Positions 1 through 64,000 of a DNA stretch of 64,000 bases are shown one piece after another; positions within the stretch are counted from its first letter, which is position 1; every line of letters starts with the position of its first letter. The notes beneath the pieces are model-generated. The model was not told the origin of the DNA. It did no database searches and saw only the letters and a list, made by a program, of their open reading frames with translations. Both the position numbers and the translations under genes were made by a program. Source of the DNA: Thermoproteota archaeon (GTDB lineage Archaea > Korarchaeota > Korarchaeia > Korarchaeales > Korarchaeaceae); contig JAOZFI010000043.1 of assembly GCA_027491395.1 (NCBI GenBank), positions 47,502 through 111,501 of the forward strand, in the 5' to 3' direction.

Positions 1-583
1 TCTTGTGAGATATCAGCGCGGCCATGGTGGCGGCGCTCAGTATCTTCCTGCCGGACATGGAACCACTGGAATCTATTATGACGACAGCAGAGCACTCACT
101 TCTCCTCTTATCTAAACCCACGATGTCGCTGTAATTCAACTCATCGATCTTCTTTCCCCTCTCAATTAGCTCTTCGATGGTCCTCTCAACATCGAAATCC
201 ATTCCTACCTCGTAGGATGCCTCTGATCTCCTGTCCTCCTCCAAATTACCCCTCCCCCCCTTCACAACTAAGTTCACCACGGCCTTTGCTACCAGCCGTC
301 TGAACATCCTCCTAGCCCTCTCGTTGAGCCTCCATCTGACCTGCCTGTACAGCCTGACGGCGGCCTCAGGATCTCTCTCTAGGGAAGAGACCATCTTTGG
401 AGTGAAATTGCCCTTGGATATGGCCTTAGCCACCACTATCTGGCTGTAGTTGGATATCCTTAACAATCCTTGGAGATCTCCCTTCATTAGGTAGTACTCC
501 GCAGCTTTCCTCAACACCTCGTAATCGCTTGCTAGAGGTTCTCTAAGTCCTGGTATGTTTCTTACTTGGGAATAATCCGTCAT
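1..583 (-). CDS. VWA (MIDAS) domain protein, MoxR partner; runs off the left edge
   Basis: Not in the ORF track. Read manually from ATG at 583: MTDYSQVRNIPG...FDVERTIEE...SAVVIIDSSGSMSGRK. Has a DxSxS MIDAS motif and lies directly downstream of a MoxR ATPase. Confidence 0.85.
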   Translation of the reverse strand, partial: MTDYSQVRNIPGLREPLASDYEVLRKAAEYYLMKGDLQGLLRISNYSQIVVAKAISKGNFTPKMVSSLERDPEAAVRLYRQVRWRLNERARRMFRRLVAKAVVNLVVKGGRGNLEEDRRSEASYEVGMDFDVERTIEELIERGKKIDELNYSDIVGLDKRRSECSAVVIIDSSGSMSGRKILSAATMAALISHK

Positions 584-591
584 CGGAGCCT

Positions 592-1482
592 TTAACGGCT
601 CCTCAATTCGAGAAAACCCTCTCCCCCTCCAAGTACTGATCTAACGATGTCCCTTATCAGGGACTCCTTGCTGGCAGCTGTGTCCCTGAGCTCTATCCTC
701 TGAGGCAGGACCATGAGGGCGGCATTGTACCAGCGCTCCCCGTCACCCCTCAGCATCAGCGCTATCTTCGCCAAGTCTATGGACGATCTTATTGACCCGC
801 CTCTCAGGATGTTCGGATGCTCTCTGGTGCTCCTCACGATATCCACGCTGATCTCGGCGGTTTCATCATCGATATCGGGCACATGCCTCCTGACTATCTC
901 CACCTCCTCCTCCCTTCTAGGATATCCCAGCTTAACGAGAACGAACCTGTCCTTCAAGGCCTCAGACAACCTGAGCACGCCGACGTCCTCCTCCGGATTC
1001 TGTGTGGCTATTATGAGGAACCCTTTCTTCGCTTTCAGGGTCCCTAAGTGGGGTATGTGAATGAGACCCTCATCCATGACGGGGAGAAGCGCGTTCTGAG
1101 CCGATTCTGGGAGTCTGTTTAACTCGTTTATGAAGAGGACAGAGCCGCTGGTCGCAGCCCTGGTGAGGGGCCCGGGAACGAAGGCCTCCTCGACATATCC
1201 CTTCTTCAACACCATAGGAGGATCCCAATATCCGATCAGCTTCGTCTCGTTAAGTCTCTCATCACCATCTACCCTCACGAAGTCCCTCGAGAGGTATTCT
1301 GCTATCGATCTGGCGAGGAGCGTCTTGCCAACACCAACCGGTCCCTCCAAAAGTATGTGTCTGCCGCTTTTGACCGCGATCAGCATCTTGAGTAGCTCCT
1401 CTCGTCTTCCCACTATGCCGTATCGCTGACCTATCTCCTCCACCTCATCCAGCAGTCCCTTTACCAGCATCTCCCCTATCAT
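592..1482 (-). CDS. MoxR-family AAA+ ATPase
   Basis: Walker A GPVGVGKT, Walker B variant LFINELNR, ATQNP, LSEALKDRF. Start trimmed to ATG 1482. Confidence 0.9.
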   Translation of the reverse strand: MIGEMLVKGLLDEVEEIGQRYGIVGRREELLKMLIAVKSGRHILLEGPVGVGKTLLARSIAEYLSRDFVRVDGDERLNETKLIGYWDPPMVLKKGYVEEAFVPGPLTRAATSGSVLFINELNRLPESAQNALLPVMDEGLIHIPHLGTLKAKKGFLIIATQNPEEDVGVLRLSEALKDRFVLVKLGYPRREEEVEIVRRHVPDIDDETAEISVDIVRSTREHPNILRGGSIRSSIDLAKIALMLRGDGERWYNAALMVLPQRIELRDTAASKESLIRDIVRSVLGGGEGFLELRSR

Positions 1483-1581
1483 GCATATCTGTCCAACGTC
1501 GAATATTAAGTTGAGCCGGAGCGCTGCCCTCTTTAGTAACAAAATAAACCATATCCTAATATAACTGGATATAATATCAAA

Positions 1582-2157
1582 TTACTTCAACCAACTATCA
1601 ATAAATTTGCTTACTATGGAGAATACCTCGCTGGCATTTAACCTCGTGGTGTCTAATACGAGATGGAAGGGAGTGAGGTCTTTGCCGAGCTCAAAGCCGT
1701 AGATCCTCTTATATATGCGATAAGTCTCCTCCTCTTTCAATTTTATTCCCTTTATCGCCTCATCAAAGCTTATCCTATCCCTTCTAGCTACTCTGAGAGC
1801 CCTAACTTCCAGATCTGCTTTCAGGAAGATCTTGATACAGTCCTCGGAGTCCAAGAGGTAGGCCATGGTCCAAGAGTCTAGTACGTAGCCCCCTTCAGAG
1901 GCTAAGGACATGAGCCTCTTGTCCACTTCCATGTCCAGCTCCGGATTGGACATCCTCTCGGCCATCGCCCTGCCGGCTTCCTCCCTTTCCCACCAGCCCG
2001 GATCCTTCAAGCTCTCTTTACCCCCTATTATCTCCTTCAGTATATCTCCGCCGGATACCCTCTTCAATCCGTACCTCTCAACCAACCTCCTAGCTAGTGT
2101 GCTCTTGCCGCTCCCAGTGAGACCCGATAGGCACACATTGAACCTCTTCCTTCCCAA
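1582..2157 (-). CDS. cmk: Cytidylate kinase (archaeal type)
   Basis: P-loop GLTGSGKST, SGGD, IFLKADLEVRALRVARRD, YKRIYG, LVLDTT. Confidence 0.85.
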   Translation of the reverse strand: MGRKRFNVCLSGLTGSGKSTLARRLVERYGLKRVSGGDILKEIIGGKESLKDPGWWEREEAGRAMAERMSNPELDMEVDKRLMSLASEGGYVLDSWTMAYLLDSEDCIKIFLKADLEVRALRVARRDRISFDEAIKGIKLKEEETYRIYKRIYGFELGKDLTPFHLVLDTTRLNASEVFSIVSKFIDSWLK

Positions 2158-2167
2158 TCGATCACCC

Positions 2168-3145
2168 TCAGATGTCGGTCAGTGGCCACTCTATCTCATC
2201 TATCCTCCACTGGGGTTTTATGGAAGACTCCTCAATGGGTTCGGGTCCCCTTATCCTATAAGAGAGTATCGCGGTCCAGGCTATCATGGCCCCGTTGTCC
2301 CTCACGAGCTCCACGGGAGGGACCTTGAGCTCAGCACCCCTCTCGCGGCACATGACCTCCGCTTTCTCCTTCAATCTAGGGGAGGCAGCGACCCCTCCGA
2401 CCAATAGGAGTTCGTCTTTACCGCTCAGGGCCAAGGCCCTCTCAGCCACCTCTATCGTCATGGAGAAGGCCACTTCCATGAAACTCCAGACGACATCCTC
2501 GACCCTCTCTCCCGACTTTATTCTCCTCAATGCCTCGGTGAGGAGGCCGCTGAACGACAGGTCCATCCCTTTCACGGTGTAGGGGAGCTCCACCCACGTA
2601 CCAACCATTCTATCCAATTTCGGTCCGGCCGGAAAGGGAAGACCTATCTCTCTGCCCAATTTGTCCTGAGCATTACCCAAGCCCACATCTAGGGTCTCTC
2701 CTAGGACCACATACCTCCTGCCGTTGTGGGTGATCACTTGGGTGTTGCCACCGGAAATGTAGAGCACGACGGGATCATAACTCTTAGTGATCTTCCTGCC
2801 TATCTCCACGTGGGCCAAGGGATGGTTGACACCCACTAAGGGCTTCCCATATCTCAGTGCCAGTGATCTAGATATGAAGGCTCCTATTAACAGGGCCTGT
2901 CCTATTCCAGGTCCCCGAGAATAACCGATGATGGAGATGTCAGAGAGGGTCAGGCCAGCTCGATCCAAGGCATCCTTTATCACCTTCACCGCGGTGTTGA
3001 AATGATGTTCAGCTAACTCATGGGGCCTCATGCCCCCCTCCGGAGACTTGTAGGAGTCCCACACGTTGGCGAGTATCTCGCCCTCTGAGGTTACGATCCC
3101 CACCCCGAAGGTGTGGGCCGTCGACTCTATACCTAGTGAGATCAC
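2168..3145 (-). CDS. kae1: tRNA t6A threonylcarbamoyltransferase Kae1 (stand-alone, not fused to Bud32)
   Basis: LGIESTAHT, GPG, VNHPLAHVE, SGGNTQ, GETLD, VGGVAA, DNGAMIA. Confidence 0.95.
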   Translation of the reverse strand: MISLGIESTAHTFGVGIVTSEGEILANVWDSYKSPEGGMRPHELAEHHFNTAVKVIKDALDRAGLTLSDISIIGYSRGPGIGQALLIGAFISRSLALRYGKPLVGVNHPLAHVEIGRKITKSYDPVVLYISGGNTQVITHNGRRYVVLGETLDVGLGNAQDKLGREIGLPFPAGPKLDRMVGTWVELPYTVKGMDLSFSGLLTEALRRIKSGERVEDVVWSFMEVAFSMTIEVAERALALSGKDELLLVGGVAASPRLKEKAEVMCRERGAELKVPPVELVRDNGAMIAWTAILSYRIRGPEPIEESSIKPQWRIDEIEWPLTDI

Positions 3146-3762
3146 CTTACCCTCTCGTAAACCCTCAGTATTCTCTCGAATGGCACATCTCCCTCCCTCA
3201 CTAGCACGGGTCTCTCACCCGTGAGGTCCACTACGGTGGATGGCCTGCTGGGTGGAAGAACGCCGTAGTCTAGGAGTAGATCAACCTCAATCTCCTCAGC
3301 TACCTCCCTAGGATCTCTCTTAGGGGGTGAGCCCGACCTGTTCGCGCTAGTGGCCGTTACGGCCCTACCGAAGGATCTAATGAGGCCACGAGTCATATCC
3401 AGATCCGGGATCCTCACGCCTATAGCCCTAGGATTCACAGAATCCAGGACCCTCTCGGTCTTGGGCAGTATGAAAGTCACCTTGCCCGGTAGGAAGTGCC
3501 TAATCAGCTCCCTGCTTACCTTGTTCAGCACGGCGTACCTCTCTAACATGTCAAAGTCGCTGACCGCTATAGTCAGGGGCTTGTCTCTCCCTCTACCCTT
3601 GACCTCGTACACCCTCAACACCGCCCTCTCATTCTCCGCATCTGCGCCCAGCCCATACACCGTGTCCGTGGGGTAGACCACTAGCCCTCCGGATCTCCAT
3701 ACACCCACCACTTCACTGACACAGGCGTCATCGCACCCTCTCTTAACGTCCAGCCACCTCAC
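3142..3762 (-). CDS. tsaC: Threonylcarbamoyl-AMP synthase (TsaC/YrdC domain only)
   Basis: YPTDTVYGLG, KGR, VRIP, TSANRSG, PSTVVD. Likely GTG start at 3762. No Sua5 C-terminal domain. Confidence 0.9.
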   Translation of the reverse strand: MRWLDVKRGCDDACVSEVVGVWRSGGLVVYPTDTVYGLGADAENERAVLRVYEVKGRGRDKPLTIAVSDFDMLERYAVLNKVSRELIRHFLPGKVTFILPKTERVLDSVNPRAIGVRIPDLDMTRGLIRSFGRAVTATSANRSGSPPKRDPREVAEEIEVDLLLDYGVLPPSRPSTVVDLTGERPVLVREGDVPFERILRVYERVR

Positions 3763-3820
3763 AAAGCGAATGGGATGAAACGATTTAATAATCCTCCCGT
3801 GAGAGTTCCAGCGATAGGGC

Positions 3821-4735
3821 ATGGATGATGAGCAGCTTGAATCTTACTTGAAACTGGGTGAAGAGCACTCTTACATCCTAGAGCGTATGAGAAGAAAGAT
3901 CGAACCCGGTGCAAGCGTTCTGGATCTTGTTGAAGAATCCGAGAGACTGGTCAGGGAGAGGGGATACTCACTAGCCTTCCCCACCAACCTCTCCATAAAC
4001 GAGGTCGCAGCTCACTACACCCCCTTTCCAGGGGACGAACTGAGGATCCCAGAAACTGGCTTAATAAAGCTGGATATGGGCTCCCACCTGGGAGGGTGGA
4101 TAGTAGATGCCGCTAGATCCGTCGCTCTCGAAGAGAAATACGAGGAGATGGTTCAAGTTGCCAGAGAGGCCCTCGATAACGCGATAGATAGGATGATCCC
4201 GGGGAACAAGATAAGGGAGGTCAGCGAGGCGATATACGACACGATAGTGTCAGCAGGATACAAGCCCATACGCAACCTCACTGGCCATATGGTGAGGCCA
4301 TACGAACTCCACGCTGGCATCGAGGTTCCAAACGTCCCAACCGGGAGAAGCATGGGTTACAAGATCAAGGAGAAGGATATCTTCGCGATAGAGCCCTTCG
4401 TAACCCTCCCAGAGGCCAGAGGATATGTGGTTCCTTTGGGAGAGCCCCTAATATTCTCCTTAGGTAGGAAGAAGGGCAGAACCCGCGATGAGATTGAGAG
4501 GAGGATTCTCAAGATAGTGGAAAAGAATTACAAGAGGCTTCCCTTCTGTGAGAGATGGCTATTCAAGGAGATCGGCCACAGAGTTAATCATGCCCTGTCC
4601 AGACTGGTAGATAAGAGGATCCTCATACCCTACCCTCCCCTGATTGAGGTCTCGGGGATGATGGTCGCCCAATATGAGGACACGGTCCTCGTAACTGCAG
4701 ATGGCCCCCTCAGGCTTACGGGGGAGAGGGGTTGA
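3821..4735 (+). CDS. map: Methionine aminopeptidase type II
   Basis: AFPTNLSINEVAAHYTP, KLDMGSH, NLTGH, AIEPF, AQYEDT. Confidence 0.95.
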   Translation: MDDEQLESYLKLGEEHSYILERMRRKIEPGASVLDLVEESERLVRERGYSLAFPTNLSINEVAAHYTPFPGDELRIPETGLIKLDMGSHLGGWIVDAARSVALEEKYEEMVQVAREALDNAIDRMIPGNKIREVSEAIYDTIVSAGYKPIRNLTGHMVRPYELHAGIEVPNVPTGRSMGYKIKEKDIFAIEPFVTLPEARGYVVPLGEPLIFSLGRKKGRTRDEIERRILKIVEKNYKRLPFCERWLFKEIGHRVNHALSRLVDKRILIPYPPLIEVSGMMVAQYEDTVLVTADGPLRLTGERG

Positions 4736-5139
4736 GGAGAAAGGCTAAGGGGACTAGAGCAGAGAGGGACCTCCTAGACAAGTTATGGAGGCAGGGAATA
4801 GCGGCAGTGAGGATAGCAGGAAGCGGATCCACCAGTCATCCATCTAGCGATGTGATCGCTGGCTACAAGGGAAGAATAGCTGTCATCGAAGTTAAGACCA
4901 CATCTAAGGAGACCGTTTACATTCCCTCAGAAGAGGTGACCTCCATGAGGAGGCTGGCAGAGCTGCTTGGGGGGGAGTGCTGGTTCGCGGTGAAGTTCTC
5001 CTCAGATAGGGGTAAGTTCTACCTGCTGAAGATGGAGGATGCCAAGGAATTGAAATCAGGATCCATCGCTATAGACATAGGGACAGCGAGGTCCAAGGGG
5101 CTGTCCGTAGAGGATTTCGCCCAGGTGATCAAGGCTTGA
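4732..5139 (+). CDS. hjc: Holliday junction resolvase Hjc
   Basis: KGTRAERDL, VRIAGSG, DVIA, IEVK (PD-(D/E)xK fold). Confidence 0.9.
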   Translation: MRRKAKGTRAERDLLDKLWRQGIAAVRIAGSGSTSHPSSDVIAGYKGRIAVIEVKTTSKETVYIPSEEVTSMRRLAELLGGECWFAVKFSSDRGKFYLLKMEDAKELKSGSIAIDIGTARSKGLSVEDFAQVIKA

Positions 5140-6205
5140 ACCAAGACATCTTGTAGCTGACCACATGCTCTCCAGAAACTAGTGATACGATGAGGTCCTT
5201 TCTCACTGAAGTTGCAACCCTCCCAGACCTTATCAGATCAACAGGACGCACCTTATCTCCTACCGATCCAGCTACGCATAGGTAAGGTGCATGTTCGAGA
5301 CCAGGACCTCTCTCATATATCAGGAAGTCGGCTCCATACTTGGATCCAGCCTTGGGAACGTATCCCAAATCCCTCCAGTACCTGAACACCCTCTCCCTGA
5401 TCCTAGACCCCTCTCTCACCTCCGAAAAGATCCTTCTCAACTTGTCTAGGTCCAAGATCCTCCCATCGTAGGTCTCGACCCTCAGTTTGCCCTTGGAGGA
5501 GAGGTATATAGCTTCTATCAGAGGTAGCTGCAAGGGCTCTTCGTACTGCTTGAACGGTTCGGGCTTATCCACACCGAGAGGATGACCCCAAAACCCCTTA
5601 GCGTATAGATCTCCGGACCTCTCGTCGAACACTACAACCCTATCTCCCACTAGGGTACCTATAAGCTCCGGCAACTCTTCGACATCGTATCCGGTTCTCT
5701 TATCGGGCAAGAAGTTTTGGGCCCTGTAGTAGGTGACATTCATCTCGTCATCCACGACAGCCAATATAAGACCCTTCCTCAGCTTGGCCACCTTCTCAAC
5801 GGTGTCCAAGATGTACTTATGGGGTATGGGCTGGTCCTCGGAGAGAGGGAGGATTAGATCCTTGGCAGCAGCCTCTCCCACTCTAGCCCCCTTCGGATAG
5901 AGCCTGAGAAAGTCGGTTGATCTCTCGTACACGACGAGCCTTTCCCTTCTCCTGAGATCACTGAACACTACATACTTCAAGAAGGCCCTAGGATCGCTCA
6001 CAAAGAGTCTCATAAGATCCCGCAGCCCGACTTCACCGCTCTCGCCGAGAACCCTCAACCTCCCCCTCCAAACTAGGAATGCGGCCTCAAGCGGGTGGAG
6101 CTCTAGCTCACTACCGACGATCTCACCGTATCCTTGCTTATAGAGTCTGTCGACCTGCTCTGACACGTAGATCATCCCTTCCTTGAGCCTTCCCTCCACA
6201 GACAT
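5129..6205 (-). CDS. endA: tRNA splicing endonuclease, two units fused (alpha2-type)
   Basis: Two repeated units. The C-terminal unit has the catalytic KYGADFLIY, GPGLEHAPY and VRK motifs. The N-terminal unit is degenerate, with an acidic loop AVVDDEMNVTYY. Confidence 0.9.
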   Translation of the reverse strand: MSVEGRLKEGMIYVSEQVDRLYKQGYGEIVGSELELHPLEAAFLVWRGRLRVLGESGEVGLRDLMRLFVSDPRAFLKYVVFSDLRRRERLVVYERSTDFLRLYPKGARVGEAAAKDLILPLSEDQPIPHKYILDTVEKVAKLRKGLILAVVDDEMNVTYYRAQNFLPDKRTGYDVEELPELIGTLVGDRVVVFDERSGDLYAKGFWGHPLGVDKPEPFKQYEEPLQLPLIEAIYLSSKGKLRVETYDGRILDLDKLRRIFSEVREGSRIRERVFRYWRDLGYVPKAGSKYGADFLIYERGPGLEHAPYLCVAGSVGDKVRPVDLIRSGRVATSVRKDLIVSLVSGEHVVSYKMSWFKP

Positions 6206-6216
6206 TCCCGCATCCC

Positions 6217-7152
6217 TCAGGAAACCAATCTATTATCCAATCCCTCGAATAAGGAGTTCAGCACATTCTTGGCTAAGTCGATCCCGATCTCGGGATCATC
6301 CCCCTTTCTCACATGTTCCACGAAGTACGCGAGTTCTCCCTGTAGGGGCTCCTTCCTCCTTATCCTAGGCTGCTCTATCCTGTCTGATGACTCTATCCTC
6401 ACCGTTTGATCAGGGTAGTTCACAATGAGACTGCCCTCGTCACCCATTATCAGGGCCTCCCTGATCCCCGATGGCGTGAGCCAATTCGTTTCAATGGTGG
6501 AAACTATCCCACTTGGGAATCTAGCGAGGAATATCGCGAGGTCCTCCCCTCCCTCACCGTCCAGCAGCTTAGCCGTGTAGGAGGACACACTTGAGGGTGC
6601 CTCTCCCACTATGTGGTGCTGCACATACATCTCATGTATAGCTAAGTCCAAGGAGACACCTATCTTCCAGCCAATACTCTTCTTAGGGAGCCTTCCTACT
6701 CTCCTAGACCATATAGACAACAATTTGCCTATCTTCTCATCATCTAGAAGCGATTTGGCCATGGACACGGCCGGGTTGAAGAGCTCTATGAATCCAGGCA
6801 TGAATACACCATCGGCCCTCTTAACGAGGGATTCCAAATTCGAGAGCTCTTCCCTACTGGTAACTACCGGTTTTTCGACGAGTACGGATGCCTCTGCCTC
6901 TAAAGCCTCCTTTGTGTCTCGAAAGAGGTACTGCGGAGTGACAGCTATGCTTACAGCATCCAAAGACTCCCTCCTGATCATCTCCTCTATCGATGTGTAA
7001 TGGTTCACATGGTAAATCTCCGCCAACCTCTTGGCGTTTTCCTCAACGATATCCATGACGGCAACGAGCTGAGCCTCGCCTATGGTCCTGTACACTCTAG
7101 CGTGAGCGGATCCGAACCACCCGCACCCCACTACACCGACTCTGACGGGCAA
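6217..7152 (-). CDS. Gfo/Idh/MocA family NAD(P)-dependent oxidoreductase
   Basis: VGVVGCGWFG, VLVEKP, GFIELFNP, DLAIH. Confidence 0.85.
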   Translation of the reverse strand: MPVRVGVVGCGWFGSAHARVYRTIGEAQLVAVMDIVEENAKRLAEIYHVNHYTSIEEMIRRESLDAVSIAVTPQYLFRDTKEALEAEASVLVEKPVVTSREELSNLESLVKRADGVFMPGFIELFNPAVSMAKSLLDDEKIGKLLSIWSRRVGRLPKKSIGWKIGVSLDLAIHEMYVQHHIVGEAPSSVSSYTAKLLDGEGGEDLAIFLARFPSGIVSTIETNWLTPSGIREALIMGDEGSLIVNYPDQTVRIESSDRIEQPRIRRKEPLQGELAYFVEHVRKGDDPEIGIDLAKNVLNSLFEGLDNRLVS

Positions 7153-7207
7153 ATCCGATCCCGATAGGTATATTTCTTAGCCCATAAAAAGGGACCGGTG
7201 TAGGTCC

Positions 7208-8065
7208 ATGGGGGGCGGCAACATCGGGGGCTACTTGAGGCTCTTCCGTCCCAAGAACGCCCTAATGTCCGTATTGGGAGTTCTTGTCGGCTGGGTGAAC
7301 GTATCTGCCTCCCTTGGGCTCATTCCGAATCTGATCTTGGCTTGCGCTGTGCCGCCCCTCATCCTGATGGCCGGTAATGCGGTGAACGACTACTTTGACG
7401 CTCCCATAGACAGGGTGAATAAACCAGACAGACCAATACCATCTGGGGAGGTCCCCCCTAGGGAAGCGATGACTTCCTATATCGTCTTGTCCCTCATAGG
7501 GGTTGCCTTGAGCATTCCCTTAGGTGTGGAAGAATTCATCTTAGCTTCTCTTTTCGCCCTCTCTTGGTACCTCTACGCCCGATGGATCAAAGCGATGGGA
7601 TTAGTGGGCAACATCCTAGTCAGCTTGGGGGTAGCATTTACTCTTATATTTGGAGCCTTGGCGGCTGACGGACTCAATGGAAAGGTGATCCTATTCTCCA
7701 CGATAGCCTTCACATCCAACTTAGCTAGGGAGGTAGTTAAAACCGTGGAGGACTTAAAGGGAGATTCACTCTATGGTTTAAGGACGGTGGCAGTGGTGAT
7801 GGGCCCCAAGAGGGCAGGCGCTTACGCCTCCCTGATGATCATTGTGGCCTCTGTCCTCACAATTTTACCTCCTCTAGCTGGCTTGACGGGCCCGGTATAC
7901 TTTCTCCTCTCAGTGATTCTCTCCCTTCCCCTATTACTCTACTCCGCTAGGGAATCGCTCAAAATAGATGAGATTAAGGCTAAGAGACTGAGCAGCACGC
8001 TGAAACTCTCCATGTTCCTCGGAATAATGGGGATGCTACTGGATCCTCTCATCCGATTAACCTGA
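7208..8065 (+). CDS. UbiA family prenyltransferase, probable DGGGP synthase
   Basis: NDYFDAPIDRVNKPDRPIPSG, REVVKTVEDLKGD, multiple TM helices. Confidence 0.85.
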   Translation: MGGGNIGGYLRLFRPKNALMSVLGVLVGWVNVSASLGLIPNLILACAVPPLILMAGNAVNDYFDAPIDRVNKPDRPIPSGEVPPREAMTSYIVLSLIGVALSIPLGVEEFILASLFALSWYLYARWIKAMGLVGNILVSLGVAFTLIFGALAADGLNGKVILFSTIAFTSNLAREVVKTVEDLKGDSLYGLRTVAVVMGPKRAGAYASLMIIVASVLTILPPLAGLTGPVYFLLSVILSLPLLLYSARESLKIDEIKAKRLSSTLKLSMFLGIMGMLLDPLIRLT

Positions 8066-8846
8066 GTAGGCTCCTCCTCTCTAGGACGCCGATCACCTTA
8101 TCGTCTTCGTTGACCACGGGAAGGGCTGGTAGGCCAGATTCTAGGAAGAGGTCTCTGGCCTTATTCACTGGGACGAACCCTCTGAGCCTCCTCGGGGCCT
8201 CCACCATCACATCCTCCACCAAGATCTTCCTGACCACGTTGTCCATGCGTATGGGATCCACATTTTCCCTAACGCCTAGGAAAGCCCTTGCCAGATTCCT
8301 CTCCGTAACTATGCCTATGAGCTTGCCTCCCTCCACCACAGGGAGTATCCTAGCGCCTCTCTCAAGCATCACGTTCCTCGCATGGACTATTCTCTCATTG
8401 GGCATTATCCTCGGGTGATCCTCCTTCACTAAGGCCTCAATGTCGCCATCATAATCGAGGGACTTCACTAAGTCCGTCTCGGTAATTATACCTACTAACC
8501 TATCTCCTTCCACTACTGGGAGCGATCCGATCCCATTCTCGAGCATGATAGAAACTGCCTCCTTTATGGACATTCTGGGACCGATAGTAACTGGAGGCTC
8601 TGTCATCAGGGCGCTGACGTATATCCTCCTAGCCGGTATCCTCTCGAACCTAGACGAGCCTAGGCCCTCCATTATGTCCCTTATGCTGAGCACACCGACG
8701 ACCCTATCTCCGGAGGTGACTACCAAGTGGTTCACGTCGTTCCTCTCCATGAGGTCCAATGCGACCTCTACAGTTTCTCCCTTATCGATCGTGATGACCG
8801 AGGTCCTCATTATGCTAGAAACATCATTCTTAGGCATTTGCCACAC
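8049..8846 (-). CDS. CBS-domain protein (4 CBS)
   Basis: Repeated LPVV..G.LVGIIT.xD motifs. Real start may be ATG 8837. Confidence 0.85.
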   Translation of the reverse strand: MWQMPKNDVSSIMRTSVITIDKGETVEVALDLMERNDVNHLVVTSGDRVVGVLSIRDIMEGLGSSRFERIPARRIYVSALMTEPPVTIGPRMSIKEAVSIMLENGIGSLPVVEGDRLVGIITETDLVKSLDYDGDIEALVKEDHPRIMPNERIVHARNVMLERGARILPVVEGGKLIGIVTERNLARAFLGVRENVDPIRMDNVVRKILVEDVMVEAPRRLRGFVPVNKARDLFLESGLPALPVVNEDDKVIGVLERRSLLRLIG

Positions 8847-9648
8847 CTCTCACTAGGGCCTTCTTATCGACCACACCCACCAACTCATCGCCATCGAAGA
8901 CGGGGATTGCACTCACCCCCCACTCGATCATGTACCTAGCAGCCTTGGCTGCATCTTCCTCAGGATTGAGCCTTATCTCTATCTCCTTCATTATGTGCCT
9001 GGCGGTCTTCACCCGGACGTCCACACTGATCCTTCCGGTCCTCGATGGGATGAGAACGTACTTCTTAGCGAGATTGGGTTCCCACAGGGCTATATCTCCC
9101 TCGGTTATCATGCCCAAGTAGTTGCCCTCCGATCCAACTATCAGTACCCTGCTACCGTTGGCTATCAGCTTGGCCACCTTCTTTAGGTTGGTATTCGGGG
9201 GAATCACCTGATATTTCTCATCCATAAGATCCTTTATCTTGTAGGAGCCCCTCATACTCTCGGCGAAGAACCTAGAGATATCTGTCTCCGTCAGTATGCC
9301 CACTAGGGAAGAGTCCTTCACCACTGGAAGGCCCCCTATGCCCTTCTCGCTCATAACCTTGGAGGCGGTCCTGACGAGCTCATCGGGCCCTATTGTTACG
9401 GGATTCCTCGTCATGAACCTGTCGATCAGGGAGTTCTCTGGATTCCTCCATCTCCAAGGCGCACCCCTCCTAGCTAGGGCCTTGGCGATGTCCGTCGCGG
9501 TAATTATCCCAACTACGTTATTTCCCTCCACAACCACCAATCGCCTTATCTTCCTCTCTAACATGAGGTTCCGGGCCCTACCGAGGGTATCTCGGGGGGT
9601 CACGGTGACGACTCTATCGGTCATATAATCCTTTACCTTAGCCATCAA
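8830..9648 (-). CDS. CBS-domain protein (4 CBS)
   Basis: VKDYMT, RLVVV, GIITATD, GLPVV, GILTETD, AIPV. Confidence 0.85.
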   Translation of the reverse strand: MMAKVKDYMTDRVVTVTPRDTLGRARNLMLERKIRRLVVVEGNNVVGIITATDIAKALARRGAPWRWRNPENSLIDRFMTRNPVTIGPDELVRTASKVMSEKGIGGLPVVKDSSLVGILTETDISRFFAESMRGSYKIKDLMDEKYQVIPPNTNLKKVAKLIANGSRVLIVGSEGNYLGMITEGDIALWEPNLAKKYVLIPSRTGRISVDVRVKTARHIMKEIEIRLNPEEDAAKAARYMIEWGVSAIPVFDGDELVGVVDKKALVRGVANA

Positions 9649-9663
9649 AATCGGGTACCCCCT

Positions 9664-10161
9664 TTATACTAGGCTCCAACCCTTCTTAGACTTAGCTAGC
9701 CTCAACCTCTCGGACAAGATGAACCATATGTGCGGAGCCACCTTCAGTATGTCGCGGGAGGAGATTATCCCAACTACCTTCTTGTTGGAGTTCACCACTA
9801 TCAGCCTTCTGACGTTGTGCTCCACCATGATCCTCGCTGCCTCATCGATATCTATGTTGTCCCTTACTATGACAGGCTCCTTGGTCATGACTTCCTCTAC
9901 CTTAACCTCTTCAGGTCTCCTTCCATCCTTCTTAGCTATGTACCGGGAGATCAGGTCCCTCTCCGTGACTATCCCCCTCAAGACCCCTTTCTCCATCACG
10001 ACCACGGAGCCTATGTTATGCTCGCTCATGAGCTGCGCTACCTTGAAGACCGTATCCTGAGGGGTCACGGTGATCAGGTTCCTGTTCATTATCTCGGATA
10101 CCTTAAGCCTGAACTTGGGTTCATCACCTTTCTCGGGGAGCAGAGACCACATAACTATCAC
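9664..10161 (-). CDS. CBS-domain protein (2 CBS)
   Basis: VSEIMN, IGSVVV, GIVTERD, VRRLIVV, GIISSRD. Confidence 0.85.
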   Translation of the reverse strand: MIVMWSLLPEKGDEPKFRLKVSEIMNRNLITVTPQDTVFKVAQLMSEHNIGSVVVMEKGVLRGIVTERDLISRYIAKKDGRRPEEVKVEEVMTKEPVIVRDNIDIDEAARIMVEHNVRRLIVVNSNKKVVGIISSRDILKVAPHIWFILSERLRLAKSKKGWSLV

Positions 10162-12059
10162 TCCACTATCGTAACTTTCCCGGGGGGCAACGCCCTCACT
10201 ATATCATCCACACTCACTTCCACAGGCTCCGCCGGGGGTTCTGAGTCCCCACGTATTTTAATGTTTTCTTGCAGCCAACCCTCCAGCACATTCTTTAACA
10301 CTTTTGCGGCCTCTTCCTTGCCAGTGGATCCAGGTCTAAGGCATACAGAGTAGAGGAGGGGGGCTCCCGGGGGCGCTGCAGTCAATTTGATCCCGTCAGG
10401 GGTCTTCTGAAAGCCCACGCAGATCTCGAGCCTCACCCGCAAGTAATTCCTCCTACCAGTTATGTAAAAGCTCCCCTTAGGGAGATACAGTCCGGAGGGC
10501 GCATGTTTCGAGACTTGGGATCCCTTGACGTAGTAAACATCCACCGAGGTCAGACCCTCTCTCCATGCTCTAGAAAACACCCCAGCTGCAGTGGCCGCTT
10601 GATTCACTGATGCTTCATCCGGCTCCCTCCCATCCAGCTTGAGTACCACCACTGAGCCCCCCGGCATGTCAACGTGGAAGAACAGGTCGTTCTCGTCCAA
10701 GTACTTGGACACTATCTCGGCGTTGGTTTGGGCATCCCTCCCCCCTATCACTAGGAAGCCCCCCGATGTATAGAACCACCTGAATCTCTCGTACCATCGG
10801 AGCTTCCGTCTCTTAGTTGGGACTTTTTTGGAAGCCCTCTCCTTGGCTTCAGTCCTGAGCCTGTTAAGCTTCTCCTTCAAGGACAAAATGGCCGTATCGA
10901 TCCTTTCATGCTTCTCCCTATACTTCTTCGCCCTGTTATAGTACTCGGAAGCGTTTTCAGTGGCCGATTTGAGCATGTCTAGCTCGATCTCTCGACCATC
11001 CAGATTCAACACGACCTTGCCGGACTTTCTGTCAACTGAAACTATGGGAGGAGGCGAAATCCCCTTCCTAGCCTTCTTCAGCGCCTCATCCACCTCGGTC
11101 AAGTGGAGATATATGAGATCGCCCATAGACCTGTATTCCTCCGCCTTTTCCGCATACTCCTTCTTCAGCTCTTCCTGCCTTTGAATCTCAACCTCCAAAG
11201 ATCTTATCTTCTGGTCTTCCTCATATTCAGGCCTTTCAGCGGTATAATAGAGCTGAATCGCTCTAGATAGACTGTGTATGGACCTCCTCTCCATCTGGAG
11301 GTGATGTAGTGGGAAGGCCGAGAAGTTCACCACTTCACTGTCCTGAACGTAAATCATGGGTTCCGTCTCCCTATTGAGGAACGAATGGATCAGATCGGCC
11401 AGCTCAGCGATAAGAGCCTCGATCTCGGGTAGAGGTGACTTCAGATCCACACCCATCAGGTGAGAGATCTCGTCCATGTAAGGGGGGCCCACCCCGAAGG
11501 ACCCTATAAGTACCTTCCACAGGGGCAGTCTCTCCTTTACACCCTTCCTGAGGAGCGTTAGTACGGCATCCCTGTCACTGGGATCCAGCTCAATCCCCGG
11601 ACCAGCTGGTGGCCGGTAGATATCGCCAGGCCTGATAGATCTACCCCTAAACTCGACTCTCTTGAGGGGCAAGAGGATCTCACCCTCCTGAACAAGTATG
11701 AGATTCCCTCCACCGAACAGCTCCACCACAAGCTGCATATCACCGAAAGATAAACGAAGGATTCTCTCGACTCCTACTTGGGATATCTCTGTGAATCTCC
11801 TACCCTCTAAGTGCTTTCTGAGGGCCATGATGAATGGGGGCGGGCTCCGAGGTTTCGGCCACTTGAGGTCTGTCAGAAAGATGAAACCGCTCAGGTCGAT
11901 CACGAGTTCCTTGCTCCCATCAACTTCCGGGTAGAAGAAGAGGGAAAAGACACCTTCATCCAACAGGTAAGCCTTCTTAAGTATCTTACCATCCAGTGAG
12001 AGCAGCTCTCTGACCAGATGCCTGAGATCCAGACCAGTAACCTTTCTCTTCCGTCCCAT
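10158..12059 (-). CDS. rqcH: Ribosome quality control factor Rqc2/NEMF (NFACT)
   Basis: FIMALRKHL, ERIL, ELFGGGNLIL, NASEYY, WYERFRWF, GGRDAQTN, FHVDMPG, YLPKGSF. Confidence 0.9.
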   Translation of the reverse strand: MGRKRKVTGLDLRHLVRELLSLDGKILKKAYLLDEGVFSLFFYPEVDGSKELVIDLSGFIFLTDLKWPKPRSPPPFIMALRKHLEGRRFTEISQVGVERILRLSFGDMQLVVELFGGGNLILVQEGEILLPLKRVEFRGRSIRPGDIYRPPAGPGIELDPSDRDAVLTLLRKGVKERLPLWKVLIGSFGVGPPYMDEISHLMGVDLKSPLPEIEALIAELADLIHSFLNRETEPMIYVQDSEVVNFSAFPLHHLQMERRSIHSLSRAIQLYYTAERPEYEEDQKIRSLEVEIQRQEELKKEYAEKAEEYRSMGDLIYLHLTEVDEALKKARKGISPPPIVSVDRKSGKVVLNLDGREIELDMLKSATENASEYYNRAKKYREKHERIDTAILSLKEKLNRLRTEAKERASKKVPTKRRKLRWYERFRWFYTSGGFLVIGGRDAQTNAEIVSKYLDENDLFFHVDMPGGSVVVLKLDGREPDEASVNQAATAAGVFSRAWREGLTSVDVYYVKGSQVSKHAPSGLYLPKGSFYITGRRNYLRVRLEICVGFQKTPDGIKLTAAPPGAPLLYSVCLRPGSTGKEEAAKVLKNVLEGWLQENIKIRGDSEPPAEPVEVSVDDIVRALPPGKVTIVE

Positions 12060-12083
12060 ACAGCCTTTCTCAGGCCAGCTCTC

Positions 12084-12092
12084 TTTATATAT
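12084..12092. promoter_or_regulatory. Probable bidirectional TATA element
   Basis: TTTATATAT about midway in the 51-bp gap between the divergent starts at 12059 (-) and 12111 (+). Confidence 0.5.
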
Positions 12093-12110
12093 TCAATTGG
12101 TTACTGGGGC

Positions 12111-12983
12111 ATGATGAAGCCAAAGCACAAAGTCTATTACCTCAGGGTAGCCCTATTATCCCTAGTTGGGCTAGTGAGCGGTATCGCTGGACTCACTCCG
12201 ATGGAGGGGCTGAGCCTCTTCTTGCTTGCTTACTTCCTCGTTACACCCCTATCCCTCAAACTCTGGGGGGACGAACTGAAGGACCTTGGGCTGATGAAAC
12301 TATACAGAGAGGCCTTGGGATCATCGTTCCTGGCTCTCCTCCTGATTTGGACCCTAGTCATTAATCTGATGGGTCCGGGAGTCCCCATCTACGTGGTGAG
12401 GGCATCTCAGGGTGGTATATATCCCATACAGACGATAGATGGTCGGATCGTTGGTCCCGGCGAGAGACCCCTAGCCGGATACAATGCCGTCTATCTGAAG
12501 CTCACGGACCACAACATAGAGGACATATACATCGGTTCTTACGCCAAAAAGGGAGACCTAACGAAGGTCATACTAGGTCGCACAGAGGTAACCCTGTCTA
12601 AAGGAGAGATACACATCTCCGGCGTCTACAACTTGTCGATCGGGTCAGACTATAAGAGGATGAGCAAGCTATTGGGGAACATAACAATATTCGTGAACGG
12701 GACCCTCGTCATAAATGGGACTATGAAGCTCAATCCCGGTGAGACCAAAGAGTTTACCTACAACTCCACCATGATGGAGGTGTCCCATACCGCTCCCGGC
12801 GTCCTCGACGTAGAGATAGACTCAACGAGGGGCAGGATTACCGAGTACCCCGTTTCAGTCTTCATAAGCTCAATAGAGGAGAAGGAAGGCTATATCTTCG
12901 TTTTTGATTCAGTTAAACCGTTTTGGAAGACTAGGACGGCTAGGGTAGATGACAGCTACGTTGTCGTCCTGCCCCCGGGGTGA
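12111..12983 (+). CDS. Membrane protein: N-terminal EMC6-like 3-TM domain plus C-terminal beta-rich extracellular domain
   Basis: YYLRVALLSLVGLVSGIAGLT..GLSLFLLA and GSSFLALLLIWTLVINL resemble the EMC6 pattern. The C-terminal part carries N-x-S/T sequons. Start trimmed to ATG 12111. Confidence 0.6.
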   Translation: MMKPKHKVYYLRVALLSLVGLVSGIAGLTPMEGLSLFLLAYFLVTPLSLKLWGDELKDLGLMKLYREALGSSFLALLLIWTLVINLMGPGVPIYVVRASQGGIYPIQTIDGRIVGPGERPLAGYNAVYLKLTDHNIEDIYIGSYAKKGDLTKVILGRTEVTLSKGEIHISGVYNLSIGSDYKRMSKLLGNITIFVNGTLVINGTMKLNPGETKEFTYNSTMMEVSHTAPGVLDVEIDSTRGRITEYPVSVFISSIEEKEGYIFVFDSVKPFWKTRTARVDDSYVVVLPPG

Positions 12984-12987
12984 TATT

Positions 12988-13398
12988 GTGGGCAGGAAGC
13001 TGGTCGATGTCGAGGCTGATGTGGGGTTCGAGGTATGGGCTAACGACCTGAACTCCCTCTTCGAAGAGGCAGCCCTCGCCATGTACGAGGTAATGGTGGA
13101 TGTCGAGAGCGTTAATCCAGTTGTAGGGAAGGAGCTGGAATTGGAATCCGAGGACCTTTCCCTACTCCTCCATTCATGGCTGTCAGAACTCCTATTCATC
13201 ACGGATGTGGAGGGGTTGGTGTTCTCGAAGTTTGAGGTCACGATCCAAGGTACCAAGCTCAGAGGCAAGGCGTGGGGCGAACCGGTGGATCCCGAGAGGC
13301 ACAAGCCCAAGACCGAGGTGAAAGCGGTCACCTACTACAAACTCAAAGTGGAGAAAGAGGGAGACCTCTGGAGGGCCGTGGTTATTTTGGATCTCTGA
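12988..13398 (+). CDS. Archease (RtcB cofactor)
   Basis: ADVGFEVWA, LFEEAALAM, LLHSWLSELL, EVKAVTY, VILDL C-terminus. GTG start at 12988. Confidence 0.9.
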   Translation: MGRKLVDVEADVGFEVWANDLNSLFEEAALAMYEVMVDVESVNPVVGKELELESEDLSLLLHSWLSELLFITDVEGLVFSKFEVTIQGTKLRGKAWGEPVDPERHKPKTEVKAVTYYKLKVEKEGDLWRAVVILDL

Positions 13399-13473
13399 TA
13401 TACAAGGACGGCATCGAATATGCCGCTGAAGTTCGCTGTCTCCACAGGAGAGGGCCCCCCTGACATACCAAAC

Positions 13474-13481
13474 TTTAATAA
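13474..13481 (+). promoter_or_regulatory. TATA box of the L3 ribosomal protein operon
   Basis: TTTAATAA about 45 bp upstream of the rpl3 ATG, with an SD-like GGGGTG before the start. Confidence 0.45.
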
Positions 13482-13525
13482 ACCCCAAGCTTGTCTTGTG
13501 TTGGAAAGTTAACGGGGTGCTAGTG

Positions 13526-14533
13526 ATGCCCAGAAGACACGGTTCGCTACAGTTCGCTCCTCGGAAGAGGGCTAGAACTCAGAAGGCAGTCTTCAGATCC
13601 TACCCTGAACTGCCCCTTGAGGAGCCGATCCTAGTGGCCTTCCCGGGCTATAAGGTGGGTATGGTTCACGTCTTGATGAAGGAGGATAGGCCTGGTAAGC
13701 TCAACATAGGTCAGCCAGTGACCTTGGCCTCCACCGTAGTGGAGACCCCCCCAATAGAGGTTGTCGGCTTCAGACCCTACGTGGGAACCTACTACGGGAT
13801 GAAGGCCGTGACCACAGCCATCAAAATCGAGCAGAATGATCTGATCTCCAGAACTCTCACTATAGGCGATGGGGTTGACAACTGGGACGAGGCCCTCGCC
13901 AAGGTGGAGGCTAACAAGGATAGGATAGAGGAGGTCAGGATTCTAGCCTACACCAGGCCTGATCTGGCGGGGATACACAAGAAGAAGCCAGAATTCCTTG
14001 AGATCCCGATTAAGGGCGGTTCCATGGATAGGAGGCTTGAGTACGCCCAGTCCTTGGTTGGCTCTAAGGTCAAGGTGAACCAAGTCTTCAAGGCGGGACA
14101 GCTGGTGGATGTCACCGCGGTCACCAAGGGGCACGGGTGGCAGGGAGTCGTCAGGAGGTTCGGAGTCGAGCTGCTCAGGCACAAGGCCGGCAAGGGTAGG
14201 TGGAGGGTCGGGAGCTTGGGATCTAGGCATCCGCCCTACGTGACTTGGAGGATCCCGAGGGCTGGCCAGACTGGTTACCACAAGAGGACGGAGTACAACA
14301 AGAGGATACTGATGATTGCCGATCTGTCAGAGGAGGGGGCTCTGAACGTAACGCCTAAGGGTGGATTCAAGAATTACGGGATCCTGAAGAGCCAGTATGT
14401 GATCCTCTCCGGATCGATACCCGGTCCAACGAAGAGGTTCGTGTTCATGAGGCATCCGATAAGGCCCAAGTACGAGGAACTTCCAGAGCCCGAGATAAGC
14501 TATGTGAGCTCCGTGGGCTGGTTGAAGAGGTGA
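13526..14533 (+). CDS. rpl3: 50S ribosomal protein uL3
   Basis: GSLQFAPRKRA, GYKVGM, ETPP, TKGHGWQGVVRRFG, RAGQTGYHKRTEYNK. Confidence 0.97.
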   Translation: MPRRHGSLQFAPRKRARTQKAVFRSYPELPLEEPILVAFPGYKVGMVHVLMKEDRPGKLNIGQPVTLASTVVETPPIEVVGFRPYVGTYYGMKAVTTAIKIEQNDLISRTLTIGDGVDNWDEALAKVEANKDRIEEVRILAYTRPDLAGIHKKKPEFLEIPIKGGSMDRRLEYAQSLVGSKVKVNQVFKAGQLVDVTAVTKGHGWQGVVRRFGVELLRHKAGKGRWRVGSLGSRHPPYVTWRIPRAGQTGYHKRTEYNKRILMIADLSEEGALNVTPKGGFKNYGILKSQYVILSGSIPGPTKRFVFMRHPIRPKYEELPEPEISYVSSVGWLKR

Positions 14534-14537
14534 TTAC

Positions 14538-15326
14538 ATGGCCTCGGTTCCGGTGTTCAATCTGAACGGCGAGAGAATAGGGGAGGTGGAGCTTCCCTCC
14601 ATCTTCGACATGGAGGTCAGGCCCGACACCATAAGGCGGACCTACCTGTCCCAACTGACCGCTAGGATACAGCCCCAAGGTAGGGATCCCTTGGCCGGAC
14701 TCAGGACGTCGGCTGAGTCTTGGGGGGCAGGTCACGGAGTGGCTAGGGTGCCTAGGGTGAAGGGTAGGGGCTACCCCGCCGCCAGCAGGGCGGCTAGAGC
14801 GGTCATGACCGTGGGCGGCGCGAAGACCACGGCACCCAGATCTTGGAAGGTCATCTGGGAGAGGGTGAACAAGAAGGAGAGGAAGCTGGCTATCCTATCG
14901 GCCATAGCGGCGACTGGGAGGATAGACTTGGTCAAGGCCCGGCATAGGGTGGATCTGGACTATGTCCCCTTGGTAGTGACGGACGATCTGGAGGGCATAT
15001 CCAAGACGTCCGAACTCCACTCCCTGCTGCTGAAGCTAGGTCTGAAGGACGAGCTGGATAGGACCAAGAGGAGGTTCAAGAAGATAAGGGCCGGACGGGG
15101 GAAGATGAGGGGAAGGGTCAGGCAGAGGGCGAGGGGCCCGCTTATAATATACCTCAACGAGGGCTCTCCAATAGCTAGAGCTGCCAGGAACATACCTGGA
15201 GTTGATGTAGTCGCTCTCAGGAACCTGAGCGTGATCCACTTGGCCCCGGGAGGTGTTCCCGGGAGACTGACCGTATGGACGGAGGGAGCCCTCCGTTCCC
15301 TGGAGGAGGTGATGGGTATTGCCTAA
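14538..15326 (+). CDS. rpl4: 50S ribosomal protein uL4
   Basis: [42 protein letters not shown]. Confidence 0.97.
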
Positions 15327-15600
15327 GATAGGCGACTTCGATCCCTACAAGATACTGAAGGCCCCCATCTCCACCGAGAAAGTTGTTAGGATGATCAACG
15401 AGGAGAACAAGCTAGCTTTCTTCGTGGACAGAAGGGCTAACAAGAAGGAGATAAAGAGAGCTGTTGAGGAAGCCTTAGACGTCAAGGTAGAGAGGGTGTG
15501 GACCATAATTACCATAGACGGCAGGAAGAAGGCATACGTGAAGCTCAGTCCCGAGTATAGGGCCTCGGATGTCGCTGCCAAGCTGGGCATAATAGGGTGA
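15319..15600 (+). CDS. rpl23: 50S ribosomal protein uL23
   Basis: [32 protein letters not shown]. Confidence 0.95.
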
Positions 15601-15604
15601 TGGT

Positions 15605-16339
15605 ATGGGTAAGCGTATACTGGTTCAGAGGAGGGGAAGGGGAGGTATCCAGTTCAGATCTAGGGATCATCTCAAGATAGCTCCCGTGAAGTACCCGCCT
15701 CAGATAGGAATGAACGGCCTCGTTAGGGGAGTCATAAGGGAGATACTACACGAGCCAGGAAGGCACACCCCGATCTCTCTAGTGGAGCTCGAAGATGGCA
15801 CCAAGTTCTATTACGTGCCTCCGGAGGGAGTATACGAGGGTCAGGAGATACAGATAGGTCCTGGAGCCGAGATAAAGACGGGAAACGTCCTTCCCTTGGC
15901 TGATATACCTGACGGGACCTTGGTCTCCAATGTGGAGATAAGGCCGGGAGATGGGGGAAAGATAGCTAGGAGGAGCGGGACCTACGCTCTAGTGTTCTCT
16001 CACGAGGGAGATAGAGTCCTCTTGAGGCTTCCCTCTAGGAAGGAGAAGTTCGTGGATGCCAGATGCAGAGCCACCATAGGCATAGTGGCTGGTGGCGGCA
16101 GGATAGAGAAGCCGTTCATGAAGGCGGGTCTCAAGTATTACCACGAGAGAACCCATCCGAAGAGGTGGCCTGTGGTCAGGGGTGTGGCCATGAACCCAGT
16201 CAGCCACCCGCACGGTGGTGGATCCCACAAGAGACCTGGCAAGCCTACAACTGTGGCTAGGACGGCTCCGCCAGGACAGAAAGTTGGACATATAGCTGCT
16301 AGGAAGACGGGTAGGGCCAAGAGGAGGGCTGGCCTCTGA
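15605..16339 (+). CDS. rpl2: 50S ribosomal protein uL2
   Basis: [47 protein letters not shown]. Confidence 0.97.
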
Positions 16340-16379
16340 GCCCAACCTTTATTTATGGCTCAAGTATGGGGTGACATGT

Positions 16380-16778
16380 ATGTCCTCCAAGGAATTCAGG
16401 TACAGGGGTTATACGCTGGAGCAGCTCCAGAGCATGACCCTAGATGAGCTGGCAGAGGTGATGCCAGCTAGAATCAGAAGAACTCTGAAGAGAGGTCTCT
16501 CTCCTGAGAACAAGAAGCTCTTGGAGAAGATCAGGAAGTACAGGAACAAGGGCATAGACAAGGTGATAAGGACACACAGGAGGGACATGCCCGTCCTCCC
16601 TGAGATGGTGGGGGCGAAGATAGCCGTCCACAATGGGAAGGAGTTCGTCGAGATAACCATAGTCCCCGAGATGATAGGACACTACTTGGGAGAGTTCGCG
16701 ATGACCAACAGGATAGTGAGGCACGGTAAGCCCGGTAAGGGAGCCACCAGATCAAGCAAGTTCGTGCCACTAAAGTGA
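16380..16778 (+). CDS. rps19: 30S ribosomal protein uS19
   Basis: [45 protein letters not shown]. Confidence 0.97.
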
Positions 16779-16784
16779 TTCACC

Positions 16785-16789
16785 TTTTT
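16785..16789 (+). terminator. Oligo-T terminator after rps19
   Basis: TTTTT within a pyrimidine run just after the stop codon and before the tRNA promoter. Confidence 0.4.
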
Positions 16790-16803
16790 ATTCCCCCTAA
16801 TCA

Positions 16804-16810
16804 TTTATAC
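16804..16810 (+). promoter_or_regulatory. TATA box of tRNA-Ser
   Basis: TTTATAC 23-29 bp upstream of the mature tRNA 5' end. Confidence 0.55.
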
Positions 16811-16832
16811 CGGAATCCGGAGCGCCGCTCGA

Positions 16833-16919
16833 GCCGGGGTGGCCGAGCCAGGACCAAGGTGCCCGCCTTGAGAGCGGGTGGCCCTCCGGGCCGCGAGGGT
16901 TCGAATCCCTCCCCCGGCG
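16833..16919 (+). tRNA. tRNA-Ser (anticodon TGA), intronless, CCA not encoded
   Basis: Acceptor stem GCCGGGG/CCCCGGC with discriminator G. Anticodon arm CCCGC-CTTGAGA-GCGGG. Long variable arm. T arm GAGGG-TTCGAAT-CCCTC. Confidence 0.95.
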
Positions 16920-18161
16920 CTACACCTTGGGAAGCAGCTCCGGAGCGTTCCTCATTATGGCCACTCTGGGCTTACCCTCCAATAATTTCAGTTCAGAGTC
17001 TATGGCCTCCTGCAGATCTCCATACCAAGAGAAGCCAAGAGACCTAGCTTCTTCCTCGGAGATTCCATCGGAGACTAGGACTACCTTTATCCTAGATCTC
17101 ACCTTAGACCAGACCATGGAGTTGGCAGCGCCCACGGGATCCTCTATCTCTCCCCTCCTGACTTTGGCATCTATCTCCTCCGGACTCAATCCAGCCAGCT
17201 CTAGGACCTCTGGGTGAGTGACAGCCACGCCCTCAGGGCAGGGTGTAGCGAGTATGAGGATTCCCCCATCCCTGAGGACCATCTCAGCTGGATATAACGA
17301 TTTGTGGGCCTGCCAGAACTCTATGTCGGCTGGATAGCTGCTGGCGATCACTAAATCGAGGTTGCTGGGAGCCTCCACCTCATACACGCGTCTAGCCTCA
17401 TCGACCGCCTCGGAAAAGACCTCCCTGACACCGCCCGCGCCCACCCAAGTGGGCCTCCCAATCCCATCGACGACTACCTCCACCAATCCCCTCAGTCCAG
17501 CCCTCTCTGCAACCAAGTCCATGAGTGCCCTCACAGGGTTCTCTTTCATTCCCAAGAAGCTCCTCCTCAGTCTAGCGCTGAGCAAGTGCATGTCTCCCAC
17601 AGTCCTCTCACCGGACACACCGGGCAGGACTATCTTAGACCCACCTGAGAAGCCGGAGACATGGTGAGGAGTAACCATTCCCACGCCTATAGAGAAATCC
17701 ACCTTCATGAGGACGTTGCTCACCTCGATGGGAGACCCGTCAGGCATCGATCCTACTATAGCTTGCTTTTCCGGATCCCTATAGTCGGGTTGAACGACCT
17801 CGACCCTCTCCATCGCCTCCCCATACTTCCTCTCCAACTCCCCTTGGGTCATGGGCCTGTGCGTTCCCAACGCGGCCAGCAGCAGAATGTCATCATCACT
17901 CAGGCCAGCTGAATTTAGGTAGTCTAGGAGGTGCGGGAGGATGTCCGCAGTGGGAGTCGGTCTTGTCACATCGTCGGCAATTATAGCCACCCTCCTACTT
18001 GGGCGGATAATCTCATCCAAGCCTCTCAAGGCTCGTTGTAGTGCTCCTCGGGCATCCTCGAGGGGCGTAACATTGTTGGGACCCATTTCAACTACTTGAG
18101 CCTCATCGGGGAGGTGGAAGCTCAGGTAGCGCTCCCCGTACTTGAGGGAATAGTGGACCAT
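16920..18161 (-). CDS. LarA-family nickel-pincer-dependent 2-hydroxyacid racemase/epimerase
   Basis: DDVTRPTP, ALGTHR, PHHVSGFSGGSKIVLPG, FWQAHK match the LarA cofactor-binding and catalytic motifs. Confidence 0.88.
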   Translation of the reverse strand: MVHYSLKYGERYLSFHLPDEAQVVEMGPNNVTPLEDARGALQRALRGLDEIIRPSRRVAIIADDVTRPTPTADILPHLLDYLNSAGLSDDDILLLAALGTHRPMTQGELERKYGEAMERVEVVQPDYRDPEKQAIVGSMPDGSPIEVSNVLMKVDFSIGVGMVTPHHVSGFSGGSKIVLPGVSGERTVGDMHLLSARLRRSFLGMKENPVRALMDLVAERAGLRGLVEVVVDGIGRPTWVGAGGVREVFSEAVDEARRVYEVEAPSNLDLVIASSYPADIEFWQAHKSLYPAEMVLRDGGILILATPCPEGVAVTHPEVLELAGLSPEEIDAKVRRGEIEDPVGAANSMVWSKVRSRIKVVLVSDGISEEEARSLGFSWYGDLQEAIDSELKLLEGKPRVAIMRNAPELLPKV

Positions 18162-18163
18162 CT

Positions 18164-19117
18164 CTACTCAGCCAACCTAAATGCCAGCTCTAAAGCCTTA
18201 AGCATGCTGCCCTCATCGGCCACGCACCTGCCGACTATATCGTAGGCCGTACCGTGATCCACGGAGGTCCTCACATAGGGCAGCCCCAGCGTCACATTGA
18301 CTGCTCTACTGAAGCCAATTATCTTAGCCGGTATGTGACCCTGATCGTGGTACATGGCCACGACAGCGTTGAACTCCCCCCTTAGCGCCCTGAGGAAGAC
18401 AGTGTCAGGTGGTAAAGGGCCTTCTACCCCGATCCCTTCGCTTCTGAGCTCCTTCACGGCAGGACCTATGATTTCGATCTCCTCCCTTCCTATCACACCG
18501 CCATCTCCGGCGTGGGGGTTCAACCCCGCCACCGCGATATTAACCTCCTCACCCAACCTTCTCAGGAAAGAGGCCGTCAGTCGAACGGTCAGGTAAATCT
18601 CCTCCTTACTTATGGAGGTTGGGACGTCCTTCAATGGGATATGAGTGGTGACGTGGCTCACCCTCAATTCGTCCAAATACAAGAGCATCTTGACTTTCAC
18701 ACCTCCGGCCAGCTCCGCGAGTAACTCTGTGTGACCGGTGAACCTGATTCCAGCCATGTTAACGGCCAGCTTGTTCACGGGTCCGGTCACTAAGGCGCTG
18801 GCCTTACCCTTCCTCACTAGTTCCGCCGCCCTCACAACATACCTGTATGAGTAAGCACCACCCTCGGGAGTCGCCCTACCCTTCTGGACATCCTCGCCAC
18901 CCATATCTATCACTGGGACGCTGTCCACAAGGTGAGTCGGCTCATCGACGGATAAGAACCTCAACTTCAGACCGCAGAGCTCCGATACTTCCTCGAGACA
19001 CCTCTTACACCCCACCACTGTGATGGGTTTCCCGCCACCGACTCGGGCGAGGGACTTCGCGACGACCTCGGGACCTATACCAGCGGGATCACCCATCGTT
19101 ATCAAGATCGGCCTCAC
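18164..19117 (-). CDS. pdxA: PdxA-family dehydrogenase (probably PdxA2, tetronate-4-phosphate dehydrogenase)
   Basis: TMGDPAGIGPE, GHTE, TTHIPL, GLNPHAG, AMYHDQGH, RTSVDHGTA. Adjacent to a DUF1537 kinase. Confidence 0.9.
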   Translation of the reverse strand: MRPILITMGDPAGIGPEVVAKSLARVGGGKPITVVGCKRCLEEVSELCGLKLRFLSVDEPTHLVDSVPVIDMGGEDVQKGRATPEGGAYSYRYVVRAAELVRKGKASALVTGPVNKLAVNMAGIRFTGHTELLAELAGGVKVKMLLYLDELRVSHVTTHIPLKDVPTSISKEEIYLTVRLTASFLRRLGEEVNIAVAGLNPHAGDGGVIGREEIEIIGPAVKELRSEGIGVEGPLPPDTVFLRALRGEFNAVVAMYHDQGHIPAKIIGFSRAVNVTLGLPYVRTSVDHGTAYDIVGRCVADEGSMLKALELAFRLAE

Positions 19118-20183
19118 GTAACCACCTCCTCACCCTGATTAACGTGGTCTCCGTTCCGAATCCTCCCGCCTTAGTTACTATGGGCAGACCATCGAGCGGT
19201 CCACCCACTATCCATCCAGCGGCAAGCCCCTCCTCTGGAGGTTCCCCTATCTTTACACCTGTTATCCCCATTCCCTCTACCAATCTCTTGAGAGTCTCCC
19301 CACCTATCACCACCAACCCTTCAATCTCGTAAAGCAAACGGCGGATCTTCTCAAGGGTGCTGGGCTTCACCTTGGCTAGGCTGAAGCGAATTGCCGCATC
19401 TCCTCCCTCCCTAAGTACTCGGGCGGCCTCCTCTATACTGGAATTGTCAGCCTCCAGAACGGGTATCTCCTTTGAGAGGGCTTTGAGCTGCCTGACTGCT
19501 ACCTCATTCTCCGATCCGGATACGAATAGGATAGGACCGTTTGCTCTAGGGACCTCTCCCTTTTCCGCTCCTATCAACTGGGCCAGTTCCAGAGCTAGCC
19601 CTGCGCTACCTCCCATCACTCGATAGTCGGAAATCTCACGGAAGAAGAGGGACAGCGCCCTTCTGTCGGGGACCTCCTTGGCGATCAGAATACCCGAATC
19701 ATCCTCTCCCCAGTAACCCACCGTCAGATCGGGAGATGTGGCCCTCACTATCTCCTCTATCAAGGAGGAGACAATGGGTAGCTCTCTCACGTATTCCGTC
19801 TCCTCTAAGGGAACGCCTCGAACGTACAGTCGACCGTTTAGCACGATCCTTCCCTGCTCGGGGTAAGCCGGGGTGAAGGGCAAGGGGGATTCTAACATCG
19901 AAACTATGGGGCTCAGCTCGGCACCTATGTTCCCCCTCATGGTGGAATCCACCTTCTTGTACAGGTACCTCGGACTGGTTAATTCTAGAACGGCCTCTAA
20001 GATCTCTCTGATCCTCCTTTCAGCCTTCTCAGGGACGGCAAGCCTAGTATCGGTGCTCAAGGATACGCATTTCCATTTATATCCGGCGAATTCTCGGTTA
20101 AAGGCGACAAAAGAACCGCGCCCAAACTTAGATGCCGTGTCTAAAGCGCCAGTTAAATCATCAGCTAGGATCAGTACATCCAT
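19089..20183 (-). CDS. Four-carbon acid sugar kinase (DUF1537; DtnK/DenK-like)
   Basis: LADDLTGALD, YKKVDSTMRGNIGAE, PAYPEQGR, GGET, TKAGGFG. Confidence 0.9.
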   Translation of the reverse strand: MDVLILADDLTGALDTASKFGRGSFVAFNREFAGYKWKCVSLSTDTRLAVPEKAERRIREILEAVLELTSPRYLYKKVDSTMRGNIGAELSPIVSMLESPLPFTPAYPEQGRIVLNGRLYVRGVPLEETEYVRELPIVSSLIEEIVRATSPDLTVGYWGEDDSGILIAKEVPDRRALSLFFREISDYRVMGGSAGLALELAQLIGAEKGEVPRANGPILFVSGSENEVAVRQLKALSKEIPVLEADNSSIEEAARVLREGGDAAIRFSLAKVKPSTLEKIRRLLYEIEGLVVIGGETLKRLVEGMGITGVKIGEPPEEGLAAGWIVGGPLDGLPIVTKAGGFGTETTLIRVRRWLREADLDNDG

Positions 20184-20229
20184 CAGGGGGCTATGAGGGG
20201 AGGTTCCCCTAAAACAGTTGTCTAGGTAC

Positions 20230-20562
20230 TCAGGTAGTCAGCATGACTATGCTTATCTTGACGTCCTCGGGGATGGTGACCCCCATTATGCTCCTGATAT
20301 ACCTCTCGTCAGGGTTAGGAATGTCTATTATGCGCTTGTGGATCCTCAGCTCGTATTTGTCGTACCTGTTCGTCCCTTCACCCGAGGGATTCCTGAGAGC
20401 GGTAACCCTGAGCCTCTTGGTCGGCAGGGGTATCGGGCCCTTGACCCTGACCCCCATCTTCTCGGCCATCTCCTTGAACATCCTGCTCACTTGGTCCAAG
20501 CTCTTGGGATTGGTGCTGACCATCTCTATCCTCAGTACCTCGGGCATTTTACCACCACTCAC
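20230..20562 (-). CDS. rps10: 30S ribosomal protein uS10
   Basis: KGPIPLPTKRL, GEGT, RIHKRIID. Follows tuf. Confidence 0.95.
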   Translation of the reverse strand: MSGGKMPEVLRIEMVSTNPKSLDQVSRMFKEMAEKMGVRVKGPIPLPTKRLRVTALRNPSGEGTNRYDKYELRIHKRIIDIPNPDERYIRSIMGVTIPEDVKISIVMLTT

Positions 20563-20599
20563 CGGGACATCTCACTGCTAAATAAAAATGATGGAGGGT

Positions 20600-21868
20600 T
20601 TACTTCTTCTTCCTCTCCATCGGAACCACATCGAGCACTATGCCAGCTGCGACGGTCATGCCCATGTCCCTGACCGCGAACCTGCCGAGCGGCGGGAAGT
20701 CGCTGTACTTCTCTATCACGAAGGGCTTCAGCGGCTGGAACTTCACTATGGCGGCCTCTCCCCTCCTTATAAAGCTTGGGTTCTCCTCAATGACCTGACC
20801 ACTCCTCGGATCGATCTTCTTCTCTATGGATACCATTTTGCAGGCCATGTGTCCGGTGTGGGCGTGTATTACGGGCGTGTAGCCTGGAGCTATAGCGGTC
20901 GGGTGCTGCAGCACCACAATCTGGGCGGTGAACTCCTTGGCGACAGTGGGCGGGTTGTCAGGATGGCCTATGACATCGCCCCTCTTGATCTCCTTCTTAT
21001 CGATGCCCTTGATGTTTATTCCGATGTTGTCTCCGGGCTCGGCCTTGTCTAGCTTCTCGTGATGCATCTCTATACTCTTGACCTCCGCGGTCTTACCGAG
21101 AGGCTCTATGATTATGGTGTCACCGGGCTTAATCACTCCGGTCTCCACCCTACCGACCACGACGGTACCGACTCCGGTTATGGAGAACACATCCTGTATG
21201 GGTATCCTGAGGGGCTTGTCCACCGGCTTGGGTGGCGCGGAGAACGTGTCGAGCACCTCATAGAGAGTCGGACCGTTGTACCAAGGCATGTTCTCGCTCT
21301 TCCTGACCACATTGTCTCCCTTCAGACCGCTCACGGGGATGAACTGTATTTTGTCGGGGTCATACCCTACCTTCCTGAGGAGCTCGGCCACCTGAGACTT
21401 GACCTCCTCGAACCTCTCCTTGCTGTAGTTCACGGTCGGATCGTCCATCTTGGATATGGCGACAGCAAGTTGATTGACTCCAAGAGTCTTGATCAGGAAG
21501 ACATGTTCTATGGTCTGAGCTTGGACGCCCTCACCAGACTTGGCGGAGACCACGAGTATAGCGGCGTCGGCTTGGCTGGCCCCGGTGATCATGTTCTTGA
21601 CGAAGTCCCTATGTCCAGGGGCGTCTATTATCGTGATCATCTTATGTGGCGTCTCGATCTTGGTATGGAAGAGGTCGATGGTCATACCCCTCTCTCTCTC
21701 CTCCTTAAGCCTGTCCACGAGCCAAGCGAACTGGGCGTCAGCTGCCTGCTCCTCGGGAGGAAGCTCCTCCACTAGCTGGAGGTCGAAGAACATCCTCCCT
21801 ATCAGCGTCGACTTTCCGTGGTCGACGTGTCCCACGAAGATCAAGTTCACATGTTCCTTCTCGGCCAT
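20600..21868 (-). CDS. tuf: Translation elongation factor aEF-1alpha
   Basis: [54 protein letters not shown]. Confidence 0.97.
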
Positions 21869-21960
21869 CTTATCACCCTATCACCTACGGATATCTCTAC
21901 CGGTCCATGACTGTGCGCATTTTTAAACCTAAACGTAACCCCCGAATCTGAGGGCCGAAC

Positions 21961-22452
21961 ATGAAACCGATCGAATCCACTCTGGATAGTTACAGGGAAT
22001 TCACCGCTTGGATGGCGGTTATCCCGGCTCTCACGGTCTTCCTAGCGACCTTCCTATCCATGAGGATCACTTTGGTGAGTAGGGAACTGGGAGCCATGCT
22101 GAGCGTTCTGTTCATGGTGATAGCCCTCTTCCTCTTCATAATGTCTGACAGATATGTTAGGAGGATAGTATTCTCTGAGAACCTGAATGAGAGCGAGTTG
22201 GGGGCTCTGTACAGGAAAGCCGCTTACTACTCCGGTCTCATGATACCCTTAGTGGGCTTCATATCGGCCATACTCGTGGGTTACCCAGACGCGCCCTTCA
22301 CGGCACTATCTTTCATGATAATATCCCTCAGCGGCTTAGGATCCGCTTGGAAGAGGTTCTCCGACAAGATGACTGGAAAGCTGGTCCTCCCTAAGGGAGG
22401 ATCAGACGAGTCCTTCAAGGAAAAGAAGAGGAAGAAGAAAGGGAAGGACTAA
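21961..22452 (+). CDS. Hypothetical membrane protein (about 4 TM, basic C-terminal tail)
   Basis: Four hydrophobic segments and a KEKKRKKKGKD tail. Fills the gap between tuf and the mutase. Confidence 0.65.
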   Translation: MKPIESTLDSYREFTAWMAVIPALTVFLATFLSMRITLVSRELGAMLSVLFMVIALFLFIMSDRYVRRIVFSENLNESELGALYRKAAYYSGLMIPLVGFISAILVGYPDAPFTALSFMIISLSGLGSAWKRFSDKMTGKLVLPKGGSDESFKEKKRKKKGKD

Positions 22453-22456
22453 CCGC

Positions 22457-23800
22457 TCACATAGCTACGACCTTCTCCACTTCTCTCAAAAACTCCTCAG
22501 CTTTGGAGCGGTCGTCCGATTCCACGAGGACCCTTATCTTGGGTTCTGTCTTGGAAGGGCGTATCAGTCCCCAGACCTCCAGGTCGGAGAGTCGAACTCC
22601 ATCGGTCAGATCGATCTCCATACCTCTTCTCTCACCGAGAGATATGAGATCCCTCTTCAGCGAACTCCAGTCCCTCCTTTTCGGGAAGTTAGCTCTTATC
22701 GTGTGATACTTGGGGAGCTCGGAAACCAGCTCGCTTATGCTTCTTTTCTTGGAGGCCATTATCTCTAGAATGAGTGCCGCAGCAAGAGGACCGTCCCTCC
22801 CCATGTGGAAATCAGGCAGTATGACCCCTCCGCAGCTCCCCTCACCGCCCACCGTAGCACCTATCTCCCTCATCTTATGAGCCACGTAGGCCTCGCCCAC
22901 GGGGGTTCTGTATATCTTAGCACCCCTCCTCCTCGCAATGTCATCGAACATCTTGGAAGAGGCCACGTTCACCACGAGAGAGCCTCCGCCTCTCCTCTCC
23001 AAGATGTAGTCGACGACCAGCGCGAGGGTGATGTCCTCGGATAGTACCTCTCCACTCTCAGTTACAAGGGTAAGCCTGTCAGCGTCGGTGTCATGAGCGA
23101 AACCCACATCCGCTCCGGTCGATACAACGACCTTGGACAGGTCTCGTAGAGTATCAGGCCTAGGTTCCATCTCCCTGACGAATATCCCGGGAGACGAGTT
23201 CAGCGTGTTGACCTTACATCCAAGTGATTGGAAGAGGTAGGGCGTGACATAAGCACCGGCACCCCCGTTGACATCCAGCACCACCTTGAAGCCCGCCTCT
23301 GAGATCACCTCGATGCTAACGAAGTTCAGTAGGTCCTCTAAGTAGTCCCCAGTGACATCTACGACCTCCTCCATGCCTATATCGTTCCAAGGAACCGACC
23401 TGAATTCCTCCCTCTCGAACCTCTCCCTGAGCCTCTCCATGTCATCCGGATGGAGGAGGAGCCCACCTCTACCTATCAGCTTCAAGGCGTTCCATTCAGG
23501 GGGGTTGTGGCTGGCCGATATGATGATACCGCCATCCGCATCGTACCTCTCGACGGCCCATTCAATCGTGGGAGTCGGGGCTATGCCTATGTTGAGCACA
23601 TTGACCCCCGCAGAGAGCAGGCCTGACACGACCGCCTTGTCCAGTACGTACCCGCTGGGTCTTGTGTCCCGCCCAACGACCACCAAACTTCCCTTTCCTA
23701 GTTCCCTACCGAAGATGTTGGCTATCTTCTCGACTATAACCGAGTCGATGCCATCTCCGAATATCCCCCTTATGCCAAGGGGTGTGAATATCAGGGTCAT
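22457..23800 (-). CDS. Phosphohexomutase (GlmM or PMM/PGM)
   Basis: GRDTR, SASHNP, DTDADR, GGEGS, RPSKTEP. Confidence 0.9.
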   Translation of the reverse strand: MTLIFTPLGIRGIFGDGIDSVIVEKIANIFGRELGKGSLVVVGRDTRPSGYVLDKAVVSGLLSAGVNVLNIGIAPTPTIEWAVERYDADGGIIISASHNPPEWNALKLIGRGGLLLHPDDMERLRERFEREEFRSVPWNDIGMEEVVDVTGDYLEDLLNFVSIEVISEAGFKVVLDVNGGAGAYVTPYLFQSLGCKVNTLNSSPGIFVREMEPRPDTLRDLSKVVVSTGADVGFAHDTDADRLTLVTESGEVLSEDITLALVVDYILERRGGGSLVVNVASSKMFDDIARRRGAKIYRTPVGEAYVAHKMREIGATVGGEGSCGGVILPDFHMGRDGPLAAALILEIMASKKRSISELVSELPKYHTIRANFPKRRDWSSLKRDLISLGERRGMEIDLTDGVRLSDLEVWGLIRPSKTEPKIRVLVESDDRSKAEEFLREVEKVVAM

Positions 23801-25806
23801 TCGATCACCTCCCCCGCTTCCTCGCCTTCACTCCCTTTCCACCCAATCCTCTCCTGTGAAAAGGACATGTAGGCCTTGACAGAGGGCAGGATCACTGACA
23901 GCAGAATGATCACTCCGACGATGCTGGCTAGAGGCTCTAGCGGGCTCGACCTCATGATCACCACTAGGCTCGTCCCCATGATGTTGAGGACCCCTCCTAT
24001 GGCGAATCCCGCCACGAAGGGGACTGCAGTCTCCCAGAAGAACTCCTGACCCCCATATCTCCTAGTCAAATATCTGAGCAGGCTGGATATCATGTAGAGG
24101 ATGGCGTATTGGGGTATCAAGAGGCCGAACAGCACTCCAACGGCGCTTATGCCCAGCCATGGTACGCCTCCCCTCAGCAGGAAGACGATAGCTCCTATTG
24201 CGAGACCCTCCAAGAAGTACTCCGGCTTCCATCCAGCTAAATCGCCCATCACAGAGAGGAGACCCACATTCGGGTAGATGGGGGAGGCCATATCTAATGG
24301 CTTCTTCGCCGCTCCCCAGGCGTGGAACGATACCAGTAGAAGGACTCCTCCCACCACGGCTCCAAACAGGAGTCCCATGAGCTGAGCCCTGAACATCTCC
24401 CTGGCCCTCATACCTATGGATTTAGCGTATTTGAAGCTCTCCACCGAGGCAGTGGGTTGAGCTGACACAGTGTCGGTCATCATGGCTGAAGACGCGCCCG
24501 AGAAGAACGCATCGGAGGAGGCGCGCTGGAACATGCCTGAAGCGAAGAACGCGTTGTCCACGATGCCCCTGATTCCCAAATCCACTGGGATTATCCAGTT
24601 ACCCATTCCTATCGTCCACACGTAGCCGTGCCAGTACATGAGGTGCAGGATGACGAGCGCAAGGGCTATGAGCGGGCTGACCCCCAGAAGCATTATCATA
24701 AGGGTGCTGGCGGCGAAGGTGAGCAACCATCCAATCACGAGCCACTTTCTCGTTAGGGGCTCGTCCTCCCAGGCCCTCCAGCTATCCCTTATATATCTGT
24801 ACCCGAGTATGAGGGGGATGAGTCCCACAGCCAGATAGAGGCCCGTTGATATGTGATACCACGGAAGAGGCCCATTCACTGCAGCATTTGATGAGTAAAA
24901 AGCGAAATCATGCCCCGGTTCATAAGGCAAGAGACCCATTCTCACAAGTACGGGTGGAACCAAGAGGAAGGCCACTATGGCAGTCGCCCACATGGACACC
25001 TGAATCTCTAAAGGTATGAGAAACGCCCAAGCCAGCAGATCCGGGGTTATCTGGGTCCCGGGGTCCATGCCAAAGGCTCCTCCTGGGAAGAACTGCTGAA
25101 GCCAAGGTGTCAGATCGATCCTCAGCTCGGCAGCCGGGAAGTCCTCCCATATCGCTTGGAGGAGGTGTCCCTTCTGGAAGAGGCTGATGCCGAATCCAGC
25201 TAATAAGCCGAGCCACAGCCACCTGAGACTCTCTCCCCTCTCCTTAACCAGTTGGGAGAACTTGGCACTGACCGTGGCCACTGGAAAGATGAGTTTCTCC
25301 TTCTCTAAGTAAAATCTCCTGAAGGGTATGATGTTGAGGTAGGAAAATAGGGACAGGATCACAGCGAAGAGGATGGCGTAAGTTAAGGGGGGTATCCAAG
25401 CAGACCAGTTGATCCTCCCGCCCAGCAGCAGGGCCCTCAGTGCTTCCTGATCCTTGGGAACTAGGAACTCGGGGAGTATTCCCCTCAAGGGGAAATCCTT
25501 TGCTAGCCCAGCTCTGGCCCAAGATGGCAGGATGTACTGCCAACCGACGAAGAGTACTGTGATGACCTCTATGGACCCGAATATGACACCCATTTCCCCG
25601 ATAGACAAAGCATTTCCCTTCACAGTGGAGAGAGCGTAGGCCAAGGTGAGCACCACCAGAGCAGCCTCGCCGGTCCAGCTGTAGCCGGCTGCGCTCCTCA
25701 TGACCGTCTGGGCGAAGAGCATGAACAGGCCGAAGGCTAGGGAGAGAGTTATAGACCTGAAGGTGAATGCACCCCCAGTTAGACTACGTTCTTTCATTTC
25801 TTCCAA
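23797..25806 (-). CDS. Polytopic membrane protein, OPT/oligopeptide transporter-like
   Basis: Many TM helices and an EKLIFP motif similar to the OPT-type ExLxFP. Family assignment is tentative. Confidence 0.55.
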   Translation of the reverse strand: MEEMKERSLTGGAFTFRSITLSLAFGLFMLFAQTVMRSAAGYSWTGEAALVVLTLAYALSTVKGNALSIGEMGVIFGSIEVITVLFVGWQYILPSWARAGLAKDFPLRGILPEFLVPKDQEALRALLLGGRINWSAWIPPLTYAILFAVILSLFSYLNIIPFRRFYLEKEKLIFPVATVSAKFSQLVKERGESLRWLWLGLLAGFGISLFQKGHLLQAIWEDFPAAELRIDLTPWLQQFFPGGAFGMDPGTQITPDLLAWAFLIPLEIQVSMWATAIVAFLLVPPVLVRMGLLPYEPGHDFAFYSSNAAVNGPLPWYHISTGLYLAVGLIPLILGYRYIRDSWRAWEDEPLTRKWLVIGWLLTFAASTLMIMLLGVSPLIALALVILHLMYWHGYVWTIGMGNWIIPVDLGIRGIVDNAFFASGMFQRASSDAFFSGASSAMMTDTVSAQPTASVESFKYAKSIGMRAREMFRAQLMGLLFGAVVGGVLLLVSFHAWGAAKKPLDMASPIYPNVGLLSVMGDLAGWKPEYFLEGLAIGAIVFLLRGGVPWLGISAVGVLFGLLIPQYAILYMISSLLRYLTRRYGGQEFFWETAVPFVAGFAIGGVLNIMGTSLVVIMRSSPLEPLASIVGVIILLSVILPSVKAYMSFSQERIGWKGSEGEEAGEVIE

Positions 25807-25828
25807 GAGATTCCCCTCCTCTCACACC

Positions 25829-26584
25829 CTAGATGATCAGTCCACCTTTAATACTTAGGTACTCGTCGGTCATCGACCGAGAGAAATCCCTCTTAACTCC
25901 TTCCGACTCCCTCAGGGTATCCACAACCTCCGGCAGGGGAAGCAGGTATCCCAGCAGGGAGATCATCTCGGCCTCCCTCCCCATCACTTTCACGGAGCTG
26001 AGAAGAACATTCACAGAGAAGATGGAGTGGGGAAAGGACACGGGCAGAAAGGCGCACAGATCTTGCAGGTATATATCTTCACCGGAGATACCAACCACCC
26101 TGGAGGATCTGAGGAGAGACTCTTTGACCTCCCCCAAGCTTAAATTTTCTCTCAGCTTCACGGCCAGACGGAATGCCCTGAAGTACGGGCAGCAAAACAG
26201 TTCGTCGCTTATCCCCTCGACGGAGATGTCCTGAAGGGGGAGACCCAAGGATAACCTCTCGAGCAGTACCTCATATGGCCTCACGACCATGCCGGAGCTG
26301 CCGTAAGAGATCCTTACGGAGTATTCCCTAGAGCTATACTCCAAGAAGGCATCGGTCCCCTCTATGAAATCATCTAGGAATCCAGAAACCTTTACCCCCA
26401 TCTCTTTGAAAGGCTCTAGGCTGGACTCACTGCAGTAGATATCCAATCTCTTGGAAATCGGTCTGGAGAATGGAGTTATATCGTGATTGTAGGCTCCGAT
26501 TACCTTGATGTCCGGCTGCCTCTCTAAACAGTCGGCAATGGGGATAGTATAGGGATCATGGCCCACTATCCCTACTCTCATCAT
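25829..26584 (-). CDS. Degenerate archaeal (type II) GAPDH homolog, probable pseudoenzyme
   Basis: N- and C-terminal similarity to type II GAPDH (RVGIVG..., QPDIKVIG, PEVVDTLR...LSIKGG), but no GxGxxG and no SCNT motif. 251 aa. Overlaps the pgk stop codon. Confidence 0.65.
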   Translation of the reverse strand: MMRVGIVGHDPYTIPIADCLERQPDIKVIGAYNHDITPFSRPISKRLDIYCSESSLEPFKEMGVKVSGFLDDFIEGTDAFLEYSSREYSVRISYGSSGMVVRPYEVLLERLSLGLPLQDISVEGISDELFCCPYFRAFRLAVKLRENLSLGEVKESLLRSSRVVGISGEDIYLQDLCAFLPVSFPHSIFSVNVLLSSVKVMGREAEMISLLGYLLPLPEVVDTLRESEGVKRDFSRSMTDEYLSIKGGLII

Positions 26585-27798
26585 CTCCTACTACTCTCCC
26601 TGAGAGCGTCTACGGCTGGCAGGGGGAGGCCAGCTAGCCCGTAGAGCACGGCCCCGCCAGCCGTGTAAACCCTGCTACCCTTTATCCCGGCCATGTTGGC
26701 TGCAGTGCTAAGGTGCCCGCCGCAAAGTACGGACTCCTTTGCATACTTTTCCATGGCCTTAACTATCTCCAGAGTACCTCTCCGGGATTCTGGCCTCTCG
26801 AAGATGCCCATTGGACCGTTAGCCACGGCCAAATCGGCTCCCTTTAATCTCTCCTTATATATCTCTATAGTACCCGAGCCTATGTCTGTTATCTTGCCTT
26901 CCTCCGGTACGGCGTAAACTGGCACATTTTCCAAGCTACCGTCCCTCATCTTCACGACGAAGTCGACGGGGTAGAATACCCTACCCTCCCCCAGCTTCAG
27001 TATTTCTCTAGCGGCGGGCAGAAGGAGGTCCAAGTCCCTTATCTTCTTGAGATCCCCATTGAGCTTGTGACCCGCTGCATGGGCGATTATGATGCCAAGA
27101 AGCCCGCCAGTCAGGACCTCTGCCGCCTTCCCGTTCCTGATGGCGTGAACCATGACTTTCAACTTGTCACTAACCTTGGCACCTCCAAGTATGAATATCC
27201 TCCTCCCCTTGATCGCGTCGATCTCGGCCATCTCAGCTATCATCTTCTGCATGTTCCTCCCGGCCGCAGCTGGCATTAAATAAGGGAATGCGACCAGAGA
27301 TGGTTGACTCCTGTGCGCAGCCTGGAAGGCATCGTTGATGTATATATCGAAGAGAGGCGCCAGTCTCTGGACGAAGTGTGTCTTGATGAGATCCCGAGGG
27401 TCTCCCTCTATATTCTCCTCCGCCATGAACCTCAGGTTCTCCAGCAGGAGGACCTCACCTTGCCCTAGCTTCTTTATCTGCTCCCTTATCTCCTTGGATA
27501 TGACGCCATCTACGTATCTGACCTCCAGATCCACCTCCTTACTGAGCTCTCGTGCGTGGGGTTCCGTGCTTATGAAATCGCTGCTTCCGGGTCTTCCTTG
27601 ATGGGTGCCAATGACCACGGAGGACCCCCTCTCTATGAGTTCCTTGAGGGTCTTAGCTGCCTGCTTTATCTTCTCGTTGTTCATTATTTCTCCATTCTCC
27701 CCGATGGGGACATTCATATCAGCCCTTAGGAAGACCTTCTTGCCATCCAGAGAGAGATCATCAAGCGTCAAGACCTTCCTCGATCTCAAGGACGCCAC
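26581..27798 (-). CDS. pgk: Phosphoglycerate kinase
   Basis: RADMNVP, HQGRPG, LLENLRF, NDAF..AHR, LGGAKVSD, NGPMGIFE. Confidence 0.92.
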   Translation of the reverse strand: MASLRSRKVLTLDDLSLDGKKVFLRADMNVPIGENGEIMNNEKIKQAAKTLKELIERGSSVVIGTHQGRPGSSDFISTEPHARELSKEVDLEVRYVDGVISKEIREQIKKLGQGEVLLLENLRFMAEENIEGDPRDLIKTHFVQRLAPLFDIYINDAFQAAHRSQPSLVAFPYLMPAAAGRNMQKMIAEMAEIDAIKGRRIFILGGAKVSDKLKVMVHAIRNGKAAEVLTGGLLGIIIAHAAGHKLNGDLKKIRDLDLLLPAAREILKLGEGRVFYPVDFVVKMRDGSLENVPVYAVPEEGKITDIGSGTIEIYKERLKGADLAVANGPMGIFERPESRRGTLEIVKAMEKYAKESVLCGGHLSTAANMAGIKGSRVYTAGGAVLYGLAGLPLPAVDALRESSRR

Positions 27799-27897
27799 CT
27801 CGCGGTTCTCCCTATTATGGAACCCGACCAGCGAAAAATTAAAAATTCATATAGTTTAGACCATACGCGCGTCATATTCAGTTAAAAGTATTGATAG

Positions 27898-28713
27898 TCA
27901 CTCGTTGAAGAACTCGTCCAAGGCTTCTCCGCAGGGACAAGATCTCTCGATTGGTATCTTCCCTACTGTCCTCCTGAGGATCTCTGAGAGATCGTTTATC
28001 CTCTTGGAAAACGTCTCTAGGACTTCCTCATGTGTGAGTTTCACCCTGCCGCCTACGCCTGCCGCGTAGTTAGTTACCACGGAAATGCTAGCGTAGCACA
28101 TGGCAAGCTCTCTAGCGAGCGCAGCCTCGGGACACCCGGTCATCCCAACTATGTCACCGCCCAAGATCCTCATGGCTCTTATCTCAGCTGGTGTCTCAAA
28201 CCGGTTTCCCTCTGCGCACACGTAAACACCCTTATCTACAGTCTCCAAACCCAGCTCCTGAGCCGCCTCCTTTAAGGCTCCCCTTATCTCCGGGCAATAG
28301 GTATGGGGTGTCATGGATACGTGTACCACTCCCCCCACTTCCCTTCCCCTGACCTTGAGAATTGTTTTTCCATCATAGAACGTTACCTCCCTACATTTAG
28401 TTAAATCTATGAAATCATCGGGGATCACGAAGGTACCGGGAGCCAGCTCTGGGTCGATCGCCCCCACAGCGTTAGTGGCCATGATCCTCTCAACCTCTAA
28501 CAGGTTCAGAGCGTATAGATTAGCCCTGTAATTAACTTTGAAGGGAGGGATCTCGTGCTTCTCACCGTGTCTGGGTATGAATGCTATCTCCTCTCCCCCG
28601 AACTCCCCTAGGAAGACCGTCACATCACCGAAAGGGGTGCCCAGTATTCTTCTAACAGGACTTTCCAGCAACCTGTAAATACCACTGCCTCCTATTATCC
28701 CTACTCTTACCAT
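27898..28713 (-). CDS. MTAP-family nucleoside phosphorylase, probably 6-oxopurine or methylthioinosine specific
   Basis: GIIGGSG, PRHG, NYRAN, RFETPAE, VGMT. VTNYAAG has Asn where MTAP has VTDYD. Confidence 0.85.
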   Translation of the reverse strand: MVRVGIIGGSGIYRLLESPVRRILGTPFGDVTVFLGEFGGEEIAFIPRHGEKHEIPPFKVNYRANLYALNLLEVERIMATNAVGAIDPELAPGTFVIPDDFIDLTKCREVTFYDGKTILKVRGREVGGVVHVSMTPHTYCPEIRGALKEAAQELGLETVDKGVYVCAEGNRFETPAEIRAMRILGGDIVGMTGCPEAALARELAMCYASISVVTNYAAGVGGRVKLTHEEVLETFSKRINDLSEILRRTVGKIPIERSCPCGEALDEFFNE

Positions 28714-28838
28714 ATTGGGCCCTCTCTTAACTCCTTTGTTTTCTACAGGATGTGGTAATTTTTATAACTCATGGTCGTCTATGACTCATGCCTGTATTTG
28801 GCAAGTGTAAAGTCGCATAGCACAGGAGGTGATTGTTG

Positions 28839-30500
28839 ATGGCCCTAGCGACCATTGGAGGAAGACCCGTTCTGATACTGAAGGAGGGAACCACTAGGAC
28901 CCGGGGTGAGGAGGCTAGGAGGATAAACATAATGGCTGCCCGCGCCATAGCGGATGCCGTGAAGACCACTCTCGGACCTAAGGGAATGGATAAGATGATA
29001 GTCGACTCCCTAGGAGATATAACCATAAGCAACGACGGAGCCACCATCCTTCAGGAGATGGAGGTGGCTCATCCCGCCGCGAAGCTCATGGTCAATCTAG
29101 CCAAGGCTCAGGATAAGGAGGTAGGAGATGGCACCACCACCAGCGTTGTGCTGGCTGGGGAGCTCCTCACCGAGGCCGAGAACCTCCTCCAAAAGGACAT
29201 ACACCCGACCATCATAATAGATGGATATGAGAAGGCCCTCAAGTTCGTGGAGCAGGAGCTGGAGAAGCTGGCCATAGAGGTCAATCCCGACGATGAGGAG
29301 TGGCTGAAGAAGGTCGCCGAGACTGCGATGAGCAGCAAGCTCATAAGTGCTGAGAAGAAGAGGCTGGCAGAGATCGCCGTGAAGGCCGTCAAGGCCGTCG
29401 AGGAGAGGAAGGGAGACAAGAGGTACGTGGATATAGATAATGTGAAGATAGTCAAGAAGAAGGGAGGAAGCCTCTCAGACGCCGAGTTCATAAGGGGCGT
29501 CGTTCTCGACAAGGAGGTAGTCCACAGGGACATGCCCAAGAGGGTGAAGGACGCTAAGATAGCTATACTCAACCTCTCTCTAGAGATAAAGAAGCCCGAA
29601 ATAGACTTGGAGATCCAGATATCCTCGCCCCAAGAGCTCAGGGAGTTCATAGAGCAGGAGACTAGGATACTCAAGGAGAAGGTGGAGAAGATAGCCGCCA
29701 CCGGAGCGAACGTTGTGTTCTGCCAGAAGGGGATAGACGAGGTGGCCCAGCACTTCCTAGCGAAGCACGGCATAATGGCCGTGAGGAGGGTCAGCGAGAA
29801 GGACATGCAGAGGATAGAGAAGGCTACCGGTGGGAAGATAGTGAACAACTTGGACGACCTCACCGAGGCAGAACTGGGTCACGCTGGCTTGGTCGAAGAG
29901 AGGAAGATAGGAGATGACAGGATGATCTTCATACAGGAGTGCGAGAACCCCAAGGCCGTGACCATACTCCTCAGGGCTGGCGCTGACACCATACTGGATG
30001 AAGCCGAGAGGGGACTGAAGGATGCCCTTTACGTGGTGAGGAATGTCGTGGAGGACGGCAAGGTGTTCTATGGAGGCGGCTCCATACAGGCCGAGCTGGC
30101 CCTTAGGCTGAGGGACTATGCCCACACCGAGAAGAGCAAGGAGCAACTGGCCATGGAGGCCTTCGCCAACGCACTAGAGAGTATACCTAGGATACTAGCC
30201 GAGAACTCCGGGATGGACGCCGTGGATGCCTTGGTGGAGATAAGGAACGCCCACAAGTCCGGGAACATATTCGTCGGTATAGATGCGGTGAACAGCAAGA
30301 TAGCGGACATGAAGGAGCTGGGCGTGGTCGACACCTACAGAGGGGTCAAGAACGCCGTAGCTGCTGCCACCGAGACTGCTATACTGATAATTAAGACCGA
30401 TGACATAATAGCGGCGAAGCCCTACGAGGAGAAGGGCAAGGGCAAGGGCGAGGAAGGAGAAGAGGAAGGAGGCAGTGAGTTTAAATCTGAGTTCGACTGA
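28839..30500 (+). CDS. ths: Thermosome (group II chaperonin) subunit
   Basis: TLGPKGMDKM, NDGATIL, GDGTTT, CQKGID, GGG. SD GGAGGTGA upstream. Confidence 0.97.
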   Translation: MALATIGGRPVLILKEGTTRTRGEEARRINIMAARAIADAVKTTLGPKGMDKMIVDSLGDITISNDGATILQEMEVAHPAAKLMVNLAKAQDKEVGDGTTTSVVLAGELLTEAENLLQKDIHPTIIIDGYEKALKFVEQELEKLAIEVNPDDEEWLKKVAETAMSSKLISAEKKRLAEIAVKAVKAVEERKGDKRYVDIDNVKIVKKKGGSLSDAEFIRGVVLDKEVVHRDMPKRVKDAKIAILNLSLEIKKPEIDLEIQISSPQELREFIEQETRILKEKVEKIAATGANVVFCQKGIDEVAQHFLAKHGIMAVRRVSEKDMQRIEKATGGKIVNNLDDLTEAELGHAGLVEERKIGDDRMIFIQECENPKAVTILLRAGADTILDEAERGLKDALYVVRNVVEDGKVFYGGGSIQAELALRLRDYAHTEKSKEQLAMEAFANALESIPRILAENSGMDAVDALVEIRNAHKSGNIFVGIDAVNSKIADMKELGVVDTYRGVKNAVAAATETAILIIKTDDIIAAKPYEEKGKGKGEEGEEEGGSEFKSEFD

Positions 30501-30509
30501 AAACGCGGG

Positions 30510-31394
30510 ATGAAGCTAGTAGACCGGAAAAGTGGAAAGATCCTAGGCATAAACGCCTTCGATCTTTTTTTAATCTTGATAATTATTGCATTCGCTGGCT
30601 ATTATGCCTACGAGAACCTGCTTCCCCCACCCCAAGAGGTCAACGCCTACTCTGGCCTTAATATCAGGAATGCGGCCCTAGAATTCACCAGACTCTCCAC
30701 CATGGGTTACATAGTCGAGGCGAGGATAGACGGGGTGTGGACCGCTAATAGGACGGAGTTCCACGATGATGTTCTCATAACTTGGTCTTACGAGACGAGA
30801 CTCTTCGGATGGTACAAAGGAAGGAGGATAACTATCGGAGGTCCTAACGCCTACGTGGAGGACATAGCCGCCTCGAAGATAACCTTCAAGACGACTGCTC
30901 CCTCGGTCATCAGGATATACACCTACCCGATAAAGGCAGACAGCCTCAGCGAGATAGCGGACAAGTTGGAGGAAATAAGCGGAAAGGTAGCGGGGGAGTA
31001 TGGCGTCAGGGATATAAAAGCTAGGTCCTCGCTGGTCATTGACGTTCCCGGGCTCCAGCCAAACGCATACCTCTACACTCAGCTGAAGTGGAAGATCTAC
31101 GAGAGGATCCCTTGGGGCTTCATCTACGTTTACTTGGGAGATTCCTTCATAACCATGAAGTTCGACTACACGCAGAAGGTGTCCCTCACATCCGATGATC
31201 TAAGGGAGATCGATTCCATACTCAGGGAGCTGGGAGTGAACTACACCAACGCAATGTTGGATGCCGCCTACGTATACATCGGTACGGAGGAACCTCTCAC
31301 AGGGATCTCGGTATACGCCAACCTGTTAGATAACGCGAGACCCCTATCTGATGCCATAGATGTGACTAGGCTGACGTTCATCCCCAAGCCATAG
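30510..31394 (+). CDS. Membrane-anchored hypothetical protein with DUF4330-like N-terminus
   Basis: MKLVDRKSGKILGINAFDLFLILIII anchor followed by a soluble domain. Confidence 0.55.
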   Translation: MKLVDRKSGKILGINAFDLFLILIIIAFAGYYAYENLLPPPQEVNAYSGLNIRNAALEFTRLSTMGYIVEARIDGVWTANRTEFHDDVLITWSYETRLFGWYKGRRITIGGPNAYVEDIAASKITFKTTAPSVIRIYTYPIKADSLSEIADKLEEISGKVAGEYGVRDIKARSSLVIDVPGLQPNAYLYTQLKWKIYERIPWGFIYVYLGDSFITMKFDYTQKVSLTSDDLREIDSILRELGVNYTNAMLDAAYVYIGTEEPLTGISVYANLLDNARPLSDAIDVTRLTFIPKP

Positions 31395-31404
31395 GGGGGT
31401 CGTT

Positions 31405-32706
31405 TTGCTAGTTTCCTTCCTATTGAGATCGTTCAATACCTCCATCTTGGGGAGGATGTGGCGGAGGCTCGGCATACCCGAACTGGTCAGAACCAGTCTA
31501 ACCTACAAGCTCCTCGTCGCCTCATATGAAATCCTCTCGTCAGCAGCTCGGTCCTCCATCTTCCTGAGAGCCCTCGAGAGGATCTGCAACTTCATTAACT
31601 CAATCATCTCAGGGATAAGCATGCTACCGCGTTGGAGGATGGATCTCCCGGTGGAGAGGTTAGTAGGGATACTGCTCTCTCCGTGGATGCTCCCTATGGG
31701 TCTTCTCATGTTCTTCTGGTCGTCGATGGTCCGGGTCTCAACCCCAACCATGATCCTAATTTATTTCACCGCACTCGTGATGGCCTCGGGGATATTCCTA
31801 GCCTATAAGGAGGAAGACCTTCGCGTTATCGATAACAGGGGGAAAGTTGTCCTCCTAGGTGCCGCCATGTTCCTGCTAGGTTATATAGCTTTCATAATAC
31901 AGATATCTAGGGTGGGAGGCCTCCCTCTCTTGAACGATGAACTCAGGAGGGGTTTGTCTCCTCTCCTCAACTACTTGGCTTGGACCACCGTTCCCGGCAC
32001 TGCATTTCTCCTTTCCTCGTTGGATTTGAGGAAATGCGAGGCCTACTCATTGACCCTGATGGGGTTTATTCCCTCGTTTTTCTTGGCCTTCAGGACTGAG
32101 ATGATAGCTTATATATTGATGGCCCTCGTCGTCCTTTATCACAGGAAGGTGGTCGACTACAAACAAGTTTTCCTAGGACTACTGGTGGCTGCCGCTTTTT
32201 TCCTTGGAGTAGGTGCGATCAGATCGCTGACCACGGGTCTGGCCCAGAACCCACTTCTCTCGGTTCTCTACAGGCCGACCATCACGATAGCGGCCCTCGA
32301 CACGATAGTCAGGCTCTACGCCCTAAGACCGGTTACCGGTGGGTGGGTGCATCTAGCAGCTCTATCCTCATTAGGACTAATCAGGGGTACGCGTTACGGC
32401 CCTAGAACCCTGATAAGCATCTATGTAGGAGGCAGGAGAACCGTGTCCACCACGGCGACCTTGATAGGCGGGCCTCTCTTGGACTGGGGGATATTAGGAG
32501 CGGTAGCAGCTTCCCTCATTTTCTCTTACCTACTGGCCCTAGCTTACAGGTTCTCCAAGAAAGCGGACTACCTGCTCGGCCCCTATTCTGTGCTGTTCGC
32601 CTACTTGGTCGTCGGGATAGAGACGGGGATACTGGATATCAACGTATACCTCTACCTCCTTATTGCCGTGATGGTTCTTCTCACCTCCCTGAGGCCGGAG
32701 AAATGA
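31405..32706 (+). CDS. Putative oligosaccharide repeat-unit (Wzy/O-antigen) polymerase
   Basis: Multi-TM. GGLPLLNDELRR, FRT, GPRTLIS, TTATLIGGPLLDWGILG, GIETG resemble the archaeal O-antigen polymerase family. Confidence 0.65.
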   Translation: MLVSFLLRSFNTSILGRMWRRLGIPELVRTSLTYKLLVASYEILSSAARSSIFLRALERICNFINSIISGISMLPRWRMDLPVERLVGILLSPWMLPMGLLMFFWSSMVRVSTPTMILIYFTALVMASGIFLAYKEEDLRVIDNRGKVVLLGAAMFLLGYIAFIIQISRVGGLPLLNDELRRGLSPLLNYLAWTTVPGTAFLLSSLDLRKCEAYSLTLMGFIPSFFLAFRTEMIAYILMALVVLYHRKVVDYKQVFLGLLVAAAFFLGVGAIRSLTTGLAQNPLLSVLYRPTITIAALDTIVRLYALRPVTGGWVHLAALSSLGLIRGTRYGPRTLISIYVGGRRTVSTTATLIGGPLLDWGILGAVAASLIFSYLLALAYRFSKKADYLLGPYSVLFAYLVVGIETGILDINVYLYLLIAVMVLLTSLRPEK

Positions 32707-33878
32707 GGTCGCTCAGAGAAGTGATATACCCCGTCTCAGTGCACCCCACGATAGGCATACTTATGATCCTAGTGGCGATCCTCCTACTGGGCTCCCGAAG
32801 TTACGGGCTGGATTACGGGTGGGTGACGGTATCTGGGTTGGGCATTCTAGCCTTCCAATTAGGTACACTCACTGCCTCCACGGTCAGCGGCAGAAAATTA
32901 CACGGGATATCACTCATCATCGGTGAAGTCTTGGTGATCATCCTGTTGGGGGTCTCCTTCAGGGAGATAACCCCTCTCCACCACCTAATAGCCTTGATAT
33001 GGGTGGCCACGATCAACTTGGCTGCCTATATCATTGCACACAGCAAGGGCGAGACACCCATCTTCCAGCTACTGGTTTACGCCTCCGGAACCTTCTTCGT
33101 CGTGCACTCATTCCTCCAATACGGGGACTGGGAGATCATTAGGGAGCTACCTCTCACTCCCGTAGAGGGAGCCTTCGGGATGTTCCTGATCTTCATTTCC
33201 TACCCAAGCCTGTTGTGGAGGTTGATAGAAGGCGGACGCAGGCTCCTTCCTTGGGCCTTCCTGTCCCTGACCTCCGGCTTGATGGTGCTCCATGGATTCA
33301 GGGCGGATGTATTCCTGGTGATCCTGTCCACCTCCCTGCTTCTGGTCAGGAGGAAGGATCCCAAGGGCTTTGCACTCATGGTTATCCTCCTAGGATTGTT
33401 CGTCGCCGTCGGGGAGGTGAGATCGTACGTTCACGTGCCAACCTATGAGAGGGTTGCTTTCAGGCTTGCAACTACCTACTATTACTCTAAAGAGTTGTGT
33501 AGCTACTTCCTGACACCACTACCTGCATACGGGCCCTTCTGGCTCTCATCCATACCCCTGCATCCATCGCAATCCTTGGGTAGGGGGATCTTCGGCAAGG
33601 CCTACGGGATCACGCCCACCATGTTCATCGGCCTGCTTGTGGATCTGGGCCTAATAGGCATGACGGTCTTCTCCGTGCTGATGGGGTTTCTCTCGGGATA
33701 CAGCTACCGCCTATCAATGGAAGGAGGAAACGACTTATTCTCGTACAACATAATATGGCCTATACTCATCACGAGGGCTGAGATAGGCTTCAGCCAGCTG
33801 GATATAGCCCTCATAGCTGGCTCGGTGGTGTTCGCCTCCTTAGCCAATCTTATTAATGGGAGTGATCAAGCTAGCTAG
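32703..33878 (+). CDS. Second putative Wzy-like polymerase, paralog of the upstream gene
   Basis: Multi-TM. GFRA, ITPTMFIGLLVDLGLIG and AEIG parallel the motifs of the upstream gene. 4-bp overlap. Confidence 0.55.
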   Translation: MRSLREVIYPVSVHPTIGILMILVAILLLGSRSYGLDYGWVTVSGLGILAFQLGTLTASTVSGRKLHGISLIIGEVLVIILLGVSFREITPLHHLIALIWVATINLAAYIIAHSKGETPIFQLLVYASGTFFVVHSFLQYGDWEIIRELPLTPVEGAFGMFLIFISYPSLLWRLIEGGRRLLPWAFLSLTSGLMVLHGFRADVFLVILSTSLLLVRRKDPKGFALMVILLGLFVAVGEVRSYVHVPTYERVAFRLATTYYYSKELCSYFLTPLPAYGPFWLSSIPLHPSQSLGRGIFGKAYGITPTMFIGLLVDLGLIGMTVFSVLMGFLSGYSYRLSMEGGNDLFSYNIIWPILITRAEIGFSQLDIALIAGSVVFASLANLINGSDQAS

Positions 33879-33891
33879 GTGAAGTGGGAAC

Positions 33892-34296
33892 ATGCCGTAC
33901 TACTACCACGGTCCAGTAATGCCCGGAGGTAGGAAGCCTACCGGTGGTAAGGTAAGGAAGAGTAGAGGGAAGAGGAGAAGAGAGGCCGGTAGACCGCCAG
34001 CGTTCACGGTAGTGGGAGCTAGGAAGCTCAAGCCCATCAGGATAATGGGCGGTGGAAGGAAGCTCAGGCTGGTATCCGATCACGAGGTCAACGTGGCGCT
34101 TGGCGATGGAACCACAAAGAAGGTGAAGATACTAGATGTGATGGAGAACCCGGCCAGCAAGGTGCTGACTAGGAGGAAGATAATAACGAGGGGAGCGCTG
34201 GTCAAGACCGAGCTGGGCTTGGTGAGGATAACATCTAAGCCTGGCCAGCACGGGATCCTGAACGGGGTTCTACTGAGGGAAGAGGTTGCCTCGTAA
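33892..34296 (+). CDS. rps8e: 30S ribosomal protein eS8
   Basis: RKPTGGK, GGGRKLR, NPA, IITRGALV, TSKPGQHGILNG. Confidence 0.95.
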   Translation: MPYYYHGPVMPGGRKPTGGKVRKSRGKRRREAGRPPAFTVVGARKLKPIRIMGGGRKLRLVSDHEVNVALGDGTTKKVKILDVMENPASKVLTRRKIITRGALVKTELGLVRITSKPGQHGILNGVLLREEVAS

Positions 34297-34567
34297 GGGT
34301 CCCAAGGTAATATATCCCTCCTATTTCGATTCTAGGTTGAGCAGGTCCGAGGGCAGGAGGGTACCTCGCTCCCTTGCTGTGAGGAAGCCGACCCTCCAAG
34401 ATTTGGTGAGCGCCCTGAAACACCTCTCCTTGGAGTACGAGGTGGAGGAGAAGCACAGGCCCTCGAGATGGTACAGGTTCGAGGGGAGGGTGAAGGTGGT
34501 CTACCAAGGAAGCAAGGAGGAACTCCTTAAGAAAGTGGCCGAGACAATCAGGAGGTCTAGGAAGTGA
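34286..34567 (+). CDS. srp19: Signal recognition particle protein SRP19
   Basis: IYPSYFDSRLSRSEGRRVP, GRVKV, KEELLKKVA. Confidence 0.92.
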   Translation: MPRKGPKVIYPSYFDSRLSRSEGRRVPRSLAVRKPTLQDLVSALKHLSLEYEVEEKHRPSRWYRFEGRVKVVYQGSKEELLKKVAETIRRSRK

Positions 34568-34842
34568 GGGTGCTGGGAGAGGTCGTGAAACTGACTAGAT
34601 CTAGGAACTTCCTAGTGAAGATGAAGCCCCCGGTCAAGGAAGACCTTAAGGACAAGAGGGTCGTCTCCGAGGATCTGCTCCTCGTTGGGGTGGTCAGCGA
34701 CGTAATAGGACCGGTTCACGAGCCGTACGCGCTGGTGAAGATCGTGTTACCCCTGGACAAGGCCAAGGAATTCGTGGGTAAGAGGCTGTACTTGGTGGAG
34801 CGTAGGGAGGAGAGCAGGCTCATAATCTACCCAGATACCTGA
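34564..34842 (+). CDS. gar1: H/ACA RNP protein Gar1
   Basis: VGVVSDVIGPVHEPYALVK. Conserved S8e-SRP19-Gar1 context. Confidence 0.85.
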   Translation: MRVLGEVVKLTRSRNFLVKMKPPVKEDLKDKRVVSEDLLLVGVVSDVIGPVHEPYALVKIVLPLDKAKEFVGKRLYLVERREESRLIIYPDT

Positions 34843-35362
34843 GGATCCTCTCTACGAGCTTCTCCGCAACTCTCTCAGCCACCCCCCTCTCTATCCAGAG
34901 GACCTCCGATAGAGAGCATATTTCCTCAACGAATTTGATTTTGGAGATGGGAGCGGTGCCGAGAGCCGCCCTATCCGACCTCCACAGCTTCCTCACGACC
35001 TCCACGAACCTATCCGAGAACAGTTCCATCTTACCGATCTCATCAACCAAGACTAGGTCGCATTCCCTTATCGAGTTCTCCAAGGCAGGAATTGCCACCT
35101 TCTCAAAGAGATCTATTCTGACACCATATTTGGAGATTTTAGGACCATCCCTGTAGCTGACAGAGGCGAACAGGGATCTCTCCCCCGTCAGCAGGTTCTC
35201 CACCTCAAATCCTATTCTCCTTCCTCCAGACCTGACCTCTGGAGTCCTTATTCCCCCTACTCTCACTCCTAGGTTCTCTAAACGCTCCTTTACTATCATA
35301 ATGGCCGTAGATTTTCCAGATCCCGGTTTACCCCTTATAATATACTTACCCTCCCTCCCCAT
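34820..35362 (-). CDS. NTPase (THEP1/NTPase_1 family)
   Basis: GKPGSGKST, TPEVR.GGRRIGF, KYGV, VDEIGKMEL. ATG start at 35362. Confidence 0.9.
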   Translation of the reverse strand: MGREGKYIIRGKPGSGKSTAIMIVKERLENLGVRVGGIRTPEVRSGGRRIGFEVENLLTGERSLFASVSYRDGPKISKYGVRIDLFEKVAIPALENSIRECDLVLVDEIGKMELFSDRFVEVVRKLWRSDRAALGTAPISKIKFVEEICSLSEVLWIERGVAERVAEKLVERILRYLGRL

Positions 35363-36494
35363 GATGGAACCCTCGCTCAGCATACCGCTCAAGCTATATA
35401 GGGAGGGAAGCGTGGTCTTCTACTCCACAGACTTGGGACACTTGGAGAGAATGGGCCTGTCCTACACGAAGGCACCGGTGTTTTACAACCCGAGAATGAA
35501 ACTGAATAGGGACATCACAATCTCAATCGTCAGGTCCGTGAACATGGGGAGCGCCGCCGATCTCATGGCAGCATCGGGGGTCAGGGCCCTCAGACTGGCG
35601 GTTGAGGGAGGCATCGATGAGGTGCTGGCCAACGACTCCAACTGCTTGGCAGTCCATGTGATAAAGCTGAATGCGAGGCTCAATGGGGTGAGGATCAGGG
35701 CGACCTGCTCAGATGCAAGGCTGGAAGCTGAGAAGCTCGCGTGGGAGGGAAATAGACCCCATTATTTGGATCTAGACCCTTTCGGTTCCCCAGCTCCCTA
35801 CATGGATTCCTTCCTGAGGGCCGTCAAGAGGGGTGGTCTGTTGGGGGTCACGGCCACGGACACCCCGCCCCTGTTCGGCATCTACCCGGACAAGCTGTTC
35901 AGGTACTACGGAGTGTGGGGGAGGAAGCTCCCCTTTCACAAGGAGTTCGGGATACGCGCTTTGATTTCCTTCACCGTCAGAGTAGCAGCTAGGCTCGACC
36001 TCGTAGCCAGACCTCTGCTCTCCTACGGGAGGGAGCATTACGTCAGGGTGTTCTTCTCCATCGATAGGGGACCTTCGGCCTCTAGCCGACAGCTCAGGGA
36101 ATCTCTGGGCTGGGTGGAGACCTGCAACGGGGAGCATGTGATCCACAAGGGGGTCGATCTGCCCAATGCTGAATGCGGGGAACTGCTAGGTCCCTTGTGG
36201 CTGGATGAGATCACGGATCCGCGATTCTTGGATGGGGTGACACCGATCAACGAGGAAGTTGAACGCCTTCTGAACGCTCTAAGAGAGGAGTCTGGAGGCC
36301 CTCCCTTCTACTACATGCTCGATGACATCTGCTCACGCTTACGCGTTAAAATGCCCAAAGTGAGCGATATCGTCGCTACCTTAAGGGAAAGAGGATATTT
36401 CGCTGCTAGGACGCATTTGGAACCTCTTGGGGTGAAGACGACAGCGAGCAGGGCTGAGATAGATGAAATAGTTAAGGAGATCACAGCTTCCTGA
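35361..36494 (+). CDS. trm1: tRNA (guanine26-N2)-dimethyltransferase
   Basis: VFYNPRMKLNRD, ASGVRALR, DLDPFGSP, VTATD, GPLW, RTH. Confidence 0.95.
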   Translation: MMEPSLSIPLKLYREGSVVFYSTDLGHLERMGLSYTKAPVFYNPRMKLNRDITISIVRSVNMGSAADLMAASGVRALRLAVEGGIDEVLANDSNCLAVHVIKLNARLNGVRIRATCSDARLEAEKLAWEGNRPHYLDLDPFGSPAPYMDSFLRAVKRGGLLGVTATDTPPLFGIYPDKLFRYYGVWGRKLPFHKEFGIRALISFTVRVAARLDLVARPLLSYGREHYVRVFFSIDRGPSASSRQLRESLGWVETCNGEHVIHKGVDLPNAECGELLGPLWLDEITDPRFLDGVTPINEEVERLLNALREESGGPPFYYMLDDICSRLRVKMPKVSDIVATLRERGYFAARTHLEPLGVKTTASRAEIDEIVKEITAS

Positions 36495-37164
36495 AGACCA
36501 TCATTGCATGCTTGGGGTCGTAGGGAGAGAGATCAACGGTCTCCAGCAACTTATATCTCCCAGTGGAGGTGACCTCCTTCTCGACAAGCCTATAGACCTT
36601 CTTGGGCGGGAGGGTTACATCTATACTGCTGGCTTTGACGGCTATCATAGCCACACCACCCTTCCTTAGGAAGATATCAGCGTTCTTCACTAGTATGCTG
36701 GCCTGATCGGGCTGTGCTACATCCTCGTACACTACATCCACCTCGGAGACGATCCAAGAGTAGCTTTGAGGCCTTCTAGCACTTTCCATGATTGGTACGA
36801 TGTTCCTCCTCACCTTAGCCACTCCTAGAAGATCTCTGAGAACCCTATGAGCTATCTCCACACCGAATATGATCCCATCATCTTCAATTACGTCGCTCAC
36901 ATGCGAGGCGGTCGTTCCCGATGCAATGCCCAAGTACAGGACCTTGGTCCCCCTCCTGAAAGGGAAGTTCTTCAGGCCCTTGTATATGGCCGCTGCTAGC
37001 TTTGACCTGTAGGGGTTCCATATCCTGTACTCCTCTCCCTTGATCTGCCTCGCAATTTCATCGTAGACCCTGTGACCCGGGGCTATGCTCTTAGTGGCCA
37101 ATTGCTTCTTACCATTTATTATCCAGAACAGGTTTCGGAACTTCTGGTCCTCCCTAACCCTCAT
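36481..37164 (-). CDS. flpA: Fibrillarin (C/D box 2'-O-methyltransferase)
   Basis: YRIWNPYRSKLAAA, VLYLGIASGTTASHVSD, DVAQPDQ. Confidence 0.96.
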   Translation of the reverse strand: MRVREDQKFRNLFWIINGKKQLATKSIAPGHRVYDEIARQIKGEEYRIWNPYRSKLAAAIYKGLKNFPFRRGTKVLYLGIASGTTASHVSDVIEDDGIIFGVEIAHRVLRDLLGVAKVRRNIVPIMESARRPQSYSWIVSEVDVVYEDVAQPDQASILVKNADIFLRKGGVAMIAVKASSIDVTLPPKKVYRLVEKEVTSTGRYKLLETVDLSPYDPKHAMMVFRKL

Positions 37165-38300
37165 TTCCTACCACCCCTGCCCAAGATCTCCCTCAACTTC
37201 TCGTCTATCTCCTTCCTTAACTCGTCTCCCACGTATCTGCCATCTCCAAAGGCATCCACTCTAGCAGCTATGGCTATCTTGGTTGCCAGCAGTCTTGCGA
37301 CCTTCCCCCTCAGCTTCTTAGGTGCGGTCCTCACCTCCTTGGCTTGGAAGAGTACGCCGTGCTTCGGGGGCTTGGCTCCCTTAACTAGGTGCATGAAGAT
37401 GGCCTTGTGGGCACCCAATATCTGGATGGAACTGGCTGGTAGGCTTGCAAGCCTGTTCAGACCTCCAGCCACGGCTATGAGTCTAGCCCCTACAAGCGGA
37501 TGAACGACCGCGGATAGGTTGGGAGCGGCGCGCTTCATGAGGTCCTCTATGAAGGCCTCCACCATCTTCCTAGATTCGTAAAGGGATGTCCAATTCTCAG
37601 CGACCTTCCTCAACATCTCAAGGTCGCTCTCCTCGAAATCGGCCCCTATCGAATTTCTCGCAGCCTCCATAACCTGTCTAGCCTTGGCATCGCTTAACCC
37701 AGCCTTCTTCAGTATTTCTAAGGTCATTTTTCTCCTGTCAGGCTGTAGGGAAACCACCTTCATGAACAGCGGATGGTCCTCCACCAAATCATTCAGCTCT
37801 GGGAAGTGAATTGAGTACCACTCTTTGATGGCCGGGGCTAGGACATTCAATGCCTTGTTAGCGTGATCGATGTAGTCTATGGCTTTTATGACCTGCTGAT
37901 CCAGAGAGCTCAGCTGCTTCTTTATCCCGATCCTCGTAAGCTCTATTCCTATCTCATTAAGCATCCTGAAGTAATCCTTCTGTTTCACTACCCCCCATAT
38001 CTGGGAGGCGTAGCGGTGAGGCGTCCTTCTCAGCTGGAGGAAGGCCTCCTCGGCTGGTGAGAGTATCGATTTGATGTCCGCTTTATTCAACAGGTCCTTC
38101 AGTATCTGATCGCTTACTACGAGCTCATCAGCTTTCAAACCGGCGAGCAGTTTCCTGAGAGGCTCTTCTAGCAAGCTCTCGTCAGTCAATATGCTGGCGA
38201 TCTTCTCAGGATCCTTGGGAAATCCCCAAGACTTCAGGACCTTGCCCTTATGATCAAGCAGTAGGATTCCATAGGGTTGGAGGGCCAAGAATGCTCGCAA
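37161..38300 (-). CDS. nop5: C/D box RNP protein Nop5 (Nop56/58)
   Basis: EWYSIHFPEL, APNL, GARLI, PASSIQILGA, PPKHGVLFQ, RGKVARLLA. Confidence 0.95.
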   Translation of the reverse strand: MRAFLALQPYGILLLDHKGKVLKSWGFPKDPEKIASILTDESLLEEPLRKLLAGLKADELVVSDQILKDLLNKADIKSILSPAEEAFLQLRRTPHRYASQIWGVVKQKDYFRMLNEIGIELTRIGIKKQLSSLDQQVIKAIDYIDHANKALNVLAPAIKEWYSIHFPELNDLVEDHPLFMKVVSLQPDRRKMTLEILKKAGLSDAKARQVMEAARNSIGADFEESDLEMLRKVAENWTSLYESRKMVEAFIEDLMKRAAPNLSAVVHPLVGARLIAVAGGLNRLASLPASSIQILGAHKAIFMHLVKGAKPPKHGVLFQAKEVRTAPKKLRGKVARLLATKIAIAARVDAFGDGRYVGDELRKEIDEKLREILGRGGRK

Positions 38301-38342
38301 GTTATCTCCCTTCGAAGTAGGACCGGTGTCCTAAAAAATCTC

Positions 38343-38510
38343 TTATATCGGATGCTGTCCGGGCTTCCTTCCGAGTATGAACCTCTTGCGGTAAATGCTC
38401 TTTATCCTCACCCTAGGAACAGGACTCCTCCTAGGTCTAGCCTCAACCTTCGGGGTGAGAGATCTGACCTTCCCGGCCTTATTCAACGCACCGTGAGTCC
38501 CTCTCGGCAT
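38343..38510 (-). CDS. rps30e: 30S ribosomal protein eS30 (missing from the ORF track)
   Basis: Manual translation MPRGTHGALNKAGKVRSLTPKVEARPRRSPVPRVRIKSIYRKRFILGRKPGQHPI* (55 aa). Carries the HG.L.KAGKVR..TPK signature. Confidence 0.93.
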   Translation of the reverse strand: MPRGTHGALNKAGKVRSLTPKVEARPRRSPVPRVRIKSIYRKRFILGRKPGQHPI

Positions 38511-38557
38511 ACTTTTACCACCGCTTTGAATACGATCCGTCCGATTAATATACCTTA

Positions 38558-40588
38558 CTATAGGTTCGTCTCCTTTGTCGATTCCTCTCCTCCGCTCACC
38601 GCCCTGAGTAGAGCCATTCTGTAGTCCCTTATTATGTTTAGAACGTCTAACTCACTCCTGCTACCAATTTCCTTTGATTCTTGTTGAGTACTCACGGTAG
38701 ACAGTAGCTTGAGTGCCTCTTCCGATGGGAGGACGGGATCTAGTCCCTTCCAAGAGATCTTGAACTGGTTCAATGGTGCTATGGTGATTCCCTCGAACTC
38801 TGCTCTCTCTATGAACTCCTTCGGTGGAGGACTACCGCGGTAGAGGACGGCCCTTATACCTATTTCCTTTAGCCTCCTCAGGATGCTGGTGCTGGCTCCG
38901 GTGGCGTCGAGAGCCATCAGTACGCCTTCGGGGACCTCATTCCCGAGCTCATCGATCTTCTCCTTGGAAAGGGATGGTAAAACGGTCAATTTGACACCGT
39001 CAACCACATTAGGGGAGCTGATGAGCTGCCTCATCTGGGACTTGAGGAGCTCATTCCTCCATCTCTCCCTCTCCAGTTCCTGCTCGAGTTCCTTTATTCT
39101 CGCATCTCTAATGGAGATCCTCCTATCTATCTCCAACTCTTTGGATCTCCTGTCCTCAAGATCCTCTATCTTTCTCCTCAACCCGTTTATCTCCCTCTCC
39201 TTCTCCATCAACAACGCGTCCTTCTTCTCGAGTTCCCTTTTCAACTCTCCAATCCTCTCGTTAAGGCTTCTCACGTATTTATTGAGCCTCCTGAGCTCCT
39301 TCTTCAGCTCAGCATAGGCGAGCTCCCTTACCTCCCTCTCCTCTTCCCTCTCAGCTAGTATCTCATCTATAGCCACTGATATAGGAGTTCCCTTGAGCAC
39401 CTTGGTCAGGATACGATCGATCTCGCTGGATAATCCCTCCTCCCTGGCCCTCAACCTCGCCTTAGAGACTAGATTCTTCACCCTGTAGTAGACCTTGAGA
39501 GCGGCGGCTAGAGAGTCCCTCTCATGGGAGCTCTCTGCCCTAATGCCCTTGAGCTCCTCGTAGTCGGCCACAATCTTCTTTTTCTCGTCGGCCTTCATGT
39601 CGTACTTCGCCACCATCAACTTAGAGTCGAACATGCTAGCTATCCTCACGACGCTCTTGGGAGGAGGATTCACATCTGTCGCTATTATAACTGGATAACC
39701 ATGATTAAGTATCTCCTCCACTATTTCAGATCTCGACGCTCTTCTCATAGTTCTTAAGGCCAATAAGTTACCGTTCAGGTCGATAACAGCTAGACCAACG
39801 GACATGCCCGGATCTATGCCGACTATTATGGGTCTGGATCTGGGTAGAGGGGAGAGACGACTAGAGGGGAACTTTATTTTACTTCTCCAAGACTGACGCA
39901 CCACCACCCTCAAAGGTGTCCACTCACTGCTTTCCTTCACTATCCTCCGGACATCATCTATTCCTGCGTAGATTATGAACTCCGCCCTCCTCAGCCCCCC
40001 AGAAGCTCTCTCAACATACAGGTCGTAATCGAGATTTGCGGCGTCGAGCTCCGTGGCTATCTTATTGGCCTCGCTGAGTATGCTGGCCTCTATAGACCTC
40101 CTCCACCTGTCACTTCCCGAACCTCCCTGCCTTATACTCCTGTTCTTTGTTATAAGTACCCTAGTCTCTGGATACATCGCGATGACCTCTATTCCCACCC
40201 CCCTCTGCGCCAACTTGGCGACTATCCTAGCGGTACCGAGCGGATCCCTGTGGGAGGGAGATGGAAGACCAGCCTCCTTTGCTATCGAGGAGAGGGATCT
40301 TATCCCGTGGGGAGATCCAGTGACCTGAATGAGCTTGCTACCTGGGGGCATCCTCTCCATGACGAGCCTGAGCCCCCTCATGTCCTCCGCAAGCTCGTAA
40401 ACGTTGTCCGTAGCTAGTATCCTGACCCCATATCTCCTCATCAGGGAGAAGACCTCGTCTAGGGTAACCTCCTCGGACTCAAAGAGGACATCCTCACCCC
40501 TCATTATGGACACTGAGTAAATAGGCCTCTTCTTTGATCTGGGCGAACCGGATCTTATGTCTATTCCAGCTATCACCAAATCGTCCAT
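38558..40588 (-). CDS. DUF460-type protein: RNase H-like fold(s) plus coiled coil
   Basis: IAGIDI, LATDNVYEL, LIQVTG, IVGIDPG, IATDV.P.P, HERDSLAAA, long coiled coil. Confidence 0.75.
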   Translation of the reverse strand: MDDLVIAGIDIRSGSPRSKKRPIYSVSIMRGEDVLFESEEVTLDEVFSLMRRYGVRILATDNVYELAEDMRGLRLVMERMPPGSKLIQVTGSPHGIRSLSSIAKEAGLPSPSHRDPLGTARIVAKLAQRGVGIEVIAMYPETRVLITKNRSIRQGGSGSDRWRRSIEASILSEANKIATELDAANLDYDLYVERASGGLRRAEFIIYAGIDDVRRIVKESSEWTPLRVVVRQSWRSKIKFPSSRLSPLPRSRPIIVGIDPGMSVGLAVIDLNGNLLALRTMRRASRSEIVEEILNHGYPVIIATDVNPPPKSVVRIASMFDSKLMVAKYDMKADEKKKIVADYEELKGIRAESSHERDSLAAALKVYYRVKNLVSKARLRAREEGLSSEIDRILTKVLKGTPISVAIDEILAEREEEREVRELAYAELKKELRRLNKYVRSLNERIGELKRELEKKDALLMEKEREINGLRRKIEDLEDRRSKELEIDRRISIRDARIKELEQELERERWRNELLKSQMRQLISSPNVVDGVKLTVLPSLSKEKIDELGNEVPEGVLMALDATGASTSILRRLKEIGIRAVLYRGSPPPKEFIERAEFEGITIAPLNQFKISWKGLDPVLPSEEALKLLSTVSTQQESKEIGSRSELDVLNIIRDYRMALLRAVSGGEESTKETNL

Positions 40589-40643
40589 TCGATATGACCC
40601 TGATGCGACTAGGTTAATAAAGCTTAGCTCCCCCTAAGGACTG

Positions 40644-41972
40644 ATGAAAGCAGTCCCTGCCGCCCTTTACATCATGACGGCGCTTCTAATTCTGAGCCTC
40701 ATGGCGCCAATACTAACTCAGTCTCAAGAGGTCGATTTGAGCGTCACGGTAGAACCTAGGGATCCTTGCGTAGCAGGATACCCCTGCACCGTGAATGTAT
40801 CGGTGATGAACACGAATGGAATGATCCTCATCGATTATTTGAAGCTGATCACCCCTTGGGGGGCCTTCACGAGGAACCTAGGTTTGAGGGAGCTCAGGCC
40901 TAACACCACATTGATAGTCCCCATAATAGTAGATGTGGATAGGAACTCCTTGGAGGGTCCTAACTTCGTGAGGCCCGTGGTCAGGTTCTTCAAGAAGGGA
41001 GAAGTGGGCCTCAAGCTGGTTGAGGGCAACGCTTCGTCCGTTATGGTAATTAAACCACGCATAAACGCTACCCTAGTCGTCGTTCCACAATCCAGAGAGA
41101 TTACCTTGGGTCAACCGCTCTCAATCCAAGTGACCTACGAGGTGGATGGGGTCCCTAGGGATTACCGTCCTACGATTTCCGTGTACTTAGATGGCAGGCT
41201 CAGCATCGAGAGAGAGCTCAACGGCACATCCGGTGAGGTGGGTCTATCTCTACCGGTAGAGGGTGAGGGAAATCACACCCTCATAGTGAGCCTATGCTAC
41301 GGAATAGGCTGCACCGACAGGAGCTTCGAGATCAATGTCAGGAGGACCGTGAGAGTGATCTCCGGATACAACAAGGAGGAGCTAAGGGCAGCTCTGAAGG
41401 AGGTAAAGGACGAAAGGAGACTACTTCAGAGTGCATACGAGAGGACCGTGGAGGCTGGACTCCCCATACCAGAGGATGTGCTGATAAACATCTCCATAAT
41501 CGACTCCAAAATCAGAGAGGCGGAGGTCCTCTTAGATCGAGAGAACATATCCTATGCGGACATCCTCAGGGTCAAGATGCTCCTTAACCAGTCATCTGCC
41601 ACAATATCGCGTCTGGAGGAGGATCTCCTTTCGATGTACAAGGACAAGATAATCGAGATGATTAGCAGAGCTATGGGAGAGGTAGAGGAGGTGAAGAACA
41701 TAAATCAGACGGAGTACAGAGCCATGAAAGACCTTCTCGCTAACCTAACCTCCAGTGTGGACGGATTGAACCTGACAAGCGCGCCGGACTTATACTCGAA
41801 CTTGACTCAGGAGATATCCGCCTTGGAAGAGAGAATAAGGGTCATCAAGGAGAGGGCTGCTGAGGAGGCAAGGCTCCTGTCGGGCATGACCGTATCGTTG
41901 ATATTCGTTGCGATGATTTCAGGTGCAACCATTATCTTGAGGAAGTGGAAGTCACAGCTGATGAAGGAATGA
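40644..41972 (+). CDS. Secreted, C-terminally anchored surface glycoprotein (beta domains, helical stalk, TM)
   Basis: Signal peptide, beta-rich N-half, heptad-rich helical C-half, C-terminal TM followed by RKWK. 13 N-x-S/T sequons counted. Confidence 0.7.
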   Translation: MKAVPAALYIMTALLILSLMAPILTQSQEVDLSVTVEPRDPCVAGYPCTVNVSVMNTNGMILIDYLKLITPWGAFTRNLGLRELRPNTTLIVPIIVDVDRNSLEGPNFVRPVVRFFKKGEVGLKLVEGNASSVMVIKPRINATLVVVPQSREITLGQPLSIQVTYEVDGVPRDYRPTISVYLDGRLSIERELNGTSGEVGLSLPVEGEGNHTLIVSLCYGIGCTDRSFEINVRRTVRVISGYNKEELRAALKEVKDERRLLQSAYERTVEAGLPIPEDVLINISIIDSKIREAEVLLDRENISYADILRVKMLLNQSSATISRLEEDLLSMYKDKIIEMISRAMGEVEEVKNINQTEYRAMKDLLANLTSSVDGLNLTSAPDLYSNLTQEISALEERIRVIKERAAEEARLLSGMTVSLIFVAMISGATIILRKWKSQLMKE

Positions 41973-41984
41973 GGTGCTTCTGAA

Positions 41985-43772
41985 GTGTGCGGAATAGTGG
42001 GCATAGTGAGGAGACGCTTGGGAGTGGCCAGAGACCTAGTAAGATCCCTAAAAAAGCTGGAATACAGGGGATACGACTCAGCAGGGATAGCAGTGATGTC
42101 CAACGGGGATATAGAGGTAGTGAAGGGTGTAGGCACGATAGATGCGGTAGTAGAAGGCGCGGAGATAAGAGACGGATACGTAGGTATAGGCCATACTAGG
42201 TGGGCCACCCACGGAGGAGTAAGCCCCGAGAACGCACACCCTCACCTCTCCTGTAATGGCGAGGTGGCCGTTGTTCACAACGGAACTCTCGACGATTTTG
42301 AAGGCATGAGGAGAGAGCTGATAGCCAAGGGGCACGCGCTCCATTCAGAGACGGATACAGAGGTCGTGGCCCACTTGGTGGAGGAGAACCTTAAGTCGGG
42401 AGACGAACCCCTTTCGGCATTCGTGAAGGCCATTAAAAAGTTGAAGGGAAGCTATGCCTTAGTATCCATCATATCGGGAGAGAAAGCCCTCTTTCTAGCT
42501 AGGAACAAGAGTCCACTGGTCATAGGACTAGGGGAGGATGGAAATTACTGCGCATCGGATGTGGCCGCGCTGCTCCACCTGACGAACAGGTTCATCTTCA
42601 TGGAGGACGGGGAGATAGCCTTACTCACCCCTTCTAAGGTCATGATCTGGAGATTGAAGGGAGATAGGCTGGAGAAGGTCCATAAAGAGGCCGAAGAGGT
42701 GGAATGGACGCCTCAGTTGCTGGACAAGGGGATGTTCGATCACTTCATGCTTAAGGAGATACATGAGCAGCCTCACATCCTTAGGAAGATTGCGGAGAGC
42801 ATTGATTACTACACGAGGTTCTCCGAGAGGCTGAGCTCCCTGCTTAGGGATGGATCTCTGACGATAGTTGCCGCTGGGACTTCCTACCATGCAGGTATGA
42901 TCGGAAAGTACCTCTTATCTAAGCTAGCTGGCGTCAGGTCTGAGATCATAGTGGCCTCGGAGTTCCCGGAATGGTCCTCCCACCTGAGGCAGGGCGACGT
43001 CGTCCTAGCCATCAGCCAATCAGGTGAGACCGCAGATGTGCTAGAGGCCGTTAGAATAGCGAAGTCAAAGGGCTCCATGGTGGTTTCCATAGTGAATGTC
43101 CCAGGAAGCACGCTCACTAGGATCTCCGATGAGTCCATCTTCATACAGGCGGGCCCGGAGGTAGGGGTTGCTGCGACTAAAACCTTCTCTGCCCAAGTAG
43201 CAGTCCTGTACGTCGTCTCTTCCCTCATTAGCGGCAGAAGCGGGATTTCTAGGGAGCTCATCGAGGTGTCAGAGCTGCTGAAGGGTTCTATGGGCTCTCT
43301 GGAGGAATTCTCCAAGAAAATGAGTGATCTCCTCAAGGACAAGGAGCACGTGTTCTTCTTGGGGAGGGGGATAAACTACCCGACGGCATTGGAGGGAGCG
43401 CTCAAGCTCAAGGAGATAAGTTACATACACGCCGAGGGCTATCCTGCTGGCGAGTACAAGCACGGACCGCTCGCCCTAATAGAGGAGGACACACCCGCCA
43501 TCGTGCTGGTTCCGGTGAATGAGGGGCTCCGAAAGAAGACGATATACAACATCATGGAGGTGAGATCTAGGGGGGCCTACACCATAACGATACAGCCCAG
43601 AGGTACTGAGATCCCGGCTGATGCGAGCTTGGAAACGGACGTCTGGAATGAACTCATCTCTCCACTGATCTACACGGTTCCACTGCAGTTAATAGCCTAC
43701 CACACGGCGGTAATCCTAGGAAGAGATCCGGACAAACCCAGAAACTTGGCTAAAAGTGTGACTGTGGAGTGA
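41985..43772 (+). CDS. glmS: Glutamine--fructose-6-phosphate aminotransferase
   Basis: MCGIVG, LEYRGYDSAG, GHTRWATHG, SQSGETAD, LKLKEISYIHAEG, PRNLAKSVTVE. Confidence 0.97.
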   Translation: MCGIVGIVRRRLGVARDLVRSLKKLEYRGYDSAGIAVMSNGDIEVVKGVGTIDAVVEGAEIRDGYVGIGHTRWATHGGVSPENAHPHLSCNGEVAVVHNGTLDDFEGMRRELIAKGHALHSETDTEVVAHLVEENLKSGDEPLSAFVKAIKKLKGSYALVSIISGEKALFLARNKSPLVIGLGEDGNYCASDVAALLHLTNRFIFMEDGEIALLTPSKVMIWRLKGDRLEKVHKEAEEVEWTPQLLDKGMFDHFMLKEIHEQPHILRKIAESIDYYTRFSERLSSLLRDGSLTIVAAGTSYHAGMIGKYLLSKLAGVRSEIIVASEFPEWSSHLRQGDVVLAISQSGETADVLEAVRIAKSKGSMVVSIVNVPGSTLTRISDESIFIQAGPEVGVAATKTFSAQVAVLYVVSSLISGRSGISRELIEVSELLKGSMGSLEEFSKKMSDLLKDKEHVFFLGRGINYPTALEGALKLKEISYIHAEGYPAGEYKHGPLALIEEDTPAIVLVPVNEGLRKKTIYNIMEVRSRGAYTITIQPRGTEIPADASLETDVWNELISPLIYTVPLQLIAYHTAVILGRDPDKPRNLAKSVTVE

Positions 43773-43776
43773 GAAA

Positions 43777-44007
43777 TCACTCCAGCGTTATAAATAGTAC
43801 ATTGTTCCCCCTTATGAAGAGTGTGCCCATGCTCCTCCTCACTTCTTTCGTGTCGGGATCTAGTTCCCTAGCCGAATCTAGGACTAGGTTCATCATTTCA
43901 TCGTAGACCAGCAGCTTACCCCTTATCTCACTTCCGTTCTTCAATCTGACGGTTATCTCGGCGCCGTGGGCCTTCCTCAGATGCGATATCGGGAGCTCTC
44001 TACTCAT
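43777..44007 (-). CDS. Sm-like archaeal protein (SmAP/Lsm)
   Basis: Sm1 VRLKNG..IRGKL..YDEMMNLVL and Sm2 IRGNNV. Confidence 0.92.
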   Translation of the reverse strand: MSRELPISHLRKAHGAEITVRLKNGSEIRGKLLVYDEMMNLVLDSARELDPDTKEVRRSMGTLFIRGNNVLFITLE

Positions 44008-44064
44008 AACTCATCACCAAAACCCGGACTACTCCATATTATAAATGGATGGGATGGAGCGGGA

Positions 44065-44718
44065 TCACCTGCTGCTCAGGGCGATCCTCTCTATCTCCTC
44101 CTTCCTCCTTATGGCGAAGCTCTTGTTCCTGTCGTACTCGGCAGCAGCGATTATCTCATCAGCAAGGGCCTCGGCCAGGCTCCTCGGGCTTCTGAATGCC
44201 TTCATAGCCGCTCCTTGGGCTATGTGCCTGATGGCGAGGTCGACCATCCTGCTCGGGGAAGTGTCAACGGCGTGAAAATAGCTGACTCCACCGTACATGA
44301 TCCTGGTGACCTCCTCCCTTATTATGGAGTTCTCGATGGCGTCTATGAAGACCTGTATGGGGTTCTTGCCGGTCCTCAACTCGATGATCTGGAACGCGTA
44401 CTTGACGGTCCTCAGGGCCTTGAGCTTCTTTCCTGGATTCTTGCTGTTTACATGGTCCTTTTTGCTACCAGCATTGATCGCCTGACTCATGAGCCTGTTA
44501 ACCAGCCTCTCAACGATGGGAAGCTCGAGCTTTCCGAACCTCTTATGCTCGTGCCTTCCGCCGGTGTGCGGAAGGTAAACTGGCTTGAGGGAAATCACCC
44601 TCTTCAGGGCGACATTCTTCACCTCAACTCCCTCGTAGCTCCACTTACCGAAAAGCTTTATCTCGGGACCACCGGTCTTGGGGTTCTCCTCTGCCTTGAT
44701 CTCAACCTCCTCGCTCAT
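44065..44718 (-). CDS. rps7: 30S ribosomal protein uS7
   Basis: [33 protein letters not shown]-like [10 protein letters not shown]. Start trimmed to ATG 44718. Confidence 0.96.
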
Positions 44719-44722
44719 GCGA

Positions 44723-45163
44723 TCACCTGCTGGGCTTCTCCTTCTTACCCTGCAGTATCGCCTGCAGGGATACACCGTTTACCTTTATCACTTTGTATCT
44801 GACTCCCGGTATGTCTCCCATGGACCTGCCCCTAGAACCGCCGATGCCCTCAATTATCACCTCGTCGTGCTCATTGATCACGTTCAGAGCACCATCTCCC
44901 GGTGCGAACGCGGTGACTATGACCCCGTTCTTGGCTAATTGGACCTTGACCGCCTTCCTAAGGCCGGAGTGAGGTTGCCTCGCCTCGAGACCTACCTTCT
45001 CCAGCACTATGCCCCTAGCCATGGGCGCACCCTCTAGAGGATCGAACTTCTCCTTCAGCCTGTACAATCTCCTCCTGACCTTCCAGCTGTGGAGTCTCTT
45101 CTCCTTGTACTTCTCAGCTAGCCCTCGAGCAGCGTACAGTCCCAGCGGAGATTTCTTACCCAT
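44723..45163 (-). CDS. rps12: 30S ribosomal protein uS12
   Basis: [38 protein letters not shown]. Confidence 0.97.
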
Positions 45164-45172
45164 GCAACCACC

Positions 45173-45643
45173 TCACGAGGTAGGGGTAGTCCATGTTGCT
45201 ATTTTAATGTTGTCTATGTCGTACCACCTCTTGGCTAGGATTCTGGCCCTCTTTATCCTCCTACCGTTCTTTCCTATGGCTATGCTCTTATCCTGCTCGA
45301 CTACGTATGCGATAGCGACGGTCTCATCGCCCTGCTTCACTATCCTGACTTTGGGTATTCTAGCTGGGCTCAGCAGATTGGTAACGAATCCCTCCGGAGT
45401 GTTGTCGAACTCGACCACCTCGATGGACATGTCTAGGTCTCCCCTCAAAAGGCGCCTCATGGTCTTCAGCTTCCTCCCTCCCCTCCCCACTGCCCTTCCT
45501 AAGTCACCCTTTTCCACCACAAATATAAGCCTGTTCTCCTCCTTGTCCTCCACGACGTCCTTGGGCCTGACCCCGAGCATGTTATGGAAGAGCTGTATGT
45601 AGCGGAACTGTTCAGGCGTTATGATTACTTTCCTACCTGGAAT
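45173..45643 (-). CDS. nusA: Archaeal NusA (KH domains); probable ATT start
   Basis: Two GxxG KH motifs (AVGRGG, AIGKNG). The reading frame and NusA-like sequence extend 21 codons upstream of the ORF-track ATG, to ATT at 45643. Confidence 0.88.
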   Translation of the reverse strand: MPGRKVIITPEQFRYIQLFHNMLGVRPKDVVEDKEENRLIFVVEKGDLGRAVGRGGRKLKTMRRLLRGDLDMSIEVVEFDNTPEGFVTNLLSPARIPKVRIVKQGDETVAIAYVVEQDKSIAIGKNGRRIKRARILAKRWYDIDNIKIATWTTPTS

Positions 45644-45661
45644 CCCCTACACCTCCAAAGA

Positions 45662-45973
45662 TCACTCCACTCCTAGGACCTCCAAGATCCTAGACTCACC
45701 CTCCTCCATTACTGCTGCTACTGAAACGAAGAAGGGCTTCTTAAAGGCCCTTCCAAGGTCGATGGACTTGCCGGGGTATTGGTAGACCGGTACATTGGCC
45801 AGCTTGGCTAGGTACTCGACCTCCATCTTTATGTCCGGCGGCGCGTTGCTGGCGACTATCACTAACTTGGGATTCTCACCTGATTTCAGCTGCTTTACTA
45901 CCCTTCTAGCTCCCAGTATCACATTTCCGGACTTGAGAGCTAGATAAAGCTCAGGTTCGACTTCACTGCTCAT
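45662..45973 (-). CDS. rpl30e: 50S ribosomal protein eL30
   Basis: GNVILGAR, KLVIVASNAP, DLGRAFKKPF, GESRIL. Confidence 0.95.
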   Translation of the reverse strand: MSSEVEPELYLALKSGNVILGARRVVKQLKSGENPKLVIVASNAPPDIKMEVEYLAKLANVPVYQYPGKSIDLGRAFKKPFFVSVAAVMEEGESRILEVLGVE

Positions 45974-48900
45974 TCATTATCACCTCTACCGCTACCGGGC
46001 GGGCTGAGATCCCACCTGACCGAAACCCTCCCCGTCCCTATTGGCGGGGTCTGTCCCATTATTAAAGCGTCTAGTGGTCCCACTATCGGATTGTCCTCAC
46101 CACGCCTAGCAGTATTCAAGATGACGTGGGTGGTCCACTCGAAGGCCATCTTGCTGAGGGGAGTCTTCATCTCGCTGAAGAACCCTGATGCAACCCCAGC
46201 AGCTTGCAATCTTATGGCCTCTATGGTGCCAGAATAGGTCATCGTATCAGCCACCAGAGAGATATACCTCCTATCAACTTCCAGACCCTGTTCCTCCAAT
46301 ATACGGGCCAGTTCCTTGAATATGCAGTTCCTAGCAGCCTCTATCCCCAAGACCTTCTCGATCTCCTTACAATCGTTGGTTATCGTCTTGGATACGTCGA
46401 CGCAGCTCAGGTTGAGCACCTCAGCCAAATTGGATCCGGTGGTCCTTATCACGTACTCCTTCTTACCGTCCACCTCCACGGTCTCCACCCAAGCCCTCTT
46501 TATCCCCTTTATACCGGAGACCAGCTTGTCCAGCACCCTGTAAGACCAAGATCTGAGGGTCTGAAGCGGTTTATCCTTCTTAGCTGCCTCGAAGAGCTCT
46601 ACTATGACCTTATCGCCCTCTAGGGAGACCTCCCCCTTCATATTCTTGACGGCGCTCCTTATGTAACCCACAAACTTGTCGAGGGTGATGAGGTTGCTCT
46701 CTAGAGCCCTCATGTCGGGCTTCAGTATGAGCCTATAGCCGAAGTTGTCTATGGCATACTCCTCTATAAGATCCCTTATCCTCAGCTCCCTGATGCTCCT
46801 TATAACCTTCCTTATCTTCACCTCATCGTCTTGGCATTCGGGCTTGAGGTGTATCTCCATGGTGGGAGTGCTCGTGGAGGCATAGAAAACCAGCTCCTTG
46901 AACCTCTCCACCCCATGGGTCACATCCATGGCCAGCAGTCCGGGCGCGTGGAAGGTCCTGAGGACCATCTGGGTGGTGGGTTCCGCTATGCTCTGGGCAC
47001 TGATGAGGCCTATCGGGGTCAGGACCTCTACCTTGGCCCTCTCGAATCCCTCCTTTAGCTCCTCTATTATGGCCTTGAACTCAGACTCCTTTGGTCTCGC
47101 CTCGTGTATCTTATCCGCTAGAGCTGTCGGGAGCCCAGCCTCCTTCAGTGCCTCCTCTATCTTATTCTTAGAAACGCCCCTCTTCCTTTTACCCTTCACA
47201 TGCCTCTCTATTATCCTCTTAATGTTGACGGGCTCGTTTCTGAACAGCTTGGTCGGGTCGTACCCATCACCGCCGAACCTGAACTGGAGGATGTGTCCCA
47301 GCGAGTCCCTGACCGTTTCATCGTAGGACACGTAAACGTCCTTGAGGGAGTTAGCAACCCTCCTATAGAAATACCCGCTGTCCTCGGTTCTCCTACCCTT
47401 GTCTATGAGGGACTCCCTGCTGGACATGGCGTGGAATATGAACTCCACTGGATTCAATCCCTTTACGTAGCTGTTCCTCACGAATCCCCTAGCCTCGGGG
47501 CTGAGGTCGCCCCTCTCGAAGTAGGAGAGCACCCTGTCCCTATACCCTTTCCTAGGCCTACCGCTGGTCAGCACGAATCCGATCCTCGTCTTGATCTTCT
47601 GCTGCCCGACCTGGCCCATTATCTGTGACAGGTTCGCTATTGAGCCTCTAGCTCCGGTCTTGGCCATTATGGCCACATTGGACTTCGGATCGACGTACTT
47701 GGCGACGACGTCGCTGACCTTGCTCCAGAAGCTATCTATCGTCTGAACTATATCGAATTCGAGCATCTGCTCCTCTCTCATCAATCTGAGGAGCTCCTCT
47801 TTGGTCCTGTAGATGGCCGTCTTCCTGACTATGGGCCTGCTCCTTATCAGCTCCATTACTTCCTCCTTGAGCTGAGAGTAGATGCCGTCTATCTCCTTGT
47901 AGGCCTCCTCAGGCATCATCAACTCCTTGGGGGAGGTGGTTATTCCGTAGAGCATGACCTCCTTGGCGGCTATCTTCAACAGCTTGTTGAGGAAGTCGGC
48001 GGCCATGTCATTACCGTAATCCCTTATGAGGACATCTATTATCGTGAGCTTCCCTTTGACGAGGGTGCCTACGATGTCGTCATCCAAGACACCGGAAAGG
48101 AGCTGGCCCTTCCTTATAAGCACATACCCGTCTCCGGGACAGGAGGGATCCACACACTCCACTCCCTTGGCTGATTTGGCCACGGACTCGAAGTCCAAAT
48201 CCTTGGGAAGCAGCACTGATATGAGCTGCTTCCCGGTCCATAGTTCCTTGGGTTTCTTTATGGCCGGTTCGGGAAGCTCCGTTATGCCAGCTCTGGCGAG
48301 GATCCTCGTCGCTTCTGACTTATCGAAGAGCGAGTCCTTCTTCGTTATCATATACAAGACCGTTATGAGGTCCTGCCTCGCCCCCACAATGGAACCCCCA
48401 GTCCTAGGGGAGAGCATGTTGTTCTTCACACCCATCAGCTCTTTAGCCTCGATAGCCCCGTCGATGAGCTGAGGCGCGTGGAGGTTCATTTCATCTCCAT
48501 CGAAGTCCGCATTGTAGGGAACGCAGACGGCGGGATGAAGCCTGAATGTAGCGCCGGGCAGCACCTTCACCCTATGTCCGAGCATGGAGAGCTTGTGTAG
48601 TGACGGCTGCCTGTTGAATATGACGTAGTCCCCATCCATCAGGTGCCTCTCCACCACATCACCGGGCTCCAGCTGCTCGGCGACCTCCTTGAGCGCCTCC
48701 TTGCCCTTCCTCTGGATTATCTTCAGGCTTAATGGAGTAGCTCCACCTTTCCTCACGGTGTTGGCGCCGGGATACTCATCGGGCCCCCTCATGACGAGCT
48801 CCTTGAGCTTCTCTATGTTGTTCTCATTGACGTACTCCGGAACGGTGAGGACCATGGCTATTTCCACCGGTACCCCTACCTCATCTATGTCTATCATCGG

Positions 48901-49941
48901 ATCAGGGGAGATTACGGTCCTGCTGGAGAAGTTAACCCTCTTGCCTATGAGGTTCTTCCTGAGCCTCCCCTCCTTACCGCTGAGCCTCTGGAATAGGGAT
49001 TTGAGGGGCCTCCTAGTCCCCTTCTGGGTGGCTACGGGCATGTTAGCGGCAGCGTTATTGAAGAACACGCTCACCCAATACTGCAAGAGGTCCCACTCAC
49101 TCTCGACCATGCTGCTGGGGGCGCCCAGCCTCTTGGAGTTATGGAGCTTTCTATTTACCTTGAGTATCTCCACTAGAATGTGAGTGAGATCGTCTTCAGA
49201 TCTCTCACCAGTTTCTAGGTAGATCGAAGGTCTGACCGGGAGAGGAGGTACGAGCAGCACGGTGAGAACGGTCCATTCCGGTCTGGCCCTCTCCGGGTTG
49301 AATCCTATCAGGAGAGAGTCATCATCACTAACTCTCTCGAGTATATCCCTTATCTCAGTAGGCCATAGCCTCCTAGGCTCCGGTTCCTTGACTATGAACT
49401 TGTATACCTCCTCCAGCTCCACCCTCTGCACGTCCGCCCCACAGTGAGGACACTTCTTGTGCTTCTTGGTGTACTTCTTCACCTCCTCCCTGACCTGCCT
49501 GACCAGTTCGTCATCTATCTTCTTCTCAGGATTACTCTCAGCCACTTCTTTAGCCTTGGATATGAAGTAAGCTCTTTCCTCCTCGGGGAGCAGGACCTTA
49601 CCGCACTTATGACATACGGTGTTCAGGGCATCCTTTACCCTCTTAACGTAGCCTATGTGAACTACGGGCATCGCTAATTCTATCCTACCGAAGTGCCCAG
49701 GACAGTTCTTCGGATAATTCCCGCAGATGGGGCACCTTTTCCTAGGGTTTATCGTTCCGAGTCTGGGATCCAGCACACCTCCCTGTACTGGTAGGCCACC
49801 CTCGTCGTAGGCGGTCGGCTCGGTTATCTCGATGAATCCTATCCTCCGAGCGTCGGACGGGGAGATGAGACCGAACATCACCTTCCTGAGGCTGTAGGGA
49901 ATGGCCTCCTCGTCGGCCACCGGTTCCCATATTAACGCCAT
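45970..49941 (-). CDS. rpo1: RNA polymerase largest subunit, unsplit Rpo1 (A' and A'' fused)
   Basis: CPGHFG, GKRVNFSSR, NRQPSLH and YNADFDGDEMN, then in the same frame the A'' motifs AQSIAEPTTQMVLRTFH and LGIEAAR. Confidence 0.97.
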   Translation of the reverse strand: MALIWEPVADEEAIPYSLRKVMFGLISPSDARRIGFIEITEPTAYDEGGLPVQGGVLDPRLGTINPRKRCPICGNYPKNCPGHFGRIELAMPVVHIGYVKRVKDALNTVCHKCGKVLLPEEERAYFISKAKEVAESNPEKKIDDELVRQVREEVKKYTKKHKKCPHCGADVQRVELEEVYKFIVKEPEPRRLWPTEIRDILERVSDDDSLLIGFNPERARPEWTVLTVLLVPPLPVRPSIYLETGERSEDDLTHILVEILKVNRKLHNSKRLGAPSSMVESEWDLLQYWVSVFFNNAAANMPVATQKGTRRPLKSLFQRLSGKEGRLRKNLIGKRVNFSSRTVISPDPMIDIDEVGVPVEIAMVLTVPEYVNENNIEKLKELVMRGPDEYPGANTVRKGGATPLSLKIIQRKGKEALKEVAEQLEPGDVVERHLMDGDYVIFNRQPSLHKLSMLGHRVKVLPGATFRLHPAVCVPYNADFDGDEMNLHAPQLIDGAIEAKELMGVKNNMLSPRTGGSIVGARQDLITVLYMITKKDSLFDKSEATRILARAGITELPEPAIKKPKELWTGKQLISVLLPKDLDFESVAKSAKGVECVDPSCPGDGYVLIRKGQLLSGVLDDDIVGTLVKGKLTIIDVLIRDYGNDMAADFLNKLLKIAAKEVMLYGITTSPKELMMPEEAYKEIDGIYSQLKEEVMELIRSRPIVRKTAIYRTKEELLRLMREEQMLEFDIVQTIDSFWSKVSDVVAKYVDPKSNVAIMAKTGARGSIANLSQIMGQVGQQKIKTRIGFVLTSGRPRKGYRDRVLSYFERGDLSPEARGFVRNSYVKGLNPVEFIFHAMSSRESLIDKGRRTEDSGYFYRRVANSLKDVYVSYDETVRDSLGHILQFRFGGDGYDPTKLFRNEPVNIKRIIERHVKGKRKRGVSKNKIEEALKEAGLPTALADKIHEARPKESEFKAIIEELKEGFERAKVEVLTPIGLISAQSIAEPTTQMVLRTFHAPGLLAMDVTHGVERFKELVFYASTSTPTMEIHLKPECQDDEVKIRKVIRSIRELRIRDLIEEYAIDNFGYRLILKPDMRALESNLITLDKFVGYIRSAVKNMKGEVSLEGDKVIVELFEAAKKDKPLQTLRSWSYRVLDKLVSGIKGIKRAWVETVEVDGKKEYVIRTTGSNLAEVLNLSCVDVSKTITNDCKEIEKVLGIEAARNCIFKELARILEEQGLEVDRRYISLVADTMTYSGTIEAIRLQAAGVASGFFSEMKTPLSKMAFEWTTHVILNTARRGEDNPIVGPLDALIMGQTPPIGTGRVSVRWDLSPPGSGRGDNE

Positions 49942-49954
49942 GAGATCACCCCCC

Positions 49955-52900
49955 TCAGACCTCCTCCCTCACATCGAGCCTCACGTCTATGTGTCCGCTC
50001 ATCAGCTCGTCAATGAACAGCTTCGAGGCGTGGCTGGTGATCAGCGGCTTCACCTCGACGGATGACTGACACCTCGGGCAGAAGAACTCGTTGGTTCTCT
50101 GGTTGAAGAACGCCACCGTGCCGCAGTTCTTGCATACGTAGATTACCGTCTTGTCTGACTGTTCAACGTATCTATCCCTTATCACTGAAGCGGCCCCGTG
50201 TGAGATAAGCACCTCTCCTTCCATCTCACCGAGCCTGAGCCCGCCACCCCTTGCCCTTCCCTCGACCGGCTGCCTCGTCAGGAGCTGCATCTGCCCCCTA
50301 GCCCTAGCGTGTATCTTGTCCCTGACCATGTGCTTGAGCCTCTGGTAGTAGCTGATGCCTATGAATATGGGAGCCCTTATCATCCGACCAGTCCTCCCAT
50401 CGTACATTATCTCCTCACCGCTGTACTCGAATCCAAGCTTCTTCAGGGCCTCCATGAGGTCCTCTACGGGCTCGGACATGAATGGGGTGCCGTCAACGAA
50501 CCTGCCCTCAAGAGCGCCCACCTTTCCCGCCAGTATCTCGTAGAGCTGGCCTATGGTCATCCTAGAGGGTATGGCGTGTGGGTCGAGCACTATGTCGGGC
50601 ACTATGCCCTCGGAAGTGAAGGGCATATCCTCCTGCCTGTATATCATGCCGAGCACTCCCTTCTGACCGTGCCTCGTGGCGAACTTGTCTCCCAGTTCGG
50701 GAGGCCTCGTATCCCTGACCTTGACCCTGACCAGCTTCTCCCCACCGGTCTTAGTTGCCAGCAGGACATCCGTGACCACGCCCTTCTCCCAAGCCCTCAT
50801 GGCTATGGAGGTGTCCCTCCTCTCGAAGGTGTACTGATAGCCCCCTCCGATGGACAGCTCCGGTGAGAACCTAGGTGGGCTGGTCTTACCTATGAGGACA
50901 TCCCCTCCCTCAACGTAGGTCTCGGGATCTACTATGCCATCCTCCCCGAGCTTCTGGTAGTACTGCTCTTCCTTCTTTCCAGACACCTTCTTGAGCGGCA
51001 GTGGGTTCTCGAACCTGTCACCCTCGATTATGGCCTGTCTCCGGGCCTCGGCCTCGTAGGTCCTGAAGAAGACCGCCCTCGCGGCACCCCTATCTATAGA
51101 GCCTTTCGACATGACCAAGGCGTCGTCCATGTTGTACCCGTCCATTGGTATGAGGGCAACGACTAGGTTCTGCCCGGAGGGCCTGTAATCGTAACCCGTT
51201 ATCTCGGAGCCCCGGGTCTTCACTATGGGCCTCTGAGGATAGAACATGAGGAAGGCCCTAGAGTCGAACCGGAGCCTCCAGTTCGCTACATACTCGCCCA
51301 AGCCCTGCCTGACCATGTTGGCGCCGATTATGTCCCTAGGGATGTTGTTGTGCTCCGCGTAGGGTATCTGGGAGGCAGCGACGCCGAACATCGCGTAGGG
51401 AGCGAAATCCAGATGGGTGTGCCTCTCGTTCAGCTCCTTGAGGCTGTGAGCAATGACCGCAGACTCCTCCTCATCCACATCCAGCAACTCCACAACTCCC
51501 ATCTTCACGAGATCGGAGAAGCTTATGTTGCCAGCCTCCACCTCTGGCAGGAGCTTTATCGCCTCTTCTATCTTATCTACGGGTATAAGGGGTCTCCTCA
51601 TCCTGCCAGCGTCTGCATTTATGTAGACGGCGTTCTCCTCACTATTGTAGGTGAAGTTTACCTCAGGACTCATCTCAGGCCTCTTCTCCCTTAGGAAGGC
51701 TATCAGATCATCTGGCTTATCGGTGAAAGCTATGAGCCTGCCATCCACATATATGGGAGTTAGCCCCCCCACCTCCTTGGGCGTGGCTTGGGCCGCGGGT
51801 TTGGCGCCCCAGTCCAGGACCATCTCTATAACCGGCTCCGGATCGGTCCCGAAGGTCACATCGCTGAACACAGCGAGGCTCCTGACCAGCCCCACGTTCG
51901 TTCCCTCTGGAGTTTCAAGGGGACACAGCCTGCCTATGGAGGTACCGTGGATCTGCCTCGCCTCGTGAAGGGGCAGCCCAGCTGGTAGGGGTGAGTTGAC
52001 CCTCCTCAGGTGATGCAGCGTAGCTATATAGTTGGTCCTCTCTAAGTTCTGACTGACGCCCAGATCGCCTCCCGGCCAAGCTCCCGTAGCTACAGCCCTC
52101 AATATACGTTGAGTGATCATCTTCTGACTCATCAGAATTCTCCTGACATCCAAGTCATAGACACCACTGCTGAGCTGCTCATCCGCCTTCTCCTTAAGTC
52201 TCCTCACCAGCTGGTAGAACGCGTCTCTGAAGACCTCCTGCATCAAGGTTCCAGCTAGTCTGAGCCTCTTGTTAGAGAAGTGATCCTTATCGTCAGGAGC
52301 GATCTTACCCCTCACGACCTTGAGCAGCTTCTCTATCATCTTGGCTAGGAAGTAGGCCTTTACTATGTTGTCCTCCTCGCTGTTCCCGATGTGAGGGAGC
52401 AGGTTGTTCTTCAGATACTCCTTCGCGTACCTCACCCTGTCCGCTTTAGGAACTGCCTGCACGAGCCTCCTGCCTATGTAGTCCAGGGCTTCCTCCTGAG
52501 TGAGCATCCCGACAGTGCCCTCCTCCTCGGCCCGCCTCTGGACATCGTCGAGGCTATAGAGGAACTCGTTCCTTATCTCCTCGTCGCTAGATATGGCATC
52601 AACTATGTCCTCATCCCTCTCTAGTCCGAGGGCCTTCAGCAGCATGGCGACGGGAATTCCCCTTATGGCCCCGGTGGAGGCCTTTATCGTCCCATCCCGG
52701 GTGTAGTACTCTAGGTAGAGCCTGGTCCTCAGACCAGCCTTAGCGGACACTATCTGGGCCACATGTGAGTAAGGTTTGTTCTCCGCCGTGGTCTGCTCGA
52801 CTATCACCTTATTGGGTGCCAGATCGTCCCTGATGACGAGCACCCTCTCCGACCCGTTTATGATGAAGTAACCTCCGGGGTCCCTGGGATCCTCGCCCTT

Positions 52901-53329
52901 CTCTATTAACCTCTTCTCATCCAGCCCGTGGAGGTAGCAGCCCTTGGACCTGACCATTATGGGTATGTGGCCTATCCTCACCCTCTCACTCTTCAGCTCC
53001 ATTCCTCCTGAATACACCTTTATCTCCAGCTCTATTGGAGCGAGATAGTTGGCATTCCTCAGCCTTATTTCGTTTGGCATTGCAGGGAGCGATGAGCCAT
53101 CGTACTCCTCCACCTCGGGCCTACCCACATAGACCCTGCTCAACACCAACTTGTAATTCTCCACGAGTTCCAACTCCTTGAACGCATCTATGACCTCCTG
53201 TATCCCCCTCTCTAGGAACCTGTTGAAGGACTCTATTTGGACATCCGAGAGCTTTCGCTCCCGGAAGTAGGCCCTTACTATAGGGTAGAAATCGATATTC
53301 ACATCCCCAACATTCACGGTCGACGACAC
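49955..53329 (-). CDS. rpo2: RNA polymerase subunit Rpo2 (B), unsplit
   Basis: GGYFIINGSERV, CPLETPEG, GDKFATRHGQKG, RLKHMVRDK, GGLRLGEME. Start (GTG 53329) is uncertain. Confidence 0.97.
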   Translation of the reverse strand: MSSTVNVGDVNIDFYPIVRAYFRERKLSDVQIESFNRFLERGIQEVIDAFKELELVENYKLVLSRVYVGRPEVEEYDGSSLPAMPNEIRLRNANYLAPIELEIKVYSGGMELKSERVRIGHIPIMVRSKGCYLHGLDEKRLIEKGEDPRDPGGYFIINGSERVLVIRDDLAPNKVIVEQTTAENKPYSHVAQIVSAKAGLRTRLYLEYYTRDGTIKASTGAIRGIPVAMLLKALGLERDEDIVDAISSDEEIRNEFLYSLDDVQRRAEEEGTVGMLTQEEALDYIGRRLVQAVPKADRVRYAKEYLKNNLLPHIGNSEEDNIVKAYFLAKMIEKLLKVVRGKIAPDDKDHFSNKRLRLAGTLMQEVFRDAFYQLVRRLKEKADEQLSSGVYDLDVRRILMSQKMITQRILRAVATGAWPGGDLGVSQNLERTNYIATLHHLRRVNSPLPAGLPLHEARQIHGTSIGRLCPLETPEGTNVGLVRSLAVFSDVTFGTDPEPVIEMVLDWGAKPAAQATPKEVGGLTPIYVDGRLIAFTDKPDDLIAFLREKRPEMSPEVNFTYNSEENAVYINADAGRMRRPLIPVDKIEEAIKLLPEVEAGNISFSDLVKMGVVELLDVDEEESAVIAHSLKELNERHTHLDFAPYAMFGVAASQIPYAEHNNIPRDIIGANMVRQGLGEYVANWRLRFDSRAFLMFYPQRPIVKTRGSEITGYDYRPSGQNLVVALIPMDGYNMDDALVMSKGSIDRGAARAVFFRTYEAEARRQAIIEGDRFENPLPLKKVSGKKEEQYYQKLGEDGIVDPETYVEGGDVLIGKTSPPRFSPELSIGGGYQYTFERRDTSIAMRAWEKGVVTDVLLATKTGGEKLVRVKVRDTRPPELGDKFATRHGQKGVLGMIYRQEDMPFTSEGIVPDIVLDPHAIPSRMTIGQLYEILAGKVGALEGRFVDGTPFMSEPVEDLMEALKKLGFEYSGEEIMYDGRTGRMIRAPIFIGISYYQRLKHMVRDKIHARARGQMQLLTRQPVEGRARGGGLRLGEMEGEVLISHGAASVIRDRYVEQSDKTVIYVCKNCGTVAFFNQRTNEFFCPRCQSSVEVKPLITSHASKLFIDELMSGHIDVRLDVREEV

Positions 53330-53361
53330 GGAAACAACCCCCACAACATAATCGTAAAAAA

Positions 53362-53787
53362 TCAACTTCTACTAACCACATACCTGTAATAGAAGCCCTC
53401 CTCACGATGTATCCGGATCAGATCTCCCTCCTTCGCCCCCAACTTCATCACTATGGGGTCGGTCACAAGTATCTTGGGAAACATATCCAAGGACCCGTAC
53501 ATCCTCTCCAATTCTCTCTTCTCATCCTCGCTGACTATCTCGTGCTTGGGCACCATGAAGTTCTCGGTCGGATCATACTTGATTGCTTTCTTTGCCTTCT
53601 TGGTTCTAGTGGTCTTAGCTCTCTTTTGGGCCTTCTTCTCCTTCTTAGCTTTTGCGGTCTTCTTAGACTTGGAGGAGGACTTTCCCGAGGACTTCTTCCC
53701 GGGAGATTTAGTCTCCTTACTAGGATTGGGGGAATCAGATCCCTTATCTAGGTCGATATCGACTGGAACATCCTCAGACTCTACCAA
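53362..53787 (-). CDS. rpo5: RNA polymerase subunit Rpo5 (H) with Lys-rich N-terminal extension
   Basis: C-terminal VPKHEI, PKILVTDP, GAKEGDLIRI, YYRYVV. About 70 aa of low-complexity N-terminus. Confidence 0.92.
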   Translation of the reverse strand: MVESEDVPVDIDLDKGSDSPNPSKETKSPGKKSSGKSSSKSKKTAKAKKEKKAQKRAKTTRTKKAKKAIKYDPTENFMVPKHEIVSEDEKRELERMYGSLDMFPKILVTDPIVMKLGAKEGDLIRIHREEGFYYRYVVSRS

Positions 53788-53877
53788 ATAAGCACCCCCT
53801 TAAAGGGAACACTGGCATCAGGGTGAGGTGCAATACGGTTTTAAAAAGTTTACACCCGTAGAACCCGGGGAACGGAT

Positions 53878-54483
53878 TTGGGGGACGACCTCATCGAGAT
53901 CAGGTGGCACGGTAGGGGCGGTCAGGGCGCCGTTCTCGCCTCAAGAATCGTGGCTAAGGCTGCCTTCTTGGAGAGCAAATGGTCTCAGGCATTTCCATTC
54001 TTCGGGGCTGAGAGAAGGGGCGCTCCTGTGATGGCGTTTACTAGGGTCTCCAGCTCCCCTATAAGGCTGAGGAGCCAGATATACGAGCCGGATATATTGG
54101 TCCTGCTGGATCCCATGTTCCTCAATCTGGAGGTGGCTTGGAGGGGCGTGAAGCCCGACACGATAGTCGTTATGAACGTGCCCGAAGATCCCGCAGAGAT
54201 ATTCCTCCCTAAGAGAGTGCGGAGGCTCGCCACGGTGGATGCCACCGCCATCTCCATGGAACTGGGGTTGAAAGTGGCTGGACTCCCCGTTCCCAACTCG
54301 GCTATGGTCGGGGCCTTGGTGAAGGCCACAGGCATAGTGGGTCTTGAGAGCGCCGAGAGCTCTGTCAAGGTCATGATGAAGAGGCTCACTGATGTGAATC
54401 TGGAGGCCCTCAAGAGGGCACACGAGGAAACCAAAGTTACAGATAACCCTAAGTTCGTTCCTGAGGTAATAGGGGAGGGATGA
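53878..54483 (+). CDS. porG: 2-oxoacid:ferredoxin oxidoreductase gamma subunit
   Basis: EIRWHGRGGQG, FPFFGAERRGAPV, PDILVLLD, PNSAMVGA. Confidence 0.92.
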   Translation: MGDDLIEIRWHGRGGQGAVLASRIVAKAAFLESKWSQAFPFFGAERRGAPVMAFTRVSSSPIRLRSQIYEPDILVLLDPMFLNLEVAWRGVKPDTIVVMNVPEDPAEIFLPKRVRRLATVDATAISMELGLKVAGLPVPNSAMVGALVKATGIVGLESAESSVKVMMKRLTDVNLEALKRAHEETKVTDNPKFVPEVIGEG

Positions 54484-54485
54484 GT

Positions 54486-54731
54486 TCAGGCCCCCTCCGC
54501 CCTCTCTATGTAAGAGTCGAAGAACCTGGTGTAGACGTCAACCTTCGTCTCTCCCGGCTTCATCTCGATCTCCTCAACTAGCCCGCAGTTGAAACACTTG
54601 ATGACGGCCTTTCCCTCCTTCTCGTGGAGCTCAACCATTATTGAGTTGTGCTGGCAAACGGGGCACCTGAAGAAGGCTGATTTCCTCCTCTTTCTGACCG
54701 GAAGAGTGGTTCTCCTCTTTCTCCTTCCCAT
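54486..54731 (-). CDS. elf1: Transcription elongation factor Elf1
   Basis: MGRRKRR, FRCPVC, CFNCG, VDVYTRFFD. Confidence 0.9.
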   Translation of the reverse strand: MGRRKRRTTLPVRKRRKSAFFRCPVCQHNSIMVELHEKEGKAVIKCFNCGLVEEIEMKPGETKVDVYTRFFDSYIERAEGA

Positions 54732-54839
54732 TTCAAAGCACCCGAATTTTACAACCCTCACTTCTAAATTAAGTATCTCGGATGGACTTGATGTCCCGGG
54801 CCATCCTTTATACCCTCGGTGAGGCGCCTTAACCGGGAT

Positions 54840-57800
54840 ATGTCGGTAGATGAGAGGTACTTCATTTCACTCGAGGAGGACCTTAAGAGGGTACTCGAGG
54901 TCGCCAAGAAGGCCAGAGCTGCAGGTTATGACCCCAAGGAGGATGTAGAAATAAAGATAGCGAACGAGCTCCATGAGAGGATAGTAGCGCTCTTCAACGT
55001 GGAGTCCTTGGGGGACAGGGTCAAGCACTGGCTAGAGAAGACCGATAACAAGGTAGAGACGGCTTTCAGGGTCATAGCTGAGATAATCCCTAGGAAGGGT
55101 GAGGTCCCCAAGATAGATGTCGGGGGAGACGACGAATACAGGGCTGAGCTGGCGTTGAGAGTTGGTATGGCCATAATAACCGATGCTACGGTCTCCGCTC
55201 CTATTGAGGGAATAAGCAAGGTGACCATAAAGGGTGCAGGTCGCGACGCCTACCTCTCAGTGTACTATAACGGTCCGATAAGAACAGCCGGAGGTACTGA
55301 GGGAGCTATGAGCGTTCTGATGGCTGACTACATAAGGCAGAGGTTGGGTTTGGGCAGGTATGTCCCCACCCACGAGGAGGTGGAGAGGTACACCGAGGAG
55401 GTCTTCCTGTACAAGAGGGTTGCCCATCTGCAGTACAACTCCGAGCCAGAGGAGGTTAGGAGGGCGGTCATGCACATACCTATCGAGGTAACGGGTCCCC
55501 CCACAGAGAAGGAGGAGGTCTCCTCCTTTAGAAACCTCCCTAGGGTGGAGACAAACAGGATAAGAGGGGGGGCCGTCTTGGTCATCAATGACTGCGTCAT
55601 ACAGAAAGCTAAGAAGCTGAAGAAAATCATAAAACAGCTCAAAGAGTCCATAGAGGATTTCGACGATTCCGCTTGGAGATGGCTGGGGGAGGACAGTGGG
55701 AAGGAAGAGGAGGAAGGCGAAGGAGCACGGGATGAGGGTTGCCCGGTTGTGGAGCCCTCGTACAAGTACCTAAAGGACGCCGTCATGGGAAGACCCGTAT
55801 TAGCTCATCCCTCCAGGATAGGGGGATTCAGGTTGAGGTACGGCAGATCTAGGAACACGGGATTGGCGAGCATCGGGATGAACCCTGCGACCATGTATAT
55901 ACTGGATAGCTTCGTGGCGGTGGGCACTCAGGTCAGGATCGAGAGGCCCGGGAAGAGCGCCGTGGTGATGCCGGTGGATTGGATAGAAGGACCCATCGTG
56001 AGGCTTAGGGATGGAAGCGTGATCAAGATCGACGATCCCGAACAGGCCAGAGAGTTAGCTGGTTCGGTGGAGAAGATACTGCACTTGGGGGATGTCCTGA
56101 TAGGTTTCGGGGAGTTCCTCGAGAACAACCACAAGCTCCTCCCATCGGCTTGGGTGGAGGAGTGGTGGTATTCTCTCCTGAGAGAGAAGGCTAAAGAGAT
56201 GGGAATAGATCCTCCCGTGGAGAGATGGCAGAGGATCTCCTTTTTAGAGGCCTTGGAGATATCCAAGAAGTTTGGCATCCCGCTCCACCCGAGGTACACC
56301 TATTTCTGGGAGCATGTGAAGGTTAGAGAACTACTCACCTTGCTCGAGGCCGTGAGGAAGGGCGGATCCGGAAAGGCCGTCTCTCTCAGGGCTAGTGAGG
56401 AGATCAAGGACATCTTGGAGAGACTCGGGGTTCCCCATAGAGTGGGAATGAACATGCTATGGGTGGAAGGAGATGACGCGGCTCTCTTGGATTACTTGGC
56501 ATCCAAGATACCCGCCGAAGTCGATATAGACGGGATCTCCGAGTATGAAACCCTAAGGTTCCTCAATGAGCACTTGGATGTCAAAGTGATGCCCAAGGGC
56601 CCCACGAAGATCGGTATGAGGGTTGGTAGGCCGGAGAAAGCTAAGCCTAGGAAGATGAAACCCCCAGTGAACCTGCTCTTCCCCATAGGGGGACTCAAGG
56701 GGATGACCCGCTCGATGGAGGCCGCTTATAATCAGGGCAAGGTGGAGGTCGAAGTGGCCCTCAGAATGTGCCCCAGCTGCGGGATCAAGACCACAAGGTA
56801 CAAATGCCCGAAATGCGGGACTAGGACGGTCCCTCTCTTGTTCTGTCCCATCTGCGGCAAGAGGGTCAACGGCAGATGCAGGGACCATCCCAACGCGGAT
56901 CCGGTTCCCTACAGGAAGACGGTCCTGAACATAAGGGAGGAAGTGGATAGGGCCCTCTCCAACCTGAGAGAACCCGTAGAACTCCTAAAAAAAGTTAAAG
57001 GTGTTAAGGGACTTACCAGCGGATCCAAATCACCCGAGCTGATAGAGAAGGGCATTTTGAGGGGTAAGTACGACCTCTACGTCTTCAAGGACGGAACGAT
57101 AAGATTCGACGCGGTTAACGCAGCGCTCACCCACTTCAAGCCCAAGGAAGCGGGGGTTCCCATCTCAAAGCTAAGGGAACTAGGTTACACCCATGACATC
57201 CGCGGGGATGAATTGGTGAGCGAGGATCAGATCTTGGAGCTGAAGGTGCAGGATATGATAATACCTAGGGAGGCTGCGAAATACCTGTTCAGGGTCTCCA
57301 AATACGTGGACGAGCTCTTGGAGAAGGTGTATGGCTTGGAACCCTTCTACAACTTGGAGAGCGAGGAGGATTTAGTGGGGCACCTAGTCCTGACGATCTC
57401 ACCCCACACGTTCGTGGCGAATGTCGCCAGAATAATCGGATTCACCGACGCGGATGTTCTCTATGCACACCCCTTTCTACATGCCGCCAAGAGGAGAAAC
57501 ATAGACGGGGACGAGGACTCCATAATGCTTGCCCTAGACGGGCTCATCAATTTCTCCCAAGACTTCCTGCCTTCCACTCCGGGGGGGAGGGAAGACGCTC
57601 CTCTCTTGATGGTGACTAGGGTGGATCCCGAGTATATAGACGACGAGGTGTACAACATGGAGGTGGTGACCTCCCTGCCCTCAGCATTTTACGAGGCCAC
57701 CTACAGATACGAGGATCCGGGCAAGCTGAGGGACTTGGTGCCTACGGTGGAGACAGAGCTCGCGAGGGGCGTCAAGTACCCTGAAATTGGGTACTCCATA

Positions 57801-58367
57801 CCCACATCCCACGTTTACGGTGGACCGCTCCAGACGATGTACAGGAAGTTGAATAAGATGGAGGATAAGATGAGGGCCCATTTCTCCCTAGAAGAGAGGA
57901 TAAAAGCCGTGGACAAGATGGACGCCCTCTCGAGAGCCATCTCCTCCCACTTCATAAGGGACATAGTGGGCAACCTGAGGAAGTTCGGCCAGCAGATGTT
58001 CAGGTGCACCAAGTGCAATGCCAAGTACAGGAGGCCGCCGCTCTCGGGCAAATGCCTCGTGTGCGGTGGGCCTATACAGCTTACCGTACACAAGGGAACG
58101 GTGCTGAAGTACTTGGAGCCCACACTGTCACTCATGCGCGAGTACGGAATTGAAGGGTACCTGTCCCAGAGGATAAAGGTGCTGGAGGCCGAGGCCAGGT
58201 CCCTCTTCAGGGAGGAAGAGGACACAGGCTCTCTCAACACACTCGAATCCGTTCTTGGTGAGAAGACCCCGGATAATGAGCTGGAGCATTCAAGGAACAG
58301 AAAAGAGGAGAGGAAAGAGGGGAACAAGGGTAGGCCAATTGCTAGGAAACTTGTGGATTTCCTGTAG
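54840..58367 (+). CDS. polC: DNA polymerase D large subunit DP2
   Basis: APIEGI, GPIRTAGGT, FRLRYGRSRNTG, RVGRPEKA, FKDGTIRFD, HAAKRRNIDGDED, Zn-binding Cys motifs. No intein evident. Confidence 0.96.
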   Translation: MSVDERYFISLEEDLKRVLEVAKKARAAGYDPKEDVEIKIANELHERIVALFNVESLGDRVKHWLEKTDNKVETAFRVIAEIIPRKGEVPKIDVGGDDEYRAELALRVGMAIITDATVSAPIEGISKVTIKGAGRDAYLSVYYNGPIRTAGGTEGAMSVLMADYIRQRLGLGRYVPTHEEVERYTEEVFLYKRVAHLQYNSEPEEVRRAVMHIPIEVTGPPTEKEEVSSFRNLPRVETNRIRGGAVLVINDCVIQKAKKLKKIIKQLKESIEDFDDSAWRWLGEDSGKEEEEGEGARDEGCPVVEPSYKYLKDAVMGRPVLAHPSRIGGFRLRYGRSRNTGLASIGMNPATMYILDSFVAVGTQVRIERPGKSAVVMPVDWIEGPIVRLRDGSVIKIDDPEQARELAGSVEKILHLGDVLIGFGEFLENNHKLLPSAWVEEWWYSLLREKAKEMGIDPPVERWQRISFLEALEISKKFGIPLHPRYTYFWEHVKVRELLTLLEAVRKGGSGKAVSLRASEEIKDILERLGVPHRVGMNMLWVEGDDAALLDYLASKIPAEVDIDGISEYETLRFLNEHLDVKVMPKGPTKIGMRVGRPEKAKPRKMKPPVNLLFPIGGLKGMTRSMEAAYNQGKVEVEVALRMCPSCGIKTTRYKCPKCGTRTVPLLFCPICGKRVNGRCRDHPNADPVPYRKTVLNIREEVDRALSNLREPVELLKKVKGVKGLTSGSKSPELIEKGILRGKYDLYVFKDGTIRFDAVNAALTHFKPKEAGVPISKLRELGYTHDIRGDELVSEDQILELKVQDMIIPREAAKYLFRVSKYVDELLEKVYGLEPFYNLESEEDLVGHLVLTISPHTFVANVARIIGFTDADVLYAHPFLHAAKRRNIDGDEDSIMLALDGLINFSQDFLPSTPGGREDAPLLMVTRVDPEYIDDEVYNMEVVTSLPSAFYEATYRYEDPGKLRDLVPTVETELARGVKYPEIGYSIPTSHVYGGPLQTMYRKLNKMEDKMRAHFSLEERIKAVDKMDALSRAISSHFIRDIVGNLRKFGQQMFRCTKCNAKYRRPPLSGKCLVCGGPIQLTVHKGTVLKYLEPTLSLMREYGIEGYLSQRIKVLEAEARSLFREEEDTGSLNTLESVLGEKTPDNELEHSRNRKEERKEGNKGRPIARKLVDFL

Positions 58368-58372
58368 GGAGG

Positions 58373-58702
58373 ATGCTCCACTTGAAGTGGGTCAGGATAA
58401 GGGAGGTTATGGAAGGCGAGGTGGCCATAATAGGGGTGGTCATAAACGTGATAGAGAACTACCTGATCTTGGATGATGGTACATCCCGAGCTAGGGTGTA
58501 TTACGATAGGGCCTCCGACTTCAAGCCCAAGGACATAGTGCTAGTGGTGGGTTCGGTGATCACATCCTCGGAGGATTTCAAAGAGCTGCAGGGATACGCA
58601 ATTGCCGACATATCAGGAATAGATATAAGTTTGCTCAGGGATGTGGATGAGGTAAGGAGAGAAGTGGAGAGAAAACTGAAAGGTGGTAGAGATGGTGAAT
58701 AG
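58373..58702 (+). CDS. Single OB-fold protein, RPA14/Rpa3-like
   Basis: VAIIGVV, LILDDGTS, IVLVVGSV and a C-terminal helix after IADISGID. Located between DP2 and PCNA. Confidence 0.7.
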   Translation: MLHLKWVRIREVMEGEVAIIGVVINVIENYLILDDGTSRARVYYDRASDFKPKDIVLVVGSVITSSEDFKELQGYAIADISGIDISLLRDVDEVRREVERKLKGGRDGE

Positions 58703-59444
58703 AGTGGTCTTCGAGGAGGCTAGTACCCTCAAGGCCATAGTTGACGCAGTTGAATCCTTGGTGGGCGAGGCCTCCATCAAGCTGGATCCGGAAGAGGGCA
58801 TGGGCCTTCAGGCCTTGGATCCCTCGAAAACCGCCATGATCCAACTAATACTTCCCAGAACCTATTTCATAGACTTCGAGGTGGACCAGTCCAACTTCTA
58901 CGGGATAAACTTCACCGACCTCTCCAAGATACTCAAGAGGGTGAAGGCCAAGGAGAGGGTGGAGCTGGAGTTAACCGAGTCCCTTATGAAGGTTACCGCC
59001 ACCGATGGATACAGGAAGACCTTCGAGCTGCCCTTGCTGGCCGGAACTCCGTTCGAGTTCAAGACAATAAAGGTGGACTACAAGGCCAAGGCGAGGTTAG
59101 ACAGCGACGTGATACCAAATGCCATAAAGGACCTGAAGATAATAGGATCCGACGTTGAGATCTATATAGACAGCGATAAGGTGGAATTCAGGGCCGAGAG
59201 CGACAAGGGAAAGGCTACGATATCCATCTCTAAGGAGGATAGGGCCCTGATAGATGTGTGGGCTGAGGAACCCTCTAAGAGCGTTTACAACATGGCCTAC
59301 TTGGAGAAGATGACGAAGCCAGCGAAGATCTCCGAGGAGGCTGATTTGGAATTGAAGACGCAGGCCCCTCTTAAACTCACATACCCCCTCGGAGGCATAG
59401 AGGGGGCAGGCATAACCTACTACTTAGCCCACCTACAGGTATGA
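58692..59444 (+). CDS. pcn: DNA sliding clamp PCNA
   Basis: LQALDPSKTAM, GINFTDLSKILKR, SVYNMAYL, PLKLTY, YYLA. Confidence 0.93.
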   Translation: MVNRVVFEEASTLKAIVDAVESLVGEASIKLDPEEGMGLQALDPSKTAMIQLILPRTYFIDFEVDQSNFYGINFTDLSKILKRVKAKERVELELTESLMKVTATDGYRKTFELPLLAGTPFEFKTIKVDYKAKARLDSDVIPNAIKDLKIIGSDVEIYIDSDKVEFRAESDKGKATISISKEDRALIDVWAEEPSKSVYNMAYLEKMTKPAKISEEADLELKTQAPLKLTYPLGGIEGAGITYYLAHLQV

Positions 59445-59448
59445 TCAG

Positions 59449-60378
59449 ATGAGGGAAGGGGAGATCCTTCTCATCGCCCCTTTTTCAAGGGAGGCTGCAG
59501 CCCTTCTGGAGGAGCAGGGTTTGACGCTGGAGGACTTGGCCTTCGACCCCTTGCTGGAGAACGCTAGGAGGTTCGCTAGAGAGAGGCTGATCAGGGCCAT
59601 CGAGGGAAGGATCCTCTATCCAGACATGATAAATCCAGTGAACGAGGTATACGCCTTCGTCGCGGCTAAGCTAATAGCCTCCAGAGTAGGGAGATCGATG
59701 CTCAGCAGATTGGCCAACTACGAGGCCAAGAGGTTCATGGAACTGTCTGAACGCTTATCCACGGAGAAACTGATAGACTTGGCTAGGGGGACGTTCGGTT
59801 TCGAGTTCAGGTTTAATAATGGACTCTGGGTCGACGTGGTCAGCTACTCCAACGGCTGCGCAGGTATAGGCGGACCGAAGTGGAGGCTCGTCAATCGTGT
59901 GGTGAGGAAGGGGTACGTCCTTGTAAATGAGAGAGATTTGAGGAGGCTGATTTCTGAGTACGTGAAAATGAAGGTAATGGAAACCCCCAGAATAGAGCTG
60001 CCCGATCCGCTGGAGGAGATAGCCAAGGAGATCTCAGATATGTTCGCCAAGAGGATGAGGAAGAGGTTCAAGAGACCCAAGAAGGGAGACTTCCCGCCCT
60101 GCATAAGGGAGCTCATATCCAAACTCAGGAGGGGAGAGAACCTGACCCACCAAGCTAGGTTCGCCCTGACGGCCTTCTTACTTAATGTGGGCTGGTCAGA
60201 GGAACAGGTGCTAGACCTGTTCAGGAGTGCGCCGGACTTCAACGAGAGGATAGCCTCCTATCAAATCTCCCACATAGCCAAGAGGAAGTATAAACCCCCT
60301 AGCTGCGAGACCATGAAGAACTGGGGTCTGTGTCCCGGTGACTGCGGAAGGAGATACATGCTGGAGGGTTTTGATTGA
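59449..60378 (+). CDS. priL: DNA primase large subunit
   Basis: WRLVNR, FPPCI, HQARF, PDFNE, YKPPSC..MK..GLC Fe-S domain. Confidence 0.93.
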   Translation: MREGEILLIAPFSREAAALLEEQGLTLEDLAFDPLLENARRFARERLIRAIEGRILYPDMINPVNEVYAFVAAKLIASRVGRSMLSRLANYEAKRFMELSERLSTEKLIDLARGTFGFEFRFNNGLWVDVVSYSNGCAGIGGPKWRLVNRVVRKGYVLVNERDLRRLISEYVKMKVMETPRIELPDPLEEIAKEISDMFAKRMRKRFKRPKKGDFPPCIRELISKLRRGENLTHQARFALTAFLLNVGWSEEQVLDLFRSAPDFNERIASYQISHIAKRKYKPPSCETMKNWGLCPGDCGRRYMLEGFD

Positions 60379-61529
60379 GGGAACTCGAGAAACTCTTCGC
60401 TAGGTATTACAGGGGCATGGCTAGCACCATATATGTTTCGGACGTACCTCTCAGGGAGTTCATGTTCAGGGACTTCGAGGGAAAGGTCAGGAGGCACATG
60501 TCCTTTAGGGATCTCTCGGAGCTCAGGAAGTATCTAGTGGACAACCCACCCATGCACGCCTACTACTCCGTCTCCCTTTATAGGAACCCCACGGCTCCGA
60601 TGGTTGAGAAGGAGCCCATAAGGGCGGAGCTCCTCTTTGATATAGACTCCACGGACTTCAAGGACGAGGAGTGCGAGAGGGAATCCATATGGAGGTGCAA
60701 GAATTGCGGCCTCAGTGGGAAGGGTATTCCGCCAGATAAGTGTCCGAAATGCGGGTCCGGGAGGATGGAGGTCAACCACTGGCTCAACGAGAGATGCATA
60801 TCTCTCACCAAGGAGGAAGTGGGGAAGCTCATAGGGGTGCTGTCCGAGGACCTCGGCGCCTCCCTAGATGAGATAGCGGTCTCGTACACGGGAAACAGGG
60901 GTTTCCACGTCAGAGTCTCGGAGGGAAAACTGACCACTCTATCCAAGGAGGGGAGGAGGGAAGTCGCCTTCTACGCGATGGGTAGGGGCTTCGATCCAAC
61001 CCCCCTCTTCATAGTCGAGAAGGGACTCGTGAAGCTGGATCTGAGGAGCAGTATAGCTAGGAGGGCCCTAGAACACCTGTTGAGTGCTCAAGTGAAACTA
61101 ACTCCTTCCCTGAGGGAGAAGGTACTCCTCCTATCGAAGGGCATGGGAGTCAGGCTGGGGTCGAGGGAGAGGAAGTACCTCCTCAACTTGCTTAAGGAAT
61201 CGGCTCAGAGGTCCGGTGCGAGGATCGACTGGATGGTCACCATGGACACGGGGAGGCTGACCAGGATACCAAACAGCATCCACGGCAAGACCGGATTCAG
61301 GGCTTTACGGCTCTCCTTGGATGAGTATGGGGTTTTCAACCCGTTCAAAGACGCAGTAGGTCTGCCCTCAGAGCCGGAGATCAAAGTCCGAGTGAAGATG
61401 CCCGTTCCAGCATTCAGATTGAGAGATGAGGCTTTCGGCCCATATTCTCCGGGTGAGGAGGTTCAGCTGCCCGGTTTCGCGGCGGCATTCGTTATCTTGA
61501 GGGGGAGGGCGGAACCACTCAATCATTAA
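60375..61529 (+). CDS. priS: DNA primase small (catalytic) subunit
   Basis: REF, YYSVSLY, ELLFDID, TGNRGFHV, IDWMVTMD.GRLTRIPNSIHGKTG. Confidence 0.95.
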   Translation: MRELEKLFARYYRGMASTIYVSDVPLREFMFRDFEGKVRRHMSFRDLSELRKYLVDNPPMHAYYSVSLYRNPTAPMVEKEPIRAELLFDIDSTDFKDEECERESIWRCKNCGLSGKGIPPDKCPKCGSGRMEVNHWLNERCISLTKEEVGKLIGVLSEDLGASLDEIAVSYTGNRGFHVRVSEGKLTTLSKEGRREVAFYAMGRGFDPTPLFIVEKGLVKLDLRSSIARRALEHLLSAQVKLTPSLREKVLLLSKGMGVRLGSRERKYLLNLLKESAQRSGARIDWMVTMDTGRLTRIPNSIHGKTGFRALRLSLDEYGVFNPFKDAVGLPSEPEIKVRVKMPVPAFRLRDEAFGPYSPGEEVQLPGFAAAFVILRGRAEPLNH

Positions 61530-61558
61530 TTATGGTCGAGCACCCATCCTACCAGTAG

Positions 61559-62059
61559 ATGGCAAAGTACAAGGATGTGATAAGGGAGGTTCTCATCTCG
61601 CTGGCCGAGGGCCGAGTTGACGATTCCTTAATCGACCGGCTCAGGTCAGCCGAAGAGGATTTATTGACGGACCTACCGGAGGGGTTGGAGGGTAGGATAT
61701 ACCTCAAGGCTGCCGAGGTGATCAGGGATCTGAGAATAGAGATGGAAAACGCGCTGTCCATCTCTAAAGCATTCAAGAGAGCTCTTTATGGAGGAATAAT
61801 CTCGGGAGAGATCAAAAGAACTGTTTATGAAGCCGAACAAGTCGAGACCGAGGAGGAAACCGAGGAGGGGAGAGTTTTCACCCCCCTGAGCGATGGGGTC
61901 GAGAGGGTATTAGTAACGTTTAAAACTCCCGTGACCAAATTCGTTGGTGTAGACATGAAGGTCTACGGACCGTTCTCCGAGGGCGATGTCGCATTCATTC
62001 CCTCGGAGAACGCGGCGGCCTTGAAAGAGAAGGGAGTTGTTGAGGTGGTCGAGGAATGA
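61559..62059 (+). CDS. GINS subunit (Gins51/Gins15 type)
   Basis: Helical N-part and C-terminal B-domain FVGVDMKVYGPFSEGDVAFIPSENA. Canonical position after priS. Confidence 0.85.
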   Translation: MAKYKDVIREVLISLAEGRVDDSLIDRLRSAEEDLLTDLPEGLEGRIYLKAAEVIRDLRIEMENALSISKAFKRALYGGIISGEIKRTVYEAEQVETEEETEEGRVFTPLSDGVERVLVTFKTPVTKFVGVDMKVYGPFSEGDVAFIPSENAAALKEKGVVEVVEE

Positions 62060-62334
62060 AGGTTCCCGCAGAGATCAACACGTACTGCCCCAGATGCGGC
62101 AGGCATACCAAACACAAGGTCTCCCTGTACAAGCAGGGCAAGGCACGGACGATGTCGTGGGGTCAGAGGCAGCTTGAGAGGAAGAGGAAGGGATACGGAG
62201 GAGAGCCCAGAGGTAAGCTGAGGAGGAAGGCCAAGACTACCAAGAAAGTGCTTCTCATACTCACATGCGAGGAGTGCGGTAGGAAAGTGATGAGGAACTT
62301 GGGGAGGCTGGCTAGGGTGGAGATAAAGAGGTGA
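62056..62334 (+). CDS. rpl44e: 50S ribosomal protein eL42 (L44e)
   Basis: TYCPRCGRHT, GYGG, KTTKK, CEECG. Confidence 0.95.
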   Translation: MKVPAEINTYCPRCGRHTKHKVSLYKQGKARTMSWGQRQLERKRKGYGGEPRGKLRRKAKTTKKVLLILTCEECGRKVMRNLGRLARVEIKR

Positions 62335-62546
62335 TGGCCATGGATAAGATGGAGTTGATCCCCCTCCCTAAAAGCTACTTCGTCAGGGTAAGGTGCCCTA
62401 AGTGCGGTAACGAGCAGATAATCTTCTCCCACGCCTCCAGAGAGGTCAGGTGTCATGTGTGCGACGAGGTGCTGGCCAGGCCTAGGGGCGGTAAGGCCGA
62501 GATCTTGGCGACGGTCATCGAGTATTTGGGTAGAGTGAGAGAGTGA
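62331..62546 (+). CDS. rps27e: 30S ribosomal protein eS27
   Basis: PKSYFVRVRCPKCGNEQIIFSHA, CHVC, PRGGKA. Confidence 0.95.
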   Translation: MMAMDKMELIPLPKSYFVRVRCPKCGNEQIIFSHASREVRCHVCDEVLARPRGGKAEILATVIEYLGRVRE

Positions 62547-63352
62547 GCTACAAGGCCTTCCCGAGGAGGAACGAGCTCGTTGTCGGCACTGTGAAGAGGG
62601 TAGAGGATCACGGGGTGATAGTCGAGCTGGACGAGTACGAGGGACTAGAAGCCTACATCCCTCGAAGTCACGTGGCCTCGGGGAGGATAAAGGACATAAG
62701 GGACTTCGTAAAGGAAGGGGACAAGATAGTAGGAAGGGTTATCAGGGCCAACAGGAAGCTGGGTCAGGTCGACCTCTCCCTCAGGTACGTCAGCGAGGAG
62801 CAGAAGAAGAGGAAGCTGGAGGAATGGAAGGAAAGAGTGAGAGTAATTTCTCTACTCAAACTGGCCGCTCAAAGAGCCGGTTTCCCGGATCCCGAATCGA
62901 TCGCAAAGGAATCTTGGACGAAGCTTGCCGACTACTACAGGAGTCCCATGGAGGCTCTTGAGGACATGCTTTACGAGGGAGTAGATCCCCTCTTGAAGGC
63001 CGGCTTGGACGAGAAGCTGGCCAAGAAACTGGAGGAGATAGTCAAGGTTCAGATAAAACCACCAATCTACATAAAGAACATAGTGGTGAAGCTGGTCTCC
63101 TATGCCAACGATGGCATAGAGAGGATCAGAAGGGCCCTACTAAGAGGACTCTCCACTCCTAAGACCGAGGGCGTTGAGGTAGACATATACACTGCGGGTG
63201 CACCTAGGTACATTATCTCAGTCTGCTCTCAGGATCCAAAACTGGTGAGGAGGATGTCCACGTACATAGTCAAGGCCATTTCTAAGGAGCTCGGAGAGAC
63301 GGAGATATTCGAGGTCGTGGAGGAGAAGGAGTACAGGAAAAGACTTGCCTGA
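62543..63352 (+). CDS. eif2a: Translation initiation factor aIF2 alpha
   Basis: S1 domain ELVVGTV..LDEY, VDLSLR, GIERIR, GAPRY. Confidence 0.95.
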   Translation: MSYKAFPRRNELVVGTVKRVEDHGVIVELDEYEGLEAYIPRSHVASGRIKDIRDFVKEGDKIVGRVIRANRKLGQVDLSLRYVSEEQKKRKLEEWKERVRVISLLKLAAQRAGFPDPESIAKESWTKLADYYRSPMEALEDMLYEGVDPLLKAGLDEKLAKKLEEIVKVQIKPPIYIKNIVVKLVSYANDGIERIRRALLRGLSTPKTEGVEVDIYTAGAPRYIISVCSQDPKLVRRMSTYIVKAISKELGETEIFEVVEEKEYRKRLA

Positions 63353-63396
63353 GGCTTCACTTCATCTCAGTTGTTTCAACCATTTCGAGGGGTTTC

Positions 63397-63525
63397 ATGG
63401 TGACACATCCCAAGATGAGGAGGTGTTCCCGCTGCTGGAGGTACACCTTCAGGGAGAAATGCCCCGTATGCGGTGCGGAAACGGTAGATCCCCATCCGAA
63501 GCCCTTCAACCCACCGAGTCGATGA
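63397..63525 (+). CDS. nop10: Nop10 (H/ACA RNP), C-terminally short; missing from the ORF track
   Basis: Manual translation MVTHPKMRRCSRCWRYTFREKCPVCGAETVDPHPKPFNPPSR* (42 aa). Zn ribbon plus HP..F motif, in the canonical position after aIF2alpha. Confidence 0.85.
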   Translation: MVTHPKMRRCSRCWRYTFREKCPVCGAETVDPHPKPFNPPSR

Positions 63526-63810
63526 GAACTAAGTCGAAAGGTTACTAAATATTCGTCGTATGCCTTAGTTCCTATGTCGCAGTTACTTTTCTCAAATAGT
63601 CACTGTTATTTTCAAATCCTTACTGAATAAATGAAAATTGTATCTGAATGATTCGTTAGAACTGTATAATGGGAATATCGTGTCAATCAAGCTAACTCAA
63701 GAGCTCCTAGGGACCTTATCTCGATTAATAAACAACTTTATGTCTAGTGTGAAGGGAGAAAACTCGTTTACCTACTCTATATTCACTAAATCTGCCGTAG
63801 GTTTCTCTAT

Positions 63811-63834
63811 CAACGTTGTGCAACGTTGTGCAAC
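63811..63834. repeat. Tandem 10-bp repeat (CAACGTTGTG x2.4) containing palindromes
   Basis: CAACGTTGTG CAACGTTGTG CAAC. Each unit contains the palindrome CAACGTTG. Confidence 0.8.
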
Positions 63835-63851
63835 TGTTACGATGACAATAA

Positions 63852-63859
63852 TTTTATAA
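63852..63859 (+). promoter_or_regulatory. TATA box for the downstream secreted-protein gene
   Basis: TTTTATAA about 60 bp upstream of ATG 63919, which has SD GGAGGTG. Confidence 0.55.
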
Positions 63860-63918
63860 GCCCTCTTCCAACAACCCTCAGCCCCTTGCCACATGAAGTG
63901 GCATGGGGAGGTGTTACT

Positions 63919-64000
63919 ATGAAGAAGGCATACATAATAGCAGCCTTGGTAGTGCTGCTGGGGGCCAGTTTGCTCCCTGCTATGGCCTACCCAATCCACA
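63919..64000 (+). CDS. Secreted protein, N-terminus only (runs off the right edge)
   Basis: MKKAYIIAALVVLLGASLLPAMAYPIH: Sec signal peptide with an AxA cleavage site and a strong SD. Confidence 0.75.
   Translation, partial: MKKAYIIAALVVLLGASLLPAMAYPIH

Follow-up and report, generated by a model that had tools for sequence, protein, structure and literature searches.

A three-gene cassette in the genome of a Thermoproteota archaeon of hot habitats (Korarchaeaceae; GCA_027491395.1, completeness 98.4%) is proposed to form a self-contained catabolic or salvage unit for four-carbon sugar acids (tetronates). Its LarA homolog (P0001) would be a nickel-pincer nucleotide (NPN)-dependent C2-epimerase that converts D-erythronate and D-threonate, or the 4-phosphates of the two, into each other and feeds a DtnK-like/PdxA2-like route to dihydroxyacetone phosphate (DHAP) and CO2. 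The balance of the sequence evidence tilts slightly in favor of this assignment. The window, that is, the whole stretch of DNA analyzed, comprises 64,000 nt of contig JAOZFI010000043.1 (alias C37).

The three genes are co-directional on the minus strand, as listed with their translations among the open reading frames (ORFs). A DUF1537-type acid-sugar kinase of compact archaeal form (P0003; 19089..20183, 364 aa; Pfam SBD_N and NBD_C) is followed by a candidate PdxA2-like NAD(P)-dependent decarboxylating dehydrogenase (P0002; 18164..19117, 317 aa, GTG start; Pfam PdxA) and then by the candidate LarA-superfamily NPN-dependent 2-hydroxyacid epimerase (P0001; 16920..18161, 413 aa; Pfam Lar_N and LarA_C). 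The kinase and PdxA genes overlap by 29 bp (19089..19117), and a 2-bp gap separates the end of PdxA at 18164 from the start of LarA at 18161; the trio, coordinates, overlap and gap given in the original prediction match the ORF list exactly. On inspection of the sequence, a spacer of 46 nt (20184..20229, minus strand) lies between the stop codon of the ribosomal protein S10 gene and the kinase ATG, and contains a TATA-like TTTTA at 20214-20210, 27-31 nt 5' of that ATG. This placement would suit a leaderless archaeal transcript, and we infer a promoter role. The upstream boundary is formed by the genes for S10 (20230-20562, minus strand; named from its translation and its position after EF-1alpha) and EF-1alpha (20600-21868, minus strand; Pfam). 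Downstream, the gene for ribosomal protein S19 (16371..16778, plus strand; Pfam) is the final gene of an L3-L4-L23-L2-S19 operon (13496-16778) that is convergent with the trio. GC content does not distinguish the cassette (0.56) from its surroundings (0.52-0.565). Database listings give neither a sequencing run nor an RNA data set for the 3.3-kb stretch. No transporter or regulator gene adjoins the archaeal cassettes, whether at Thermoproteota or Njordarchaeota loci.

Linkage of the three genes is far beyond chance, as seen both in their co-varying occurrence across 40 genomes of the same class and in their gene neighborhoods at 80 related LarA loci. Within the class, orthologs of LarA, PdxA and the kinase were found in 14, 13 and 13 genomes, respectively, all from one genus; 12/40 genomes carry all three genes and 26/40 carry none, both mismatches falling at contig ends. 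In each of the five trio-less congeners examined (5/5), the site between S10 and S19 is empty, with the two genes convergent and about 180-340 bp apart, which makes the trio a 3.3-kb indel cassette. The Thermoproteota rows form one clade in each of the three gene trees (SH-aLRT 100). The archaeal trio moves as a unit, as a clean presence/absence polymorphism of 3.3 kb between two translation operons in one genus.

In the neighborhood survey, a gene counted as a partner if it lay on the LarA strand at a distance of up to 6 kb. Both PdxA and DUF1537 genes accompany LarA at 43/80 loci, the remainder having the kinase alone (4/80), PdxA alone (1/80) or neither partner (32/80); for 11 of these 32 partnerless loci, the flank is shorter than 1.5 kb on at least one side. 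The 43 trio loci display four gene orders, always co-directional, and come from bacteria and archaea of nine named phyla, together with two records without a named phylum; Sporomusa and Pelosinus are among the carriers that can be cultured. Conservation of the trio elsewhere, on which the original prediction depended, is therefore upheld (43/80 loci, at least nine phyla). Among 105 further neighboring proteins scanned, recurrent families were RpiR/SIS regulators (5), M28 peptidases (5), GntP permeases (4), IlvD/Edd dehydratases (4), molybdopterin oxidoreductases (4) and TRAP transporters (3), a heterogeneity that marks the trio itself as the conserved core. Some non-trio LarA genes adjoin IlvD/Edd or altronate-type dehydratases, and one genome with such a dehydratase-linked LarA has no DUF1537 gene, which suggests that the LarA family may act on a wider range of sugar acids. 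One archaeal relative (L018) has a HAD phosphatase, a kinase and LarA in that order, without PdxA. Trio and non-trio LarA proteins were also considered as separable groups. This division was rejected, because the tree requires 15 changes of trio status and the active-site signature is alike in both, except that position 167 is Tyr in four non-trio rows. No fusion of LarA to PdxA or DUF1537 was found in 8000 scored candidates of 724-2065 aa, which is weak evidence.

P0001 carries both LarA-superfamily domains, Lar_N (PF09861, E 8.1e-49) and LarA_C (PF21113, E 1.1e-07), and aligns over its full length with the solved LarA homologs 9eid, 6d6z and 2yjg. The catalytic histidines of LarA (H108 and H174) correspond to H101 and H166, the NPN-binding residues (D72, R75, K184 and H200) to D64, R67, K176 and H192, and the carboxylate-binding residues (Q295 and K298) to Q284 and K287. 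The His/Lys motifs, described as intact in the original prediction, are thus confirmed by alignment to LarA homologs. In the family alignment, the catalytic and NPN-binding residues are invariant in 44/44 trio rows and, wherever a non-trio row has a residue in these columns, it is the same one (30 or 31 of 31 rows; a single row has gaps at two positions). With all of these residues kept, P0001 is a candidate NPN-dependent C2 epimerase. Genes for the cofactor had been noted as missing from the window, and the genome profile search agrees with this, placing larB (217.7 bits, cut-off 175), larC (160, cut-off 90) and larE (205.9, cut-off 150) in a cluster on contig C27; these are the only matches above cut-off in the genome.

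Substrate preference in LarA enzymes can be read from a few positions. Lactate racemases have F, F, W and E/Q at LarA F175, F176, W358 and T359, and malate racemases have H/Q at W358 and K at T359, within a GHK motif (PMC11770544; PMC7583248). The D-gluconate 2-epimerase GntE shows the pattern E-V-A-H at the same four positions (PMC11770544 section 6). In P0001, the specificity positions are H167, V168, W283, H286, G344, A346 and N347; G-A-H-K of the malate racemase Mar2 aligns with G344-A345-A346-N347, and aligning the family profile with 5huq gives the same columns. The lactate racemase signature is absent from P0001 (H167, V168, A346 and N347), as is the malate racemase H/Q-K pair (A346/N347, with A/S/G and L/N/V across the family), and only 2/4 positions of the GntE signature are matched (V168 and A346). 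Gluconate 2-epimerases likewise have Ala where LarA has W358 and Val where it has F176 (PMC11770544 section 6), and this pocket pattern fits a polyhydroxy acid substrate. P0001 reaches none of the NCBIfam equivalog cut-offs, scoring 267.6 bits against NF052593 (cut-off 500) and 260.3 against NF052595 (cut-off 462), both malate racemase models, 214.9 against the lactate racemase LarA model NF033504 (cut-off 460), and 80.8 against the hexonate-epimerase model NF052594 (cut-off 500). By signature (A346/N347) and by model scores, P0001 is not the plain lactate or malate racemase that had been named as the counter-case to a tetronate epimerase.

Alternatively, P0001 could be a dicarboxylate racemase of the malate or tartrate type that accompanies the kinase/PdxA pair without a functional tie to it. 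Its top-scoring NCBIfam and PDB references are indeed malate racemases (267.6 bits for P0001), Mar2 being the nearest relative of the family by whole sequence (319.6 bits with the family profile). Malate racemases are moreover the largest LarA group and are found in archaea (PMC11770544 section 10). This explanation appears quite improbable, since the pair that defines GHK is replaced throughout the family, all 78/78 family members scanned fall below the cut-off of 500 (best E 1.1e-109, about 367 bits as scaled), including the LarA member of Sporomusa at 362.3 bits, and strict co-inheritance and the four gene orders favor the view that LarA and its two partners are functionally linked. In addition, the second LarA homolog of the genome, on contig C39, has G-Y-H-K at the signature positions and is, as a candidate, the better malate racemase of the two.

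The kinase P0003, the only DUF1537 protein encoded in the genome, matches SBD_N at residues 4-149 (E 4.9e-29) and NBD_C at residues 280-348 (3.8e-11), with partial coverage of the two profiles (2-157/230 and 100-168/168 positions). Residues 3-142 and 288-357 align with the solved DUF1537 protein 4xfm and are well conserved, while the central part is about 65 aa shorter than in 4xfm; the whole archaeal kinase is about 60 aa shorter than the solved proteins and the bacterial trio kinases. Its best NCBIfam model is D-threonate kinase (137.7 bits, below the cut-off of 450); the 3-oxo-tetronate kinase model gives 58.8 bits, below its cut-off of 350. The trio kinase of Sporomusa also scores best with the D-threonate kinase model (308 bits vs 184 for 3-oxo-tetronate kinase). 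P0002, the only PdxA of the genome, matches Pfam PdxA over residues 33-312 (E 4.7e-102) and is nearer to PdxA2 than to PdxA, its nearest solved structure being D-threonate 4-phosphate dehydrogenase 6e85 (271.3 bits; 2hi1, 270.6) vs 224.4 bits for E. coli PdxA (1ps6). It falls short of the D-threonate 4-phosphate dehydrogenase model NF002891 (296.4 bits, cut-off 583) and passes only the generic PdxA model TIGR00557 (371.2 bits, cut-off 290.35). Because both partners score far below the equivalog cut-offs, their substrates are likewise putative.

The same logic of epimerization, phosphorylation and oxidative decarboxylation could therefore serve a different acid sugar, such as a C5, C6 or branched acid or an L-series tetronate, for which there is a smaller but real chance; LarA would in that case be a 2-epimerase with a different sugar-acid specificity. 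The low scores against characterized tetronate enzymes are in keeping with it, as are the dehydratases beside LarA members of the same signature in other genomes and the existence of other DUF1537 substrates, exemplified by the 3-oxo-isoapionate kinase model (65.6 bits with the Sporomusa trio kinase). However, the top references for kinase and dehydrogenase are both D-threonate enzymes. To our knowledge, moreover, all characterized PdxA2/DUF1537 pairs act on four-carbon acids.

A role for P0002 in vitamin B6 (PLP) synthesis also has to be weighed, with the kinase recycling 4-hydroxythreonine and LarA catalyzing a step of an unorthodox route. P0002 does pass the TIGR00557 cut-off, PMC9997740 states that PdxA2 is able to carry out the reaction of PdxA, and neither PdxS nor PdxJ (PF03740) has a match in the 98.4%-complete genome, leaving the source of PLP unexplained. 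But no onward step is known for the product of PdxA when PdxJ is lacking, and P0002 stands outside the DXP-dependent route; the trio is dispensable (missing from 26/40 genomes, with five empty sites), unlike a route to an essential cofactor; and LarA substrates are 2-hydroxy acids, not 2-amino acids. Involvement in PLP synthesis is accordingly very hard to credit.

In the preferred tetronate pathway, the LarA homolog would take its NPN cofactor from the LarB, LarC and LarE of the genome and invert C2 of the tetronate via transient hydride transfer. The DUF1537 kinase would phosphorylate the C4 hydroxyl, and the PdxA2-like enzyme would oxidize C3 and decarboxylate the product to DHAP and CO2. 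Epimerization by LarA would allow one kinase/dehydrogenase pair, probably specific for one epimer, to consume both; the sequence affinities of kinase and PdxA lean toward the D-threonate form. Counting against the pathway are the low equivalog scores of both partners, the 32/80 partnerless loci, the active-site signature common to trio and non-trio LarA proteins, the dehydratase neighbors of some non-trio members, the nearness of the family to Mar2 and the absence of a transporter or regulator next to the archaeal cassette. We infer the substrate, the epimerized form (free acid or 4-phosphate), the direction of flux and transcription as an operon.

A variant of this pathway, which we consider rather doubtful, is that the archaeal cassette serves internal metabolite-damage salvage in thermophiles instead of the use of nutrients. 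Breakdown of sugar phosphates by heat or oxidation would yield tetronates or 4-phosphoerythronate as mixed epimers, and LarA would epimerize the phosphorylated acid so that PdxA2 returns all of it to DHAP. Salvage is hinted at by the lack of transporter and regulator genes beside the archaeal cassettes, by the gene order at L018 and by the proximity of the LarA family to racemases of doubly charged substrates. A further hint comes from a list of the ten gene families whose association with a higher optimal growth temperature is strongest, which includes pdxA2 and dtnK/denK (PMC13185595 Table 1). If this variant is true, P0001 would be the first NPN enzyme to act on a phosphoester.

For the tetronate epimerase in general, the original prediction considered the activity undescribed. 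This holds for the literature searched, where neither a tetronate C2-epimerase nor an assayed member of the P0001 family was found; PdxA/DUF1537 may already be recorded as neighbors of a LarAH group in Table S1 of PMC7583248, on the gene contexts of the 25 LarAH groups, or in the tree assignments behind Fig. 2 of PMC11770544. Substrates are still lacking for most members of the LarA superfamily, and gene context narrows the list for this widespread family to a testable set of four tetronates and their 4-phosphates. Confirmation would add a new nickel-pincer reaction, explain how one kinase/PdxA2 pair uses a four-carbon sugar acid in either C2 configuration, and, given the lack of PdxJ, correct the automatic name "4-hydroxythreonine-4-phosphate dehydrogenase PdxA".

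Among known systems, the closest is the catabolism of D-threonate and D-erythronate by DUF1537 kinases (DtnK, DenK) and PdxA2, reportedly described by Zhang et al. in 2016. The corresponding KEGG entries are K22129 and K22024 (PMC13185595 Table 1). As in that route, the archaeal kinase and PdxA genes are adjacent and translationally coupled, with predicted phosphorylation at C4 followed by C3 oxidation and decarboxylation to DHAP. The archaeal operon differs by adding a nickel-pincer enzyme as a third member, by partners that remain under the equivalog cut-offs, by its shorter kinase and by the lack of a transporter or regulator. Mar1/Mar2 (LarAH5/LarAH6) and LarAH62 share with P0001 the fold, the top overall scores and all catalytic and NPN-binding residues, whereas P0001 has no GHK, has an H167-V168 loop, has W283 and H286 flanking the carboxylate-binding Q/K, and scores about half of the cut-offs of the Mar1/Mar2 equivalog models. 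Lactate racemases and hydrophobic 2-hydroxyacid racemases have a weak side activity that epimerizes 4-deoxy-threonate/4-deoxy-erythronate (PMC11770544 Table 2), and NPN enzymes are thus able to invert C2 of a 2,3-dihydroxy C4 acid. These belong to other LarA groups, however, and that table reports no epimerase dedicated to tetronates or phosphotetronates. For assigning a LarA enzyme by its sugar-acid gene context, GntE (LarAH19/20) is the precedent. Like the function proposed for P0001, it is a polyhydroxy-acid C2 epimerase acting ahead of a catabolic enzyme, and it shares the Val and Ala positions; P0001 differs in having His rather than Glu after the catalytic His and Asn/Leu in place of His at the T359 position. 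The partner of GntE is a dehydratase, whereas P0001 is accompanied by the kinase and the PdxA2-like decarboxylating dehydrogenase.

The three genes lie on the minus strand as a DUF1537 kinase (P0003, 20183-19089, 364 aa, Pfam domains SBD_N and NBD_C), a PdxA-family dehydrogenase (P0002, 19117-18164, 317 aa from a GTG start, Pfam PdxA) and a LarA homolog (P0001, 18161-16920, 413 aa, Pfam Lar_N and LarA_C). The kinase and PdxA ORFs overlap by 29 bp and a 2-bp gap separates PdxA from LarA; the ORF positions thus reproduce the coordinates, shared strand and spacing of the original prediction, and the Pfam domains bear out the identities it gave to the three proteins. A 46-nt spacer on the same strand, containing a TATA-like TTTTA, separates the kinase from the upstream genes for ribosomal protein S10 and EF-1alpha, also on the minus strand; S10 was identified from its translation and position after EF-1alpha, without a family search. 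Downstream, the LarA gene faces a convergent L3-L4-L23-L2-S19 operon. The window is archaeal: by Pfam it contains EF-1alpha, NFACT and archaeal-type ribosomal proteins L3, L4, L23, L2 and S19. Its contig (C37) is part of a 1.72-Mb genome, 98.4% complete, whose closest public relatives are metagenome-assembled genomes of Thermoproteota/Crenarchaeota. A 90-aa ORF at 16775-17047 (+) runs on from the S19 stop and overlaps the LarA 3' end by 128 bp; Pfam gives it no match, and it is unlikely to be a real gene. S19 is not followed here by the L22/S3 genes that would be expected. Elsewhere in it, a 321-aa protein (12018-12983, +) matches Pfam EMC6 at residues 39-114 (27.5 bits, cut-off 23.3), which is unusual for an archaeon, and phosphoglucomutase and phosphoglycerate kinase genes flank a pair at 23797-26584 (-): first a 669-aa membrane protein that matches DUF6785 and, weakly, OPT transporters, then a 251-aa ORF without a Pfam family.

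Conservation of the trio was surveyed by scanning one genome per species for relatives of P0001 and searching, by tblastn with the three window proteins, for neighbour genes within 6 kb. Co-occurrence of LarA, DUF1537 and PdxA proved to be conserved: among the best 80 of 154 relatives, both partners were found at 43 loci, the kinase only at 4, PdxA only at 1 and neither at 32, and partner genes were always on the LarA strand. At eleven of the 32 partnerless loci, one flank or both are shorter than 1.5 kb; among these are two Thermoproteota orthologs whose sequence is cut off exactly at the expected PdxA position. The trio loci belong to Chloroflexota (17), Bacillota (10), Thermoproteota (5), Acidobacteriota, Thermomicrobiota and Njordarchaeota (2 each) and Nitrososphaerota, Spirochaetota and Thermodesulfobacteriota (1 each), with no phylum named for 2. 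Four gene orders occur among the 44 cases that include the window: kinase-PdxA-LarA (21), PdxA-LarA-kinase (15), LarA-kinase-PdxA (6) and LarA-PdxA-kinase (2). Bacterial trios are embedded in acid-sugar uptake loci. Around 36 non-Thermoproteota trios, 105 co-directional proteins of at least 150 aa lie within 3.5 kb, with RpiR/SIS regulators (5), M28 peptidases (5), GntP permeases (4), IlvD/Edd dehydratases (4), molybdopterin oxidoreductases (4) and TRAP transporters (3) recurring; no general fourth gene was found among them, which marks the trio as the conserved core.

Within the window's class, the three genes are also inherited together. Among 40 species genomes, orthologs of P0001 (66-100% identity) occur in 14, PdxA in 13 and DUF1537 in 13; all three are present in 12 and none in 26, all carriers belong to one genus, and in the two mismatched genomes, both fragmentary assemblies, the genes lie at contig ends. 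In all five trio-less congeners examined, S10 and S19 are convergent and ~180-340 bp apart, and the same site in the window spans 3.45 kb and carries the trio, which is therefore inserted or deleted as a unit at a fixed site. In the tree of each of the three genes, the Thermoproteota group together as one clade (SH-aLRT 100); for LarA this clade falls within bacterial branches, beside Njordarchaeota (support 85), a placement compatible with lateral acquisition. In one congener the LarA ortholog (G028:C4:20262-21499) is read as two overlapping fragments and has a TAG inside it, perhaps as a frameshifted copy, one in decay or an assembly artefact; the PdxA and kinase of that genome look intact.

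By sequence affinity, both partner enzymes tend towards the D-threonate form. P0002 scores 271 bits against the D-threonate 4-phosphate dehydrogenase 6e85, 270.6 against 2hi1 and 224 against E. coli PdxA. Among NCBIfam models it passes generic PdxA only, so annotation pipelines would call it PdxA. P0003 aligns with the solved DUF1537 protein 4xfm through well conserved N- and C-terminal stretches and is shorter by ~65 residues in the middle; its top NCBIfam model is D-threonate kinase (137.7 bits, far below the cut-off of 450), and the Sporomusa trio kinase, which is full-length, reaches 308 bits there vs 184 for 3-oxo-tetronate kinase. In Table 1 of PMC13185595, pdxA2 (K22024) and dtnK/denK (K22129) are among the ten families most tied to shifts to higher optimal growth temperature, a link that fits the occurrence of these two families in this hot-environment lineage. 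Searches of the whole genome (98.4% complete) gave no match to PdxJ (PF03740) or PdxS/SNZ (PF01680), so no de novo route to vitamin B6 can be recognised in the organism, and PLP auxotrophy or salvage is likely. One PdxA-family gene is retained despite the missing PdxJ and PdxS.

D-erythronate and D-threonate differ solely in the configuration at C2. In 2-hydroxy acids C2 is the centre that LarA enzymes invert, and this stereocentre is lost in PdxA2 chemistry en route to DHAP. On the most economical reading, the nickel enzyme would turn whichever epimer is no substrate for the kinase/PdxA2 pair into its usable counterpart. The lean of both partners suggests a flux from D-erythronate to D-threonate, D-threonate 4-phosphate and then DHAP and CO2, a direction that we infer. 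The LarA step may act on the free acid, as the gluconate-epimerase precedent would suggest by analogy and as family members adjoining dehydratases also argue. Action on the 4-phosphate is a live alternative, kept in play by closeness to dicarboxylate racemases, by two conserved histidines in the pocket and by the gene order at one archaeal relative (L018:4167-7239), where a HAD-family phosphatase gene abuts the kinase, followed by LarA. This phosphatase-kinase-epimerase arrangement, with no PdxA within 6 kb, hints at epimerisation of a phosphorylated acid.

Other results speak against one single pathway for the whole family. The trio label is scattered over the LarA tree, with 15 changes needed, the active-site signature is identical in trio and non-trio members save four non-trio rows with Tyr at 167, and some non-trio members adjoin sugar-acid dehydratases; together these suggest that the family may serve more than one sugar-acid route. 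DUF1537 genes were found elsewhere in four of five non-trio genomes examined and not in the fifth.

A literature search over full main texts found no paper linking LarA or the nickel-pincer cofactor to DUF1537, PdxA or tetronates except PMC11770544, whose available part describes weak side activities of LarA enzymes on 4-deoxy tetronate analogues only. A nearby sugar kinase or hydratase is regarded as a possible sign of a sugar epimerase in the part of PMC7583248 available. A term search of the text of PMC11796402 gave no match, and no mention of LarA was found in the accessible portions of PMC12994016 and PMC13753588.

The cofactor genes larB, larC and larE, for which a genome search had been proposed, are all present, clustered on another contig (C27) and each above its curated cut-off. 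Their presence allows the proposed LarA function and is not a trio-specific pointer, because a second LarA homolog (G000:C39:6817-8025; locus L008:859-2100, minus strand), 32% identical to P0001, also needs them. This homolog has G-Y-H-K at the malate-racemase signature positions and reaches 323.3 bits with the malate-racemase model, below the cut-off of 500, and by sequence is a better malate-racemase candidate than P0001. Similar paralogs occur in many trio-less genomes of the class.

As far as computation goes, the interpretation of P0001 as a tetronate epimerase is supported, and the trio represents the known pathway in varied form, with a new LarA-superfamily member of putative function. 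LarA (L. plantarum) numbering was placed on P0001 by pairwise HMMER alignment to 8ezf and also by aligning a 78-member family profile full-length to 5huq. In both mappings all catalytic and cofactor residues are kept, as had been claimed for the His/Lys motifs: D72, R75, H108, H174, K184, H200, Q295 and K298 correspond to D64, R67, H101, H166, K176, H192, Q284 and K287. At the specificity positions taken from PMC7583248 (section 8) and PMC11770544 (section 6), F175, F176, Y294, V297, D356, W358 and T359 are replaced by H167, V168, W283, H286, G344, A346 and N347, a set unlike that of every assigned LarA group. Across the family the signature reads H-H-[IV] / W-Q-A-H-K / small-small-small-[LNV]. 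NCBIfam scores agree with this reading, and all 78 scanned family members fall below the cut-offs; the best E-value, 1.1e-109, is about 367 bits by our own scaling, and the Sporomusa member reaches 362.3 bits. A plain lactate or malate racemase is thus argued against by residues and scores alike. At W358/T359, the same two sources give H/Q and K (the GHK motif) for malate racemases and W and E/Q for lactate racemases. P0001 has neither pair. Its top model is malate racemase (267.6 bits vs a cut-off of 500), and on the LarA model it scores 214.9 bits vs 460. Mar2, a malate racemase, has G-A-H-K aligned to G-A-A-N of P0001, and in the pattern E-V-A-H that these sources give for gluconate epimerases at the specificity positions, V and A alone agree with P0001.
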